Assembly (NCBI GenBank): GCA_963796685.1
Contig: CAWCMR010000010.1
Coordinates: 1 to 64,000, forward strand
DNA from: an uncultured delta proteobacterium
Lineage (GTDB): Bacteria > Myxococcota_A > Polyangia > Fen-1088
Length of the DNA: 64,000 bases
Reading direction: 5' to 3'
Part shown: one piece after another, positions 1-64,000 of the stretch
How the letters are laid out: each line of letters opens with the position of its first letter
How positions within the stretch are numbered: position 1 is the stretch's first letter
Made by a program: the position numbers and the translations under genes
The notes under the pieces: generated by a model
What the model saw: the letters and a program-made list of their open reading frames with translations, nothing else
What the model was told of the DNA's origin: nothing
Database searches by the model: none

Positions 1-56
1 GTTATCCACAGGAATTCCTGATCAATTTCGATCACTTACGCGCTAACCGATCGGCA

Positions 57-296
57 TTGGTACTAGCCCTTCACCCGCGGATCTCAGAGTTCCTGGTGGT
101 CGACTCGTGCCTTGATCGCGGCGGTAGCTATGACTATGCGACGGGCTCCTGCGACCATGCGAAGAACCATCCATATGTTCCCTGGTCCGCGCGTTCACAC
201 GGAGATACTCCCATGTTGCAGGGGTTGGCCTTCGTCGTCGGCGGCGCGTTGGCATTTGTGCTCGGAGGAACGCGAATAGGACGGCATTCCTCCTGA
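57..296 (+). CDS. integron cassette hypothetical membrane protein (frame open to the window start, may be 5'-partial)
   Basis: ORF stops just before attC at 308; C-terminal hydrophobic segment. Confidence 0.55.
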   Translation: MVLALHPRISEFLVVDSCLDRGGSYDYATGSCDHAKNHPYVPWSARSHGDTPMLQGLAFVVGGALAFVLGGTRIGRHSS

Positions 297-307
297 GCGT
301 CGAGGCT

Positions 308-412
308 GCCGAACAAGCCGTTGCAGCGGATGTGGTCGCCGCAGGGACATCGGCGTAGAATCGAGGCGCCGGCTTGGCGGCGCCCACACCGCTGAACGGC
401 AAGGCGTTATCC
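308..412 (+). repeat. attC site (long type)
   Basis: R'' GCCGAAC 308-314, L'' GTTGCAGC pairing with L' GCTGAAC, R' GTTATCC 406-412. Confidence 0.9.
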
Positions 413-419
413 CGACCCT

Positions 420-902
420 ATGAAGCCGCTGATCCTCATCGTTGCTTTCTCCGTCGCCGCAGCGTCTGCGGTCCTTGCGGACGATCGCGGGGCGGCTGGA
501 TCTGTTGAACCGAGCCTTGGTGTGGCTATGGTGTTGAACCTAGTTGAAGCACCGATCGACGTCATCACGTTCCATTCCCGCTCCGCCGTCAGACTCTCTG
601 GGATCTGGAAACCTCGGCTTTCCGATGTGGCGGCCTGTGAACGATCTGCGCAGGACTATTTCAATCCATCGACGAAGCTTCTTCCGCACAAGTTCAAGGC
701 GTACCACCGCCAATACATCGGAATCAAGCGCGGTAAGAGGCGCCTTCTCTATCTGAACGCCTTCTATTCCCATCATGCGCCTGGACCTATTTTCAAGGTG
801 GAATTGGTCAATGCGTATGACGGTGGTGACAACTTCTGGGGGCTCGTTTGTGATCCTCGGAGCGGTCTCATCTCGGAGTTCGAGAAAAACCATGGGATGT
901 GA
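420..902 (+). CDS. cassette-encoded secreted hypothetical protein
   Basis: Signal-peptide-like N-terminus; bounded by complementary GTTATCC / GGATAAC. Confidence 0.8.
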   Translation: MKPLILIVAFSVAAASAVLADDRGAAGSVEPSLGVAMVLNLVEAPIDVITFHSRSAVRLSGIWKPRLSDVAACERSAQDYFNPSTKLLPHKFKAYHRQYIGIKRGKRRLLYLNAFYSHHAPGPIFKVELVNAYDGGDNFWGLVCDPRSGLISEFEKNHGM

Positions 903-910
903 CCTGGGCG

Positions 911-981
911 GGATAACATGCCGTTGAAGCTGTCGATCGGCCGCGGACGGCCGCTCGCAGCTTAACGGCAGGACGTTGGGC
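911..981 (+). repeat. attC site
   Basis: GGATAAC...GTTGAAGC...GCTTAAC...GTTGGGC imperfect palindrome. Confidence 0.9.
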
Positions 982-1023
982 GGACCATCGGGCACCATCT
1001 GGGTCGATCCATTGCAGTAGGAA

Positions 1024-1941
1024 GTGGTAGAGTTCGGCATCCCCGTCATGGCAGATTTCGAGCGGCACTACGGTACAGCCGAAGACCTTTGGGAGGCTCT
1101 CAGCCCGACGCAGAAGCTTTTCCCCGATCCCAGCAAGCTCATCTTCCGCGGTCAGGCAAATGCCTCATGGCAACTGATTCCTGCCGTTCTCCGAGACACC
1201 AACGACGACGAACCAACGGTTCGCGAGGTCATGATGGGGATGGGAACGGCTGACGTCCAGGTCTTCTACGAGAACATGCTTCTCATGGAATTCTGCAGGT
1301 ACTGTGACCAGGTTGGAGTGAGAATTCCTGGAGACTCGATAAAGTTGCGCGAGGCGCTTGACTCACAGAAGAACGATCGATACTTCATTTCCCCGGAATC
1401 GTGGCCAAATCCGGACCTGTTCGAGGTTATGGCCTTTGCACAGCACCATGGGGTTCGAACACGGCTTCTCGACTGGTGCAGGCATCCGTATATTGCAGTC
1501 TACTTTGCGGTGGAATCCGCGCTGAAGTCGTACAGAAAATGGACCACCGACTGGAACCTCGCAATCTGGGTTATCAACATCGAAGGTATCGGCCTCTACA
1601 GCAAGCGTGTGCAGATAGTGAGAACTCCCGGGTCCGTGAGCCCAAATCTGGCCGCCCAGTCTGGCCTATTCACCATCCAGAAGGTGAGCGGCGGTCGTGG
1701 TCAGGCCGTGACGCCGGTAGATCTGAAAGAGGAATTCATGGCGCACGGCTCGAAAGACATCCTGAAGCTGACCGTTCCCGCAATGGAAAGTGTTCGTTTG
1801 TACGACTTCTGCGAGAGGACTGGCGTGAATGCTGCATCGCTCTTTCCTGGCGCAGATGGAGCTGCCCGAGCCGCCCACGACAGTCTTCGTGCGGGGTGCG
1901 CTCGACAATGGATGATCAACAACGGGCATTGGCGGAAATGA
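1024..1941 (+). CDS. FRG domain protein (cassette)
   Basis: Motifs IFRGQANASWQLIP, AQHHGVRTRLLDW, AYFA-like VYFA, NLAAQSGLFT; ATG 1048 is an alternative start. Confidence 0.9.
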   Translation: MVEFGIPVMADFERHYGTAEDLWEALSPTQKLFPDPSKLIFRGQANASWQLIPAVLRDTNDDEPTVREVMMGMGTADVQVFYENMLLMEFCRYCDQVGVRIPGDSIKLREALDSQKNDRYFISPESWPNPDLFEVMAFAQHHGVRTRLLDWCRHPYIAVYFAVESALKSYRKWTTDWNLAIWVINIEGIGLYSKRVQIVRTPGSVSPNLAAQSGLFTIQKVSGGRGQAVTPVDLKEEFMAHGSKDILKLTVPAMESVRLYDFCERTGVNAASLFPGADGAARAAHDSLRAGCARQWMINNGHWRK

Positions 1942-1975
1942 ACATTATGGAAAGTGCACGACTTGCTTGTCGGCC

Positions 1976-2046
1976 GCCCAACAAGCCGTTGAAGCTGTCG
2001 GTCGGCCGCAGACGGCCGCCCGCAGCTTAACGGCAAGGCGTTCGGT
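1976..2046 (+). repeat. attC site
   Basis: GCCCAAC...GTTCGGT; near-copy of the attC at 911. Confidence 0.9.
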
Positions 2047-2172
2047 GGGCGCGCGGGCCAGCTTGGAAATCGCTGGCCGTCGGTGGGTGCGCGGGTCTTC
2101 TCTCGCACGTTGGTCTGGAGGAAGCGGACGACAAAGACCGTGCCGGCGAGGTGCTTCAGATGGCTGGCCGCC

Positions 2173-2339
2173 GCCGAACCGGCCGTTGCAGCGGTCGAGG
2201 GCCTGTCAACTCTCGGTCGACGGTCAACGAGCCGGGGCCGCGCGGCTCATCAGACGAACGAAGGCCGCCGCGCGGCCCCGGCAGTGCTACTATCGATCAG
2301 CCGGGACGGCCCTCGCCGCTGAACGGCACGCCGTTCGAC
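2173..2339 (+). repeat. attC site (very long, 167 bp)
   Basis: GCCGAAC, GTTGCAGCGG/CCGCTGAAC, R' GTTCGAC. Confidence 0.85.
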
Positions 2340-2396
2340 AGTCACGCATCCGGGTGGGTGGAGGTCTGGCTTGGCTCCCGGCAGCTCTAGCAAACA

Positions 2397-2876
2397 TCAG
2401 CGGCCGCCGGGTGTCTGCGTCGCTCTTACCTGGCGGATTCTCGCTTCCAGGTGGCTGATGTGCCAGTCGAGGTGGCGGTAATAGTCGTGCGCCAGGTACT
2501 CCAGGCTCAGTTCCTTGTCACCGACGATCCAGACGTTGCCAAGGCGCGCGGGATCCAAGTTGGAAACCAGGTGCAGCACAAAGGCGTTGTAGGACCGCAG
2601 GAGGTCGAGCATGGTCTTCCAAGCCAGGCCCTCGGGCTTTTCGATGGCGACCCAAGGCTCCGCCTCGTAGGGAGGGAAAACCAGACGCTGGGTGCGCTGC
2701 AGGTGCGTGAAGCGCTGGTGGTTGTTGCTGGCCGAATCAACGAGATGGCAGGCGATCTGCTTGATACTCCAGTCCTCGGCGGAAGGCTTGAGGTCGACCA
2801 GCGACTCGGGCACGGACTCGAACAGCGCCAGCAGGCGCGCAAGTGTGGCTTGAAAGCCAGCGATTGTAATTTCCAT
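2397..2876 (-). CDS. DinB/YfiT-like metal-binding protein (inverted cassette)
   Basis: WSIKQIACHLVDS and YYRHLDWH motifs. Confidence 0.85.
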   Translation of the reverse strand: MEITIAGFQATLARLLALFESVPESLVDLKPSAEDWSIKQIACHLVDSASNNHQRFTHLQRTQRLVFPPYEAEPWVAIEKPEGLAWKTMLDLLRSYNAFVLHLVSNLDPARLGNVWIVGDKELSLEYLAHDYYRHLDWHISHLEARIRQVRATQTPGGR

Positions 2877-2971
2877 GACACGACCCTAGCCCATCAATCG
2901 GCGTTGTAGAAGGACCGATATCGCTGATTGTGGACGAACCGTGAGGAACGCTCGTCGAGGAGAGGAGTGCT

Positions 2972-3075
2972 GTCGAACAAGCCGTTGCAGCGGATGTGGT
3001 CGCCGCGGGGACATCGTGTAGAATCGCGGCGCCAGCTTGGCGGCGCCCACACCGCTGAACGGCACGCCGTTCGAC
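2972..3075 (+). repeat. attC site (same family as 308)
   Basis: GTCGAAC...GTTCGAC; near-identical to 308-412. Confidence 0.9.
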
Positions 3076-3249
3076 GGACGCACCTGGCTCCAGTGCCCAG
3101 TTGTCATTGCTCCTTCGTAGCGGATCGCCCCTCGAAGCGATAGTATCTACGAGCAAGAGCATCAAGACGGTCCTCTCGCTTATGGCCTTCTCAATTCTTG
3201 GCATCTGGGCGTACGGTTGCAGCTCGGTTGAATGCAAGGACCACCCTGG

Positions 3250-3280
3250 GCGCCCGCGGTTGAACGGCAAATCGTTCGGC
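3250..3280 (+). repeat. orphan right half of an attC
   Basis: GCGCCCGCGGTTGAACGGCAAATCGTTCGGC (L'+R') with no upstream R''/L''. Confidence 0.6.
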
Positions 3281-3415
3281 TAATTGTCCGACATGAAAGT
3301 CAAGAATTCCACACCGCAAGTGTCAGCTATCGCACGTCTTCTGTCGGGCTGCCGCCATCTTTCGACGGCATGAAGATGGTTTCGTTCTTGCTATGGAGAT
3401 CCTTCAGCAATTGAG

Positions 3416-3883
3416 GTGACCATGAACCGCACGTCAGAAGAATGCAGACTTGTACCGCTACCACCCTCGTCGATTTGGAAACCCCACTTGGGAATACTGC
3501 TGCTTATTGCCTGCGTTGCCCAGAGTGGATGCCTCGATTACCGCACCTGCACAGGCCGCCACAAAGAGTGCTATGGAAGTAGCCCAAGTGACTTCTGTAC
3601 TAGTCTGAAGGGATGTCAGTGGGTTCCCGGTTGCGGTCCTCCGGGAAACTTCTGTTTCGCCGACGGCTACTCCCGGGCAGATTGCGAAAGTTATCCGTGG
3701 TGTGTATGGTCCGAGAGCAAGTGCTGGGTGCGAGATCCATGTGATCTCAAGACGGACCCGGCCACATGCACTGGAGTGTGTAGGTGGTCGCTGTGTACAG
3801 GCACAGCCAAGCAGTGCAGCGACTATCCCGTTGACGCTTGTCCCGCGAGCGAGGACTGCTATGTCGAAACGAACGGAATCTGA
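3416..3883 (+). CDS. Cys-rich lipoprotein (cassette)
   Basis: Hydrophobic stretch plus QSGC lipobox-like motif; repeated C-x-W disulfide-type modules. Confidence 0.75.
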   Translation: MTMNRTSEECRLVPLPPSSIWKPHLGILLLIACVAQSGCLDYRTCTGRHKECYGSSPSDFCTSLKGCQWVPGCGPPGNFCFADGYSRADCESYPWCVWSESKCWVRDPCDLKTDPATCTGVCRWSLCTGTAKQCSDYPVDACPASEDCYVETNGI

Positions 3884-3921
3884 TGGAAGGTTGAGTCATT
3901 CTCGCCTGTTCCGCGGACGCC

Positions 3922-3987
3922 GTCGAACAAGGCGTTGCACCTGGCAGTCCGCTTCGCGGCCTGCAGGTGAACGCCATACCGTTAGCC
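3922..3987 (+). repeat. attC site
   Basis: GTCGAAC, GTTGCACC/GGTGAAC, GTTAGCC. Confidence 0.9.
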
Positions 3988-4037
3988 GGACGGGAACCTT
4001 TGTCGCATCTGGGTTGTCTCCTGGTTGTCTCCTAGTG

Positions 4038-4436
4038 GTGATTCGACCGATTACCCAGGTGGTTGCCGTGGTGCTCTGCTTGGGCATTACCGTGCCAGCG
4101 GTGCCGGCAGGGAACCGCAGCAGCAGGTTGCGTTGCTTTACAGTGAGCCCTGGCTTGAGGCTCGTAGATCAGGATGTGGAGGACATCATCGCGGCCGTCC
4201 GCCGCAACTCGGGACGTCCAGTTCTCACCATCGAACCGCCGGACTTTAGTGACTACGCCCCCGCGGGCGTGGTTCAGGTCGTCATCTTGACATCGGGGGC
4301 ATGTGACGGCGGCTGCAAGGAGCGCATTTGGATTCGCAAGGGCAAGAGGGGCTGGCGAGTCTTCAAGAAACTTGGCGGGGGCGAGTGCTGGTTCACGATT
4401 GCGTCCGCGACGGCGCGCCGGCTAACAAGCCGTTGA
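4038..4436 (+). CDS. cassette-encoded secreted hypothetical protein
   Basis: Signal-peptide-like start within the cassette; stop codon lies inside the following attC. Confidence 0.65.
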   Translation: MIRPITQVVAVVLCLGITVPAVPAGNRSSRLRCFTVSPGLRLVDQDVEDIIAAVRRNSGRPVLTIEPPDFSDYAPAGVVQVVILTSGACDGGCKERIWIRKGKRGWRVFKKLGGGECWFTIASATARRLTSR

Positions 4437-4439
4437 AGC
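4420..4439 (+). repeat. attC left half (R''+L''), interrupted by IS110
   Basis: GGCTAACAAGCCGTTGAAGC directly abuts the IS end. Confidence 0.85.
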
Positions 4440-4589
4440 GCTCGTACGGAGTGCAAGCAAAAAGAACAGGGAGTGATCGGGCTGCTGAGGGCACACGAGA
4501 TCCGTTCCGCGAGAAGAGAAAGCGGCAATAGGAATCACGTGCGCGGGTCGGGTTGAGCGGGCGAGAGATCCGGAGGCAATCGGCCTGGG

Positions 4590-4926
4590 TAAACGAAACG
4601 CTCCAGTAGGATGTCCGCAGGTCACGGCACCGAGTCAGCTGGCAACGGAAATTGAATCAGGTCGAAGATCCTCAGGGTGCCTCGAAACAGACGCCACTCT
4701 TGCGCAAGGCAGAGATGAGCTTCAACAGAAGGTCACCCGTCGGAGATCTCACACGTTCAAAGCATTCGTTGACTGGGGTTGGTTGCTCCTTTCCTGTAAT
4801 CGGGTCTGACCATGTGGGCAGGTCAGGTCAAAGGTCCGCGGGGTGCCTCGGGACTGACGGCGCTCTTGCGCGAGGCAGAGATACGATTCAACGGAAGGTC
4901 ACCCCTCGGAGATCGGGAATGTTCAA
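4590..4926 (-). ncRNA. putative bridge/seekRNA: two target-binding loops plus one donor-binding loop
   Basis: 104-nt direct repeats 4657-4760 and 4823-4926 carrying attC-matching variable segments; segments at 4634-4640 and 4598-4603 match the IS circle junction; ends of the RNA are uncertain. Confidence 0.75.
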
Positions 4927-4952
4927 CATGGATCGGCCGAAGACCGCCATGG

Positions 4953-6293
4953 CTACGTCGCCACCTGCAAACGACGGATGTCGAAGAGCTTGCTGCTGTC
5001 GAAGGTCCCGCCACGGTCGACGTGGTACAGCGCCTTGGCCAGCTTGCGCATCAGCGCCACCGCGGCCCGCGAGGCGCGGCCACCGTCTCGCTGCTTTTTG
5101 CGCTGGTACCAGGCGTTGGCGATGGGATCCTTCTGAATCCAACGGAAGATGGCGAGCCACAGGAGCTGGCGTATCCGGGACGGGCCGCGTTTGGTGATCT
5201 TGATCTGGCCGTGCATGGTGCCGCTGCTCTTCTCTTTGAGGTTGAGCCCCATGGCCTTCAGAAAGGCGCGCGTGCAGTGGTACGACCTTGCATCGCCAAC
5301 CTCGGCGAAGATAGCGGCAGCAGTGGTGGAACCGACGACTGGGGCAAGCGTGGCGGCGGGCGTGGTGGCGGCGAGCTGTGCGACCTTGGTCTTCGCCGCA
5401 GCGAATGCGCGGTGGGCGTGATAGGCCTCCTCCGCGATGGCCATCAGGGCCTCGCGTTCGAGGCCGATCAGCGGGATGCCGACGGAGGTCTTGGCCGAGG
5501 CGACCACGGCGGCAATCGCGTCCTCCTCAAGGAGCCTGTGACTGATCCCGCGAAGCAGCTTGGTCGCTTGGTCTGGAGCGGCGGCGACATCCGCGGGACC
5601 GCCGATGCGCGCAAGCACAGCCATGAGGCAGGACGAAGTCAAGTCAAGCAGGGCTGGCAACTCCGGCCAGTGGCGAGCCAGCCAGCTCTCCAGGCGATTC
5701 ACGAGCTGCAGGTAGCGCTCCTGGTGGAGATCCATGATGGCCAGGGCCGCCCGGAGCTGCCGGCGTTCTGGAACTTCGTCGGCCAGGCGGCTGGAGAGGC
5801 CGTCGGCGTGCAGCCTGGCGATGATGGCGGCTGACTTGGCGTCGTGAAGACTAGGCACGCCGTCGAAGATTTCCTTGGCATCGTGGGTGCGCTTGCCGCT
5901 GACCATGAACACCGGGAATCCGTCCTTTTCGAGTTGGTGGCGAAGCACATCGCCGTAGGTGCCGGAAGGCTCCATGACGGCTTCGACGGTGACTCCAGCG
6001 GCACGGAAGCCCCGAAGGATGGAGAGTACGCAGGGGTTCTGCTCGGGAGCCTTCCAGCAGATGGTGTGCAGTACGTGCCCGTCGGCAGCGGCCAGGGCCG
6101 CGACCATGTCGACCTTGGCGACATCGATGGCGAAGACCAGCTTGCCGCCCAGGTCGGCGTGCGAAATGGTCTGGGGCTGAAAATCGTTGACGGGCATTCT
6201 GCGATAGATACGCTTCTTCATGATGCGGATGACCTCCTTCGTCGGGTTTTGCGACTTCGACATCTTGGGGCGTCCCCGTCCTTTTTTCTTCAA
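4953..6293 (-). CDS. IS110-family transposase/recombinase
   Basis: RuvC-like AIDVAK, MEPSG and HDAKSA; C-terminal Tnp domain with EKSSG and ITKRG, ALMRKL; true start may be ATG 6263. Confidence 0.92.
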   Translation of the reverse strand: MKKKGRGRPKMSKSQNPTKEVIRIMKKRIYRRMPVNDFQPQTISHADLGGKLVFAIDVAKVDMVAALAAADGHVLHTICWKAPEQNPCVLSILRGFRAAGVTVEAVMEPSGTYGDVLRHQLEKDGFPVFMVSGKRTHDAKEIFDGVPSLHDAKSAAIIARLHADGLSSRLADEVPERRQLRAALAIMDLHQERYLQLVNRLESWLARHWPELPALLDLTSSCLMAVLARIGGPADVAAAPDQATKLLRGISHRLLEEDAIAAVVASAKTSVGIPLIGLEREALMAIAEEAYHAHRAFAAAKTKVAQLAATTPAATLAPVVGSTTAAAIFAEVGDARSYHCTRAFLKAMGLNLKEKSSGTMHGQIKITKRGPSRIRQLLWLAIFRWIQKDPIANAWYQRKKQRDGGRASRAAVALMRKLAKALYHVDRGGTFDSSKLFDIRRLQVAT

Positions 6294-6308
6294 CTACCTT
6301 TAGCTGAC

Positions 6309-6353
6309 TGACGGGCGCTGGCGCGCCCGCGGGTTAACGCCAAGGCGTTGGAC
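6309..6353 (+). repeat. attC right half
   Basis: TGACGGGCGCTGGCGCGCCCGCGGGTTAACGCCAAGGCGTTGGAC. Confidence 0.85.
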
Positions 6354-6718
6354 ATGCAGGACCGCTTGAGGCGGGCGAAGGAGTTCTGGCGGCCACGAAA
6401 CGGCAGCTCTTGGTCGGCGATGCGATGTTGCTGGCGACGATCTCGGTGACTGTCGCGACTGGCTTGGTCACGGCGGTCGCGGTGGGGCATGCAGTTGCCG
6501 CGAACACGTCCGAATCGGCTTCGGCGCCGGCATCTCCTCTCGGGCGGCTGATCTCGCGAACACGATCAGCGAGACGGCAGCGACCGGGTCCTCGGACGCA
6601 GTTAGCGCAGCGATCCCGGCCTCACGACAAACACCATCGGGGTCTTCCGAAAATCGCGAGAACGCAGGACTCAGCCTCGGCCTCGAAGGGCCGCGAAGGC
6701 CAGGTGCGCGGTCCCGAT

Positions 6719-6819
6719 GTCCAACATGCCGTTGCAGCAATCCCGCCGCAGGGACATCGGTGTAGAGTCGAGTGGCCGACTCGGCGGCGGGCTTGCTGCT
6801 GAACGGCAAAGCGTTAGCC
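6719..6819 (+). repeat. attC site (long type)
   Basis: GTCCAAC...GTTAGCC; R'' complementary to GTTGGAC 6347. Confidence 0.9.
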
Positions 6820-6825
6820 GGACAA

Positions 6826-7584
6826 ATGACTATGACCAACTCTGAAAAGATCGTTCGCATCGAGAAATTCCGCGTGCTCGTCCTGCGCTGGAGCCAGTCC
6901 GAGAAGGCAGAGGATCGTTCGAAGATCAATCGGGAGAAGACTTGGATTCGGCAGCAAGTCATTGAGGCGAGGTGCTTCAAGAGCTTGACAATCGGACCAC
7001 CACCGGCGATCGGCGGGCTGGTCCTTGAGGGGGTGGACGCTTTCGAGATGATGTTCAACCCGCCTTGGCACATGAATCTTGTACCTACCGTTGTCGATAT
7101 GCTCGATGCGACCATCGGCGTCCTGACGGCCGAGCCAGAACGCGAAGACGAAGCGCAGAAGGCTCCGAGTATATCGACCTCGACGGTGCCAAACTAAGCG
7201 TTCGTCGCCATGCCGATGGACCGCTCGGATCCAAACCTTGATGATGTGCTGGACGCAATCAAAGAGGCCGGCCATCGCTGCGGTGTTCAAGCAGAGCGGG
7301 TCGACGAACCCGCGACCAACGAACGCGTAACCGACCGCATTCTGGAATCCATCGATCGCGCCGAATTCGTCATCGCGGATCTAACCCACGCGAAGCCCAA
7401 CGTATACTACGAGGCCGGTTATGCTCACGCTCGCGGCAAGACACCAATCTATATCGCACGCGAAGGGACCAATCTGGAGTTCGATCTCAAGGATTATCCA
7501 GTGATCTTCTTCCAAAGCTTGAAACGGTTGAAGGACGACCTCGAAAAGCGGTTGCGCGGCTTGGCGGCGAAGCGTGCCGGCTAA
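6826..7584 (+). pseudogene. nucleoside 2-deoxyribosyltransferase-like (NDT/TIR-like) protein with in-frame TAA at 7195-7197
   Basis: The frame continues after the stop as AFVAMPM...AEFVIADLT..PNVYYEAGYAHA. Confidence 0.75.
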
Positions 7585-7647
7585 CAAGCCGTTGAAGCTC
7601 GGTCGGCCGCAGACGGCCGCCCACCGCTTAACGGCAAGGCGTTGGGC
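7579..7647 (+). repeat. attC site
   Basis: GGCTAAC...GTTGGGC; family of 911/1976. Confidence 0.9.
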
Positions 7648-7657
7648 GGACGACTCG

Positions 7658-7695
7658 GACTAAGCCGTTGACTTAGTCAGCCAATGGCCTATAGT
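7658..7695 (+). promoter_or_regulatory. TA cassette promoter with operator inverted repeat
   Basis: TTGACT 7668-N16-TATAGT 7690; IR GACTAAG/CTTAGTC over the -35. Confidence 0.65.
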
Positions 7696-7701
7696 TAAGC
7701 G

Positions 7702-7998
7702 GTGAAGGTCGTCTGGGATGAAACCAAGAACCTTGCAAACCAGAAGAAGCACGGCGTCTCATTTCAAGAGGCGCGGGTTCTTTTCGACGAGCGACGCGAG
7801 TACCTCGAGATATTCGACGAGGCGCACTCGGACGAAGAGGACCGATTCCTCGCCGTCGGCCCCATCGAAAGGGGCCTCGTTCTCGTCGTGTACACCACGC
7901 GCGACGACGAGGACACCATTCGCATCATCAGCGCGCGTTGGGCGTCGAAACGGGAGAAGGGACTCTTTCGCAACCACATCGAACGGGGTGCACGATGA
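7702..7998 (+). CDS. BrnT family toxin
   Basis: WDETKNLANQKKHGVSF...EDRF...IRIISAR. Confidence 0.9.
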   Translation: MKVVWDETKNLANQKKHGVSFQEARVLFDERREYLEIFDEAHSDEEDRFLAVGPIERGLVLVVYTTRDDEDTIRIISARWASKREKGLFRNHIERGAR

Positions 7999-8285
7999 AC
8001 GATATACCTGAGCTCACGGAGGAGCAGCTCGCGCGAGCGATCTCGAGTCGCATGCGCAAGCGTCTCATCGCCGGGCAAATCGAAGGTGGTGAGGACGTCG
8101 TTGCTTTGAGGCGCTTTGTCGGTCTCTCGCAGTCGCAGTTCGCGCAAGCCATGGGCATCAGCGTCCATACGTTGCGCAACTGGGAGCAAGGCCGCAGGCG
8201 ACCCGAGGGGCCCGCCATCGGTCTGCTGAGGATTGCGGCTCGCCATCCACGGATGATTCGCGAGAACCTGAAGACGGCGGCATGA
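7995..8285 (+). CDS. XRE/HTH antitoxin
   Basis: ATGA overlap with the toxin; LSQSQFA...TLRNWEQGRRRP. Confidence 0.85.
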   Translation: MNDIPELTEEQLARAISSRMRKRLIAGQIEGGEDVVALRRFVGLSQSQFAQAMGISVHTLRNWEQGRRRPEGPAIGLLRIAARHPRMIRENLKTAA

Positions 8286-8299
8286 CCCAAGAGCGCGCC

Positions 8300-8367
8300 G
8301 CCGAACACGGCGTTGCACCCGACGATCGGCCGCAGAAGGCCGCTCGCGGGTGAACGCCAGGGCGTTA
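8300..8367 (+). repeat. attC site with R' box interrupted by ISAzo13
   Basis: GCCGAAC...G-TTA|IS|TTA-GCC; removing the IS restores GTTAGCC. Confidence 0.85.
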
Positions 8368-9695
8368 GGTCTCGCGCGTAAATAAAAGAGCGCATATAGG
8401 GACAATTGCGTATATTGTGCACTCAAAGGGAAGAGTGTCGCAATATGGACGAAGTGGAACGGGTTCGAAAGCTCTTTTGTGATCTGACGCCCATTTTGAA
8501 TGAGCGCCAGATTCGACTGTGGGCCGCAGCGGAAGCAGAATCACTGGGTCGCGGCGGCGTCGCCATCGTCACTCGCGCGACCGGCCTGCGCCACAAGAGA
8601 ATCGTTGCAGGGAAAAGAGATTTGCAGGTGCAGCGGGAGACGCCGCCATTGGCGGCACCATGCGAACAGAGGGTGCGCCGCCCCGGTGCTGGGCGCAAAC
8701 GCATTGAGGATCAGGACCCAGAACTGGTCAAAGCCCTTGAGCGTCTGATCGACCCCGCTACACGAGGAGATCCGGAATCGCCGCTTCGTTGGACAAGCAA
8801 AGGCACGCGGCGCCTCGCTGAAGAACTGACAGCGCAGGGGCACCCGGTCAGCGCAACCAAGGTGCGAGAGCTACTGGTGGATCTGGACTACAGTCTGCAG
8901 GCAAACCACAAGACCAGAGAGGGCAAGCAGGATCCAGACCGAGATGCCCAGTTCGAGTACATCAACCGCCGGGCGAAGGAGTTCCAGTCGAAGGGGCTGC
9001 CTGTAATCTCTGTCGACACCAAAAAGAAGGAGAACCTGGGCGATTTCAAGAACGGAGGCCGCGAATGGGAGCCGAAGGGTTCGCCGGTTCCCGTCCGGGT
9101 TCATGACTTCATTGACAAGGAACTCGGCAAGGCGATTCCGTATGGCGTGTACGACCTCGCAAGGAACGAGGGTTGGGTGAGCGTGGGGATTGACCACGAC
9201 ACCGCCGAGTTTGCAGTGGAAACCATCCGTCGTTGGTGGAAGAGGATGGGCAAGGCAGTGTATCCGGAAGCGGAGGAGCTGCTCATCACTGCGGACGGAG
9301 GTGGCAGCAACGGGGCACGAGTGCGTCTTTGGAAGACAGAACTTCAGGAATTCGCGGACGAGAGCGGATTGCGGATACAAGTAGCGCACTACCCGCCTGG
9401 GACGAGCAAGTGGAACAAGATCGAACACCGGATGTTCTGCCACATCACCGCGAACTGGAGGGGGAGGCCGCTTGAGACTCTCGAAACCGTCGTCAATCTG
9501 ATTGGAGCCACAACGACAAAGCGGGGCCTCCACATCCGCGCCGCCGCCGACCGGAACTCGTACAAAAAGGGAATCAAGGTCGCACACGAGGAGATGGAAG
9601 CCGTCAATCTTCGCCCCGCCCGTTTCAGAGGTGACTGGAACTACACAGTCACGCCGCAATCAGACTAATGCGATCAGTTATTTTCGCGCGAGACC
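8368..9695 (+). mobile_element. ISAzo13-family IS
   Basis: 18-bp TIRs GGTCTCGCGCG(T/A)AAATAA; 3-bp TSD TTA at 8365-8367 and 9696-9698. Confidence 0.92.
8445..9668 (+). CDS. ISAzo13 transposase
   Basis: TRGDPESPLRWTSK, ISVDTKKKE, TADGGGSNG, PGTSKWNKIEHRMF. Confidence 0.93.
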   Translation: MDEVERVRKLFCDLTPILNERQIRLWAAAEAESLGRGGVAIVTRATGLRHKRIVAGKRDLQVQRETPPLAAPCEQRVRRPGAGRKRIEDQDPELVKALERLIDPATRGDPESPLRWTSKGTRRLAEELTAQGHPVSATKVRELLVDLDYSLQANHKTREGKQDPDRDAQFEYINRRAKEFQSKGLPVISVDTKKKENLGDFKNGGREWEPKGSPVPVRVHDFIDKELGKAIPYGVYDLARNEGWVSVGIDHDTAEFAVETIRRWWKRMGKAVYPEAEELLITADGGGSNGARVRLWKTELQEFADESGLRIQVAHYPPGTSKWNKIEHRMFCHITANWRGRPLETLETVVNLIGATTTKRGLHIRAAADRNSYKKGIKVAHEEMEAVNLRPARFRGDWNYTVTPQSD

Positions 9696-10088
9696 TTAGC
9701 CAGACCGAGCGGGACTCTTCTTTGCGCGAAACTTCACCTCGGGCAGGCCTTCAAAGTCGGAATCTTGCGTCCACAAGGTCGCCTCAGATTGTCGTGCGGT
9801 CGCAAGCACAACACTGTCGGCGAGCGCCAGCTTGCTATCGGTTCCGATCTTTGCGGCAATCAATGCCAAGGCCGAGTCAAGGTCCACGACTCGTCCCTGC
9901 TGCATGACCGCCACGGCCTGAAGAGCAGGTCCTTCGCCGCGCTGCTGGCAGACCCGTTTGAAAACCTCCAGGAGGCAGATGGACGGAACTACCAGTTCAT
10001 CCGTGGCCTCTATCGCGGCTGCGAAGAAACTCGCATTGGGTCCGTCCGCAAAATACTCCAGCCAAGCAGAGGAGTCGACGACGTTCAC
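9696..10088 (-). CDS. VapC PIN toxin
   Basis: VVDSSAWLEY...LADS...TQDSDF. Confidence 0.9.
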   Translation of the reverse strand: MNVVDSSAWLEYFADGPNASFFAAAIEATDELVVPSICLLEVFKRVCQQRGEGPALQAVAVMQQGRVVDLDSALALIAAKIGTDSKLALADSVVLATARQSEATLWTQDSDFEGLPEVKFRAKKSPARSG

Positions 10089-10291
10089 ACTCGATCCTTG
10101 TCACGAGGTACTGTGGTGTTGATACCTTTCAAGAACCCACGCATTGCGCGCGGCGATCGGACGGGAATGAACTCGACACGATCGAGGTATTGCAACGCTT
10201 CAACCTTCTGCCCAGGCTTTAGCCCTAAGGTTTCGCGGATTTGCAAAGGTATGACAACCTGGAACTTTGGCGATAGCGTGACCGTAGGCAT
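10085..10291 (-). CDS. AbrB/MazE-type antitoxin
   Basis: LSPKFQVVIPLQIRETLGLKPGQ. Confidence 0.9.
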   Translation of the reverse strand: MPTVTLSPKFQVVIPLQIRETLGLKPGQKVEALQYLDRVEFIPVRSPRAMRGFLKGINTTVPRDKDRV

Positions 10292-10353
10292 TGGCTTCTC
10301 TCCGTACAACGATGTAGTAATCTATAGCATATGCGTTGTACGATTCAAAGGCT

Positions 10354-10405
10354 GGCTAACAAGGCGTTGAATGCGACAGGCGCTGGTGCGCCTGCGCGTT
10401 AACGG
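10354..10405 (+). repeat. attC (R'' to L'), interrupted by a group II intron; the remainder with R' lies at 11365-11377
   Basis: GGCTAAC...GTTAACGG|intron|CAAGGCGTTATGC. Confidence 0.85.
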
Positions 10406-11364
10406 GTGCGCCCAGCATGGACGTCATCTTGGGGGTGCAAGTCCCCCGAAAGGAGACCATCCCAAACGAAGCGAACTGCAACTGCGAAAGGGCGACCAAT
10501 CGTGGGGAGGAAGCAGGGAGCGAAACCGCGGGCGGATGAACAAAAACCGGATAAGAGGCGGCGCCGAGCGGGGCGAGTGTGCCCGTTGCCACGAAGCCTC
10601 GATGGTCAAAGCTCAGGCTACGTAGATCCGGCGGTCGCGCGGGGAAGGAAGACGTTCTTACCTGTGGAGATCTCGCCTTGCGCCTGAAAGGGCGACGCCG
10701 CGCAAGCGGCGGGGCGAGAAGTCAGCAGAGGTCGTAGTAGCGAAGTCGAAGCCGGGGCGGTGAAAAGCCGAGGCTGGAAGTCTTTGGCGAGGCGAAGGAC
10801 CGAACGAGAAGGAGACGCGAACCATCGCGGGAAGGTATGGAAACCCGCCCAGGGTTTCCATATCAGAGAATAGGGGTGAAGCCCCGACGGGAAAGCGGAG
10901 CGAGGAAGCGCCGACGGCGACGCATGAAAACGAGCGCTCGGACGGACAGGCGGACGAAGCATCGAGCAAGTGTGCAAGCGGCTGGGCGAGTACTTGCGCG
11001 GTTGGAAGGAATACTTCCACCTTGCAGAGACGCCCCGCATCTTCGACAACCTTGACCGATGGATTCGCCGACGCCTGCGCGCCCTCCACCTGAAACACTG
11101 GGGACAACAAGCGACCGTCTACCGCGAGCTACGCGCCCGAGGCATGTCGAAGGACGCAGCCATGGTCGTGGCCGTGAACTGTCGCCGGTGGTGGATGAAC
11201 TCGGGTATAATGCTTCATGTGGCACTTCCCAATCGCTACTTCGACCAGCTGGGGGTCCCCCGACTGGCCGCGTAATCTCGACTTCACGAACCGCCCGGTG
11301 CGGACCCGCATGCCGGGTGGTGTGGCAGGGGTCCTTGACGATCTGTCGAGGCCCCTATGCCGAT
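10406..11364 (+). mobile_element. group IIC intron with internally deleted RT ORF
   Basis: 5' GTGCG; domain V GAACCGCCCGGTGCGGACCCGCATGCCGGGTGGTG (~11288) with CGC triad; DVI ending CCTATGCCGAT. Confidence 0.88.
10970..11275 (+). pseudogene. maturase (domain X) remnant of the intron-encoded protein
   Basis: YLRGWKEYF...LDRWIRRRLR...LPNRYFDQLG; no YADD RT core. Confidence 0.85.
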
Positions 11365-11393
11365 CAAGGCGTTATGCGGACCGGTGCTTGGGC

Positions 11394-11422
11394 TTGCATG
11401 TATGTACGATAGTGCATACACT
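11394..11422 (+). promoter_or_regulatory. TA cassette promoter with operator
   Basis: TTGCAT-N17-TACACT; IR TGTATGTAC/GTGCATACA. Confidence 0.6.
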
Positions 11423-11428
11423 TAGGGC

Positions 11429-11694
11429 ATGTCCTATCAGTGGGATCCGGCGAAGGCTCGGGCCAACCGAGCGAAGCACGGCATCAGCTTCGCTGACGCC
11501 GTCGCGGTCTTCGAAGATCCTCGAGCCATCACTCTCGATGACCCTCATCCTGACGAGGATCGCTATGTCACGGTCGGGCTCGATTTTCTCGGTCGAGTGG
11601 TCGTCGTGTGCTGACCTGGCGGGACGAAGAGGTCCGTTTGATCTCGGCCAGGAAAGCGACCAGGGCCGAGCTACGCGAGTATCAGGAGGAGTAG
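11429..11694 (+). pseudogene. BrnT toxin, frameshifted at ~11612
   Basis: WDPAKARANRAKHGISF in one frame, then TWRDEEVRLISARKAT in a shifted frame. Confidence 0.8.
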
Positions 11695-11696
11695 CC

Positions 11697-11984
11697 ATGC
11701 GCAACGAGTACGACTTCAAGAAGGGAAAGCGAGGAGCGGTTCTGCCTGCCCCTACGGGCAAGACGCGGATCACGATTCGTCTCGACGACGACATTCTAGA
11801 ATGGTTCCGGCATCAGGCTGACGCTGCGGGCGGCGGCAACTACCAAAGCATGATCAACGAGGCGCTCCGAACGGTCGCGACCGAAGGGCCTGCCAAGCTT
11901 GAGACGGTTGTCCGCCGGGTAGTCCGCGAGGAACTGAAGCGTGTTGGCGAGCCACGTCGGTCAAGGCGCGCGAAGGCCGCATAA
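11697..11984 (+). CDS. BrnA family antitoxin
   Basis: MRNEYDF...ITIRLDDDILEWFR...YQSMINEAL. Confidence 0.9.
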   Translation: MRNEYDFKKGKRGAVLPAPTGKTRITIRLDDDILEWFRHQADAAGGGNYQSMINEALRTVATEGPAKLETVVRRVVREELKRVGEPRRSRRAKAA

Positions 11985-12046
11985 CATAACCGCGCATTGC
12001 AGCGGACGGCGCTGGCGCGCCGCCGCTGAATGCGCAACCGTTGGGC
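11979..12046 (+). repeat. attC site (ATAAC duplicated at R'')
   Basis: GCATAACATAAC...ATTGCAGC/GCTGAAT...GTTGGGC. Confidence 0.85.
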
Positions 12047-12073
12047 AGACGTCGTCGAGCTCCTGCATGGGGC

Positions 12074-12101
12074 TTGACTGTTCCCCTGATGGGGGTACAC
12101 T
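12074..12101 (+). promoter_or_regulatory. TA cassette promoter
   Basis: TTGACT-N16-TACACT with CCCC-TGAT-GGGG palindrome in the spacer. Confidence 0.6.
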
Positions 12102-12108
12102 CTGGTGT

Positions 12109-12384
12109 GTGCGTGTCGAACTGTCAAGTACCGCGGAGAAACAGCTTGCGAAAATACCTGGGCATATCGTCAGGAAGTTCGCGCTGTGGGTGGACCTTGT
12201 GTCCGTCGAAGGGCTCGCCGCGGCACGCGCGGTCCCGGGATTCCGCGACCACGGCTTGAAGGGCGAATGGCAGGGGTATCGAGCGATTCGGTTGAGCGCA
12301 GCGTACAGAGCAATCTATCAGGAACGTCAGGCCGGGGAGATCCACCTGGTCTATGTCGAGGAGGTGAACAAACATGATTACTAG
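12109..12384 (+). CDS. RelE/YafQ/HigB-like mRNA interferase toxin
   Basis: GFRDHGLKGEWQGYRAIRLS..YRAIY. Confidence 0.85.
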   Translation: MRVELSSTAEKQLAKIPGHIVRKFALWVDLVSVEGLAAARAVPGFRDHGLKGEWQGYRAIRLSAAYRAIYQERQAGEIHLVYVEEVNKHDY

Positions 12385-12703
12385 GAAGGCGAAGCGGAAG
12401 ACTCGGCGAGAGGCGTCGAGGTATCTGGAAACCCTGATGGGCAGCCCGCTGACCCTTGGAGCAGCTCTTTCAGGGTTGCGCGAGGCGGACGAACACAGTT
12501 TGGCCGAGTTCGCGAAGGCTCTCGGAGTTTCGAGGTCACACCTCTGTGACATCGAGCAGGGGCGCCGCGCAGTAAGTCCAGAACGGGCGGCTCGTTTCGC
12601 TCAGGCGCTCGGCCAGAACGAGGCTCAGTTTGTGAGGCTGGCGCTCCAGGACCAAGTCCGAGGCGCCGGGTTGAAGCTGACCGTAGAAGTAAAGGCCGCG
12701 TGA
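12374..12703 (+). CDS. HigA-like XRE antitoxin
   Basis: LAEFAKALGVSRSHLCDIEQGRR. Confidence 0.85.
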   Translation: MITRKAKRKTRREASRYLETLMGSPLTLGAALSGLREADEHSLAEFAKALGVSRSHLCDIEQGRRAVSPERAARFAQALGQNEAQFVRLALQDQVRGAGLKLTVEVKAA

Positions 12704-12710
12704 AGGCGCT

Positions 12711-12781
12711 GCCCAACAAGGCGTTGAACGCGACGGTCGGCCGCGGACGGCCGCCCGCGCGTTAACGCCAAACCGTTCGGC
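12711..12781 (+). repeat. attC site
   Basis: GCCCAAC...GTTCGGC. Confidence 0.9.
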
Positions 12782-12796
12782 AGACGGAGGTCCCAT

Positions 12797-13108
12797 ATGA
12801 GCAACTTGAAAGAAATGGCGGCCAGACGAAAGGAGACGCACGCGAAGCTCCTGGCAGCCAAGTCGCGTGTGTATCAGGCGTTTCTTGAGATGGAGCGCGC
12901 AGCGTATTCGGATGGCGCCCTTTCCAAGAAGCAAAAGGAACTAATCGCCGTCGGGATTTCGGTCGCCACCGATTGCGAATCCTGCATGCAGTGGCACATC
13001 GAGCAGGCTGCCGCAGCGGGTGCCTCGGAACCGGAAGTCCTTGAGGCGGTCGAGGTCGGGATCGAAATGGCAGGCGGTCCTGGCACGGTTTCAGACGGGA
13101 ATCGGTGA
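12797..13108 (+). CDS. carboxymuconolactone decarboxylase/AhpD family protein, probably 3'-truncated
   Basis: KELIAVGISV..DCESCMQWH; no attC follows it. Confidence 0.8.
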   Translation: MSNLKEMAARRKETHAKLLAAKSRVYQAFLEMERAAYSDGALSKKQKELIAVGISVATDCESCMQWHIEQAAAAGASEPEVLEAVEVGIEMAGGPGTVSDGNR

Positions 13109-13111
13109 GGG

Positions 13112-13139
13112 TTGACCCAAGGTTATACCGGGTTATACT
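13112..13139 (+). promoter_or_regulatory. TA promoter with GGTTATAC direct repeats
   Basis: TTGACC-N16-TATACT. Confidence 0.65.
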
Positions 13140-13145
13140 TCAGGT

Positions 13146-13382
13146 ATGAAGACGGCAGTTTCCATCCCGGACGAGATATTTGAGCGGGCTGAGACCCTTG
13201 CGCACCGGGCGAAGCGCTCGAGGAGCGAGGTCTATTCGTGCGCACTCAGCGAGTACGTGGCGCGCCACTCGCCGGACAGTGTCACGGAGGCGATGAACCG
13301 TGTTCTCGAAGACGTGAAGGAGCCGGCCGATGGATTTGCGTCGCGTGCTGCCCGGCGCACGCTGGAGCGTAGCGAGTGGTGA
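13146..13382 (+). CDS. ribbon-helix-helix antitoxin
   Basis: MKTAVSIPDEIF...SRSEVY; translationally coupled to the MazF gene. Confidence 0.85.
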   Translation: MKTAVSIPDEIFERAETLAHRAKRSRSEVYSCALSEYVARHSPDSVTEAMNRVLEDVKEPADGFASRAARRTLERSEW

Positions 13383-13723
13383 CCGTCTCTCAGGGAGAGG
13401 TGTGGTGGGCGGATCTCGGCGAGCCACGCGGATCGAAGCCAGGATTCCGACGGCCAGTATTGGTCATACAGGGTGATGCTTTGAATCGGAGTCGAATCGC
13501 GACCGCCGTTTGCGTTGCCTTGACCAGCAACGTGAAGTGGGCTTCTGCCCCGGGCAACGTTCTTCTTTCTGAGAGCGCGACCGGGCTGCCCAAGGAATCG
13601 GTGGCGAACGTCTCGCAGATTGTGACTCTCGACAAGTCCGAGTTGACTACTCGGGTGGGCAAGCTGCCCAAGACGAAACTGGAGCTTGTACTGTCTGGAG
13701 TGGATGTAGTGCTTGGACGGTAA
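13376..13723 (+). CDS. MazF/PemK toxin
   Basis: QGEVWWADL...RRPVLVIQ...SQIVTLDK. Confidence 0.92.
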   Translation: MVTVSQGEVWWADLGEPRGSKPGFRRPVLVIQGDALNRSRIATAVCVALTSNVKWASAPGNVLLSESATGLPKESVANVSQIVTLDKSELTTRVGKLPKTKLELVLSGVDVVLGR

Positions 13724-13729
13724 GCCGCC

Positions 13730-13749
13730 GTCGAACAAGCCGATGAAGC
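13730..13749 (+). repeat. orphan left half of an attC
   Basis: GTCGAACAAGCCGATGAAGC, then no L'/R'. Confidence 0.7.
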
Positions 13750-13750
13750 T

Positions 13751-13940
13751 CTCGTAGATGAGGAGGGCACGCTGTACCGATAATGAGGACAGGTTTGTGC
13801 TTCTCGGACTCAGCGGGCAGCTGCGAACGCTGGTGGTCTGTCACCGCTACCGTCAGCAGGACGATGTCATCCGCATCATCTCGGCGCGCAAGGCGAATTC
13901 CTTCGAGCGCGGGCAGTACGAGGATCGGAGAATGAGATGA
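13751..13940 (+). pseudogene. 5'-truncated BrnT toxin
   Basis: EDRFVLLGLS...VIRIISARKA; the N-terminal WD..KHG part is absent. Confidence 0.8.
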
Positions 13941-14200
13941 GGAAGAACTACGACTTTTCGAGGGCAGTCCGGAATCCCTACGCTCGGCGGCTCAAGCGCC
14001 AGCTCACAATTCGTCTGGACGAGGACACCATCGACTACTTCCAGGGCCTGTCGCGTGAGATGTCGCTGCCGTACCAGACGCTCATAAATATGTACCTGCG
14101 CGACTGCGCCGAGACTGGGAAGCGTCCTCATTGGTCCGTGCCTTCGCCCCCGAAGCGGGCGATGAAGCGGAGGGGCTTCGCCCGCCGCCTATCGGCATAG
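13937..14200 (+). CDS. BrnA family antitoxin
   Basis: MRKNYDFS...TIRLDEDTIDYF...PYQTLINMYL; reads through the attC. Confidence 0.88.
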   Translation: MRKNYDFSRAVRNPYARRLKRQLTIRLDEDTIDYFQGLSREMSLPYQTLINMYLRDCAETGKRPHWSVPSPPKRAMKRRGFARRLSA

Positions 14201-14208
14201 CGTTAGCC
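14149..14208 (+). repeat. degenerate attC (R'' reads CCCGAAG)
   Basis: GATGAAGCGG/CCGCCTATC arms, R' GTTAGCC. Confidence 0.65.
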
Positions 14209-14231
14209 CGACCTGCGGCCCTCTTCTGATC

Positions 14232-14645
14232 TCAAGCGAACGGGTTTACGACTCGCAGGGAACCGAACCGCTGGTTGTGGCTTAGATCCTCGGAGTAGAG
14301 GCGTTCGCATCCGGCTGTTACCGCCGCCTGCACCACCATCGCGTCCCAAAACGAAAGATTCGCCTTTTGCTGAAGGTCTACGGCCGCGACTAGAAGCGCC
14401 CCAGTATTGTCGACAACCCGCCAAGTCAGGTACTCACGGACGATCTGAACAGCCTTCGTGGCGGCGAGCGGATGCTTCATCTTGCGCGTCACAGTCACGA
14501 AGAACTCCTGAAGCACCTGCACGCTGAGAACGCCTTCCCGTGTACGCCATAGATCGGCCACCAAGTCGCGAGCGACCTCGTGCTTGGACTTCGCGTCTTT
14601 GTCCTCGGCATAGACCAGGACGTTTGTATCAACGAAGAGTGTCAC
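14232..14645 (-). CDS. VapC PIN toxin
   Basis: FVDTNVLVY...SFWDAM...LYSEDL; start codon uncertain. Confidence 0.9.
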   Translation of the reverse strand: MTLFVDTNVLVYAEDKDAKSKHEVARDLVADLWRTREGVLSVQVLQEFFVTVTRKMKHPLAATKAVQIVREYLTWRVVDNTGALLVAAVDLQQKANLSFWDAMVVQAAVTAGCERLYSEDLSHNQRFGSLRVVNPFA

Positions 14646-14874
14646 GGTCGTGGAGCTCGTCTCGACTGGGGAGCGGCCTTCCACCAAGCGACTGCCCACG
14701 CGCGAGGCGCCTCAGCGCGTTGTCTCGCGCCTTTGCGTATCCGCGCTGGTCCTCGACCATCCGCCCCAACTCCTGACGTAGAAAGGCGGACACCGACTTG
14801 CCCTGGTGTGCCGCAAGCACACGCGCCTCCTGCAGGGTCTCTTCCGCGAGCGATAGAGTTATGTTGCGCATCAT
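14629..14874 (-). CDS. CopG/RHH antitoxin
   Basis: MRNITLSL...GKSVSAFL...SRDELH. Confidence 0.85.
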   Translation of the reverse strand: MMRNITLSLAEETLQEARVLAAHQGKSVSAFLRQELGRMVEDQRGYAKARDNALRRLARGQSLGGRPLPSRDELHDRDTLR

Positions 14875-14928
14875 GGCTACACGTGTTTCATGTGTAGCAC
14901 GTAAATCACGTGAAGGCAACTGCTGGCG

Positions 14929-15032
14929 GGCTAAAGCCGTTGAACCTGACGGTCCCGCCGCAGAGATATCGTAGTATCATCGAGTGGCCGGAACGTGCGG
15001 CGGGCCAGCAGGTTAACGCCAAGGCGTTCGGC
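14929..15032 (+). repeat. attC site with damaged R'' (GGCTAAA, 2-nt deletion)
   Basis: GTTGAACCTG/CAGGTTAAC arms, R' GTTCGGC. Confidence 0.8.
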
Positions 15033-15106
15033 GCACTCCTCGACCTTTTGATCTGGCGTGGGGGATCCGTAGGAGGTACTCTTGGACGTACTTTCTGGAG
15101 TACGTC

Positions 15107-15379
15107 ATGAGCAAGGTTCCAGCCATCGTTCCCGTAAGTGACCTTCGCGAGGATGCCGCCAACATCCTTGGTCGCATGAAGAAGTCCCACGAGCCCGTGG
15201 TCATCACCCAGCGCGGCAGAGCTGCGGCCGTGATGGTCAGCGTCGAGGAGTACGAACGGTCCAACCACGAAAGGGAAATCCTTCGCCTTCTCGCGCAAGG
15301 AAACAAGGAGGTCGCGGCGGGCAAGGGATACGAACTTGAGGACGTACTGAAGGAAGCTGAGCGGATCCTCGCGAAATGA
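15107..15379 (+). CDS. Phd/YefM antitoxin
   Basis: PVSDLR...EPVVITQRGRAAAVMVS. Confidence 0.9.
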   Translation: MSKVPAIVPVSDLREDAANILGRMKKSHEPVVITQRGRAAAVMVSVEEYERSNHEREILRLLAQGNKEVAAGKGYELEDVLKEAERILAK

Positions 15380-15684
15380 GGGTGCGGTTCACGCCGTCCG
15401 CGCGATCTCAGTTCCTGGCGGGGCTCGAGTACATCAGGGCCGGCAACCCTCTCGCCGCGCAGGCACTTCTTGCAAGGGTCACGAAGAGCCTGCGTCGGCT
15501 GACGAGCTATCCGCAGTCCGGACGCAAGCTCCCAGAATTCCCTGAGCTTGCGCATCGGGAAGTGATCGTTCCTCCATATCGCTTCTTCTATCGGGTGGAG
15601 AAGGCCGGCGTCTGGATCGTCGCCGTCTGGCATGGTGCTCAGTTGCCGACATCGCCCCAAACAGGTCGGCGCCGAACCCGTTGA
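15376..15684 (+). CDS. ParE/RelE toxin
   Basis: ATGA overlap; YPQSGRKLPE...REVIVPPYRFFYR. Confidence 0.88.
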   Translation: MRVRFTPSARSQFLAGLEYIRAGNPLAAQALLARVTKSLRRLTSYPQSGRKLPEFPELAHREVIVPPYRFFYRVEKAGVWIVAVWHGAQLPTSPQTGRRRTR

Positions 15685-15689
15685 ACCTG
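15671..15689 (+). repeat. eroded terminal attC remnant
   Basis: GCCGAAC-CCGTTGAACCTG with shortened spacer and no right arm. Confidence 0.55.
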
Positions 15690-15845
15690 CGCGTGGGCAA
15701 TCGTTACCACCTCGACGCCATCCGACAGCTCCCGAAAGAAGATGACGTATGGAAATCTCTGGGCTACGCCAAGGCCGCTGGCATGAGACTCGTACCACTC
15801 GGCGGCTGCCTGGAATTCCGCGCGTGTGGTGGAATCTGTAGAGCT

Positions 15846-16967
15846 TCAGGCACGCGCGAGGGATGAAGGGGCAGGCGAGGGCTTGCGGGCAAGGTAACGC
15901 GCGATCAGGTAGCCGGCGAGGCCACCGCCGAAGTGGCAGTAGCGGTCGATGTGGGGCAGGAACGAGATGGCGAGGTTGATGAGCAGGATGACGATCAGGC
16001 GCTGGCGCAACCCACGGGCGATGAGGGGTGGAAAAAATCGCTGTCTTCCACTGAGCAGTCCGAACGTGGCACCGACCAGACCCCATACCGCCCCGGACGC
16101 GCCGATGGAAACCCCGCCCATGAACAGGGTGCTGGCGACACCACCCGCTACGGCGGTCACGGCGTAGATCAGCCCCAGGCGAAAGCGGCCGAGCAGCGGC
16201 TCGAGGAAGGTACCCAGGCTGTAGAGCGAGAGCATGTTCACGATGAGGTGGGTCGCACTGCGTGTGTCGTGCAGAAAGGCGTAGGTGAACAGACGCCAGA
16301 GCTCTCCCTGGCGGACGGCGACCGGGTCGTTGCTCAACAGGAGGAACAGCCTCAGCGCGCGCTCGTCGTTGCCGCTGGTGAGCGCGAAGATCAGCACGCA
16401 AATGGCGATGATGGCGACCGTGAGGTGAGGAAAGCGGCGCGTGTTGCCGCGCACGAAGGCCATGGCCTCGTGCCGCTCTTTGCGACCGCGCTCGATGATG
16501 CTTGCCACATCCTCGGGCAACAGCGGATGGGTCTGCGGCAGGTCCCGACCGGCCTTTTCCAGCTCGCGCAGTCGCCGGCCCGCCACCCACTGCACCTTGC
16601 CCTCCCGATCGACTTGGTAAAGGCCGATGTGATCGCGCATGCGGGTTTCCGCGTCCGCGGCTTTCAATATTTCGGGAACGCCCGCGCCTCCGCCCGCGAC
16701 GGCGATGAACAGAAGGCCCTTCTCGTGCGCACCCAGGATGCGATCGAGATGCGCACGTAGCTCGGCCTCGGGAATGCTTTCCAGATCGAGAAGCACCAGA
16801 CCCTTGCCGGTTCCCATCCATTCGAAGACCGCCATGGGCTCGTGGAACGCCACCAAGGTCGCTGGGTTGCGCCCCGCTTTTCCGGCAACATCCGGATCTG
16901 CGAGCGAGACGAGCAATCGATCGCGCACCGATCCGGTTGGCGCGAATGGTTCTGTGGCTGGGGTCAC
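15846..16967 (-). CDS. rhomboid intramembrane serine protease with soluble N-terminal domain
   Basis: WRLFTYAFLH, HLIVNM, GASG, HFGG. Confidence 0.92.
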   Translation of the reverse strand: MTPATEPFAPTGSVRDRLLVSLADPDVAGKAGRNPATLVAFHEPMAVFEWMGTGKGLVLLDLESIPEAELRAHLDRILGAHEKGLLFIAVAGGGAGVPEILKAADAETRMRDHIGLYQVDREGKVQWVAGRRLRELEKAGRDLPQTHPLLPEDVASIIERGRKERHEAMAFVRGNTRRFPHLTVAIIAICVLIFALTSGNDERALRLFLLLSNDPVAVRQGELWRLFTYAFLHDTRSATHLIVNMLSLYSLGTFLEPLLGRFRLGLIYAVTAVAGGVASTLFMGGVSIGASGAVWGLVGATFGLLSGRQRFFPPLIARGLRQRLIVILLINLAISFLPHIDRYCHFGGGLAGYLIARYLARKPSPAPSSLARA

Positions 16968-17502
16968 GGTCCCGTGATTCTAACGGACGAAATCCCCACG
17001 TGCCTACGACGCAGATGTAGGACTAACACTGACAAGGAATCCGCACCTTCGCGTACACGCAAATCAGCAGGCGCGACACTGACCGACCTGCCCGGCATGG
17101 GCTAGGTTTTACGGGTGGAGACGGTACTGGTGGTGGCAGAACATCAGCTCGAAGGCTCGGTCGCCCTCGCGTCAGCGGCCGAGAATGCTTTTGAAGGGCC
17201 GGGACAACGGCCGGTGGGTACTGCTGGCCATGCACCATCCCCCTCCACTCCGATGCGCGTAGGCGCCGACGGACGACCTGCGCACGACCCACTGTTCTTG
17301 TCCCGGCCAACTTTTTCCCGTCCCGCTCTCTCGTTGCACAGGCTTTCCCAGCACCTTCGCAGAATTCTCTCATCATAGTCGCCCCTGCCTTCGCCCCCGT
17401 TTCCGATCTCGATACAAACGGCTCTCTCACAATCTCGCTTGCATAGTGATCGGGAACGGGGGGGAGGCAGGGAAAGACCCCACGAAGGCCCGATGGGAGC
17501 CG

Positions 17503-18501
17503 CTATCGTTTCGGCCGCCGTCGCCGACCCAGCAGCAGGGCCAGCCCGGCGAGCGCGAGCATCCACACGCCCCACAGCACGTGGGTGGTGTACGGGAACC
17601 TGTACTGGGTGGTCGAGTAGGGTCCCCAGTGGGTGGGCATGCGATTGCGCTGTTCCAGGGCCAGCAGATCCATCAGGATGGCCACCGTCGAGTGAATGAG
17701 GAAGCCGGCCCAGATGCTGCCGGTCTTCATGGACAGCGAGCCGAGCACCACGCCGGCGACGATGGCCCCGCAGGCTTCCAGGTAGGGCTTGGGGAAGTGA
17801 ATCATTACGTAGGGAACGACCATGGAGAAGATGGCGCCCACGCCGAGCGCCCGCGCTCCGCGTAGCCAGAAGCCGCGAAAGAAGACCTCCAAGCTGAGGA
17901 ACTGGCCGACGTAGACGATTTCCCACACCCAAAAGTCGATCCACGAGCGGCCGGCGCCGGGGTACATGGGGTAATAGCGGTTGAACTCGGGCATGCGCGA
18001 CACCACGGCCAGGGTCGGGATCACGATGACCAGGCAGAGCAGGTAGATCCAGGCGTGCTCGCGAAAGCCGCGAAAGCGCAGCCCCAAATCGAGCGGGCTT
18101 TCCTTGAAGACGAAGGGCCACACGAGGAGTGGCAGCAGGTAGGCCGCATAGCGGGACAGCCCCCAGTACACGCGCCAGCAGAGATCCCGGTAGGTGCCGA
18201 GGTCGAGCGATCCGGGATGGCTGTTGGCGTAGCTCTGCAGGTAGGGCTCGACGGTGCCGTCGTAGAAGTCGTGCGAGCCGTAGTAGTTGATGAGCAGCAA
18301 GGAGAGTGCGCCGAGGACGAAGGTGACCGGCACGCGGGCGTCGAGACGCGCGTCCTTGCCCCGTGCCTTGCGCGCCGCCGTCGCCTCGGCCTCGAGCTCG
18401 GCCCATGTGCTGCGGAAGAAGCGGACCACGATGGGCGCGATGGCGCCGAGCAACGCCATCGAGATGACGAGCTTGCCCAGGGGACTGCTTAGAATCTCCA
18501 T
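17503..18501 (-). CDS. CPBP (CAAX/Abi) intramembrane glutamic protease
   Basis: EVFFRGF, MIHFPKP, GFLIH. Confidence 0.88.
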   Translation of the reverse strand: MEILSSPLGKLVISMALLGAIAPIVVRFFRSTWAELEAEATAARKARGKDARLDARVPVTFVLGALSLLLINYYGSHDFYDGTVEPYLQSYANSHPGSLDLGTYRDLCWRVYWGLSRYAAYLLPLLVWPFVFKESPLDLGLRFRGFREHAWIYLLCLVIVIPTLAVVSRMPEFNRYYPMYPGAGRSWIDFWVWEIVYVGQFLSLEVFFRGFWLRGARALGVGAIFSMVVPYVMIHFPKPYLEACGAIVAGVVLGSLSMKTGSIWAGFLIHSTVAILMDLLALEQRNRMPTHWGPYSTTQYRFPYTTHVLWGVWMLALAGLALLLGRRRRPKR

Positions 18502-18632
18502 TCCGGATGACACGCTCTAGCACGGATCGGCAAGACTCGGCCATCGGACCCTGGCGCCGCCCTCGACCTCGGACCGTCGACCTGCATCGACGCGTTGACC
18601 GAATTCCGCGGTCGTGGCAGAACCCATCCATC

Positions 18633-18917
18633 ATGGCGGTCTTGAAGTCGATCAAGGATGTCGTTGTCGGCCAGGCGTTCAAGCTGGCGGGCAATCCCAG
18701 GGTATCCAAGCTGGTGAGCGATCCACGCTTGATGAACGCGGCCATGAAGGCCATCAGCGTGGGCGGGTCGGTGAAATCGGGCCTGGACAAGGCGGGTCGC
18801 CTCGCGGCCGGCGCCTTTGGTCTGGCGACCCACGACGAGGTGGTCACCCTGCGCTCGACCATCCAGCACCTGGAAGACCAGGTCATGACCCTCGAAAGCA
18901 AGGCCGCGAAGAGCTAG
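18633..18917 (+). CDS. small hypothetical protein (phasin-like C-terminal coiled coil)
   Basis: GLATHDEVVTLRSTIQHLEDQV; good codon bias. Confidence 0.7.
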   Translation: MAVLKSIKDVVVGQAFKLAGNPRVSKLVSDPRLMNAAMKAISVGGSVKSGLDKAGRLAAGAFGLATHDEVVTLRSTIQHLEDQVMTLESKAAKS

Positions 18918-18934
18918 ACGGGCCTGCCCCCCCG

Positions 18935-20260
18935 CTACGGGCACGCCGGCGCCCAGCCGCTCTGCCCGAGCAGTTGCCCGAAGCAGACGTGGGACTGGCC
19001 CGTCGCCCAGCAGCTTGGCGAGGTCCAGCATTGATCGCGCGTGCTGCCGTCTTCGCAGGCGGCGACGGCGCGCGCCTGGGAGTCGAAGGTGTAGTCGAGG
19101 CGCATCCGCGTCCCCGCCAAGGTGCCCGCGCCGATGATGCCGTCGACCTGTGGGTTGGGCGGCGTGTCCACGTTGATCGAGCGGATGACGACGCTGATTT
19201 CGCTGATGACGGCGACATCGAGCGGGCCGCCCAGCTCCAGGTACGAGTGGGTGGCGACGGCCGTGCCGCCGTTGACGTCGCAGGACTGGAAACAGGCGCC
19301 CGCATTTTGGTTGGCCAGCACCCATTCGATCCGGCGGGCGCGCGCGAGCTCGGTGCAGGGGCCGCTCCAACCGGTGTCGGTGGTGCCCTGGAAGATGGCG
19401 AGCCTGGGTACGGTGAAAAAGTGCGCGGGGGTGGCCGTGCCGGAAAACGGCGTGTACAGATCGCCCGCGGTTCCCGCATCGCTGGCCATGCCCAACTGGG
19501 CGGCGATGCGGCCCCAGGCGGATTGGCTGAGGATGAGCGGTCCCTCACCGGTGCCGACCGCCAGCAAAAGATCCTGCCCGCTGGCCTTGAGCGCGTCTTC
19601 GCCACGGGCGCAGGTTTCGAGGGGCTCGGTGGTGGAGAAGGTGCGCGGTGCCGCGCAGGCCGCCAGGACGATGCGAGAATTGGGCAGCGTCAGCGAGGCT
19701 TCACCATTGCCTTGGGCGGCGCTGGCGCCACCGCGCAGGTTGAAGTCCAGCGGCGCGAAGCCGTTCTGCTCGAGTCGATCGTCGGAGCCCGGGAAAGACG
19801 GCCACAGGGTCATGGTGGCGAGCTGGTCCGCGCTGCGCGGGAAGACGAGACCAACCGAGAAATCGGCGAGCAGCGGTCCGCCCATCACGCCCGCGGGCTG
19901 GGTCGCGGCGTCACCGGTGGGGCCCGGGCAAAGGTCGAAGAGGCCAGTGTTGTCGAACGACGCGCGTAGCGCCGCCGTCCCTGTTCCGTCGCGCAGCTCC
20001 ATGTTGCCGGTGTAGGTCCATCCCGGGGTTCCCCCGCCCGCGCATCCCGCGGGGGCGAGACTGTCGAGCGGGTAGGCCGAATCCACGAGCAGCGGCTGGA
20101 TCCCGGCCGAGGTGGCGACGTTCGCCAGCAGACCGCCCAGGTTGGGTCCTCCGGGGATGACGGGCGCGCGCGCGAGCTGGATGGGCTCGAGGTCGTAGAC
20201 GAACGACTGATCCGAACCGCACGAGGCCAGCAGCAACAAGACGAGTGGATAGCGTCGCAT
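18935..20260 (-). CDS. lipoprotein with degenerate aspartyl-protease-like motifs
   Basis: LASC lipobox; LLVDSA, AVGTG, VDGIIG. Confidence 0.7.
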   Translation of the reverse strand: MRRYPLVLLLLASCGSDQSFVYDLEPIQLARAPVIPGGPNLGGLLANVATSAGIQPLLVDSAYPLDSLAPAGCAGGGTPGWTYTGNMELRDGTGTAALRASFDNTGLFDLCPGPTGDAATQPAGVMGGPLLADFSVGLVFPRSADQLATMTLWPSFPGSDDRLEQNGFAPLDFNLRGGASAAQGNGEASLTLPNSRIVLAACAAPRTFSTTEPLETCARGEDALKASGQDLLLAVGTGEGPLILSQSAWGRIAAQLGMASDAGTAGDLYTPFSGTATPAHFFTVPRLAIFQGTTDTGWSGPCTELARARRIEWVLANQNAGACFQSCDVNGGTAVATHSYLELGGPLDVAVISEISVVIRSINVDTPPNPQVDGIIGAGTLAGTRMRLDYTFDSQARAVAACEDGSTRDQCWTSPSCWATGQSHVCFGQLLGQSGWAPACP

Positions 20261-20264
20261 GGGC

Positions 20265-21746
20265 CTAGAATCCAAAGGTGGTGAGCACCGAGAGGGTTTG
20301 TCGCCACAAGTGATAGGTTCCCGCGGCGCTCGGGCGGGCCTGGCCGTTCATGCGCGCCTGGCAGGCGGGCGTGCCGAGATCGCCACCGGCGCTGGCGCAG
20401 GCCGAGGCGGCCGTGGGATCGAAGACCGAGGCGCCGGTGTCGACGGGGAACATCCAGGTGAAAGCGTACCCCACGCTCATGCGGATCTGGCGCCAGATCC
20501 GCACTTCTGCCGCCAGCGAAGGTTCCAACTCGAGCCCGTCGATGGCGCCCGCGTTGACGTGGCTGGCGGGAACGGCGCTGGTTTCCAGGCGCAGGGTGGC
20601 GCCGACCCGGAACTCCTTGGTTTCGTAGACCGCGCGCCCGCGCAGGTCGAAGCTGTCTTGGAAGCCGCGGTAGAGCACCACGTGGTCGGGGACACTCGAG
20701 CCGAGCACGGTCTGCGCGGCCGGGCCGGCAACGAGGATGGTGATCTTGTCGAGGTCGCCGTAGCGCAGCCAGCGCACGATGCCGGTGGCCGACCAATGCT
20801 TGCTGACCTGCCAGCTGACCCCGAGGTTGTAGATGGAAGGCAGGCGGTAGCTCATGCGGCCGGCGAGGCAGTCGCTGGTCGAGGCCGTCGATGAGGTCGT
20901 GGTCGCAGGGCACAGGCCCGTGCCGCCGGCCAGGTTGGCGGGCAAGCCGATCTGGGTGTTGTCCATGGGCAGGTTGACCGAGCCGCCCGTCCCGAGCGGC
21001 GCGCTGGTGTAGGAAAATCCGAGGTTGAAGCGGCCGTGGTGGTAATGGACGCCCACGGCCAGCAAGTAGGATGGAACGACGATGCCCTTGGTGGCCAGGT
21101 CGTAGCGAGCAGCGGCCGCGGGGTTTTCGCTGCCCAAGGTGGTGCTGCCGAGGGCAGTGTCCTCGTCGAAGACCAGATGGGCCGTGGGAAAGAGCAGGCT
21201 GGGCGCGACCCCGATCTGGATCGAGTCCGAGGCATGGATCGCAAGCCCGATGGCGGTGGCGATGTGGTCGAGCTCCATGCCGACCAGGTGGTAGCGCGCG
21301 GGCTCTTGCCCGTCGGCGGTCGGGGTCATGGTCAGTTTGGTGGAAAACGGCGAATACAGCGCCAACGCGATGCCGAAGCGGTGGCCGACGCCGGCGCCGA
21401 TGCCGAAGAAGCCCGAGGGTCCCGGCGGCCAACGGAAGGGTTGCAGCGTGCCGCTGCCCGAGGCGGTGGGGAACGTCGTGGAGCCGGGGTTGGCGCCGGT
21501 CGTTGGATCGATCGACGTGCGGGCCACGGACACCGAGGTCGACTGCCAGGCCCCGCCGATCATCACCTGCGGGCCTTGCATCAAACCCAGGCCAGCAGGG
21601 TTCCAGTACACCGAGGTCAGATCGCCACCGGTGGGGCCGGAAAAGCCCGTGTCGGCCACGTGGGCGTCGTCGAGCGGCCCGGCCTGGGCGCCGAGCGCGA
21701 CGAGCGAGATGGCCAGGACGGCCAGCAGACGGTGGCGAATGGACAC
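20265..21746 (-). CDS. FadL/OmpP1-like outer membrane transporter
   Basis: Signal peptide; VYWNPAGL motif; beta-strand pattern; terminal Phe. Confidence 0.75.
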   Translation of the reverse strand: MSIRHRLLAVLAISLVALGAQAGPLDDAHVADTGFSGPTGGDLTSVYWNPAGLGLMQGPQVMIGGAWQSTSVSVARTSIDPTTGANPGSTTFPTASGSGTLQPFRWPPGPSGFFGIGAGVGHRFGIALALYSPFSTKLTMTPTADGQEPARYHLVGMELDHIATAIGLAIHASDSIQIGVAPSLLFPTAHLVFDEDTALGSTTLGSENPAAAARYDLATKGIVVPSYLLAVGVHYHHGRFNLGFSYTSAPLGTGGSVNLPMDNTQIGLPANLAGGTGLCPATTTSSTASTSDCLAGRMSYRLPSIYNLGVSWQVSKHWSATGIVRWLRYGDLDKITILVAGPAAQTVLGSSVPDHVVLYRGFQDSFDLRGRAVYETKEFRVGATLRLETSAVPASHVNAGAIDGLELEPSLAAEVRIWRQIRMSVGYAFTWMFPVDTGASVFDPTAASACASAGGDLGTPACQARMNGQARPSAAGTYHLWRQTLSVLTTFGF

Positions 21747-21882
21747 GGGAGCCCGCCAACAGTATCGCGACCGCCGGCTTCCGTCGACCGTTCTCGACCG
21801 GCTTGCGACGGGGTCGCTTCGGGCGGCGGATTCCGTTCGTTGGAGGTTGAATCTGCTGGCTCGCCGGGGCTTTACTTCCACC

Positions 21883-24402
21883 ATGTCGCCAACGATCGCG
21901 CCCAAGACGTGCATCTTCACCATCGCCGCGAAGAACTACATGCATTTCGTCCGCACGCTCATGGACAGCGTGGCGACCTTTGCGCCGGACGCGGATCGCT
22001 TCTTGGCGCTGTGCGATGAGCCGGACGGCTCCGAATCGGCCGGCGATGCGTTTCGTGTCATTTCACTTCGCGAGCTCCCGATCCCGGAGCTCGATCGCTT
22101 CGTCTTTCAATACACGCTCTTGGAGATCAGCACGGCCATCAAGCCTTTCGTGATCGAAAAGCTGCTCACCCAGTATGGCTACGACCAGGTCCTCTACTTC
22201 GATCCGGACATCCGCATCTACCGAGCGCTCGACGACATGATGGGGCTGCTGGGAAAGCACACGGTGTTGCTGACGCCGCATCTGACCGAACCCACGAACG
22301 ACGACAAGCGCCCGAGCGAGCGAGATATCTTGCAATGCGGTGTGCACAACCTCGGCTACTTGGGGGTGCGACGGACGCCAGGGGCCGAGCGGCTGGTGAA
22401 GTGGTGGCAGAAGCGGCTTCTCCGCGACTGCGTCGTGGATTTCGAGAGAGGCTTGTTCGTAGATCAAAAGTGGATGGACCTGGCCCCCATGCTCTGCGAG
22501 GGGGCTCACGTGAGCCGGGATCCAGGCTGGAACGTCGCCTACTGGAACTTGCACGGACGCCGGGTAGACAAGACCGCCGCGGGCTACACGGTCGACGGGG
22601 CGCCGCTAACCTTCTACCATTTCTCGGGGTTCGACCCCGACCTCGGCGTGTTCAGCAAGCACCAGGATCGGTTCACCATGAGCAGTGTGGCACCGGCGGT
22701 GCGCGAGCTGTGCGCGGACTACGCCGTCGAGCTGAAAAAGCACGGCTATCCGGGCAACAAGGCAACGCCGTATGCCCATGCAAAGTTCCCGGACGGAACC
22801 CCGATCCCCAGCGCGGCGCGGAAGCTGTACCGCGAGAATCGCGACGCCTTCGCATCCGATTGGGTCAAATTCCAGAAGTGGCTGAATGAGCCGGCCGAAT
22901 CGGAGGGTCGCTCTTCGCCCCTGGTCACCCGCCTGGCGTACGAGGTCTATCACACACCGATGGACATCGGGCTCAAGCGGCAGTTTCCCGATGTCCTCGG
23001 GACGCATGCACGGGGATACGCGGAGTGGTTCGTCGCCAGCGCCGGCGAGCTGGCCGGTGTCCCGGAGTATTTCCTGGCGCCGGTGCGCGCCGCGCTGGCA
23101 CCGTCTGAAGACGAAGGCGAGAGCCCGCCCTCGGGGGCCTTTGCCAAGTCACTCTACCAATTCGCCTGGCGGTGGAAGGATCTCACGCACGCGTTCTTGC
23201 CGCTGCAGACGCGGCAGAAGATCCACGGCTGGCTTTTCAGGCAGGCCTACGTCAAGGCCGAGCCGGCCGCCAGCGGGACGTCCCCCGGACATGCGAGGTT
23301 TCCCAAGGGGCTGAACGTCGTCGGGTATCTCCACGCCGAGCTCGGCGTCGGCGAGGCCGCGCGTTCGATCGTGCGCGCCGCGACTGCCGCCCGCGTGCCA
23401 TTGTCCCTCATCGACTATCGCAAGGGCGTGCACTCGCGCATGAACGAGCAGGTGGATGAAGCACTTGAGCGCGGGCAGAGGTACTCCGTCAACCTGCTGC
23501 ACGTGAACGCCGATCAGGTGCCGTTCGCCGTTGCGGAGCTGAAGCCGAAGTTCTTCGAGGGACGGTACAACGTCGGTTGCTGGAGCTGGGAGCTTCCCGA
23601 CCTTCCCGACGAGCAACTCAAGGCGTTCGATTTTCTCGACGAGGTCTGGACGCCGTCGACCTTCTGCTTGGATGCCTTCACGAAGAAGGCGCGCAAGCCC
23701 GTGGTTCGCATTCCGCACTGCATCGACCTCGAGGTGCCGCCCGGTGTCGGGCGCGCGGAGCTCGGGCTGCCGAGCGAAGGTTTTCTGTTCCTCTTCATGT
23801 TCGATGCGCTCAGCGTGCTCGAGCGGAAGAATCCTTCCGCTCTGATCGAAGCGTTCCTGCGTGCGAAGTCCTCGCTGCCGAAAGGCACGCGTTTGGTTCT
23901 GAAGGTCATCAACGTGGACAAGGTTCCTCGGGACCACCAGGAGGTCTTGCGAATCGCGGAGCGCGATCCGTCCATCATTCTCGTGTCTCGTTACCTCGGC
24001 CGACCCGAAACCAACGCGCTGGGCAGTGCGGTCGATTGCTACGTTTCGCTCCACCGATCGGAGGGTTTCGGGCTGACGCTCGCGGAATCCATGTTTCTCG
24101 GCAAGCCCGTGATCGCCACGGGATGGTCGGCGAACATGGATTTCATGACCCCGTGGAATTCCATGCCTGTGAAGTACAAGCTGGTGACGCTCGACGCGGA
24201 CTACGGTCCCTACAGAAAGGGTAATACGTGGGCCGAGCCCGATGTCGACCACGCCGCCGAATGCATGGTGCGAGTGGCGGCCGACCGGGAGCTCTGTCGC
24301 AGCCTCGCCGAAGCCGGCCGGGCCGACATCCGCAGGAGCTTCTCGCCCGCGGCCGTGGGCGAGGCGATTCGCCGACGCTTGTCGGCCATTCGCCAAGCCT
24401 AG
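21883..24402 (+). CDS. multidomain glycosyltransferase (GT-A N-terminal domain plus GT4 C-terminal domain)
   Basis: LYFDPD, DQKWMDL, NVAYWNL; RKNP, SLHRSEGFGL..AE. Confidence 0.9.
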   Translation: MSPTIAPKTCIFTIAAKNYMHFVRTLMDSVATFAPDADRFLALCDEPDGSESAGDAFRVISLRELPIPELDRFVFQYTLLEISTAIKPFVIEKLLTQYGYDQVLYFDPDIRIYRALDDMMGLLGKHTVLLTPHLTEPTNDDKRPSERDILQCGVHNLGYLGVRRTPGAERLVKWWQKRLLRDCVVDFERGLFVDQKWMDLAPMLCEGAHVSRDPGWNVAYWNLHGRRVDKTAAGYTVDGAPLTFYHFSGFDPDLGVFSKHQDRFTMSSVAPAVRELCADYAVELKKHGYPGNKATPYAHAKFPDGTPIPSAARKLYRENRDAFASDWVKFQKWLNEPAESEGRSSPLVTRLAYEVYHTPMDIGLKRQFPDVLGTHARGYAEWFVASAGELAGVPEYFLAPVRAALAPSEDEGESPPSGAFAKSLYQFAWRWKDLTHAFLPLQTRQKIHGWLFRQAYVKAEPAASGTSPGHARFPKGLNVVGYLHAELGVGEAARSIVRAATAARVPLSLIDYRKGVHSRMNEQVDEALERGQRYSVNLLHVNADQVPFAVAELKPKFFEGRYNVGCWSWELPDLPDEQLKAFDFLDEVWTPSTFCLDAFTKKARKPVVRIPHCIDLEVPPGVGRAELGLPSEGFLFLFMFDALSVLERKNPSALIEAFLRAKSSLPKGTRLVLKVINVDKVPRDHQEVLRIAERDPSIILVSRYLGRPETNALGSAVDCYVSLHRSEGFGLTLAESMFLGKPVIATGWSANMDFMTPWNSMPVKYKLVTLDADYGPYRKGNTWAEPDVDHAAECMVRVAADRELCRSLAEAGRADIRRSFSPAAVGEAIRRRLSAIRQA

Positions 24403-24632
24403 CCCGCATTATTCACCACGATAGGATTACCGGCGGAAATGCCCCAATAGACCGTTCCCAGCACATCAAAGCGTGGCGGGCTAGCTCGATTGTCATGGGA
24501 GCCCTGGGAGGGTTCCCAAACCCTCCCGCGACGCTTCGCTGCCGGCAAAGCCAGCGAAGCGTAGGCTCCGCACGCGTTTGCTAGCCCGCACGGGATATCG
24601 TGCTGGCGGGACTCGTGAATAGTGCGGGCTAG
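24399..24632 (+). mobile_element. MITE-like element
   Basis: 18-bp terminal IR CTAGCCCGCA(T/C)TATTCAC; internal hairpins; no credible ORF. Confidence 0.65.
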
Positions 24633-24641
24633 CGCTTCCAA

Positions 24642-25604
24642 CTAGCGACGGTCCAGCTCGTGGCGCACAAGCGCCGCGGCCACGTCGGGCATGTGCATCT
24701 TGGCTTGCCAGCCAATGGTTTCCCGGGCCGCCGAAGGATCTCCCGCGCTCACTTTGATTTCAGAGGGCCGGAAGAAGGCCGGATCCGATTCCACATGGTT
24801 CTTCTCGTCCAGGCCAGCGCTTCTGAAGCAGGCGGCGACGAACTCCGCGAGGGTCGACGACGTTCCCGTGGCCAGGATGAGGTCGCGCGGTTCGCTGGCC
24901 TGCAACATCAGGTGGAAGCCCTCGACGTATTCCGGCGCCCAGCCCCAATCCCGCTTGATCGAGAGATCGCCGACCTTGAGCACTGGCGGGCCGCCTTGGA
25001 CCAACTTGGCCACGAAGGCCGCCACTTTCCTGGTCACGAATCGCTCGGGCCTGAGAGGGGATTCGTGGTTGAAGGTGATTCCCGAACAGGCGAAGAGGCC
25101 ATAGGAAGCCCGGTACACGGAGACGAGGTGCATGCTGGCCGCCTTGGCAGCTCCGTACGGGCTCCGGGGTGAGAAAGGGGTGTGCTCGGTCGCCGGCACG
25201 AGCGTGTTGCCGAAGCATTCGCTCGAGCCGGTGTTGAAAAAACGGGCCTCGGGGGCGTGCGAGCGAACCGCCTCGAGCAGAGCCAACGTTCCGCGCGTCA
25301 CGCTCTCCACCGTCTCGTAGGGCGATTGGAAGGACGAACCGACGGAGGACTGACCCGCGAGGTTATAGATCTCGTGGGGTCGCACCTCCTCCATAAGAGC
25401 GGCAACCGCAGTCGGGTTGCAGGTATCCAGCGTTACCAGTTTGATGCGTTCCAGTATGCCGGCGATGGCCAGGCGGGAGACGGGCTCGTTGTCAAGCCGT
25501 CGTGTCGAGCCGATCAGTCGGTACCCGAGCGCCAGCAGGTGTCGTGCCAGGAAGACGCCATCCTGTCCGGAAACGCCGACTATCAACGCAGTACGCATGG
25601 TCAT
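24642..25604 (-). CDS. gmd: GDP-mannose 4,6-dehydratase
   Basis: GVSGQDG, YNLAGQSSV, SPYGAAK, FNHESP, RDWGWA. Confidence 0.9.
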   Translation of the reverse strand: MTMRTALIVGVSGQDGVFLARHLLALGYRLIGSTRRLDNEPVSRLAIAGILERIKLVTLDTCNPTAVAALMEEVRPHEIYNLAGQSSVGSSFQSPYETVESVTRGTLALLEAVRSHAPEARFFNTGSSECFGNTLVPATEHTPFSPRSPYGAAKAASMHLVSVYRASYGLFACSGITFNHESPLRPERFVTRKVAAFVAKLVQGGPPVLKVGDLSIKRDWGWAPEYVEGFHLMLQASEPRDLILATGTSSTLAEFVAACFRSAGLDEKNHVESDPAFFRPSEIKVSAGDPSAARETIGWQAKMHMPDVAAALVRHELDRR

Positions 25605-25783
25605 GAATTGGCTCCGTGCGTGCTCTCGCTCGGATCCCCGCCGAAACCCCCTTATGCCGCTTTCCCTGACCTAGGGGCAAGGATATATTTCCGGCGGCGC
25701 GATCCAACTGACGAGCGGAGCCGGCAGCCAAGATCCATCCCGCCTTGGTTGAATCGACAACCCGAGACCAACCGCCTAGACAC

Positions 25784-26713
25784 ATGAAAACATTCATCAA
25801 GAGAGTTGTGGACGCATCCCTGGCCCCGCTCTGCTCCTACCTGTCGGAGAAGGTGCCGCCCAGGCAGGTACTGCTGCCTCGTCCGAATCACGACATCGAG
25901 CTCGAGGCGGCCAGGCGGCAAGTGGGCGCTCGCACCCCCGACAACCCTTGCCTCCGGGGCTTCAAGGTCTTTTCGCAGAACGACGAAGATGGAATCATCG
26001 AGGAGATCCTTCGACGTGTCGGCGCCGTCGAGCCGCTGAGCAAGACCTTCATCGAGATCGGCTGCGGCAATGGCCTCGAGAACAACTCGCACTACCTTCT
26101 TCTCGAGGGGTTCAAGGGATGCTGGGTCGATGGGGATACGAAAAACCTGGAATTCATTCGAGCAGAGCTGGGGGCGCTGGAGTTCTCGCAACTTCGAGCA
26201 CAGCAGTGCTTCATCGATTTGTCCAATATCGGCGACTTCATCTCCACCCAGGTGAAGTTTCTGGGGACGAGAGAGCCGGACCTGTTTTCGGTCGACATCG
26301 ATGGCAACGATCTGTGGATTCTGTGCGAGTCGCTTCGGTACTTCGAGCCCAAGGTCATCTGCGTCGAGTACAACCCGAAGTTCCCGCCTCCTCTGGCGGT
26401 CAGCATCGCCTACAATGCATCGCACGCCTGGGGGAACGACGACTATCACGGTGCTTCGCTGCAGGCCTTCTGCGACGGCTTGCCTGGATATCGATTGGTT
26501 TGCTGCAATCTGTGCGGTGTCAACGCCTTCTTCGTCCGCAAGGATCTGGCGGCCGGCTTCACGGTCGCGGATGCACCGGATCTCTACCAGCCATTCCGAG
26601 AGCACCTCACCGCCCCCATCTCGGGGCACCCTCCATCCCTCAAATGGTTGCGCGACAAACTGCGCGCCCCCTACGGCGGCATCACGCCGGACTCCGCCGC
26701 CTCGGCTCGCTAG
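25784..26713 (+). CDS. FkbM-like polysaccharide-locus protein
   Basis: FSQNDEDGII, IEIGCG, SVDIDGND, VEYN. Confidence 0.8.
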   Translation: MKTFIKRVVDASLAPLCSYLSEKVPPRQVLLPRPNHDIELEAARRQVGARTPDNPCLRGFKVFSQNDEDGIIEEILRRVGAVEPLSKTFIEIGCGNGLENNSHYLLLEGFKGCWVDGDTKNLEFIRAELGALEFSQLRAQQCFIDLSNIGDFISTQVKFLGTREPDLFSVDIDGNDLWILCESLRYFEPKVICVEYNPKFPPPLAVSIAYNASHAWGNDDYHGASLQAFCDGLPGYRLVCCNLCGVNAFFVRKDLAAGFTVADAPDLYQPFREHLTAPISGHPPSLKWLRDKLRAPYGGITPDSAASAR

Positions 26714-26732
26714 CGGTGGAAGTCTCGCGATC

Positions 26733-28259
26733 ATGCATCAGGGCCTCCCAGTCTTCAGGAACGTCACCTACAACTTCTTGTCGCAGGTTTGGTTCTTCAT
26801 CCTGCCGCTTGCGACCTCGCCCTATATCGTTCGCCATCTCGGGGTAGAGGCCTACGGGGTTCTTTCGCTTGCGATGGCGATTGTCGGATACCTGGCCGTT
26901 CTCGACCTGGGCATGGGAACGGCGACCATCAAGTACATGGCCGACGCCTACGTCGTGAGGGATTTTCAGGCGGTTTCCAAGGTGATCGGAACCTCCATCG
27001 TCATCTACTCCGGGCTCGGGCTGCTGGGAACCCTGGTCATTCTCACCACAGCCAATCTCATCATCACCCGCCTGCTTCACGTCCCGGCGAATCTCGTTCA
27101 CATCACGCTGGTCGTGTTCTATGTCAGCTCCCTGGGATTTCTGGTGAATATGCCGCTGACAGTCTTCAACTCCATCCCCAATGCCCTGCAGCGGTTCGAT
27201 ATCCTGGTGAAGCAGAACCTTGCGCTCGGTACCGTGGCTATCCTGGGGCAAGTCGTCTTGCTCGCACTCGGCTATTCGCTGCGAGCGCTGGTGGTGTTCA
27301 ATGTGGCCACCAGCGCGATCGGGATCGTCGTCTTCGTCATGGTGGCCCGGCGACTGCTTCCGGGGGTCTCGTTCCGTCCCGCTTTCGATGCGCCAACCGC
27401 CAGGCGGATCATGCGATTCAGCGCTCTCAAGGTGTTCTCGGTCATAAGTGGGCAAGTCGTCTTCCAACTGGACAAGGTGCTCGTTGCCGCCTTTCTCCCC
27501 TTGGCAAGCGTGAGCTATTACGTCGTCCCCTTGGGACTGGCCCAAAGGATCATATCGGTCATCCCCAATATCACCACGGCGGTGTTTCCCGCGGTCAGCG
27601 AATTCAAGGCGAACCAGGAGCGGCTGAACGACCTGTACGTTCGCGTCGCCAAAGGCGTCCTGATGGCGGTTCTGCCCATCACGGTCGCGCTGGTCATGTT
27701 CGCGGACAAGATTCTCGCTTTCTGGATGGGGACCGATTTTGCCACGAACGGCGCCAGCACGCTTCGCTTCCTGGCCCTGGCCTTCTTTTTGGCGTCCTTT
27801 GCGGCGGTACCGGGCGTCTTCGTCGAAGGACTTGGCAAGCCCGGAATTCCGGCATTCTTCGCCGCGATCAGCGCCGTGCTGAACCTTGGGCTCGCCTTGC
27901 TCTTCATCCCGCGATGGGGCATCGCGGGGCCGGCTCTGGCTCTCATCGCGAACAGCTTGATCACCGTCCCGCTGTTCGTGGATCGCGTGAATCGAAAAGT
28001 CTTGGGCCTGCGAAATACCACGTTTCTGCGCCGTGGCTTCGTCAAGCCGCTGGTCGCAGCCGTCCCGATGTGGCTCTTCTTCGTGGTTGTGAAGTCGCAC
28101 GCGAACAATCTTCTCGAGCTCGGCGGGATCATCTTCGCGGGCGCCGGGCTGTACGTGTTGCTGTGCTTGTGTTTGGGCGTAATCGACTCGGCTGAACGCA
28201 AGATGATCGGGGAATATTGGAAGGGAATTACCGGCGGAGGTTCGAAACATGTGTCCTGA
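26733..28259 (+). CDS. Wzx-type flippase
   Basis: Many TM segments; LGVEAYG, DLGMG, DKVLV. Confidence 0.88.
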   Translation: MHQGLPVFRNVTYNFLSQVWFFILPLATSPYIVRHLGVEAYGVLSLAMAIVGYLAVLDLGMGTATIKYMADAYVVRDFQAVSKVIGTSIVIYSGLGLLGTLVILTTANLIITRLLHVPANLVHITLVVFYVSSLGFLVNMPLTVFNSIPNALQRFDILVKQNLALGTVAILGQVVLLALGYSLRALVVFNVATSAIGIVVFVMVARRLLPGVSFRPAFDAPTARRIMRFSALKVFSVISGQVVFQLDKVLVAAFLPLASVSYYVVPLGLAQRIISVIPNITTAVFPAVSEFKANQERLNDLYVRVAKGVLMAVLPITVALVMFADKILAFWMGTDFATNGASTLRFLALAFFLASFAAVPGVFVEGLGKPGIPAFFAAISAVLNLGLALLFIPRWGIAGPALALIANSLITVPLFVDRVNRKVLGLRNTTFLRRGFVKPLVAAVPMWLFFVVVKSHANNLLELGGIIFAGAGLYVLLCLCLGVIDSAERKMIGEYWKGITGGGSKHVS

Positions 28260-28902
28260 TCTGGTTGCGAGGACCGATATTCAGTTCCCCTGGAAGGGCG
28301 AGATCCACCCCGAGCTGGCAAAGCTCGTCGTCGAGCACAACCGAGGGAACGTCGTCGACGTCGGCTGCGGAACCTGCCAGGTTTACTACCACTTGCTCAA
28401 GCAGGGATGGAAGGGTGAATACGTTGGCGTGGATCAGGTCGCCTACCCAGGCTACACCTATCCGGAAGCGATCCAGGTCATTCTGGGCGACGCACTTCGG
28501 GTTGACCTGCCACGGAGCAATACGTACGTGCTGCATGACGTGCTCGAGCACGTCGAAGATCCGATTGGGCTTCTCACCAGGTGCATCGGCAATTCCGAGA
28601 ACGTCCTTATCGCGGTGCCCAAGCGAAATGAGGATCTCTGGCGTTACGGGGTCGTCGAATACCATCAGTTGGATCGTACCCACAAACACTGGGGTTTTAC
28701 CGAACATGAGCTGCGTCGTTTGGTGAAGTGCAGCGGTGGAAAGATGGTCGCGTATCAGGAGCTCGTCAAAACGAGCTTGTCGGGACTATTGGGAGCATTT
28801 ACCGACAGCTCGATGTTCCATCGCATCGTGGAAAATCTGATGAAGATCTTCTCGACCAAGTCCTATTCGCAAGAATTGTGGTGTGAGGTCACGAAGGCAT
28901 GA
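28249..28902 (+). CDS. class I SAM methyltransferase
   Basis: VDVGCG, DVLEHV. Confidence 0.85.
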   Translation: MCPDLVARTDIQFPWKGEIHPELAKLVVEHNRGNVVDVGCGTCQVYYHLLKQGWKGEYVGVDQVAYPGYTYPEAIQVILGDALRVDLPRSNTYVLHDVLEHVEDPIGLLTRCIGNSENVLIAVPKRNEDLWRYGVVEYHQLDRTHKHWGFTEHELRRLVKCSGGKMVAYQELVKTSLSGLLGAFTDSSMFHRIVENLMKIFSTKSYSQELWCEVTKA

Positions 28903-28924
28903 AGCATTCGAGGTCAATGCGGAG

Positions 28925-30196
28925 ATGAAGGTCCTTTACGATATTGCGGTTCTGGGTCTTGGACACCACCAGGAGCGATCTCGCACGGGGGTCTTTCGCG
29001 TTGTCGAGAACGTCGCGCTTGCACTGGCCGAGGATCCGAGCCTGACCTTGGGTCTCTGCGCCTCGAATTACTCGGTGTGGTGCGAACAATACCTGCGGTC
29101 CGCAGGGGCCTTGGCGCGGACGCCCTTCGAATCTGGATCCATGCGTCTGGCGCTGGACAAGTTGGAGCTCGCTCTCGTGGACGCGGCGTCCAAGGAGAAG
29201 CCTGGCTGGACCATCGGGCGGGTTGCGCGGGGGTGTATCGGATTTGCGATGATGCAGGTCAGGAAGCGGCTGGAAGTCGTACCCAACTCGGTCTTGGCCG
29301 AAGCGGACATCTACCATTCGCCCTTCTACGCGCTGCCTGCGAACACGAAGGGGCAGCCGCGCTTGCGGCGGTTTCTCACCGTCTACGATCTGATCGCACT
29401 TCGGAATCCGGAATTGTTCGAGTCCAACGTCGTCACGCTGATGAAGCAGGTGCTGGCTTCGCTCACCCCTGCCGACTGGGTCCTGTGCATTTCGGAAGCG
29501 ACTCGGCGCGATTTGCTTGCCGATAGGCCGGATCTCGATCCAGCGCGCGTGCTTGTCACCTACCTGGCCGCGGCGGATCATTTTCGTCCCGATCTTCGTG
29601 CGGAGCAGTGGCCGTCGCTCAAGCACAAATACAATCTTCCGGACGAGCCCTATGCCTTGACCCTGAGCACGCTCGAACCGCGCAAGAACATTGCTCAGGT
29701 TATCCGTTGCTATGCTCGACTCGTGGCCGAGGGCCAGGCAGGAGACATGCGGCTGGTCATGGTTGGAACGCGGGGCTGGAAGATGGAATCCATCTTCCAA
29801 GAGCTTGAAAAACTGGGCTCTGTGAGCGACCGCGTGGTCGTCACGGGTTTTGTCCCCGACGAAGATTTGGCACCCATCTATTCGCATGCCTCGATGTTCG
29901 TCTACCCATCCTTGCTGGAAGGATTTGGACTACCTCCCCTCGAAGCCATGCAGTGCGGAGTCCCCGTCATTACCTCGAACACATCGTCTCTGCCCGAAGT
30001 GGTCGGGGACGCGGGCATCATGGTCTCGCCCACGGACGCGGATGCCCTGTGCCAGGCTATGGCCACGCTTCATCAGGACAGAGAGCTGCACGATCGGTTG
30101 GCAAACCGGGCGCGCCAGCGGGCTGCTACGTTCAGCTGGGCTCGCTGTGCCGCGGAAACCGTGGCGGCGTATCGTCTCGCCTTGGGTTCACAATAG
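28925..30196 (+). CDS. GT4 glycosyltransferase
   Basis: [16 protein letters not shown]. Confidence 0.92.
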
Positions 30197-30217
30197 GGAG
30201 CTCGACGCGGAGAAGGT

Positions 30218-30928
30218 TCAGTCGCGGGTAACCCAGTATTGGTAGCTGACCCACTCGCTTCCCGCACTGTGGTCCCTCTCGGCTCTGATCAGCCTGCAAC
30301 CCGGAAGGTTCGCGGCGACCGCCGCGCGGCGCGTGCCGTGCATCTCCATCACCGGGCCTTGGGCAGGGGCCGCCGACTGCGGACCGGATACGATCCTCCA
30401 CCACTGCCGGAGAGCTGTGCCGAGGGTGAGCCGCTCGGGAATCTGGAATACCAACAAGCCGCCTTTGGAGAGCAGGCGGGAGAGCTCGCGGACATAGCCG
30501 AGCGCGAGGTCGGAGCTCATGTGTTGCAGAACGATGTTCGAGTAGATGAAGTCGAATCGCTGGTCGCCGAGCACGGTCAGATCAGGACGGTCGTTTTGCA
30601 CATAGGTGCAGCGATCGCCGACGGTATTGAATTGCCGGGCCAGCTCGACCATCTTCGCCGATATGTCCACACCGACCGTGTGGTCGAAACGCCGAGCGAT
30701 GGCTTGTGCGAGGCGTCCCACTCCGCAGCCAAAATCGAGGGCGCGCAGTCGCGCCGATGGCAGGCCGCCGGCCCGCCCCAGCACGGCGGCGATCTCCCCT
30801 TCGCCTGTCTGGAAGAACTCCGCGGGATCCCACCTGCCGCCACGCTTGGAGGGGTCGGTCAGGATCGCCCACAGAGGATCATCCGCGGCGAACTGCTCCC
30901 AGTTGCCGCGCAAATTGCCGATGTCCAT
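30218..30928 (-). CDS. class I SAM methyltransferase
   Basis: LDFGCGVGR, IVLQH. Confidence 0.88.
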   Translation of the reverse strand: MDIGNLRGNWEQFAADDPLWAILTDPSKRGGRWDPAEFFQTGEGEIAAVLGRAGGLPSARLRALDFGCGVGRLAQAIARRFDHTVGVDISAKMVELARQFNTVGDRCTYVQNDRPDLTVLGDQRFDFIYSNIVLQHMSSDLALGYVRELSRLLSKGGLLVFQIPERLTLGTALRQWWRIVSGPQSAAPAQGPVMEMHGTRRAAVAANLPGCRLIRAERDHSAGSEWVSYQYWVTRD

Positions 30929-31109
30929 CGCCCGACCCATACCACGTGCGTTTGGGTCAAACAAGCCTGCGGCCGAGGAGGTTGGGAGGAGTGTGGGCTC
31001 GCGCCGGGTGGGCGCAAATTCCAACAGTTTGCGCCCAAAATGCTAGACATATCGAACAACACCGGCTAGCTCAGCCGAGACCCCACACCCGGAGCAGGAG
31101 AAAACCATC

Positions 31110-32072
31110 ATGCACGAGATCCCGATCCCGCCTCTGGAGATGCGCGCCTTCGTGGGACCCACAGATCCGGCCGCGTTCGAGAACCCGGGCGGGCGGCCCA
31201 TCTACTCCGAGCTCGGCATTTCCCTCGATGCGTACGACGCCGTGTTCGATTTCGGATGCGGCTGCGGGAGGGTGGCCCGCCAGCTGCTTCTTCAGGATCC
31301 CAGACCGCGCCGGTACGTGGGCATCGACGTCAACCGGGACGTCGTCGAGTGGTGTCGCCGGAGCCTGTCGCCGGTCGACCCCGGTTTCCAGTTTCATCAT
31401 CACGACGTGTATTCCCCGACCGCCGCGCCCCGCAACACCCTGCGCCTGGCGGAGCGGTTTCCGGTCGAGGACGGCCAGTTCTCGCTGGTCATCGCGCACT
31501 CAGTGTTCACGCATCTCCTCCGGCGGCAGACGGAGTTCTACCTGCACGAAGTGGCCCGGATCCTCAAGCCGGGGGGCATCGCGTTCACGACGTGGTTCTT
31601 TTTCGACAACCTCAGCTTCCCCTTTTTCCAAGAAGGCCCCTTTTGCCTCTTCGCGGGCGAGACCGATCCCACCCACGCCGTCATCTATGACCGCCGGTGG
31701 TTCCTCGATGCCGTCCGCCGCCGGGGTCTTGGCGTCGTGAGCACGAGGCATCCCGAAGTGGCAGGGCACCAGTGGACGGTTCTCCTGGGTAGGCGTACGG
31801 TGGGCATGGAGGACCGGTTCCCGCTTGGCGAGGAGGATGCCGAGTGGCTGTGCGGGCCGGCGGCAAAGCCGATGCACGGCCAGGAGCGGCCGGAGGCTTT
31901 CGCAAGGCAACGGGTGGCATGTCTGGACTCCGCGGCAGAAGAGAGCTGGCCGAATCCACCGGCCCTGTTCGGTCCGCTGGCCGAGCTCGCTGCCATCCGG
32001 CGTCTCTTGCCCTGGCGGTGTGTGCGCGCGGTGCTCGATCCTCTCCGGAGGATCAAGCGAGCGCTTTCCTGA
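31110..32072 (+). CDS. class I SAM methyltransferase
   Basis: FDFGCGCGR, SVFTHL, LKPGG. Confidence 0.88.
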   Translation: MHEIPIPPLEMRAFVGPTDPAAFENPGGRPIYSELGISLDAYDAVFDFGCGCGRVARQLLLQDPRPRRYVGIDVNRDVVEWCRRSLSPVDPGFQFHHHDVYSPTAAPRNTLRLAERFPVEDGQFSLVIAHSVFTHLLRRQTEFYLHEVARILKPGGIAFTTWFFFDNLSFPFFQEGPFCLFAGETDPTHAVIYDRRWFLDAVRRRGLGVVSTRHPEVAGHQWTVLLGRRTVGMEDRFPLGEEDAEWLCGPAAKPMHGQERPEAFARQRVACLDSAAEESWPNPPALFGPLAELAAIRRLLPWRCVRAVLDPLRRIKRALS

Positions 32073-32107
32073 GCCGTGGCCCTCGCTGGCTCGATGGCGC
32101 CAGTCAC

Positions 32108-33265
32108 CTACGGCAGACTTGAAGCGCTGGTTCCTCTACGCACCTTGGATCGAGCCTTCGCCAACAACAAGGAAGGCCAAGCCGGATTCATGCACGGACG
32201 TTCGAGCAACACGAAGATCAGCCCGCTGATCGCGAGGGTCAGCGGCGCAAGCACGAGGGCCCAAATCGCGAAGGCGTAGCCGAACGGCATGAGCGGAAGT
32301 ATGCGCCTGCCGACTTGGAGCGTGTGAACGACAATGGGGCCATGGACGAGGTAGATCGTGTAGCACATCCCCCCGATGGCCACGATCCAGGGATTGCCAA
32401 AGATACGCCGGCACCATCGCCCGCGGATCGACCCACAGTAGGCCATCAGCACCACGAACGGCTGGATCCCGTAGAAATACCGCTCGTAGGCCACCAGCGG
32501 CCAGATGGCGATCCAGCTTGCGATGGCAACCCAATCCCACGCACGGCTTTCCACGGGGTTCTCCTGCCAATCCACCACGTAGAGATCCGCAAGCAGGTAG
32601 CCCGCGAAAAACTCCTGGAGGTGCCCAATCACGCTACCGAAATAGCGAAAGTCCGTGGTGCTGTATCTCGGCATGCCGAAAGCGAGAATGAGGGCCACGA
32701 GAAGTGCCCGCCGGAGCAGCCGATTCCTGAGAAGAAAGACGCAGGTGAGAATCGGCGTTAGCACGTAGAACTGGACCTCGACTTCGAGGGACCATGCGGC
32801 GCCCAGCACCGGATTCTGGCTTCCGTAGATCAGCGTGTGCTGGTAGAGCAACCCCACGAGAAGGTGGGGCCACGCGTCGATAGCCGTCAGCGCCCCGGTC
32901 GCGCACTCGACGAAGAAGATTGTGAGCAACAGGAGAAAGTAGGGTGGCTCGAGGCGCGTGACTCGCCGGAGAAAATACGCGCGCAGCGAGACCGGTTTAC
33001 CTCCCGCGAGCCGCGCCCGGACAAAGGGAAGTGCAAGCACGAAGCCGCTGATGACGAAGAACAGCTCGACGCCGTAGCGGCCCACATCCATGAGCACGCG
33101 GATCGGGAGATTCGGCGGGGTGGATGCAGCACCGAGCGTGGACATGGTGTGCGCGATGTGAAAGAAAAAAACCGACGAGATGGCCACGAAGCGAAAGCCG
33201 TCGATCTGCGGAATCAGCCGTCTTCCCGGCGTGACGACTCGCCCCAGATGCTTAAGCAGGGGCAT
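32108..33265 (-). CDS. acyltransferase-3 (OafA-like) O-acyltransferase
   Basis: IDGFRFVA, GVELFFVISGF, RRVTRL, WSLEVEVQFY. Confidence 0.92.
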   Translation of the reverse strand: MPLLKHLGRVVTPGRRLIPQIDGFRFVAISSVFFFHIAHTMSTLGAASTPPNLPIRVLMDVGRYGVELFFVISGFVLALPFVRARLAGGKPVSLRAYFLRRVTRLEPPYFLLLLTIFFVECATGALTAIDAWPHLLVGLLYQHTLIYGSQNPVLGAAWSLEVEVQFYVLTPILTCVFLLRNRLLRRALLVALILAFGMPRYSTTDFRYFGSVIGHLQEFFAGYLLADLYVVDWQENPVESRAWDWVAIASWIAIWPLVAYERYFYGIQPFVVLMAYCGSIRGRWCRRIFGNPWIVAIGGMCYTIYLVHGPIVVHTLQVGRRILPLMPFGYAFAIWALVLAPLTLAISGLIFVLLERPCMNPAWPSLLLAKARSKVRRGTSASSLP

Positions 33266-33412
33266 GGTCGGAAGTGACCTTGATTTTGTCGTGCGGCGCA
33301 AACATCTCGGACATCTGGCGGAGCAGATTAGGCCAACTTGGGTCGGAATGCCCGTAGCTTCTCAAAACCGGGATGCGGGGCCTCCGGGTTTGCTTTGTTG
33401 CCGGTCGAATCC

Positions 33413-34702
33413 TTAGCCGCCGTCGCTATCTGGTTCCACCTGCGGAGCTCCTGTAAGAAGGCCGGCGTCCTCGACGCCGAGCTCTTGCCCGGCGATCTTG
33501 CGGTAGAGGGCCCGATAGGTGCGCGCCGTCCGCTCCCAGGTGAAGAGTTTCGCGCGCGCCCTTCCTCGCTCGCGTAGGGATTGCCTGAGCTCGGCATCGC
33601 ACCACAGTTTGCGGATGGCCTCGGCCATGTCCTCTATCGAGTAAGGATCGAACAACAAGACCGCGTCGCCGCCGTACTCCGGCAAAGAGGTAGCCGTCGA
33701 GCAGGCGACCGGCGCACCTTCCTGAAAGGCCTCGAGCAGCGGAAAGCCACCGCCCTCGAAGAGGCTGGGAAAGATGAGAAAGTCCGCCAACCGGTAAAGC
33801 GCGCGCAGATGGCCGGGATCGACATAACCGAGGAACGAGACCTGGTCGCCGAGCTTCAGCGCGCGTGCCCGCTTGTGCACGATCGACCAATCGTGCACTG
33901 GCCTACCCGTGCACACGAGGTTGGCCACGATGCCGTGCTGGGTGCGTGCCTTTGCCAAAGCCTCCAGCAATCGCACGTGGTTTTTGTGCGGCCAATACTG
34001 CGCCGGGAAGAACATGAATCGAGGCGGCAGGTTGTGCTCGCGCCGGACGGCATCCATGTCGTCGGGGACTGGGGTACGGTAGAAGATGGTCGGCGCGCCG
34101 CGGGGTATGGCCACGACCTTCTCCTCGGGGATGCGGTACTGCTCGATGATGTCCGTCTTGGCAGCAAACGATTCGGCCGCGACGGCTGTCGACAACCGGC
34201 ACGCGGTTCCGTGCAGGACATCGCGCTGGGCAACCTCGGCGGGCGTGAAGAACTCAGGCAAGTGCCGGTGCTGCAGGTCATGCGGGTTGTAGACCGAGGG
34301 AATCTTGGTGCGCTCGAAGTATTGGAAGGGGAAGTGCACGACATCGCATGACAACGACTCGAAGAACCCGTCCGATTCGGCGGTCTTGAAAGCAGCGACC
34401 CCGTGCAGCAGGTACTGCACGCGCGAATACCACGGACCAACGACCTCGGCGAATCTCCCCAGGCGTCGGATGACCTTGTCCCTGAGCTGCGGCCTCGGAC
34501 GTACGACCAATCGCTGGTTGTCGCCCATGACCTCGGTGAGACGCCTCTCGTTATCCGGCGTAGCCACCACCACGTAGCGCTCCGGCCCGTCCTCCAAGCG
34601 CCCGAGCGCACCGATGAGCGATATCAGAAACTGCTCGATACCTCCCGCGAAGCCGCCCATCGGGAGCTCGGCGTGAAGGGCGATGGTCAGGGGTTGTTTC
34701 AT
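33413..34702 (-). CDS. GT4 glycosyltransferase
   Basis: WPHKNH, FEGGGFPLLEA. Confidence 0.9.
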   Translation of the reverse strand: MKQPLTIALHAELPMGGFAGGIEQFLISLIGALGRLEDGPERYVVVATPDNERRLTEVMGDNQRLVVRPRPQLRDKVIRRLGRFAEVVGPWYSRVQYLLHGVAAFKTAESDGFFESLSCDVVHFPFQYFERTKIPSVYNPHDLQHRHLPEFFTPAEVAQRDVLHGTACRLSTAVAAESFAAKTDIIEQYRIPEEKVVAIPRGAPTIFYRTPVPDDMDAVRREHNLPPRFMFFPAQYWPHKNHVRLLEALAKARTQHGIVANLVCTGRPVHDWSIVHKRARALKLGDQVSFLGYVDPGHLRALYRLADFLIFPSLFEGGGFPLLEAFQEGAPVACSTATSLPEYGGDAVLLFDPYSIEDMAEAIRKLWCDAELRQSLRERGRARAKLFTWERTARTYRALYRKIAGQELGVEDAGLLTGAPQVEPDSDGG

Positions 34703-34888
34703 GGCAGGGCGAAGAGAATCATGGATGCTACTTGCGAATCGCCATGTACCGATAGCTCGCGAAATCGTTTTCCGTCAGCTTGTCCCACCTAAATGACTGA
34801 TAACCCGGCCTGTGTCCACCATGTTCTTGCCTGGGGCCGCGAAAGCACCGGCAGAGACAAGAGGGCAACTGTGATATGAGGTTGGGAC

Positions 34889-35743
34889 ATGGCCGATCAC
34901 TCCCCATCTCCCTCGCTATGCACTCGCACCGAGATCGAGTCGCGCATCGCCGCGGTTCCGTTCTGGTGGCATTCGATCGAAGTCGGTCAAGGGGTGACAA
35001 CCCCCGGCCAGAAGACGCCATCGCAACTTGCGGTGGAGCTCAAGACCTTGCGTCTACCCGACCTGCACAAGAAGACGGTTCTCGACATCGGAGCTTGGGA
35101 CGGCTTCTATTCCTTCACGGCGGAGCGGCTAGGAGCGGAGAAGGTGACGGCGCTTGACCACTTCGTCTGGTCCATGGATCTCAAGGAGCACAAGAAGTAC
35201 TACGACGACTGCATCACGCGTGGGGTGTCTCCCGAGCCTTACGAGACACTCCCTTACTACAAGCCTGCGGAGCTGCCGGGCAAGCGAGGCTTCGACACCG
35301 CCCGCGAACTGCTGGGAAGTGGGGTGGAGTCTATCGTCGCCGACTTCATGACCGCGGATCCGAAGGCCGTCGGAACCTTCGATGTGGTGCTATTCCTCGG
35401 GGTTCTGTATCACATGAAGTACCCCATTGAGGCACTGGAGCGGGTCGCCGCTCTGACCCGTCAGGTGGCGATCATCGAAACCGAGGCCATCTTCCTTCCC
35501 GGCTTGCAGGACCAAGCCTTCTGCGAGTATTTCGAGAAGGGCGAGCTCAACCACGACGTGTCCAACTGGTGGGCGCCCAACCAGAAAGCCCTTGTGGGTA
35601 TGTGCCGAACCGCTGGGTTTCGTCACGTGACGGTGACGCCTACGGCGCCCGTCCTGCCAATGTGGCAGCAACTGTCCTTGCGCTGGGGTGTGGTGGGCAA
35701 GCGAGTTCAGCGCTACCGAGCCGTCGTGCAGGCCTGGAAGTAA
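34889..35743 (+). CDS. SAM methyltransferase (DUF1698/CmoB-like)
   Basis: WWHSI, VLDIGAWDG, FLGVLYH. Confidence 0.85.
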   Translation: MADHSPSPSLCTRTEIESRIAAVPFWWHSIEVGQGVTTPGQKTPSQLAVELKTLRLPDLHKKTVLDIGAWDGFYSFTAERLGAEKVTALDHFVWSMDLKEHKKYYDDCITRGVSPEPYETLPYYKPAELPGKRGFDTARELLGSGVESIVADFMTADPKAVGTFDVVLFLGVLYHMKYPIEALERVAALTRQVAIIETEAIFLPGLQDQAFCEYFEKGELNHDVSNWWAPNQKALVGMCRTAGFRHVTVTPTAPVLPMWQQLSLRWGVVGKRVQRYRAVVQAWK

Positions 35744-35783
35744 GAGCTTCTTGCAATGCGCGGTGGGGCGTCTCCGCCCCGCC

Positions 35784-36830
35784 TCAGTAAAGCTCCTTGG
35801 CGACCAGGAGGCTCCGTAGGTTTTTCGGTGTCAACTGCTTGAGGTCGGCCAGGCGGATGCCGCGGTTCATCGCGCAGTATTTGAAGGCCGCGTAGGGGGC
35901 GGTCAGGCAAAGCTCGATGGGTTTCCTCTTCAGGATGGTGGGCGTGACGTGGGCCTCATACCAGCGGCTGCAGTAGCCGTAGACGCGGTTGGCCGGCGCC
36001 CAGTGGAAGTGTTTGTAGACCACCTCGAGGCATTCCCGAGAATTCGCCAAGGCATGTTCGCCGGAGACGGTCTTCGATTCGCCGTGAAGCCGGTAGCACG
36101 AGAGGAAATCCTCGACATAGCGGAAGCGGCAATCGGCGGCCATTCTGATCCACAGATCGTAGTCCATGACGTAGCGGAGGCTCGCGTCGGGGTAGCCGGC
36201 GCGCTCCAACGCCGAGCGGCGGAAAAAGGTGGAGGGCTGGCAGATGAAGTTCACGACGGCCAGTCGTTCGCGCGAGAAGTCTTCGGTCGGGTACGGTCCG
36301 AGACGCGCGCCGGCTTCGTCGACATAGTAGGTCTTGCCATAAACGACCTCGCAACCAGGATCTTTGGAAAACGCCTGGCACACGGTCCCCAGCGCCCCGG
36401 GTGCGTAGGTGTCGTCCGAGTTGAGCCAGGCCAGGATGTCCCCCGTCGACATCGCGAGTCCCTTGTTGATGGCGTGGCTCTGGCCGTCGTCGCGCTCGCT
36501 CAGCCAGCGAAGCTTGATGTCCCGGCAACGGATGGGCCACTCGCCCCGCGACAGCAGCGACGCGTATTTCTTGATGACCTCGACCGAGTTGTCCGTCGAC
36601 CCGCCGTCGACGATCACGTAGTCGATGGCGAAGTCCCCTTCTTGGCCGAGGACGCTCGCAATCGTCTCTTCGAGAAACCGGCCCTGGTTCCACGAGGGCG
36701 TGGTGATGGAGACGGTGGGCACCTCGCGAAAGCTACTCCGAAACGCGACGCCATGGCTAGATCTCATCTTGCCCATCACCCCTCGTCGCCTGCCCACCGC
36801 TCCGCCTTGACTTCCTGTCCGCGCCGTCAA
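35784..36830 (-). CDS. GT2 glycosyltransferase (true start probably ~36720-36780)
   Basis: SITTPSWNQ, VDGGSTD, WLNSDD, DYDLW. Confidence 0.9.
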   Translation of the reverse strand: MTARTGSQGGAVGRRRGVMGKMRSSHGVAFRSSFREVPTVSITTPSWNQGRFLEETIASVLGQEGDFAIDYVIVDGGSTDNSVEVIKKYASLLSRGEWPIRCRDIKLRWLSERDDGQSHAINKGLAMSTGDILAWLNSDDTYAPGALGTVCQAFSKDPGCEVVYGKTYYVDEAGARLGPYPTEDFSRERLAVVNFICQPSTFFRRSALERAGYPDASLRYVMDYDLWIRMAADCRFRYVEDFLSCYRLHGESKTVSGEHALANSRECLEVVYKHFHWAPANRVYGYCSRWYEAHVTPTILKRKPIELCLTAPYAAFKYCAMNRGIRLADLKQLTPKNLRSLLVAKELY

Positions 36831-36862
36831 TGATTGCTGAGCCGCCCCAGCGAGCGGCCACC

Positions 36863-38299
36863 ATGTTCACACCCAGACCAGGTTTGCCCCCAAAGGAAGT
36901 CCTCGACACCCATCGCAAGGCCTTGGCCATCAACCTGGACGAGCGATGCTACGGCACGCTCGCCGAGATCGGCGCCGGCCAGGAGGTGGCCCGCTGGTTC
37001 TTCCGGGTCGGCGGCGCCGCCGGGACCATCGCCAAGAGTATCTCGGCCTACGACATGGCGGTCAGCGACGCCATCTACGGCCACACCGAGCGCTACGTCT
37101 CGCGCGACCGGCTGCAAAACATGCTCGACTACGAGCACGAGAAGAACGTCAAACGCTTGAGCGCCGCGCGCGGAGACACCACGGCGTTCTTCGTGTTCGC
37201 CGATACCGTGGCGGCCAAGGGTTTTCGCAGCACCTCCTCCGAGTGCCACGGCTGGATGGGGCTGAAGTTCCAGGCCCACCCGCGCGACGACGAGAGTCAG
37301 ATCGTCCTGCACCTGCGCATGCTCGATCGCGAAACCAGCTTGCAGCAGGAAGCCCTCGGAATCGTCGGCGTCAACCTGCTCTACGGCGCGTTCTTCATGC
37401 ACCACGAGCCCCAGCAACTGGTGGAATCGTTGCTCGACAACCTGTCCACCGAGCGGGTGGAGATCGACATGATCGAGTTCTCGGGCATCGAGTTCCGCCA
37501 CGTCGACAACCGCCTCATGAGCCTCAAGCTGGTGCAGCTCGGTCTGTCCCAGGCCGCCATGTTCGACGCCAAGGGCGAGGTCCTGCAGCCGAGCGAGGTG
37601 CTGCACCACAAGCCCGTGCTGGTCCTGCGCGGCACGTTCCGCCCCGTGACCAAGGTGAACATCGACATGTTGCGCTGCGCGCGGGCCGCGTTTGCCCACG
37701 AGCGCGGCACGTCCGAGGACGAGATCGTCGAGATCATGGAGATCACGATGAGCAATCTCCTCAGCGAGGCCGGCGCCGTCGACCCGCGCGACTTCCTGGC
37801 CCGCGCGGACGTCCTCGGTGCGGCCGGCAAGACGGTGCTCATCTCCGACTACTTCGAGTACTACCGGCTGGCGGGCTACCTGCGCCGCTGCACCAGCAAC
37901 GGCATCGCCATCGTTCTCGGCACGGGCGCCCTCGATCAGCTTCTCGACGAGAAGTACTACACCGGGCTCGACGGCGGCATCATGGAGGCTTTCGGTCGCC
38001 TCTTCAGCAAGGACCTGAAGCTCTACGTCTACCCCATGCTGGATCAGGCCACGGGCAAGCTCAATACGGTTACCAACATGAACGTGCCGGCGGGCCTGGC
38101 CAAGCTGCATGGCTACCTTCTCGATCGCGGTTCGCTGGTTCCCATCGAGGGCTACGACCCCGGCGTGCTTCCCATCCTTTCGCGCGAGGTCTTTCGCCTC
38201 CTCAAGATCGGCGATGCCTCGTGGGAGACCATGGTCCCCGAGGAGGTCGCCGAGCTCATCAAGAGGCGCGGGCTCTTCGGTCGCGCGGCGCGCATCTGA
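36863..38299 (+). CDS. conserved protein with C-terminal nucleotidyltransferase-like fold
   Basis: YGTLAEIGAGQEV; RGTFRPVT; SREV...WETMVP. Confidence 0.75.
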   Translation: MFTPRPGLPPKEVLDTHRKALAINLDERCYGTLAEIGAGQEVARWFFRVGGAAGTIAKSISAYDMAVSDAIYGHTERYVSRDRLQNMLDYEHEKNVKRLSAARGDTTAFFVFADTVAAKGFRSTSSECHGWMGLKFQAHPRDDESQIVLHLRMLDRETSLQQEALGIVGVNLLYGAFFMHHEPQQLVESLLDNLSTERVEIDMIEFSGIEFRHVDNRLMSLKLVQLGLSQAAMFDAKGEVLQPSEVLHHKPVLVLRGTFRPVTKVNIDMLRCARAAFAHERGTSEDEIVEIMEITMSNLLSEAGAVDPRDFLARADVLGAAGKTVLISDYFEYYRLAGYLRRCTSNGIAIVLGTGALDQLLDEKYYTGLDGGIMEAFGRLFSKDLKLYVYPMLDQATGKLNTVTNMNVPAGLAKLHGYLLDRGSLVPIEGYDPGVLPILSREVFRLLKIGDASWETMVPEEVAELIKRRGLFGRAARI

Positions 38300-38315
38300 A
38301 ACGCCCCGAAACGGG

Positions 38316-38354
38316 TTGACAGGGTTCACTGCCGTTGTTAGCCTGGGCTAACAA
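38316..38354 (+). promoter_or_regulatory. sigma70 promoter with DtxR-type operator palindrome
   Basis: TTGACA-N17-TAGCCT; TTGTTAGCC-TG-GGCTAACAA over the -10 and start. Confidence 0.7.
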
Positions 38355-39103
38355 TGACCCAGGCGTCTAGCGCGGCGGCCGACGGCGAGATCAGCTCGTC
38401 GCTGGAGGACTATCTCGAAACCATCTATTTGCTCGTGCAAGAGCAGGGCTTTGCCCGCGTCAAGGACGTGGCACGCGCGCGCGACGTGAAGGCGGCCTCG
38501 GTCTCCATCGCGCTTCGCAAGCTGGCCGAGCTCGATCTCGTCCGCTACGAGCGGCGCGAGTACATCGCGCTTACGCCCGAGGGCGAAAAAGCCGGGCGCC
38601 GGGTTTTCTCGCGCCACCGTTTGCTGACGCGCTTCTTCGAAGAGGTCTTGAACATGCCGGCGGAGGCCGCCAGCGAGCAGGCCTGCGTCATGGAGCACAG
38701 CCTGACCGACGAAGCCATGGTTCGCATGGTGCGCTTTTTCGAGTTCCTGGGTGCCTGCCCGTCCGTCATCGAGAGCTTTCGCCAGTGTCCGATGGTGCAG
38801 GAGCGCAAGTCCACGGCGCACGCGCGGTTGCCGCAGTGGTGCTCCGTTTGCGCGAAGAAGAAGGAGTTCCTGTCCATGAGCCTGGCCGACGTGAAGCCAG
38901 GCCAAAGCGCGGTGGTCACCAAGATCGACGCGGTCGGGGCCTTGCGACAGCGGCTGCTCGACATGGGTGTCCTTCCCGAAACCACCATCGATATCGAACG
39001 CGTGGGCCTGGGCGGCGATCCCTTCTGGGTGCGCTGTCAGGGCGCGCGCCTGGCCCTGCGCCGTTCCGAGGCCAATTCCATTCTGGTGCGCACCCCCGTG
39101 TAG
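38354..39103 (+). CDS. DtxR/MntR metal-dependent repressor with C-terminal FeoA domain
   Basis: SLEDYLETIY, RHRLL, ACVMEH; RLLDMGV..GDP. Confidence 0.92.
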   Translation: MTQASSAAADGEISSSLEDYLETIYLLVQEQGFARVKDVARARDVKAASVSIALRKLAELDLVRYERREYIALTPEGEKAGRRVFSRHRLLTRFFEEVLNMPAEAASEQACVMEHSLTDEAMVRMVRFFEFLGACPSVIESFRQCPMVQERKSTAHARLPQWCSVCAKKKEFLSMSLADVKPGQSAVVTKIDAVGALRQRLLDMGVLPETTIDIERVGLGGDPFWVRCQGARLALRRSEANSILVRTPV

Positions 39104-39124
39104 TGCAGGCAAAGAAGCAGATTC

Positions 39125-41296
<2,172 letters not shown>

Positions 41297-41311
41297 ACGA
41301 GGCACAAAGTC

Positions 41312-41470
41312 ATGGAGAACCTCATCGTCTTTCTCATCGTCGCCGCAGCAGGGGTGTGGGGCGGCTGGCGCGTCCTGCACAGGCGCAAAGCCGGCTCGTG
41401 CAGCTCCGGCTGCGCGGGTTGCAGCTGCCCGAGCAAGCCGACTGCGCCTCTGGTGACGTTGAGGCGGTGA
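41312..41470 (+). CDS. FeoB-associated Cys-rich membrane protein (52 aa)
   Basis: MENLIVFLIVAAAGVWGGWRVLHRRKAGSCSSGCAGCSCP..., hand-translated. Confidence 0.85.
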   Translation: MENLIVFLIVAAAGVWGGWRVLHRRKAGSCSSGCAGCSCPSKPTAPLVTLRR

Positions 41471-41507
41471 TCATGCCCGAGGAAAGCCACCGTCGCACAG
41501 GGGTCGC

Positions 41508-41693
41508 ATGCACATCGATCTGAAACAGATCCGCCTCGATCAGGAAGATCCTTGCGATCTGCGCTGTGGCTGCGGCAACCTGCTGGCGCGCCTGGTCTCC
41601 GAGGGCATCGAGCTCAAGTGTCGGCGTTGCAAGCGGACGGTGATGTTGCCTCTCGAGGCGGGTGCGACGATGGAGGTCGGAAACCAGCGGTGA
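41508..41693 (+). CDS. Mu Com-like zinc-finger protein
   Basis: LRCGCGNLLA...IELKCRRCKR. Confidence 0.75.
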   Translation: MHIDLKQIRLDQEDPCDLRCGCGNLLARLVSEGIELKCRRCKRTVMLPLEAGATMEVGNQR

Positions 41694-41830
41694 ACCTTGC
41701 GCCGGAACCAGGGGCGGTCCAGGCCGCTCGGACAATTCAAGGAAGTCGGCGGCCAGCGGTCCGTGAACCCAGAGCCCGAAGACGAGGAATGGTTCCTCGT
41801 TGCCAGTTTCGATTCGGGAAGGAGCTCACG

Positions 41831-43144
41831 ATGCCACAGAAGACAGAACGCTGCGCTCGGGTTCGGACCTCGGTTGCCTGGGTCATCACGCTTGCTTCGG
41901 GATGGGCTGGGGGCGCTCACGCTTCCCCTGAGCAGCCGGCGGCCGCACCCGCCGAGCCACCGGCTGCGACCGCCGCGGTGCCGATGCCCGAGAAGTCGAC
42001 AGCCGACGTCTTTCGCGAGGCCAAGGCACCCGAGGTGGAGTTGCCACGCGAAAGCGCGGTCGAGATCCCCTTGGGACGTGCGCCAGCCATGTCGGGAAGC
42101 GCGTTCGGCGGCTATGGCGAGCTGACGTTGAACGATCCCAGCAACGCCCCGGGCGTCGTGGATCTGCGGCGCCTGGTTCTGTTCTTCGGCCACAACTTCA
42201 CCGACCGTCTGCGCTTCTACTCGGAATTCGAGGTGGAGCACGCCGTCGCTTCGTCGAGCGACCAAGGGGAGGCGGAGGTCGAGCAGGCCTACCTCGACGG
42301 GTTGCTCTCTCGGCGGTTCAACCTGCGCGGCGGTCTCATTCTGATGCCCATGGGCATCGTCAACGTGTACCACGAGCCGCCGAGCTTCAATGGCGTGGAC
42401 CGCCCCGATGTGGACACCTTCGTCATCCCGAGCACGTGGCGCGAGCCGGGCTTCGGCATCTTCGGCGAGCTCGCCGAAGGGTTGCGCTATCAGCTGTATT
42501 TCGTGAACGGCTTTAACGCGAATGGCTTCACCGCCGAGTCCGCCATTCGCGAGGGACACCAGGAGGCGCAGCTCGCCTATGCTGGCGACTACGGTGCCAT
42601 CGCACGCATCGACTACGAGCCCATCTTGGGAACCGTCCTCGGTGCCTCCGCCTACGGCGCGAGCTCGGGGAACTCGTTGAGAGCCACGGTCGGCCGTGTC
42701 CCGGTCGGCTTGTTCGACATCGACGCTCGTTTCCACAAGGCGGGCTTCTCTGCGCGGGCCGAATTCGCGCTGCTGCTCATCGGCGACGCCGGCAAGCTCG
42801 ATCAGGCACTCTTGGCTGGGACGCCCGAGCAGCAGGCCGCCGGGCCCGTGGCCTCCCAGTCGCGCGGCGGCTACGCGGAGGTCGCCTACGATGTGCTCCG
42901 GTTGCTCGCGCCCAGCTCGGAACAGGCCCTGAATGCCTTCACGCGATTCGACTACGCCGACACCCAGGCCTCGGTGCCCAGCGGATTCGTGGCGCGCTCG
43001 GAGTTTCGGCGCTATTCCCAGATGGTCGGTTTGGTCTACAAACCCATCCCTCAAATCGCGCTGAAGATGGACTATAGGCGGCACTGGCTCGGCAACGACG
43101 AGGCCTTCAACGAATTCGCCTCGGCCATCACCTGGTTGTTCTGA
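41831..43144 (+). CDS. outer-membrane porin (iron-locus associated)
   Basis: FGGYGEL, EFEVEH, EQAYLD, HEPP; terminal WLF. Confidence 0.8.
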   Translation: MPQKTERCARVRTSVAWVITLASGWAGGAHASPEQPAAAPAEPPAATAAVPMPEKSTADVFREAKAPEVELPRESAVEIPLGRAPAMSGSAFGGYGELTLNDPSNAPGVVDLRRLVLFFGHNFTDRLRFYSEFEVEHAVASSSDQGEAEVEQAYLDGLLSRRFNLRGGLILMPMGIVNVYHEPPSFNGVDRPDVDTFVIPSTWREPGFGIFGELAEGLRYQLYFVNGFNANGFTAESAIREGHQEAQLAYAGDYGAIARIDYEPILGTVLGASAYGASSGNSLRATVGRVPVGLFDIDARFHKAGFSARAEFALLLIGDAGKLDQALLAGTPEQQAAGPVASQSRGGYAEVAYDVLRLLAPSSEQALNAFTRFDYADTQASVPSGFVARSEFRRYSQMVGLVYKPIPQIALKMDYRRHWLGNDEAFNEFASAITWLF

Positions 43145-43175
43145 TTTCACGAGGCAAGGACAAGGAGCAGACACG

Positions 43176-43715
43176 ATGCAGGCATTCGCTCGACGAGGAT
43201 TTCAACTTCGCTCGGCATCGCTCGAGACCCGGATCGCCTACACCGGCTTCGTGCTGCTCATGCTGCCGGCCCTGTCGACCCTCGTCGCACTTTCCTTCGG
43301 TCGCATCGGGCTCGATCCCCATTCCATCGCGGCGCACTACCGCGGCGGAGAAAGCGAGATGTCCTTCCCCAAGACCTTCTGGCAGCTCGTGGAGACGAGC
43401 CATTTCCATCTCTTCACCATCCCGGTCGTGGCGCTGATTCTGTCCCACCTGCTCTACGCCACGCCGGCGTCTCCGCGGCTGCGTATCTACCTGACGTCGA
43501 TCGTCTTCACGGGTGCATTCCTGGACGCGGTGGGGCCGTGGACGGTTCGCTATCTGTCGGCGGGCTTCGCCTACCTTTTGATGGTCGGGTGGATGTTGCT
43601 CGCGGGCGGCTCCTTGCTCATCGTGATGCTCACGCTCGCCGCGATGTGGGGACCCAAGCGCTGGGGTGCACGCGCAGCCTCGTCGGCTCCCGCCAACGGA
43701 GACGACAGGCCATGA
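43176..43715 (+). CDS. four-TM membrane protein with His residues in TM segments
   Basis: ETSHFHLF, SHL; coupled to the FMN-binding gene. Confidence 0.7.
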   Translation: MQAFARRGFQLRSASLETRIAYTGFVLLMLPALSTLVALSFGRIGLDPHSIAAHYRGGESEMSFPKTFWQLVETSHFHLFTIPVVALILSHLLYATPASPRLRIYLTSIVFTGAFLDAVGPWTVRYLSAGFAYLLMVGWMLLAGGSLLIVMLTLAAMWGPKRWGARAASSAPANGDDRP

Positions 43716-44281
43716 ACCGATCGCTCGCGGCGCTGCTGGCCGCGCCGGGCGTGGTGTTGATTGCGCCCGCTCCCCTGCTAGGGGGACAGACGTACCTTCA
43801 CGAGGCGGACGCGGCACGGGCCATGTTCCCCGAAAGCACCGCCGCGACGAAAAAGCGTCTCGAGCTCGGCGACGTGGAGATGGCGGCGCTCTCCAAGGCG
43901 CTCGGACGACGGATCGAAGCCCGAAGCTATCCTTACCTCGACGTGAAGGGTGAGAAGGGGACGCTGGGATTCATCTTCATCCTGGACGTCATCGGCGAGA
44001 GTCTGCCCATCACCTTCGCCGTCGGGGTAACGGTGGACGGTGCACTCCAGGACATCCAGGTGATGGTGTACCGCGAGCCGCAAGGGGAGGCGATCCAGGA
44101 GAAGCGCTTTCGCAAGCAGTTCGTCGGCAAGCGCGAGAAAGACCCCATCACGCTCGACAAGGACATCGACGCGATCAGCGGAGCGACCATTTCGTCGCGC
44201 TCGGCCACCTTCGCCGCACGCAAAGGGCTGCGGCTTGCCGAGGTGCTGCGCAACCGGGCCTCCGCGGGAGGCAAGCCATGA
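43712..44281 (+). CDS. exported FMN-binding (flavinylated) protein
   Basis: DAISGATISS flavinylation motif. Confidence 0.88.
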   Translation: MNRSLAALLAAPGVVLIAPAPLLGGQTYLHEADAARAMFPESTAATKKRLELGDVEMAALSKALGRRIEARSYPYLDVKGEKGTLGFIFILDVIGESLPITFAVGVTVDGALQDIQVMVYREPQGEAIQEKRFRKQFVGKREKDPITLDKDIDAISGATISSRSATFAARKGLRLAEVLRNRASAGGKP

Positions 44282-45276
44282 GTCGCCAGGCAGTCGCCCG
44301 CCGCGAGCCGCAGTCGGCTCTCGAGGGCGTTCTCGTGCGTCGCGCTCGGCCGCTCATGGGCACGCTGGTCGGCGTCAGTGTTCGCGGATGGAACCGCGAC
44401 GCTCTCGAGCGCGCGATCCGTGGCGCGTTCGCCGAGATGGAGCGCCTCGAAGCCATCCTCTCCGAGTGGCGGCCCGACAGCGTTGTCTCGCGCGTAAATC
44501 GGTCCGCCAGCGAGGCGCCTGTCCCGGTCCCGACCGAGCTCGTCGAGGTCATGGAAATCGCCGCGCGTGTATCCCAGGCGAGCGCGGGGGCTTTCGACAG
44601 CACCTGGGCGGCTCTCTCGGAATTGTGGAGGCTCGACGAGCCCGATTTCCGTCCGCCGGACGCTGCCGCCGTCGCCGCTGCGCGGAAGCTGGTGGATTAC
44701 CGCGAGGTCGTGCTCGACGTGGAGAAGCAGACCGTCTTCCTCAGGCGGAGAGGGATGCGGCTGGGGCTGGGTGGCATCGCCAAGGCCTACATCGCCGAAC
44801 GCGCGGCCGACCTCGCCGTGGCCGCGGGCGTGCGCGACATTCTGATCGATGCAGGCGGCGATGTGGTCGCGCGTGGCCGCAACGGCGAACGCCCCTGGTC
44901 CGTCGGTGTCCGCGATCCGCGCTCGGCCACGAGGCTCATTGCAACCGTCGACTTGAACGACGAAGTGATCTCGACCAGCGGCGACTACGAGCGCTTCGTC
45001 GAGGTGGACGGTCATCGCTATCACCACCTGCTGGATCCGAGAACTGGCTATCCCGCCTCGGCGAGCCAAAGCGCGACGGTCGTGGCACCCGATGGCGCGT
45101 TGGCCGAGGCACTTTCGACCGCGCTCTTCGTCCTCGGTCCACCCGGCCTGGCGATGGTGTCCGGGTTTGCGGGGACCGCGGCTTTTCTCGTGGACGGCGA
45201 TGGTCTGGCGCATTTCACGCCGGGCGCGAGCGCACGCCGGGTGGACATGGCCGCCTTTGGATGGCGTCGAGAATAG
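44278..45276 (+). CDS. apbE: FAD:protein FMN transferase
   Basis: LMGT, LGGIAKAY, DAGGD, STSGDYER, HHLLDPRTG. Confidence 0.93.
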   Translation: MSRQAVARREPQSALEGVLVRRARPLMGTLVGVSVRGWNRDALERAIRGAFAEMERLEAILSEWRPDSVVSRVNRSASEAPVPVPTELVEVMEIAARVSQASAGAFDSTWAALSELWRLDEPDFRPPDAAAVAAARKLVDYREVVLDVEKQTVFLRRRGMRLGLGGIAKAYIAERAADLAVAAGVRDILIDAGGDVVARGRNGERPWSVGVRDPRSATRLIATVDLNDEVISTSGDYERFVEVDGHRYHHLLDPRTGYPASASQSATVVAPDGALAEALSTALFVLGPPGLAMVSGFAGTAAFLVDGDGLAHFTPGASARRVDMAAFGWRRE

Positions 45277-45286
45277 GACCACAAGC

Positions 45287-47259
45287 GTGCGAAGGCCCGC
45301 GCTCCTGCTTCGTAGCCAGATCCTCGGTGTGTGCTGTCTCGCCACCGCGACAGCGGAGCCATCTCTGGTTCACGCGGACCCGATTTGGAGCGGATGGTAC
45401 CTTGGCGGTCACGCCGGTTACACCCGTGGAAAGGCAAACAGCGTTCTCTCCGATTCCCCGGTGCCGACTGCGAGCAGTGTGTTCGGGAGCCTCGATGGCG
45501 GAGCGCTCTTGGGCTATTCCGTCGAGCTGCGTTCCAGGCTAGTGCTTGGGCTGGAGGCCGATGTCTCCTTTCCCGACTTCGGCGACAACGACGATTCTGG
45601 TTTCCTCGCGCCAGACAACCCTCGGCAGCGTCGCCGAGCGGCTCGACCTGTTCGGGCACGCACGCGGTCGGATGGGCTATGCCTTCGATCGCTGGCTGCT
45701 CTATGGCGCGGGGGGCTTTGCCTGGTCGTTGGGACGGTTCACTCAAAGCTCGGGCCAGCCTCCGATGGGCGACGAGCGCCTGCATTTTCGCCTGGGCTGG
45801 ACGATGGGCGCGGGTATCGAGCTGGCCTTTGCCCCGCACTGGAGCACGAGGCTCGAGTACATCTACGACAGGTTCGGCTCGGCCAGCACGACGTTTGCTC
45901 CCGGAGCAAGCGCCGAATCGACGATGGGCCTGCACAGCGTGCGGCTGGCCCTCGACTGGCAGGCCCATGGACCCGGTGCCGACGACACTCGGATGGGCCT
46001 CGTCACGGGCGGGGGCGGCGAGCGCACCTGGAGCCTGCACGGTCAGCTCACGTACATCGAGCAGGGCTACTTCGCGTTTCACTCGCCCTACCAAGGCCCG
46101 AACAGCCTCTCCGGCGCGAGCCAGGTGCGCAATACCGCCAGCGCCACGATATTTCTCGGCCGGAGCTTGTGGCGCGGCGGGGAAATCTACTTCAACCCCG
46201 AGCTCATGCAGGGCTTCGGTCTGAGCAACGTGCACGGCGTGGCCGCCTTTCCCAACGGCGAGGCGCAGAAGTCGAGCTTCGAATTCCCACGCTTCAATGA
46301 CGCGCGATTGTTCCTGAGCCAGACCTTCGAGCTCGGGGGTGCCAGGGAGACGGTCGAGGACGGCCCCAATCAGATCGCGGGCGAGCGCAGCATCTCGCGT
46401 CTCACCGTGACCGTCGGAAAGTTCGCGGTGCTCGACTATTTCCTGCTCAACGCCTACGCAGGCGAGCCGCGCACGGCGTTTCTGAACTGGAACGCCTATG
46501 GCGGCGGCTCCTACGACTGGACCATGGACAAGCTCGAGCTGGACGTGGGGCGGAATGGCCGATCTGAACCAGGCGCAGTGGGCTTTTCGGGCCGGCTACT
46601 TCTTGTTGCCGGATGTCTCCAATTCCAACACCTTCGACACCCACGTGCCCGAGCGCGGCCAATACGTGGCCGAGCTGGAGCTGCGCTACGCGCCGCTTTC
46701 CCATCCAGGCAAGCTGCTCCTCTTCGGGTGGCTGAGCCATGGCAACATGGGCAGCTTCGCTGATGCGCTCGCCGAGCCAAATTCGACGGCGGGCTATCCG
46801 GACATCACCCTGACCCGCCAGGAGCGAACGAACTACGGATTCGTGGTCAGCGTCGAGCAGTCGATTTCTGCCGACGTAGGCCTGTTCTCGCGTGCCAGCT
46901 GGAGTCCCGGTCATGTGGAAGTGATGGGATGGACCGACTGTGACGAGAGCCTAACCTTGGGCGCCGCGCTGAGAGGGACGTCTTGGCGGCGACCAAACGA
47001 TACCCTGGGTGTCGTCGGAGTTGCCGAGGGGTTGTCGGCTATCAATCGCCAGTACTTTGCCGCCGGTGGCATGGGAATTCTCATCGGCGATGGCATGCTC
47101 AATTATCGTCCGGAGATGGTTGTGGAAACCTACTATGCGCTCAGCCCCATCAAGTGGGCGGCGCTGACCTTCGACTATCAGCTCATCGCCAATCCAGGCT
47201 ACAACGCCGACCGCGGGCCGGTCTCGATCTTTTCGGGGCGCCTGCACGCGGCGTTTTGA
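45287..47259 (+). pseudogene. MnoP-like two-barrel porin (small OM barrel plus OprB-type), frameshifts at ~45595 and ~46536
   Basis: WSGWYLGGHAG; NPELMQGFGLS..FPNGEAQK; NPGYNADRGP...LHAAF spread over three ORF-track segments. Confidence 0.8.
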
Positions 47260-47441
47260 TGCGACTCCGTTCACGGAATGCCGGCAACGGCCGACGTCAA
47301 CGAGAGAGCGCCGTGGGACCTCGGCCGATTTTGCAACAAATGCTGTAACGCAATCGTTGCGAGGTAGACGCTCGACTGCGGCGTGCGCCCGACCATGGTT
47401 TCTCCGTATTCACCTCACCGAACTCGCAACAGAGGAGACTC

Positions 47442-49758
47442 ATGCGATCACATAACACGCTCCGGACATTGGCATTCACCACCACCATCGCCGTCGGCGT
47501 CGTGGCATCGAGCGGCTGGCTCAGCGGCTGCACGGGCAACGACCGCGGCGAAGCATCGGGCAGCTTGGGCAGCGGGTCGATCATGCTCACGCTTGCGGCA
47601 GGCGACGCGACCTTCGCCACCTTCAGCTACACCATCACGGGACCGTTCGGGTTCTCCAAGACGGGCAGCCTCGACGTATCGGCGAGCTCGACAGTTTCGG
47701 GCGTCATCGGCGGCTTGCCCGCGGGAAGCGGTTTCAAGATCTCGCTTACCGGAACCTCCCTCGACGGAAACACCCAGTGTGGGGGCGGTGCGACCTTCAG
47801 CGTGGCCGCGCACGGCACCACCCCGGTCAGCATCGCGCTCGATTGCCATCAGCCCGCGAAGACGGGGAGCATCAGCGTGACCGGCACGTTCAACATTTGC
47901 CCGACCATCCAGTCCATCTCGGCCAACCCGGGTGAGGTGCTGGGCGGATCCGACTCGTCCATCACGAGCATGGCGACCGATCCGGATAGCGGTCCATTGC
48001 CGCTGCGCTACCAGTGGACGGCGACCAGCGGCTCATTCAGCGACGCCACGAGCCCGAGCCCGACCTACACCTGCACGACGAACGGGCTTGCGACCTTGAC
48101 CCTGGTGGTTTCCGACGGCAATCCGCAGGCGGCTTGCGCCGACACGGCAGCCGTGCAGGTTACCTGCAGCGGCCACGTGGACTCGGCGGCGGAGCTCTCC
48201 ACGGCGACCAAGATCAAGCACCTGGTCGTGGTGTTCGGCGAGAACATCTCGTTCGACCACTATTTCGGCACTTATCCGAACGCGAAGAACGACTCGGGTG
48301 AAACGCCGTTTGTCGGCAGCTCCCGGAACCCCGAGCGCCAACGGCCTCATCACCCCGCTCGATGTAACCAGTGGTTTCTCGCCGATCCCCGGCGTCGATT
48401 TGCTCGGCAACAACCCGACCGCCGCGAACTCCGCCAATGGCACTGCGGCGATCAACCCGTTCCGCCTGGGACCGGGCCAGGCGGCAACCACCGACCAGGG
48501 GCACAACTACAAACCCGAGCAGCAGGCCTCGGACAACGGTGCCATGGATCTCTTTCCGAAGTACACGGGCACGGCGGGACCACCGCCCGGCAGCCCGACG
48601 GCTGCGGACGGCAAGGGCCTGGTCATGGCCTACTACGACGGCAATACCGTCAGCGAGCTGTGGAACCTGGCGCAGAGCTATGCGCTCAACGACAACTCGT
48701 GGACCACGGTCTTCGGACCCTCCACGCCCGGTGCCATCGACTTGGTCGCGGGTCAGACCAACGGCATCAGCGCCACCAACAAGGATCCCGCCACCATGTC
48801 CACCAGCCACGTGACGCCCGATGGGAACGGCGGCTGGACGCTCATCGGCGACACCGATCCGCTGGGCGACGTGTGCTCCACGGGTTCGGACCAGAATAGC
48901 TTCGCCGGAAGGAACGTCGGCGATTTGCTCAACACCAAGAACGTAACCTGGGGCTGGTTCGAGGGCGGCTTCGACCTGACGCTGACCAATGCCAACGGCA
49001 CGACGGGCTGCTCGCGTAGCACGCCGCAGACCGTGGCCAACCCGGCCGGGATCTCGACCGACTACATTCCGCACCACCAGCCGTTCCAGTACTACCCGTC
49101 GACGGCCAACCTGACCCACGCGCGGCCGAGCTCGCTCGCCGCCATCGGCAGGAGCGTCGAGACCGACGGCGTGACGCCCGAACCGGCCAACCACCAATAC
49201 GACAGCCACGATTTCTTCGAGGCGCTCGCTGCCGGCAACCTGCCCGCGGTCGCGTTCGTGAAGGCACCAGCCTTCCAGGACGGCCACGCGGGATACTCGA
49301 ATCCCATCGACGAGCAGAACTTCATCGTGCAGGTGGTGTCGGCCATTCAGTCGAGCCAGGAGTGGGCCTCGACCGCCATCGTGCTGGCCTACGACGATTC
49401 GGACGGCTGGTACGATCACCAGATGCCTCCCATCGTGAATCCGTCGACCGGCGTGGCCGATGCCCTCAATGGCCCGGGGCTGTGCACCACGGGCCTGCAG
49501 CAGGGGGGCGCGGCGCCCGCGACGCCGCTCCTCGGCGTCGACGGCAAGCCGGCGCTCGGCCGTTGCGGCTACGGGACGCGCATGCCGCTCTTGGTGGTGT
49601 CGCCGTATGCCAAGCACAACTACGTCGATCACACGCTGACCGACCAGTCTTCGATTCTCAAGTTCATCGAGGACAACTGGCTGGGCGGCGAGCGCATCCA
49701 GACGGGTGGCTCGTTCGACACCATCGCGGGTACCATCGAGAACATGCTAACCCTGTGA
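47442..49758 (+). pseudogene. lipoprotein phosphoesterase (PLC/AcpA family) with Ig-like N-terminus, frameshift at ~48315
   Basis: LSGC lipobox; IKHLVVVFGENISFDHYFG; YDDSDGWYDH; GYGTRMP. Confidence 0.85.
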
Positions 49759-49759
49759 G

Positions 49760-51412
49760 GTGGAGAGACCGCTGATCAACCGTCGCCAGTTCCTGCTGGC
49801 AACGACCCTGGCGGCGCCTTGGTCCTGCCGACGGGGATCGAGCCCGCACCGGCTCGTGGTGCCGCCGGCGCAGACAGGAGGGCGGCCCCTACCCCTGGGG
49901 CCGCCGCTGCACCCAGAAGCCCTGCCACGCTTCGTAGACCCGTTGCCCATTCCGCGCGTGCTGGTCCCGGATGGGCTTCGCGCGGATCCGACCGACGCGA
50001 GCAAGAAGATTCCCTACTACGGAATCACCATGCGCGAGACGCTCGCACGCGTCCACCGCGACGTCCCGCCGACGCGTTTCTGGAGCTATGGCGGCAGCGT
50101 GCCCTGTCCGACGCTCGAGACCCGCAGCGGGCGCGGCTTGCTCGTCGAATGGCAGAACGAGCTGCCGAGCCGTCACTTTCTTCCCATCGATCACACCTTG
50201 TGCGGTGCCGGAGCCGACCTACCCGAGGTGCGCGCCATCGCCCACGTGCACGGCGCACGCGTGCCGGCCAAGAGCGACGGGTATCCCATGGACTGGATTA
50301 CCCCAGGGCGCTCCGTGCTGTACCACTATCCCAACCATCAGGACGCGGCGCTGCTCTGGTATCACGACCACGCCATGGGCATCACGCGCCTCAATCACTA
50401 CGCCGGTATGTTCGGGTTGTTCGTCATTCGCGACGAGGTCGAGGACGCGCTTCGCCTGCCGAACGGCCGCCATGAAATCCCATTGATGATTTGCGACCGC
50501 AACTTCGGTCAGGATGGCCAGCTTCGCTACCCGACCTCGGGCGAGCCTGATGCGCCGTGGGTGCCCGAAGCCTACGGCGACGCGCTGCTGGTGAACCAGA
50601 AGCTCTTCCCGTACCTCGACGTGGAACCGGGGCGCTACCGCTTTCGCGTGGTCAACGCCTCGAATGGCCGCCTCTACTACCTTTCATTGTCCGAGGGTCG
50701 GTCCGAGGGTCGGTCCGAGGGTCGCACGTTTCACCAGATCGGAACCGACCAGGGCCTCTTGCCGGCGCCTATCGAGCTCGACAAACTCACGCTGGCGCCG
50801 GCCGAGCGGGCCGATGTGCTCGTCGACTTCAGTGGCGCCGCCGGAAAGAGCCTCGTCCTGCGCAGCCAGGCCTTCGAGCTGATGCAGTTCCGGGTGGGGA
50901 ACGGCCCGGTCCGGAAACCGGCGCCGCTGCCGGCGAGGCTGCGCCCCGTTCCCAAGCTCGACGCGGCCTCGGCGGTTACGACGCGGGTTCTCACGCTGAA
51001 CGGGTATCAAGATCCGAAGAACCACCGCATGCTCATGCTGCTCGACGGAAAGCGCTGGCACGAGCCGGTCACCGAGAAGGCCGAGCTGAATAGCGTCGAG
51101 ATCTGGGAACTGGTCAACCTGACCGAGGACACGCATCCGATTCATTTGCACCTGGTGCGCTTCCAGATCCTCGATCGCCAGCCCTTCGATGCCGACGAGT
51201 ACCTCACCTCGGGCAAGCTGATCGCGCGCAAGCCGGTGCCGCCTGGACCGGACGAAGCCGGCTGGAAAGACACGGTGCGGGCAGACCCTGGGATGATCAC
51301 CCGCATCATCATTCGATTCGAAGGTTATGCCGGCCGCTACGTCTGGCACTGCCACCTGCTCGAGCACGCCGCCAACGAAATGATGCGTCCACTCGAAATC
51401 GTGTCATCTTGA
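49760..51412 (+). CDS. Tat-exported multicopper oxidase (CotA/bilirubin oxidase-like)
   Basis: RRQFL; HVHG, WYHDH, HPIHLH, HCHLLEH...MM. Confidence 0.93.
   Translation: MERPLINRRQFLLATTLAAPWSCRRGSSPHRLVVPPAQTGGRPLPLGPPLHPEALPRFVDPLPIPRVLVPDGLRADPTDASKKIPYYGITMRETLARVHRDVPPTRFWSYGGSVPCPTLETRSGRGLLVEWQNELPSRHFLPIDHTLCGAGADLPEVRAIAHVHGARVPAKSDGYPMDWITPGRSVLYHYPNHQDAALLWYHDHAMGITRLNHYAGMFGLFVIRDEVEDALRLPNGRHEIPLMICDRNFGQDGQLRYPTSGEPDAPWVPEAYGDALLVNQKLFPYLDVEPGRYRFRVVNASNGRLYYLSLSEGRSEGRSEGRTFHQIGTDQGLLPAPIELDKLTLAPAERADVLVDFSGAAGKSLVLRSQAFELMQFRVGNGPVRKPAPLPARLRPVPKLDAASAVTTRVLTLNGYQDPKNHRMLMLLDGKRWHEPVTEKAELNSVEIWELVNLTEDTHPIHLHLVRFQILDRQPFDADEYLTSGKLIARKPVPPGPDEAGWKDTVRADPGMITRIIIRFEGYAGRYVWHCHLLEHAANEMMRPLEIVSS
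50689..50724 (+). repeat. 12-bp tandem repeat x3 (SEGR) within the multicopper oxidase
   Basis: GTCCGAGGGTCG three times, in frame. Confidence 0.9.
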
Positions 51413-51612
51413 TCGCTCGGCGAGGACCAGCTACAAGCGGTCCTGGCGTGGACGCGGCTTTTTCAACAATTTCATTCCAGCCGGACTTGCGGTGGGTCCG
51501 GCGCCGCAAGCGCGTGCTAAATGCGCAGGGCCGTGTCTGCCTGCGAGATATCCCATGTTCGTCAAGGGCCAGGCGTGGCCACAGGCGCAGGTCGCTCGAC
51601 CGGGGGACTTGG

Positions 51613-53073
51613 ATGATGGCGCGGCTGGCGTTTCGTGTTGGCCTGGTGGCTTGCGCCTTGCTCGCCTCCACGCGCGCGAGTGCCCAGGACGGACCGCCGG
51701 CTCCGCACGAGGACGCCGCCTTCGACTTCATGAACCTGCTCTCGCACCATGGCTTGCACGACCTCGACAACGAGCGCTGGAACGTCTACGGACAGCTCAC
51801 CTACATCTCGAGCTGGAAGCCGGCGTTCCAGACTCCCTACACCAACGCCAATGGCAGCACCAACTCGCTTGTGCCAGGCGCCGAGCGAAGCTTCACCGGC
51901 ACCTTCTCCTTGTTCCTCGGGCTCGGGCTTTGGCAGGGCGGCGAAATCTATGCGGTTCCCGAGGCCATCACCGAGCGGCCGCTCTCGCAACTACACGGGA
52001 TCGGCGGCGCGATTCAGAACTTCGAGCTTCAGAAGACCGGCGGCGAGACGCCCCAACTCTATCTGGCGCGCCTGTTTTATCGGCAGACCTTCGGGTTGGG
52101 CGGCGACCGCATCGTCAAGACGTCCAATCCGCTCCAGCTCGGGACCGTGACGGGCAGTCGTAGACTCGTCCTGACCCTTGGCAATTTCAGTATCCTCGAC
52201 GTATTCGACCGGAATTCCGTCACCGGGGATCCGCGCCAGACCTTCTTCAACATGGCTTTCATGACCCACGCTTCGTGGGACTTCACCGCGGATGCACGCG
52301 GGTACTCGTGGGGCGGTGCCGCCGAGCTCTACTGGGAGCGATGGGTGCTGCGTTTCGGTCGGTTCACGCCGCCCAAGAACCCGAACCAGCTTCCGGTCGA
52401 TTTCAGGATCTGGGAGCACTACGGCGACCAGATCGAGCTGGAGCACGATCACCTGCTGCTGGGACGTCCCGGTGCCGTGCGTCTGCTCGGCTATCGAAAC
52501 CGAGTGCTCACCGGGCGCTTCGACGACGCCATCGCGGTGTTCGAGGCCAATCCGGCGGACAACGCCGCCGCCTGCACCGGTTTCAACTATGGATCGAGAA
52601 ACACTGGGGCACCTGACCTCTGCTGGGTTCGCGGACCCAATGTGAAGCTCGGCATCGGAATCAACCTCGAACAGGATGTCGCCAAGGACGTCGGTGTGTT
52701 CCTTCGCGCCATGTTTTCCGACGGGCAAACCGAGGTCGATGCCTACAATTCAGCCGACCGCTCCCTCTCCTTTGGCGCCGTGGCCAAGGGCTCCTTGTGG
52801 CGGCGGCCATTCGACGTGGTGGGCGTCGGGTTCGGCATGAGCTGGATCTCGGACGTCCACGCCAGGTACCTGGCCCTGGGCGGCGTCGACGGCTTTGTCG
52901 GCGACGGTCATCTTCGGCAAGGCGCAGAGGGCATTGTCGAGGGATTCTACAGCGTGAACCTTCTCGAGGCGGTCTGGCTGGCAGCAGACTATCAGTTCCT
53001 GTGGAACCCCGGATTCAACGCCGACCGAGGCCCCGTTCACATCCTGGGAGCGAAGATCCACGCCGAGTTCTAG
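51613..53073 (+). CDS. OprB-type (MnoP-like) porin
   Basis: Signal peptide; YGQLTYI, DARGYSWG, NPGFNADRGP...HAEF. Confidence 0.85.
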   Translation: MMARLAFRVGLVACALLASTRASAQDGPPAPHEDAAFDFMNLLSHHGLHDLDNERWNVYGQLTYISSWKPAFQTPYTNANGSTNSLVPGAERSFTGTFSLFLGLGLWQGGEIYAVPEAITERPLSQLHGIGGAIQNFELQKTGGETPQLYLARLFYRQTFGLGGDRIVKTSNPLQLGTVTGSRRLVLTLGNFSILDVFDRNSVTGDPRQTFFNMAFMTHASWDFTADARGYSWGGAAELYWERWVLRFGRFTPPKNPNQLPVDFRIWEHYGDQIELEHDHLLLGRPGAVRLLGYRNRVLTGRFDDAIAVFEANPADNAAACTGFNYGSRNTGAPDLCWVRGPNVKLGIGINLEQDVAKDVGVFLRAMFSDGQTEVDAYNSADRSLSFGAVAKGSLWRRPFDVVGVGFGMSWISDVHARYLALGGVDGFVGDGHLRQGAEGIVEGFYSVNLLEAVWLAADYQFLWNPGFNADRGPVHILGAKIHAEF

Positions 53074-53075
53074 TC
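53032..53075 (+). repeat. 44-bp direct repeat, copy 1 (porin 3' end)
   Basis: 43/44 identical to 58701-58744. Confidence 0.9.
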
Positions 53076-53107
53076 TAGGGTCCGGCACTTGGGACCTTCC
53101 GGGACCA

Positions 53108-53821
53108 TCACGGAGCTGCCATCGGTGCCGCCGCGACCTCGCTCGATGGCCCGCCGGGCGTCGTAGTGCGCTTGGGGAGCTCGCGGTCGAGGGCAAGATT
53201 GGTCTCGAGGACGTTCAGACGCGGCTCTCCGAACAGACCCCATTGTCGGCCCTTGGTCTGGCGTACCAGGAGCGCCTTCACCTCTTCGACCGTCACCCCG
53301 CGGGCATTGGCCACACGCGCAGCCTGCAGGCCGGCGTTGGCAGGCGTGATATCCGGGTCGAGCCCGCTTCCCGAGCGCGTGACTGCGTCGCCGGGAACCA
53401 AGACATCCGCCGGCAGATGGTTTTCCAAGCGGTACTCGGTAACAAGCTGCTTGATGCCGGCAAAGGATTCATCCACGTCCTTGGTCTTGGGATCATCGAT
53501 GGCACCGTTGAGCAGCTTGTCGCTGATAGGGCCAAGGTTGGTGCCGCCGGAGTTGGCGGCGTCGTAGCCGGCACCGGCGGCGGAAGGGCGAGGATGGAAG
53601 TACTCCGGCATCTTGAAACCTTGCGCAAGCAGGCCGGATCCGACGGCGCGCTCGGGGTTTGTGCCGTTGCCCTGCCGGTCGACAAGCGATCCATCGGCTT
53701 CGCGTCGCATGACGGTGTGCCCGATGGCGTACACGGCAAGCGGATAAAGCACACAGCCAAGCACGGCGACGGCGACTGTGGCTCGAAGGGAAACCCAGGT
53801 TTCGTGAATGAGATTGCGCAT
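53108..53821 (-). CDS. kdpC: K+-transporting ATPase subunit C
   Basis: YFHPRPSA, SGSGLDPDI, NVLETNLALD. Confidence 0.95.
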   Translation of the reverse strand: MRNLIHETWVSLRATVAVAVLGCVLYPLAVYAIGHTVMRREADGSLVDRQGNGTNPERAVGSGLLAQGFKMPEYFHPRPSAAGAGYDAANSGGTNLGPISDKLLNGAIDDPKTKDVDESFAGIKQLVTEYRLENHLPADVLVPGDAVTRSGSGLDPDITPANAGLQAARVANARGVTVEEVKALLVRQTKGRQWGLFGEPRLNVLETNLALDRELPKRTTTPGGPSSEVAAAPMAAP

Positions 53822-53823
53822 GG

Positions 53824-55878
53824 TCACACCATTCCAAGAAGGTTGTGGACGACGAGGTCGATGAGCTTGATGCCGATGAAGGGGACGACCAATCCGCCAA
53901 GACCGTAGATGAGGAGATTGCGGCGCAGGATCTCGCCCGCGCCCGATGGGCGGAAATTCACGCCTCGCAAGGCCAGGGGCACGAGACAAATGATGATGAG
54001 CGCGTTGAAGATGACCGCGCTCAGGATCGCGCTGCCGGGTGACCCGAGTCCCATGATGTTGAGGGGCGCAATCTGCGGAAAGGCGCCGATCAGCATCGCC
54101 GGGATGATGGCGAAGTATTTTGCGACATCATTGGCCACGCTGAAGGTGGTGAGCGCCCCGCGCGTGATCAGCATCTGTTTGCCGATCTCCACGACCTCGA
54201 TGAGCTTGGTTGGGTTGCTGTCGAGGTCGACCATGTTGCCCGCCTCCTTGGCGGCTTGCGTGCCCGAGTTCATAGCCACCCCCACGTCGGCTTGGGCGAG
54301 CGCGGGCGCATCGTTGGTTCCGTCGCCGGTCATGGCCACGAGATGCCCTCCTTCTTGCTCGCGACGGATGAGGGCCAGCTTGTTCTCAGGCGTCGCCTCG
54401 GCCAAGAAATCGTCCACGCCCGCTTCTTTCGCGATGGCCGCGGCGGTCAACGGGTTATCGCCCGTGATCATGATCGTCCGGATGCCCATGGCGCGAAAGC
54501 GACTGAAGCGATCGACGAGCCCTTCCTTGACCACGTCCTTGAGGTGGACGACGCCCAGTACCTTTCCGGCTTGCGAGACGACAAGGGGCGTCCCCCCACT
54601 GCGTGCAATGCCGTCGACCGCGGTTTGAACCTCGCCGGGCAAGGCTCCGCCCACCAGAGCCTTGACCGCGTCCGCGGCGCCCTTGCGGATCGCTCGTCCA
54701 TCCATGTCCACACCGCTCATGCGCGTCTTTGCCGAAAACGGGACGAAGGTGGCAGTCGGCAAGTCATCCGAGCTGCGCGCGGGTTGCCCAAGCTTCTCGG
54801 CAAGTGTCACGATGCTGCGACCTTCCGGGGTCTCGTCCGCCAATGAGGATAGTTGCGCCGCCTGGGCGAGCTCGTGCGAAGTCACGCCCGGCGCGGGCAG
54901 CAGCGCGACCGCCTGGCGATTGCCGTGGGTGATGGTTCCGGTCTTGTCGAGAAGGAGCGTATGCACATCTCCCGCCGCTTCCACGGCCTTGCCGCTCATG
55001 GCAAGCACGTTCTTCTGCACCATGCGATCGATGCCCGCGATGCCGATGGCGCTGAGCAGTCCACCGATGGTGGTTGGGATTAAACAGACCAAGAGCGCGG
55101 TCAGCACGGTCACCGAGAACGCCGAGGCTGACAGCGTGGGGGTGTAGCTTTGGATGTACGCCCCGAACGGCCGCAGGAAGAAGCACACCAACAGGAAAAT
55201 GATGGTGAGCGCCGACAGCAGGATGTTGAGGGCGATTTCGTTCGGCGTCTTCTGGCGCTTGGCTCCCTCGATGAGCGAGATCATGCGGTCGAGGAAGCTC
55301 TTGCCCGGATCGGCAGTCACTCGGATGCGCAGTTGGTCCGAGATCACGGTGGTCCCGGCGGTGACGGCCGAGCGGTCGCCGCCGGACTCGCGCAAAACCG
55401 GGGCTGACTCGCCGGTGATGACCGACTCGTCTACCATCGCGGCGCCCGCGACGATCTCTCCGTCGGCGGGAACGATCTCGTGGGCTGGCACGAGCACCTC
55501 GTCGTCCTTGCGCAGGAGCTCGGACGGGACGGTTTCGGTGGTCCCGTCGGGATGCAGGCGCCGCCCGAACGCCTTCTTGCGTCCGCGGCGAAGCGCATCG
55601 GCCTGCGCCTTGCCCCGTCCTTCCGCCAGCGCCTCGGCGAAATTGGCGAACAGCACCGTGAACCAGAGCCAGACACAGATCTGCAGCACGAAGCTGACCG
55701 ATTCGCCGTGTGACTTGGCGCGCAGGATCTCGACGGTCGTGACCAGCGCACCGATCTCGGTCACGAACATGACCGGGTTCTTGACCATGTGACGCGGGTT
55801 CATCTTGGCAAAGCTCGCGCGGATGGCGGGGAATAGAATCTCGGGCTCGAAGACGGAACGTTTCTTGGCGGTGGTCAT
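53824..55878 (-). CDS. kdpB: K+-transporting ATPase subunit B
   Basis: [22 protein letters not shown]. Confidence 0.97.
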
Positions 55879-55900
55879 GGTGTCTCCTAAGGACGCAAAA

Positions 55901-57634
55901 TCAGAAAGTCAGGCTCGACGAGGTCATCAGGAAATGCTCGACGATGGGTCCCACCGCGAGCGACGGAAAGAAGGTCAGCGCCCCGACGATGATGACGGTG
56001 GCGGTGAGCAGAACGACGAAGGTAGGTCCCGTCACCGGGAAACTGCCGGCGTCGGCGGGCGTGGCCTTCTTCTGCACCAGCGCGCCGGCCAGAGCGAGAA
56101 CTGGAATTGCAGGAAAGACTCGACCAAAAAGGATCGAGAGCCCCTGGACGAGGTTCCACATGATGTTGCCATTGGTCGGCGTCATGGTGAGGCCAGCCAG
56201 CGCGGAGCCGTTGTTACCCACTCCCGATGCAAAGGCGTAGAGCATCTCGGAGAAGCCGCGCGGACCACCGTTGTTGAGGCCCGCGGTTGCCCAAGAGGCA
56301 ACGCTTGCCCAAGCAGTCCCGCCCAGCGTGAAGACGGAAACCACGAGCAGGGAGAGGGCCGCCAGCTTCACGTCACGTGCCTGGATCTTTTTGCCCAAGT
56401 ACTCGGGCGTGCGCCCCACCATGAGGCCCGCGATGAAGATGGCCACGAAGACGAAGACCAACATGCCGTAAAGACCGCTGCCCACGCCCCCGAAGATGAC
56501 CTCGCCCATGAGGATGTTCCCCAAAGTCACGAGAGCGCCGAGCGGTGTGAACGAATCGTGCATCGCATTCACGGCACCGCAACCGGTGGCGGTGGTCATG
56601 GACGCGAAGATCGAGGAATTGGCAATCCCGAAGCGGACCTCTTTGCCCTCCATGTTTCCGAACGAGGGATCCACGCCCAGCGCAAGCAGCCTCGGATTGC
56701 CGTGCGCCTCGGCCCACCAGCAGACCAGAATGCCGACCATCAGCATGCCGAACATGCTCGCCCACACTGCCCAACCATGGCGCTGGTTCTTGACCATGCG
56801 ACCGAGGTAGTACGTGAGCGCGCTGCAAATTGCGATGAAGAGAACGATTTGAACGAAGTTGGACAGTGGCGTGGGGTTCTCGAAGGGGTGGGCTGCATTC
56901 ACGTTCATGTAGCCGCCGCCGTTGGTGCCCAGCATCTTGATCGCCATCTGCGAGGCGATAGGGCCCTGCGCAATGGTTTGGGTTGCACCCTCCACGGTTT
57001 TGGCCGCCGTGTAGGGCAGGAAATTCTGGGGAATTCCCTGGAACATCATGAATACCGAGTAGATGAGGGCCGCTGGGATGAACAAGTAGAGAGTCTGTCG
57101 GATGAGGTCGCGCCAGAAATTGCCAACCGTCGAGCCGGACGAGCGCGCGATCCCTCGCACCAGGACGGCCGCGGTTGCAATACCGATAGCCGGGGAGGCG
57201 AAATTGTGGAACACCAAGGCCACCATCTGTGAGAGGTAGCTCATGGTGCTTTCGCCGCCGTAGCTTTGCCAGTTGGTGTTGGTGCTGAAGCTGACCGCGG
57301 TATTGAACGCAAGATCCGGCCTGACCGTGGCCATGTGTTGAGGATTGAGCGGCAAGATGTGTTGGATGCGCAAGAGAACGTAGGTGAAGATCGTCGTGAC
57401 TCCAGTGAAAATCACCATGGAGACGGCAAAGCCTTTCCAGGTCTGTTCGCGCTTGGGATCCACTCCGAGGGCTCGGTAGCACAGGCGCTCCACCGGCCCG
57501 AGCACCTTTGCCAGCCAGGGTTGCCCGCCCACCTCGGGGTCGAGAACCTTCACGAGGTAGACGCCGAGAGGCTTGGTGATGACAATGAAGCCAGCGACGA
57601 TGAGTGCGAGCTGAATCCAACCGGCGGTATTCAT
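55901..57634 (-). CDS. kdpA: K+-transporting ATPase subunit A
   Basis: [32 protein letters not shown]. Confidence 0.97.
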
Positions 57635-57717
57635 TAGAAGCTCTCCGGGCGCAAGAGTGACCAGAACAGATAGACCACGAGTCCAGCCGAAACGAGAGTG
57701 ACCAGCACAGTTTCCAT
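57634..57717 (-). CDS. kdpF: KdpF subunit (27 aa)
   Basis: METVLVTLVSAGLVVYLFWSLLRPESF, hand-translated; stop overlaps the kdpA start. Confidence 0.9.
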   Translation of the reverse strand: METVLVTLVSAGLVVYLFWSLLRPESF

Positions 57718-57719
57718 GA

Positions 57720-57803
57720 CTAGAGCCTTTCGCAGCCCGCGGTGTAGGCGAGCGCAATCGCGAAGAACGCTATGGTGACGGCGACGAAGAGAACATCCAA
57801 CAT
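57720..57803 (-). CDS. small kdp-associated membrane peptide (27 aa)
   Basis: MLDVLFVAVTIAFFAIALAYTAGCERL, preceded by a GGAGG RBS. Confidence 0.75.
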   Translation of the reverse strand: MLDVLFVAVTIAFFAIALAYTAGCERL

Positions 57804-57827
57804 TGGTTAGCCTCCGCCACCGTGGAG

Positions 57828-57843
57828 AGCACCTACCGTGCCA
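57828..57843 (-). promoter_or_regulatory. sigma54 (-24/-12) promoter of the kdp operon
   Basis: TGGCAC-GGTAG-GTGCT, GG-N10-GC. Confidence 0.7.
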
Positions 57844-57873
57844 TGTGGCTTTGCAAGGGCGCCAAGTCGTCTA

Positions 57874-58700
57874 TCAACACGAAAGGTTGCGCGATTCCAT
57901 GGCATCCGATTCCTCTGCGTACCCATGCGTTCGCAACAAGCTGGAAACACTCCGTTGTGGATTGCAGAGCTCTTTCTGGCGGCCAATTGCATCTTGCAAC
58001 CTGACTGCTGTCAGCCCTCGCAGTCGGACGGTCCCTTCCCGCCGTCCTCCCGCGCGTACAGCTCGACGTTTGCGCCACAGCGTGGTGCCGGAGATTCCAA
58101 GAATGGCAGCGACGTCTTTGCGATCCCTCACGCGAGCCGTAATGCTCAGGATGTGCTCCTTTTCCAAGGCATGCAGCGTGACGTTGTTGCCCACGCGTGG
58201 ACGCCGAAAGACGTGGGCGGTGTGGATGGGTGCGAACGCCTCGGGCTCCAAGACTTCCGCCGGCCAGATTAGGAGAGCGTGCTCAACGAGATTCTCGAGC
58301 TCGCGAAGGTTGCCCGGCCACGTGTGCTGCAAGAGCACGGCTTCTGCGTCTTGCGAGAGCGTCGGTACCCTGCGACCGAGATTGGCGCTGTACGAGTCGA
58401 GCAGTGCTCGCACCAAAGGCAAGATGTCTTCGCGTCTCTCTCGCAAGGGTGGAACGCGAATGTCGACGACATTCAATCGGTAGAACAGGTCGTTGCCAAA
58501 GCTCCCCTTCTCCACCTCACTGATGAGGTCGTGTTTGGTGGCCGAGATGATGCGGGTCGGGGGTGTGGCAGAGAAGGCCGCAGAAGATTCCAAAAGGTGA
58601 GCAAGCCGAGCCTGAAGCTTGGGTGCAAGCTTCGCCACCTCGTCAAGAAAGAGAGTCCCGCCGCGCCGACGCTTCGGTGCCGAACGATTGTCACGGCGGT
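57874..58700 (-). pseudogene. 5'-truncated sigma54-dependent activator (AAA+ C-terminal half plus Fis HTH)
   Basis: GGTLFLDEV, DLFYRLNV, WPGNLRELEN, LGISGTTLWRK; no Walker A, GAFTGA or receiver domain. Confidence 0.8.
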
Positions 58701-58744
58701 CCCGTTCACATCCTGGGAGCGAAGCTCCACGCCGAGTTCTAGTC
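58701..58744 (+). repeat. 44-bp direct repeat, copy 2
   Basis: CCCGTTCACATCCTGGGAGCGAAGCTCCACGCCGAGTTCTAGTC. Confidence 0.9.
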
Positions 58745-58753
58745 CGGCTCGCT

Positions 58754-60142
58754 CTACCAGCCGAGGCGTGTCTTGAGCTCGGCGGTGACCAGCTCGCTCA
58801 TCTTCGCGTGGGTCTTCGCGCTGGGGTGCCAGTCGCAGCCATAGCCATCCGAGGACTGCTGCACCGGGAACTCGAGGAACGACATCTTGGTATCGCCCTC
58901 GCTGCTACGCGTGTCGATCACGTTTTGGATGTGACCCTTGATGGCGGTCAGGTTGGCGCCGTCGAGCATGGGGCCGATGGTCAGAACGAAGTAGGTGTCC
59001 GGGTATTTCTGCCGCAGGGTGCGGACGAAGCTCAGGTAGGCGGTCTCGTAGGGGGTGCCAGGATCGCCGTTGGTGGACGCGTCGTTGGTGCCCAAGTTGA
59101 CGATCACCGCGTGCGGCTGCCAGGACGAGAAATCCCAGACGCTTCCGGACTGCGACGCCAGGGTGCGCGCGTACACGGAAGGCATGGCATCGGACGAGGC
59201 GCCAGAGACATTGTAGTTCCGGTACATGCCGATCCCCGACCAGGCAATGGTGTGCAGGTCGGCGCCGAGGTCGCGCGCGGCGAGCGCGCCGTAGGTGAGG
59301 TAGTGGTTCTCCGTATCCGGAGACCAGGAACAGTTCTGGTCGGGACCATCCAAGCCATATCCCGCGGTAATCGAGTCACCATAGATCTCGATGCGACGGT
59401 CGGGCGCCGCGGGAGGCGCTTGCAGTTGCCCGCCGACGACGTCGAGCCCGAGGAAGCGATTTTCGCCCTGGTCGCCTTCGGTTCGCTTCCAGACGACCAC
59501 GTCGTGAACGCCGGCGGAAAGTCCGGTTGCCAGCGCGTACTGCGTGGCGCCGCTCACGACCTTGAGAACCGACGACGACACGGTACCGTCCACCACCACC
59601 GCGAACTGGTTCGGGCTGCCATCGATGCGCAGGGTTGCGCCGGTGCCCTGGAAGCGCGCGATCATCGCGCTGCCGGACCAACCGAACGAGGGCCGCGTGG
59701 CATCGGTCATGTCAAAGCGGCCCTGCAGGCGCGTCGAGGCTTCGCCGCCGCCGCTATCCTTGCTGCCATCCGGGGAGGCATCGCCGCCGCCGTCACGCAA
59801 GCCGGAAGAGCCTCCCGTGCTCGACACTGCGCCCGCATCCGACGCGCCGCCCGCGCTGGTGGTGCCGCCCGCGTTGGTAGTGCCGCCCGTGTTGGTGGTG
59901 CCACCCGCGCTGGTGGTGCCGCCCGTCCCCGACGCACTACCGCTGCCGGCTTTCCCACCGTTGCTCGACGCGCCACCGATCCCCGACGCACCGCCGTTGC
60001 CGAACATACCGCCGCTCCCACCCTTGGAAGCACCGCCGCTTCCGTCGGAACCATCGTCGCTGCTGCCACAGCCGAAGGCGGGGAAGACGCCCAATACGCC
60101 GGTTAGGCCGAGGCACAGCTTGGCCAGCGATGAATGTTTCAT
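58754..60142 (-). CDS. SGNH/GDSL lipoprotein esterase (CE2-like) with Gly/Ser/Thr linker
   Basis: FGC lipobox; GDSITAGYG, WSGIG, NLGTND, DWHP. Confidence 0.9.
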   Translation of the reverse strand: MKHSSLAKLCLGLTGVLGVFPAFGCGSSDDGSDGSGGASKGGSGGMFGNGGASGIGGASSNGGKAGSGSASGTGGTTSAGGTTNTGGTTNAGGTTSAGGASDAGAVSSTGGSSGLRDGGGDASPDGSKDSGGGEASTRLQGRFDMTDATRPSFGWSGSAMIARFQGTGATLRIDGSPNQFAVVVDGTVSSSVLKVVSGATQYALATGLSAGVHDVVVWKRTEGDQGENRFLGLDVVGGQLQAPPAAPDRRIEIYGDSITAGYGLDGPDQNCSWSPDTENHYLTYGALAARDLGADLHTIAWSGIGMYRNYNVSGASSDAMPSVYARTLASQSGSVWDFSSWQPHAVIVNLGTNDASTNGDPGTPYETAYLSFVRTLRQKYPDTYFVLTIGPMLDGANLTAIKGHIQNVIDTRSSEGDTKMSFLEFPVQQSSDGYGCDWHPSAKTHAKMSELVTAELKTRLGW

Positions 60143-60245
60143 GGTCGAGCTCCTGGTTTCGGTAGCCAGACAGTATCGCGATGATGATCGAAAAAGGGAA
60201 GCAGGTCGTATGCGTGGACGTCACCGTGGGTGCGCAGTCGCGCCG

Positions 60246-61358
60246 TCACCCCCCGGTCTTGTCGTCCCCGAGAAAGAGATTCTGGATCTCGCCGAGCAGG
60301 GCAATCACCTCGTCGGCGACCGTATCCAGGGCACCGGGCAAAAGCCCCACGCACTCGCGCACCTCGGGGCTGATGCGCGAGAGACGGTGCTCGCCGTTCG
60401 AGCCGAGATCGAGCGCTTGAACCAGGAGATCCGCCAGGTGAACGATCGCCGTGGCTGGCGTGTGGCCGCGCGATCCGGCCGAGTGGTGGTTGGCCGTGGC
60501 ATCGCGGTAGAAGGGTGGCAAGGTCCACGAGGTCATCAGCGCGGCGCCGACCGCTGCATGGTCGCAGCCGAACACCGCGCGCTCGGTCTCGTCGAGCGGC
60601 TTGTCGCTCTCGCGATGCCGCTCCAGTGCCAGTTGCGATCGCTCGGGTAGCAGTTGGTACATCGCCAGGCTGCCGATGTCGTGGAGCAGCCCGGCCACGA
60701 AGAAGCGCTCGACGTTGCTCTCGCGGCGCAGACGCGCGATGGAGCGCGCGGCCACGCTGCTGGCCAGGCTGTGCCGCCAGAACGATTTCATGCCCACCAG
60801 GTGCGAGTCGATGCCCTTGAATTGGGACAGGACCACCGTGGCCAAGACGAGATCGTGAAGCTGTCGCGTGCCGATGATGCGAACGGCATCTTCGATGCTC
60901 TCCACGCGGCGGGAGAATCCGTAAAAGGCGCTGTTGGCGATGCGGAGCAGGCGTGCGCACAGGGCCTGGTCGTAGCTCAAGATGGTGCCGATGCGGGACG
61001 TCGAGCTCGTGGGATGGTTGATGGCCTTGTCGACCTGGAAGTAGATGTTGGGCAGCGAGGCCAGGGTGCCCACGCGCGCGACGATGGTTTCCGGACTGAT
61101 GGGCGGTCCCAGCGGATTGCGCTGGGGAAGCGGCTTTGCTGTCTGCGCGGACACCGGCGTGGGCTGGGCCGTTCCGGTCCGGGGTGCGAGACGTCTCCCG
61201 ATGGCCACGAGCTCGCTGTGCGTGGGATTGGCAGGGTCTTCGGCGCCGAAGAAGCGTTGGAATTCGGTGGAGGAAGCCTGAGGGGTCTGGCTCTCCATCG
61301 CGGATCCAGATTCCCTGGCCGGTTCCGGCGCTGCCACCTGAAGACTGGATACAGACAT
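60246..61358 (-). CDS. HDOD domain protein
   Basis: LLRIANSAFYG, FWRHS, GLLHDIG, HH. Confidence 0.9.
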   Translation of the reverse strand: MSVSSLQVAAPEPARESGSAMESQTPQASSTEFQRFFGAEDPANPTHSELVAIGRRLAPRTGTAQPTPVSAQTAKPLPQRNPLGPPISPETIVARVGTLASLPNIYFQVDKAINHPTSSTSRIGTILSYDQALCARLLRIANSAFYGFSRRVESIEDAVRIIGTRQLHDLVLATVVLSQFKGIDSHLVGMKSFWRHSLASSVAARSIARLRRESNVERFFVAGLLHDIGSLAMYQLLPERSQLALERHRESDKPLDETERAVFGCDHAAVGAALMTSWTLPPFYRDATANHHSAGSRGHTPATAIVHLADLLVQALDLGSNGEHRLSRISPEVRECVGLLPGALDTVADEVIALLGEIQNLFLGDDKTGG

Positions 61359-61455
61359 GACGACTCCCCCACTCTCCTTATCGGTGGGACTGCCAAAAGC
61401 TTGACGCCGGCACGGACGGTGACACTTTCCACAGCCCTGCCTGTGGCGGTCGACT

Positions 61456-61815
61456 TCATTGGCGACAGGCGGACACGTCCCCGGTGCAGTCCGAGCAGGC
61501 GTATTCCTCGTTCATGCAGACGGCCACCGGGTTGGCCGAGACGGCGCCGCTCGGCTCGCAGCTGTAGGTGACCTTGCGGTCCACGCAGGCGCTCATGGCG
61601 TTCATCTGCGACAGGCAGTCCGGGTAGTCCACGCGATAGGCCACGCAGGCGGACTTGCAGCTGCTCGCAAAATCGGCTGAGGTCATGGAACAGCCGGCCC
61701 CGGCCTCCCTGTCGCAGTTGGATTGGCAGGTCCTCACGCTGCCCGGAGGGTCGGGCCCGCTGAAGCAGCTCGCGGACATGAACAAGAGGGCGGAGACCAG
61801 GAGTGTTATTCCCAC
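61456..61815 (-). CDS. small Cys-rich lipoprotein (start approximate)
   Basis: Hydrophobic segment plus SASC, followed by a Cys-rich helical domain. Confidence 0.65.
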   Translation of the reverse strand: MGITLLVSALLFMSASCFSGPDPPGSVRTCQSNCDREAGAGCSMTSADFASSCKSACVAYRVDYPDCLSQMNAMSACVDRKVTYSCEPSGAVSANPVAVCMNEEYACSDCTGDVSACRQ

Positions 61816-61880
61816 GACGTGTGGGTGGGCGCGGAAACCGGGGTCGAGCACGGCAGCTCGCACGGAGGCAGCCCCCGGCT

Positions 61881-62369
61881 TCAGCGTCGCGCCGGGATCG
61901 GAAGCACGATATTGCCGCATCTCACCCGGGTCGGCCGCTGGTCCTTGGGATAGGTATAGATCAACTGTCGCGTGCGTTCCTGCCCCGGCGCAATGGCTTC
62001 GGATCGGTCGGCGGCCTCGTTCACTTCCGCATTCACGTCCGCATGCCGATCGACCACCAGGGGTTGGCGAGCCTCGCCGTTCCACTCGAGAACGCACGTA
62101 TCGTACGAAAACGTCTGTTCCTCGCTGCTTTCGTTCTTGACGGTTACGAGCGCCCAAATGAGGGTTTCGTCCGTCCCGGCGGTCACGTTGACCCCCCCTT
62201 GCCCTATGTACTCGTCGGGACCCGACTTGACCTCGCCGAGAGTAATGGCCCAGCCGTCCGCATGCTTGGACACAGGGGTGTTCATCAGCAGGGCCGAGGA
62301 ACACGCAGAGAGCCCGCCAAGGCACATGCCGAGCAAAACCATCGTACCGACGAAACGCGTGGATTTCAT
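61881..62369 (-). CDS. lipoprotein (Ig-like, DUF4352-like)
   Basis: GGAGG RBS; LSAC lipobox. Confidence 0.75.
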   Translation of the reverse strand: MKSTRFVGTMVLLGMCLGGLSACSSALLMNTPVSKHADGWAITLGEVKSGPDEYIGQGGVNVTAGTDETLIWALVTVKNESSEEQTFSYDTCVLEWNGEARQPLVVDRHADVNAEVNEAADRSEAIAPGQERTRQLIYTYPKDQRPTRVRCGNIVLPIPARR

Positions 62370-62851
62370 TTGTATTCCTCCTGGTTTCCGAAACGGCCGT
62401 TCACCTGAATCTTGTAGGCCAACGGTCGCTCAAAGACAAGCGGGAGGCGAGCATCCGCACAGAAAATTCCGAACGCCCTTCTTACATCGTCGCATCGCAT
62501 GCCGGCAAAACCGGGGTGGTGCTCAGTCGAATCCGTCCTTCGAGAAATAGAAGAAGCCTCGACCCCAGGGTCACGAGGTTCTCGTCCATCGCAATCAGTC
62601 TCGGTCGAATCCTTCCGCTCTCCAGCGCATCCAGGTACGCATCGACTTGCTGCCGCGGTAGCTTGTCCACCAGCTCACCGTGAAGGAAGAAGTAGTAGAA
62701 CGCATGCGGACGAAACACCCCCGTCCCTTCCCTCTACAGGAACGCACCCGGGCGCAAATAGTGCTCGCGGGACGAACGGATTTGCGTTCCAATAGACGTG
62801 TCCAGGAGGGGGGAGAGTGGCGAGGCGATTCTTTGCAAGGAGCAGCGAATA

Positions 62852-64000
62852 ATGAAGAACCTACGATTTGGTTTGGTGGGACTGCTTGGGACCGCGGGCT
62901 TGTTCCTCGTTGCATGCGATGCCGGCTCGGGCGGGGCGTCTGCTACGGGTGGAGCCATCGCCACCGGCGGGGTCGTCGGCACGGGCGGGCTGGTCGGCGG
63001 CGGCGGCACGACCGCAACCGGGGGCACGGGCACCGCGCCCTCGCCGAGGCCGATCGATTCCACGGAGGCCACGGCCGTCGTGAACCAACGGGTGGATGAG
63101 CTGCTCGTGGGCCTCGCCGACTCCACCGCACAGATCGACACCAGCAACAGCACCACCGTGGTGACACAGGGTGTAAACTCCGGTCTTGGCAGCTCCTCGG
63201 CCTGCCCCACGAGCGCCGATGGGAGCTCTTCGGGTACGGTCGACACCAAGGGGCTCGACGATTTCCTCAACCGAGTCGCCAAGGAAGCCAAGGACCACGT
63301 GTTTCGCGAGGAATTCGTGGAGCTCAAGGACGGCAACCAGGTCGTCTACAAGATCGATCCCGCTTCGACCTGCGGCACGAACACCTCGTGCACCGACAAG
63401 CTGACCGTCAATCCGGTGAGATTCCTGGTCACCGCGAGCTCCGACGATACGCTCAACATTTCGCTGCTCGTCGGCGACGCACGACACACCCCCGCCACCG
63501 CCGTGCTCGGCCCGGAGAAGGTCTCGGCTCGCGTCGATTTGGCCGAGGCCATGGCCGCGGTTCGGCTGTACATGACGGCGGAGGACCAGAAGAATCTCCC
63601 CGACCACCTCAACGGCGTCATCGATGCTGGGCTCGAGAAGCGTGCGGACTACGACTTCGCCATCTCGGCCTCCGTCATCGAGAAGTTCGATTTGCTGGTC
63701 GGGCAGGCCAAGGGCAAGCCCGTCGCGGTGACCGTGCTGCCGTCGACCCCCACCACGCTGCTCACCCTGAATTCCGTCACCAATACCGTCGGCTACTCGG
63801 CCAATCTCGGTGCGGTCGACGTTCAGGTATCCGGCGCCGCCGTCTGCGACGACACCTGCGGCACCAAGGAGCAAGCAGGAACCTTCTCGGGGCACCTGGG
63901 AGGATTCACCGGGCAATTCAGCACCAGAAAGGGTGCGACGGAGCTCACCTTCTCGGGCCTGGGGCTGGGGAACGACACCTCCCAGGTTGCCCTCAACGGC
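62852..64000 (+). CDS. lipoprotein with Gly/Thr linker, runs off the window end
   Basis: MKNLRFGLVGLLGTAGLFLVAC-DAGSGG..., hand-translated; absent from the ORF track because it has no stop in the window. Confidence 0.8.
   Translation, partial: MKNLRFGLVGLLGTAGLFLVACDAGSGGASATGGAIATGGVVGTGGLVGGGGTTATGGTGTAPSPRPIDSTEATAVVNQRVDELLVGLADSTAQIDTSNSTTVVTQGVNSGLGSSSACPTSADGSSSGTVDTKGLDDFLNRVAKEAKDHVFREEFVELKDGNQVVYKIDPASTCGTNTSCTDKLTVNPVRFLVTASSDDTLNISLLVGDARHTPATAVLGPEKVSARVDLAEAMAAVRLYMTAEDQKNLPDHLNGVIDAGLEKRADYDFAISASVIEKFDLLVGQAKGKPVAVTVLPSTPTTLLTLNSVTNTVGYSANLGAVDVQVSGAAVCDDTCGTKEQAGTFSGHLGGFTGQFSTRKGATELTFSGLGLGNDTSQVALNG

Follow-up and report, generated by a model that had tools for sequence, protein, structure and literature searches.

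The window analysed here comprises 64,000 nucleotides from an uncultured delta proteobacterium of the Myxococcota_A (assembly GCA_963796685.1). It harbors a whole insertion sequence of 1869 bp on the reverse strand (4441-6309), recognisable by ends that are conserved against varying flanks in relatives and by uninterrupted attC sites. The element carries the ORF of an IS110-family DEDD transposase (4953-6293, reverse strand). The product is 446 aa long when read from the first start codon, a TTG, and 414 aa long if the last plausible Met is used; translation may in fact begin at a later Met codon. The transposase contains the domains PF02371 (Transposase_20, 5e-15) and PF01548 (DEDD_Tnp_IS110, 3.3e-9), both above the Pfam cut-offs, in agreement with a first-pass annotation of this DNA that had named the element an IS110. 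Against the NCBIfam model NF033542 ("IS110 family RNA-guided transposase") it scores 121.8 bits, the curated cut-off being 140. Approximately 16 nt lie upstream of the ORF, and 512 nt of non-coding DNA extend from the stop codon (4953) to the end of the element (4441).

The boundaries were drawn from nine left-end and 11 right-end junctions, together with further junctions and uninterrupted paralogous attC sites. When the window copy is aligned with eight related loci, the left end begins (T)CAGTCAGCTAAAGG after dissimilar flanks; in the alignment with 10 related loci, the right end halts at ..TACGAG before (C/A/G)G(C/G)T(G/T)CAA(C/T)GG. The base before CAGTCAGC belongs to the flank and not to the element, since the L029 copy has an A in place of the T. 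The aligned junctions and the intact attC sites of the same genome thus place the element at 4441-6309. On the transposase strand it starts with AGTCAGCTAAAGG (AGTCAGCT) at window position 6309, stops with CCGTACGAG at 4441 and is flanked by ..GCGCCCGTC and CGCTTCAACGG. A possible subterminal inverted repeat (4450-4472 and 6273-6295; 23 nt, 78% complementary) is one of 35 pairs of similar quality within the element; in the IS1111 subgroup such repeats measure 7-17 bp. A look-alike of the right end with its flank at window position 13740, CTACGAG/AGCTTCATCGG (here and below a slash between bases marks a junction or crossover), was considered as another element and rejected, as it is the end of a cassette ORF.

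If the ends were abutted in a circle, the joint would read AGCTGACT/CTCGTA, which is 1-2 nt away from the circle junction AGCTGAC/GCTC given in the first-pass annotation. Such a joint would bring a -35-like TTGCAC (4451-4456) to a spacing of 17 nt from a -10-like TAAAGG (6297-6302, reverse strand), two putative motifs picked by eye. No circle or empty-site joints were seen in four sequencing runs, which all consist of assembled contigs. Relatives that are 85-95% alike are covered, including the non-coding end, by contigs of three metatranscriptome libraries, a match that is not in itself a demonstration of transcription.

The element interrupts an attC site in an integron cassette array. One half of this site, next to the right end, lies at 4412-4440, as delimited by repeat family D3, the right-end junctions and the attC motif, and the other half lies at 6310-6367, where the transposase strand ends ..GCGCCCGTC beside the element. 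A paralogous intact attC on contig C25 of the same genome reads GCGCCCGTC/GCGTTCAACGCC, and intact sites in this genome include ..CCGTC/AGCTGCAACGG, ..CCCGTC/GCGTTCAACGCC and ..ACATC/CGCTGCAACGG. The split and intact sites together bear out an earlier proposal that the element is aimed at attC sites. The uninterrupted pattern is ..GTC/NGCTKCAACGG, and insertion occurred without target duplication: the flanks rejoin to the intact pattern with nothing repeated. In the related locus L006, 12 nt of the left flank are repeated. An IS621-like shared core dinucleotide was also sought; AG, TC, CG and a single C were tried, and none fits both junctions and the uninterrupted attC sites. With the corrected element boundaries, the target on the forward strand is CCGTTGAAGCG/GACGGG, so that CCGTTGAAGC/TGACGG, as first annotated, was 1-2 nt off. 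The stretch at 4430-4440, CCGTTGAAGCG, is the one that pairs with the 5' arms of the target loops described below. The host genome offers 70 unoccupied attC-end motifs and encodes three integron integrases above the curated cut-off; a stricter attC motif has 10 matches within the first 14 kb of the contig that holds the window.

The non-coding end contains one repeat family, present as two ungapped 104-nt copies that are 81% identical and 166 nt apart (blastn self-match, E = 2.9e-20). Unit B (4823-4926, reverse strand) is the transposase-proximal copy and unit A (4657-4760, reverse strand) the copy next to a third loop, D. These are the two repeats of the first-pass annotation, recovered at the same positions by a repeat search and by blastn. 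On the transposase strand each unit consists of a GGGUG-A-CCUU outer stem, a 5' arm, a CUCUGC..GCAAGAG inner hairpin, a 3' arm and a GAGG-CACCC closing stem. The outer stem and inner hairpin that had been described in both repeats are present in the sequence and in minimum-energy folds, as are the loop strings listed at that time, CTGTTGAAGCTCA and TGGCGTCTGTTTC in unit A and CCGTTGAATCGTA and CGCCGTCAGTCCC in unit B (transposase strand).

The arms of the two units differ in their fit to the occupied site. In reverse complement, the right flank agrees with the 5' arm of unit B, CCGTTGAATCG (4884-4894, reverse strand), at 10 of 11 positions and with that of unit A, CTGTTGAAGCT (4718-4728, reverse strand), at 9 of 11; when rU-dG and rG-dT wobble is allowed, both reach 10 of 11 on the window site. 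The 3' arm of unit B, CGCCGTC-AGTC (4852-4862, reverse strand), combines the last bases of the left flank (CCGTC) with the first four bases of the element. The 3' arm of unit A lies at 4684-4695 on the same strand. The possibility that unit A is a donor or right-junction loop was rejected, as its arms match neither. A GTTGAAG at the left end of the element resembles the arm of unit A, and it does not change with A in relatives.

Loop D (4585-4650, reverse strand) is likely a donor-binding loop. Its 5' arm, AGCUGACU (4633-4640), matches the first 8 nt of the element in reverse complement, and its 3' arm, ..CCUAC UG GAG CG (4599-4610), ends with GAG, the last three nucleotides of the right end, followed by CG, the first two of the flank. 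Both strings that the first-pass annotation had picked out in this loop are there, AGCTGACT (the reverse complement at 4633-4640) and GGAGCG (in the region 4599-4610); it had matched them to a circle junction, and GAGCG instead fits the right end plus the flank. A homologue of D in relatives of 39-43% identity changes with the ends of the element. In the clade of the window, AGCUGACU stands opposite AGTCAGCT and the 3' arm reads GAG/CG; in the L012 clade the 3' arm reads GAG/AG, and all six flanks shown begin with AG. In genome G399, a 5' arm GCCGAC stands opposite GTCGGC with a 3' arm GAC/AG, and in G079 the corresponding strings are AGCUGA, TCAGCT and TGAG/AGC. Against D as a donor loop, the 5' arms of G353 (AGCTGAAT) and L006 (AGTTGAAT) have one or two mismatches to a left end that is unchanged. 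D reads as a donor-binding loop because it fits the element's own ends. A CCAG/CUGG stem (here the slash separates the two strands) in the minimum-energy fold of D was rejected, as a C-to-A substitution in the G345 lineage has no compensating change.

The folding energies of these segments are ordinary in comparison to shuffled sequences (z = -0.63 for B, -0.60 for A, +0.30 for the third loop and +1.05 for the whole end), and a search of positions 3800-7000 against Rfam gave no match at E values up to 1. As neither the units nor the third loop nor the whole end is more stable than shuffled sequence, the argument for structure is one of comparison. A covariance model built from 91 distinct modules scores unit B at 112.6 bits and unit A at 114.6 bits, and it finds exactly four modules in the genome of the window, namely the two in the window and two in a truncated second copy on contig C25. 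Within the close clade 94.7% of cells pair and one of 19 pairs changes on both sides, which is little evidence either way. Adding distant modules gives an alignment of nine that takes in relatives at 39-62% identity; here pairing holds in 95.2% of cells, and compensation is seen at 12 of the 19 pairs. None of 500 shuffles reached this, and slid controls gave at most two such pairs. The alignment was fitted to the model and so leans towards structure. The alignment of homologues that had been suggested as a check thereby bears out the fold.

Conservation within the modules is concentrated in the stems. Stem entropy is 0.06-0.22 bits in both module classes, versus 0.85-1.26 bits in the flanks; for the A class alone, the values are 0.06-0.14 bits versus 0.85 bits. 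Across 50 distinct last-unit sequences the unpaired GTTG core does not vary, save for one column with an entropy of 0.1 bit. The remainder of the last-unit arm varies at columns that vary among attC sites, and both modules vary at the same loop columns. It is the low stem entropy, the invariant GTTG core and the variation at attC-variable columns that make A look maintained as an attC-compatible loop.

Relatives of the element were found at 11 loci in a scan of species-representative genomes, in metagenome-assembled genomes (MAGs) of Myxococcota, and at 80 loci in a scan of metagenomes; the protein occurs in nine of 401 genomes of the class. The second copy in the genome of the window (C25:1871946-1872792) is 5'-truncated and 94-95% identical. 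A complete 3' end is available at 59 loci, counted without deduplication: 46 have two modules, 12 have one and one (L007) has three. A single module together with a homologue of the third loop occurs in L075 and L077 (61-62%), L070-L072 (69-72%), G079 (43%) and G399 (39%). In the protein tree (38 rows), both the outgroup and the unresolved base are among the one-module rows, and 25 rows form a clade in which all have two modules (support 95/95). These one-module rows at the outgroup and base, with the two-module clade of 25 rows, argue that a single module is the ancestral state. Moreover, the sole module of one-module elements shares flanks with the D-adjacent module of the others, which argues that A is the ancestral module and B the added one. 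The two-unit state is kept through the clade, with transposases down to approximately 80% identity. Two single-unit loci, L092 and L103, resemble fusions between a first and a last module, and in L004 the A copy has a damaged 5' stem and scores 76.4 bits, compared to approximately 112. As a side observation, L009 and L085 look like arm conversions between modules.

Which loop tracks the insertion sites was addressed with arm-site permutations. The 53 available rows were reduced to 40 by collapsing those with identical guide and site, leaving 33 multi-unit and seven single-unit elements; L006 was excluded for its odd flank. In the multi-unit elements, the first unit matches its own site at a mean of 8.85 of 11 positions versus 8.28 after shuffling, a value that none of 20000 permutations reached, whereas the last unit matches at 8.06 versus 8.18, and 18957 of 20000 permutations were as high. 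The sole unit of the one-module elements fits at 8.71 versus 7.75 (343 of 20000 as high). Allowing wobble does not alter the result for either unit: the first reaches 9.39 versus 8.83 (0 of 20000 as high), and for the last 19171 of 20000 permutations were as high. Element by element, the first unit is strictly better in 22 of the 33 and ties in seven, while the later unit is better in four (8 versus 10 in L037, 6 versus 9 in L041, 8 versus 9 in L083 and 7 versus 10 in L108, first versus later); with wobble the later unit is better in seven of 33, with nine ties. In nine elements with a poor first-unit fit, the last unit scores 8.00, versus 8.44 on random sites. The 3' arms track the left flank weakly (first unit, 4.65 versus 4.46; 783 of 20000 as high). 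The expectation in the first-pass annotation that guides would covary with insertion sites therefore holds for B and fails for A.

Individual comparisons point in the same direction. The window and C25 copies differ mainly in their B arms: the window copy has CCGTTGAATCG beside CCGTTGAAGCG and the C25 copy CAGTTGCAGCG beside CCGTTGCAGCG, such that GTTGAA lies by TTCAAC and GTTGCA by TGCAAC. L036 and L040 have near-identical transposases; L036 carries a GCA arm and lies in a TGCAAC site, and L040 carries a GAA arm and lies in a TTCAAC site. In genome G353 all three distinct sites are of the TTCAAC type and fit the first arm, while TGCAAC dominates the attC motifs listed there. The last-unit arm of G353, GTTGTGGC, has no attC partner in its host: the pattern gave one match, as many as its reversed control. 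In G345 all five copies lie in TGCAAC sites that fit the first unit, although the motifs listed for this genome include five of the TTCAAC type. Among the arms of last units, GTTGTGGC, GTTGAGGC and GTTCAAGC are rare.

These results suggest an RNA-guided IS110-family insertion sequence with an IS1111-like layout, belonging to a Myxococcota lineage that would target one end of attC by means of a guide RNA encoded downstream of the transposase. The non-coding 3' end would encode, in order, the target-binding loops (TBLs) B and A and the donor-binding loop D, an assignment that, for an RNA that is itself predicted, rests on complementarity and covariation. The 5' arm of a TBL would pair with approximately 11 nt of the transposase-sense strand to the right of the crossover (NGCTKCAACGG), and the 3' arm would repeat the last nucleotides to the left of it (..CGTC), followed by a 4-nt handshake with the first bases of the element (AGTC). 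The 5' arm of D would pair with the first 8 nt of the element, and its 3' arm would repeat the element end and the first two nucleotides of the flank. Presumably the end is transcribed, the RNA is processed and bound by the recombinase, and the donor passes through a circle junction. A plausible history begins with a single-TBL ancestor, in which the module was duplicated at the base of the clade to give the present count of one to three. In two-module elements the added, transposase-proximal module (B here) would be the working site selector, and A would be kept under selection as a folded, attC-compatible loop, with a role no larger than that of a minor or generalist guide or of a structural element in the long RNA. 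Taken as a whole, this explanation, in which B selects sites, A is a constrained ancestral loop and D is the donor loop, seems to us somewhat probable.

The first-pass annotation had proposed two differently programmed target loops and one donor loop. The architecture is supported, but two working guides do not follow from it: the guide of B covaries with sites and that of A does not. It is unlikely that both loops are target guides of comparable standing, that is, a natural two-guide array for two attC variants. In favour of such an array, the two modules are each folded and conserved, their variation falls in the same loop columns, A equals B on the window site once wobble is allowed (9 of 11 without it), and the A-type module is a competent TBL in single-unit relatives, where it guides insertion. 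Free attC ends of the host are matched at 9 or more of 11 positions by B in 24 of 70 cases, by A in 19 and by either in 36, and the later unit fits better in four of 33 elements, or seven with wobble. Against it, the last unit fits the recorded insertion sites no better than shuffled pairs do (18957 of 20000 as high). The last unit also does not account for the nine elements that the first unit fits poorly (8.00 versus 8.44 on random sites), all five G345 copies lie in first-unit sites despite five listed TTCAAC motifs, and the last-unit arm of G353 lacks an attC match in its host. Given that the A arm does not covary with sites, the case that A is kept under selection as a guide is one from conservation.

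The same absence of covariation between A and the sites, with the G353 arm that lacks a host target, would also be expected if A were an inert leftover of the duplication, retained only for its young age or as a spacer between B and D, with no role of its own. The damaged 5' stem of A in L004 and the single-unit derivatives L092 and L103 fit that reading. However, the two-unit state persists through the clade down to approximately 80% transposase identity, and the A stems (0.06-0.14 bits) and GTTG core are far more conserved than the flanks (0.85 bits), which makes an inert A quite improbable. It is very improbable that the two TBLs act together on two attC sites, with target-target recombination leading to cassette deletion, inversion or shuffling; both loops are attC-compatible, and a 2026 review of bridge systems, in its accessible part, lists target-target recombination as an unintended reaction, but elements with one TBL spread equally well. 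That the repeats work as DNA, as transposase-binding or terminator sites, and not as RNA guides is scarcely credible. Although stems in the close clade are conserved in sequence and not by compensation, and the folding energy is ordinary, 12 of 19 pairs compensate with distant relatives, the loop arms covary with flanking DNA, and the layout is the same as in the seekRNA and bridge-RNA loops already described.

A broader reading is that the clade turned a single target loop into a modular array of one to three loops, a natural multiplexed RNA-guided recombinase, which we hold to be tentative and rather doubtful. Such an array would grow, lose modules and exchange arms by unequal recombination and conversion between modules; its first loop would serve as a specialist, and the ancestral loop as a guide close to the attC consensus. 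A single element could then reach several attC variants or switch target by copying arms.

The layout is readily compared to that of known elements. IS1111 elements with seekRNAs that target attC, ISKpn4, ISPst6 and ISPa25, have been described (Siddiquee et al. 2024, PMC11187229). The element described here resembles IS1111 seekRNA elements in having a DEDD transposase with the guide RNA just downstream of its gene and in targeting one attC end without target duplication. The arm order is also the same, with the arm complementary to the top strand 5' of that complementary to the bottom strand, as that paper gives it for IS1111. The transposase, in contrast, is 414-446 aa long, compared to a range of 330-350 aa given for IS1111 (PMC11187229), and there are one to three target loops, mostly two, and a recognisable distinct donor loop, where ISKpn4 and ISPst6 by description have one target loop. 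No IS110-family protein on PLSDB plasmids reaches 30% identity or 80% coverage to the transposase.

An IS1111-attC group, reportedly delineated by Tetu and Holmes in 2008 and by Post and Hall in 2009, is said to be defined by attC targeting and by transposases near those of ISPa21, ISPst6 and ISKpn4. The window element likewise targets attC. Its identity of less than 30% to the PLSDB proteins and its length outside the IS1111 range nonetheless led us to class it within the IS110 family, with an IS1111-like layout, and not as a member of that group. The lineage is a second, apparently independent group of attC-hunting insertion sequences.

The bridge RNA of IS621 and other IS110 elements is described with one target and one donor loop, and multi-loop donor-binding structures, though not doubled target loops, are noted for IS1111 orthologues in the accessible text of the same paper (Durrant et al. 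2024, PMC11208160). The predicted RNA resembles this bridge RNA in having internal target and donor loops whose arms read opposite strands across the crossover, and the four extra bases in the 3' arm of B resemble the handshake guides of IS621, which are extra nucleotides matching the partner DNA (Hiraizumi et al. 2026, PMC13626964). Unlike in IS621, as far as it is described there, the RNA lies at the right end and not the left, the arm order is reversed, the target loop occurs twice and there is no shared core dinucleotide; the transposase is also too distant for a phmmer match to any PDB chain (0 matches).

Two preprints describe arrangements that come closer. One counts 468 instances in which non-coding repeats stand in tandem next to IS110 transposases, with an identity of at least 95%, and reads them as local expansion by half-matched recombination (bioRxiv 10.64898/2026.08.14.744561). 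The repeats described here are similarly head-to-tail, non-coding and adjacent to an IS110-family transposase; however, they are 81% alike, old and clade-conserved, and differ mainly in the guide columns, and the main text of that preprint, in its accessible part, does not describe its repeats as guide loops with different arms. In CazIS110-1, a TBL-only RNA is found beside the full bridge RNA (bioRxiv 10.1101/2025.10.25.684509), which is likewise a second TBL source alongside an RNA with both loops. In that case, as described, the extra RNA is a shortened product of a single locus and carries an identical guide, whereas here the second loop would be separately encoded and have its own guide. 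A search of accessible article text found no bridge or seek RNAs described with two, multiple, tandem or duplicated target-binding loops. A search for IS110 with attC and Myxococcota gave one unrelated preprint, and the accessible part of the 2026 review of bridge systems makes no mention of tandem, duplicated, attC or array. The evidence supports a doubled target loop before a donor loop, conserved across a clade.

Bridge and seek RNAs have been described with one target and one donor loop, and two to three target loops before one donor loop point to a modular architecture. Because only the first loop tracks sites, two working guides are not to be assumed; multiplexing is possible but doubtful, and is without support from the insertion record. 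Dozens of natural variants with known landing sites nevertheless constitute a test bed for whether one recombinase can use alternative target loops from a single transcript, a question relevant to multiplexed editing with bridge RNAs. Soil and wetland Myxococcota carry the lineage in their large chromosomal integrons, and it is relevant in this way to the disruption and reshaping of cassette arrays.

The genome that carries the element (an IS110-family insertion sequence at window positions 4441-6309, minus strand, within an integron attC site) contains large cassette arrays, in window positions 1-14000 and on contigs C2, C8, C22 and C25. The genome contains 59 strict attC-end motifs, 10 of which lie at the start of the window's contig. 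Three integron integrases that score above the cut-off are encoded in the genome, on C9, C22 and C6; no integrase on the contig of the window reaches that score.

The same genome harbors a second, 5'-truncated copy of the element (C25:1871946-1872792; locus L002) that is 94-95% identical to the window copy. What is left of its transposase gene is the final ~100 codons, and its non-coding end is intact. This copy is inserted in a different attC from that of the window copy, and its differences from the window copy cluster in the guide arms, the loop segments predicted to pair with the attC flanks. A 223-nt piece on C9 (49462-49684) shares 84% identity with the central part of the transposase gene and is probably a relic of a related element.

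Variation in the guide arms was also seen among other loci. In one of five sister copies (L009; the others are L005, L008, L011 and L013), the first arm has changed from GCA, which fits TGCAAC sites, to GAA, which fits TTCAAC sites. GAA is the state of the second arm of L009 itself, and the L009 insertion site is still TGCAAC. At another locus, L085, the first and second arms are identical. The arms of L009 and L085 look like products of conversion between the two target-loop modules.

Relatives of the element, with their non-coding end, are represented in contigs from three wetland metatranscriptome libraries (runs X15, X16 and X19; window 4441-4803), and some of these contigs extend into the attC flanks. 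Such contigs are no proof of transcription.

A few insertions have unusual junctions. At four loci the element's final 4 or 8 nt occur a second time just beyond the right end, ahead of the attC flank, with an extra CGAG at L002, L106 and L113 and an extra CGTACGAG at L038. The repeated nucleotides may result from slippage or from an offset second strand exchange. At L006 (the same as L018), the 12 nt CGTCCGACCGTC flank the element on both sides, so that the right end is followed by a whole target. This is the only case of target duplication, and L006 was excluded from the shuffle tests of guide arm against insertion site.

Finally, the complete genome G399 encodes four copies (L022, L027, L031 and L034) of a relative with 39% identity. 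The insertion site of this relative is not an attC but a conserved GC-rich repeat, ..CAGCAGCCCGCG|AGCACCCCGG.., and its single target loop matches that repeat.
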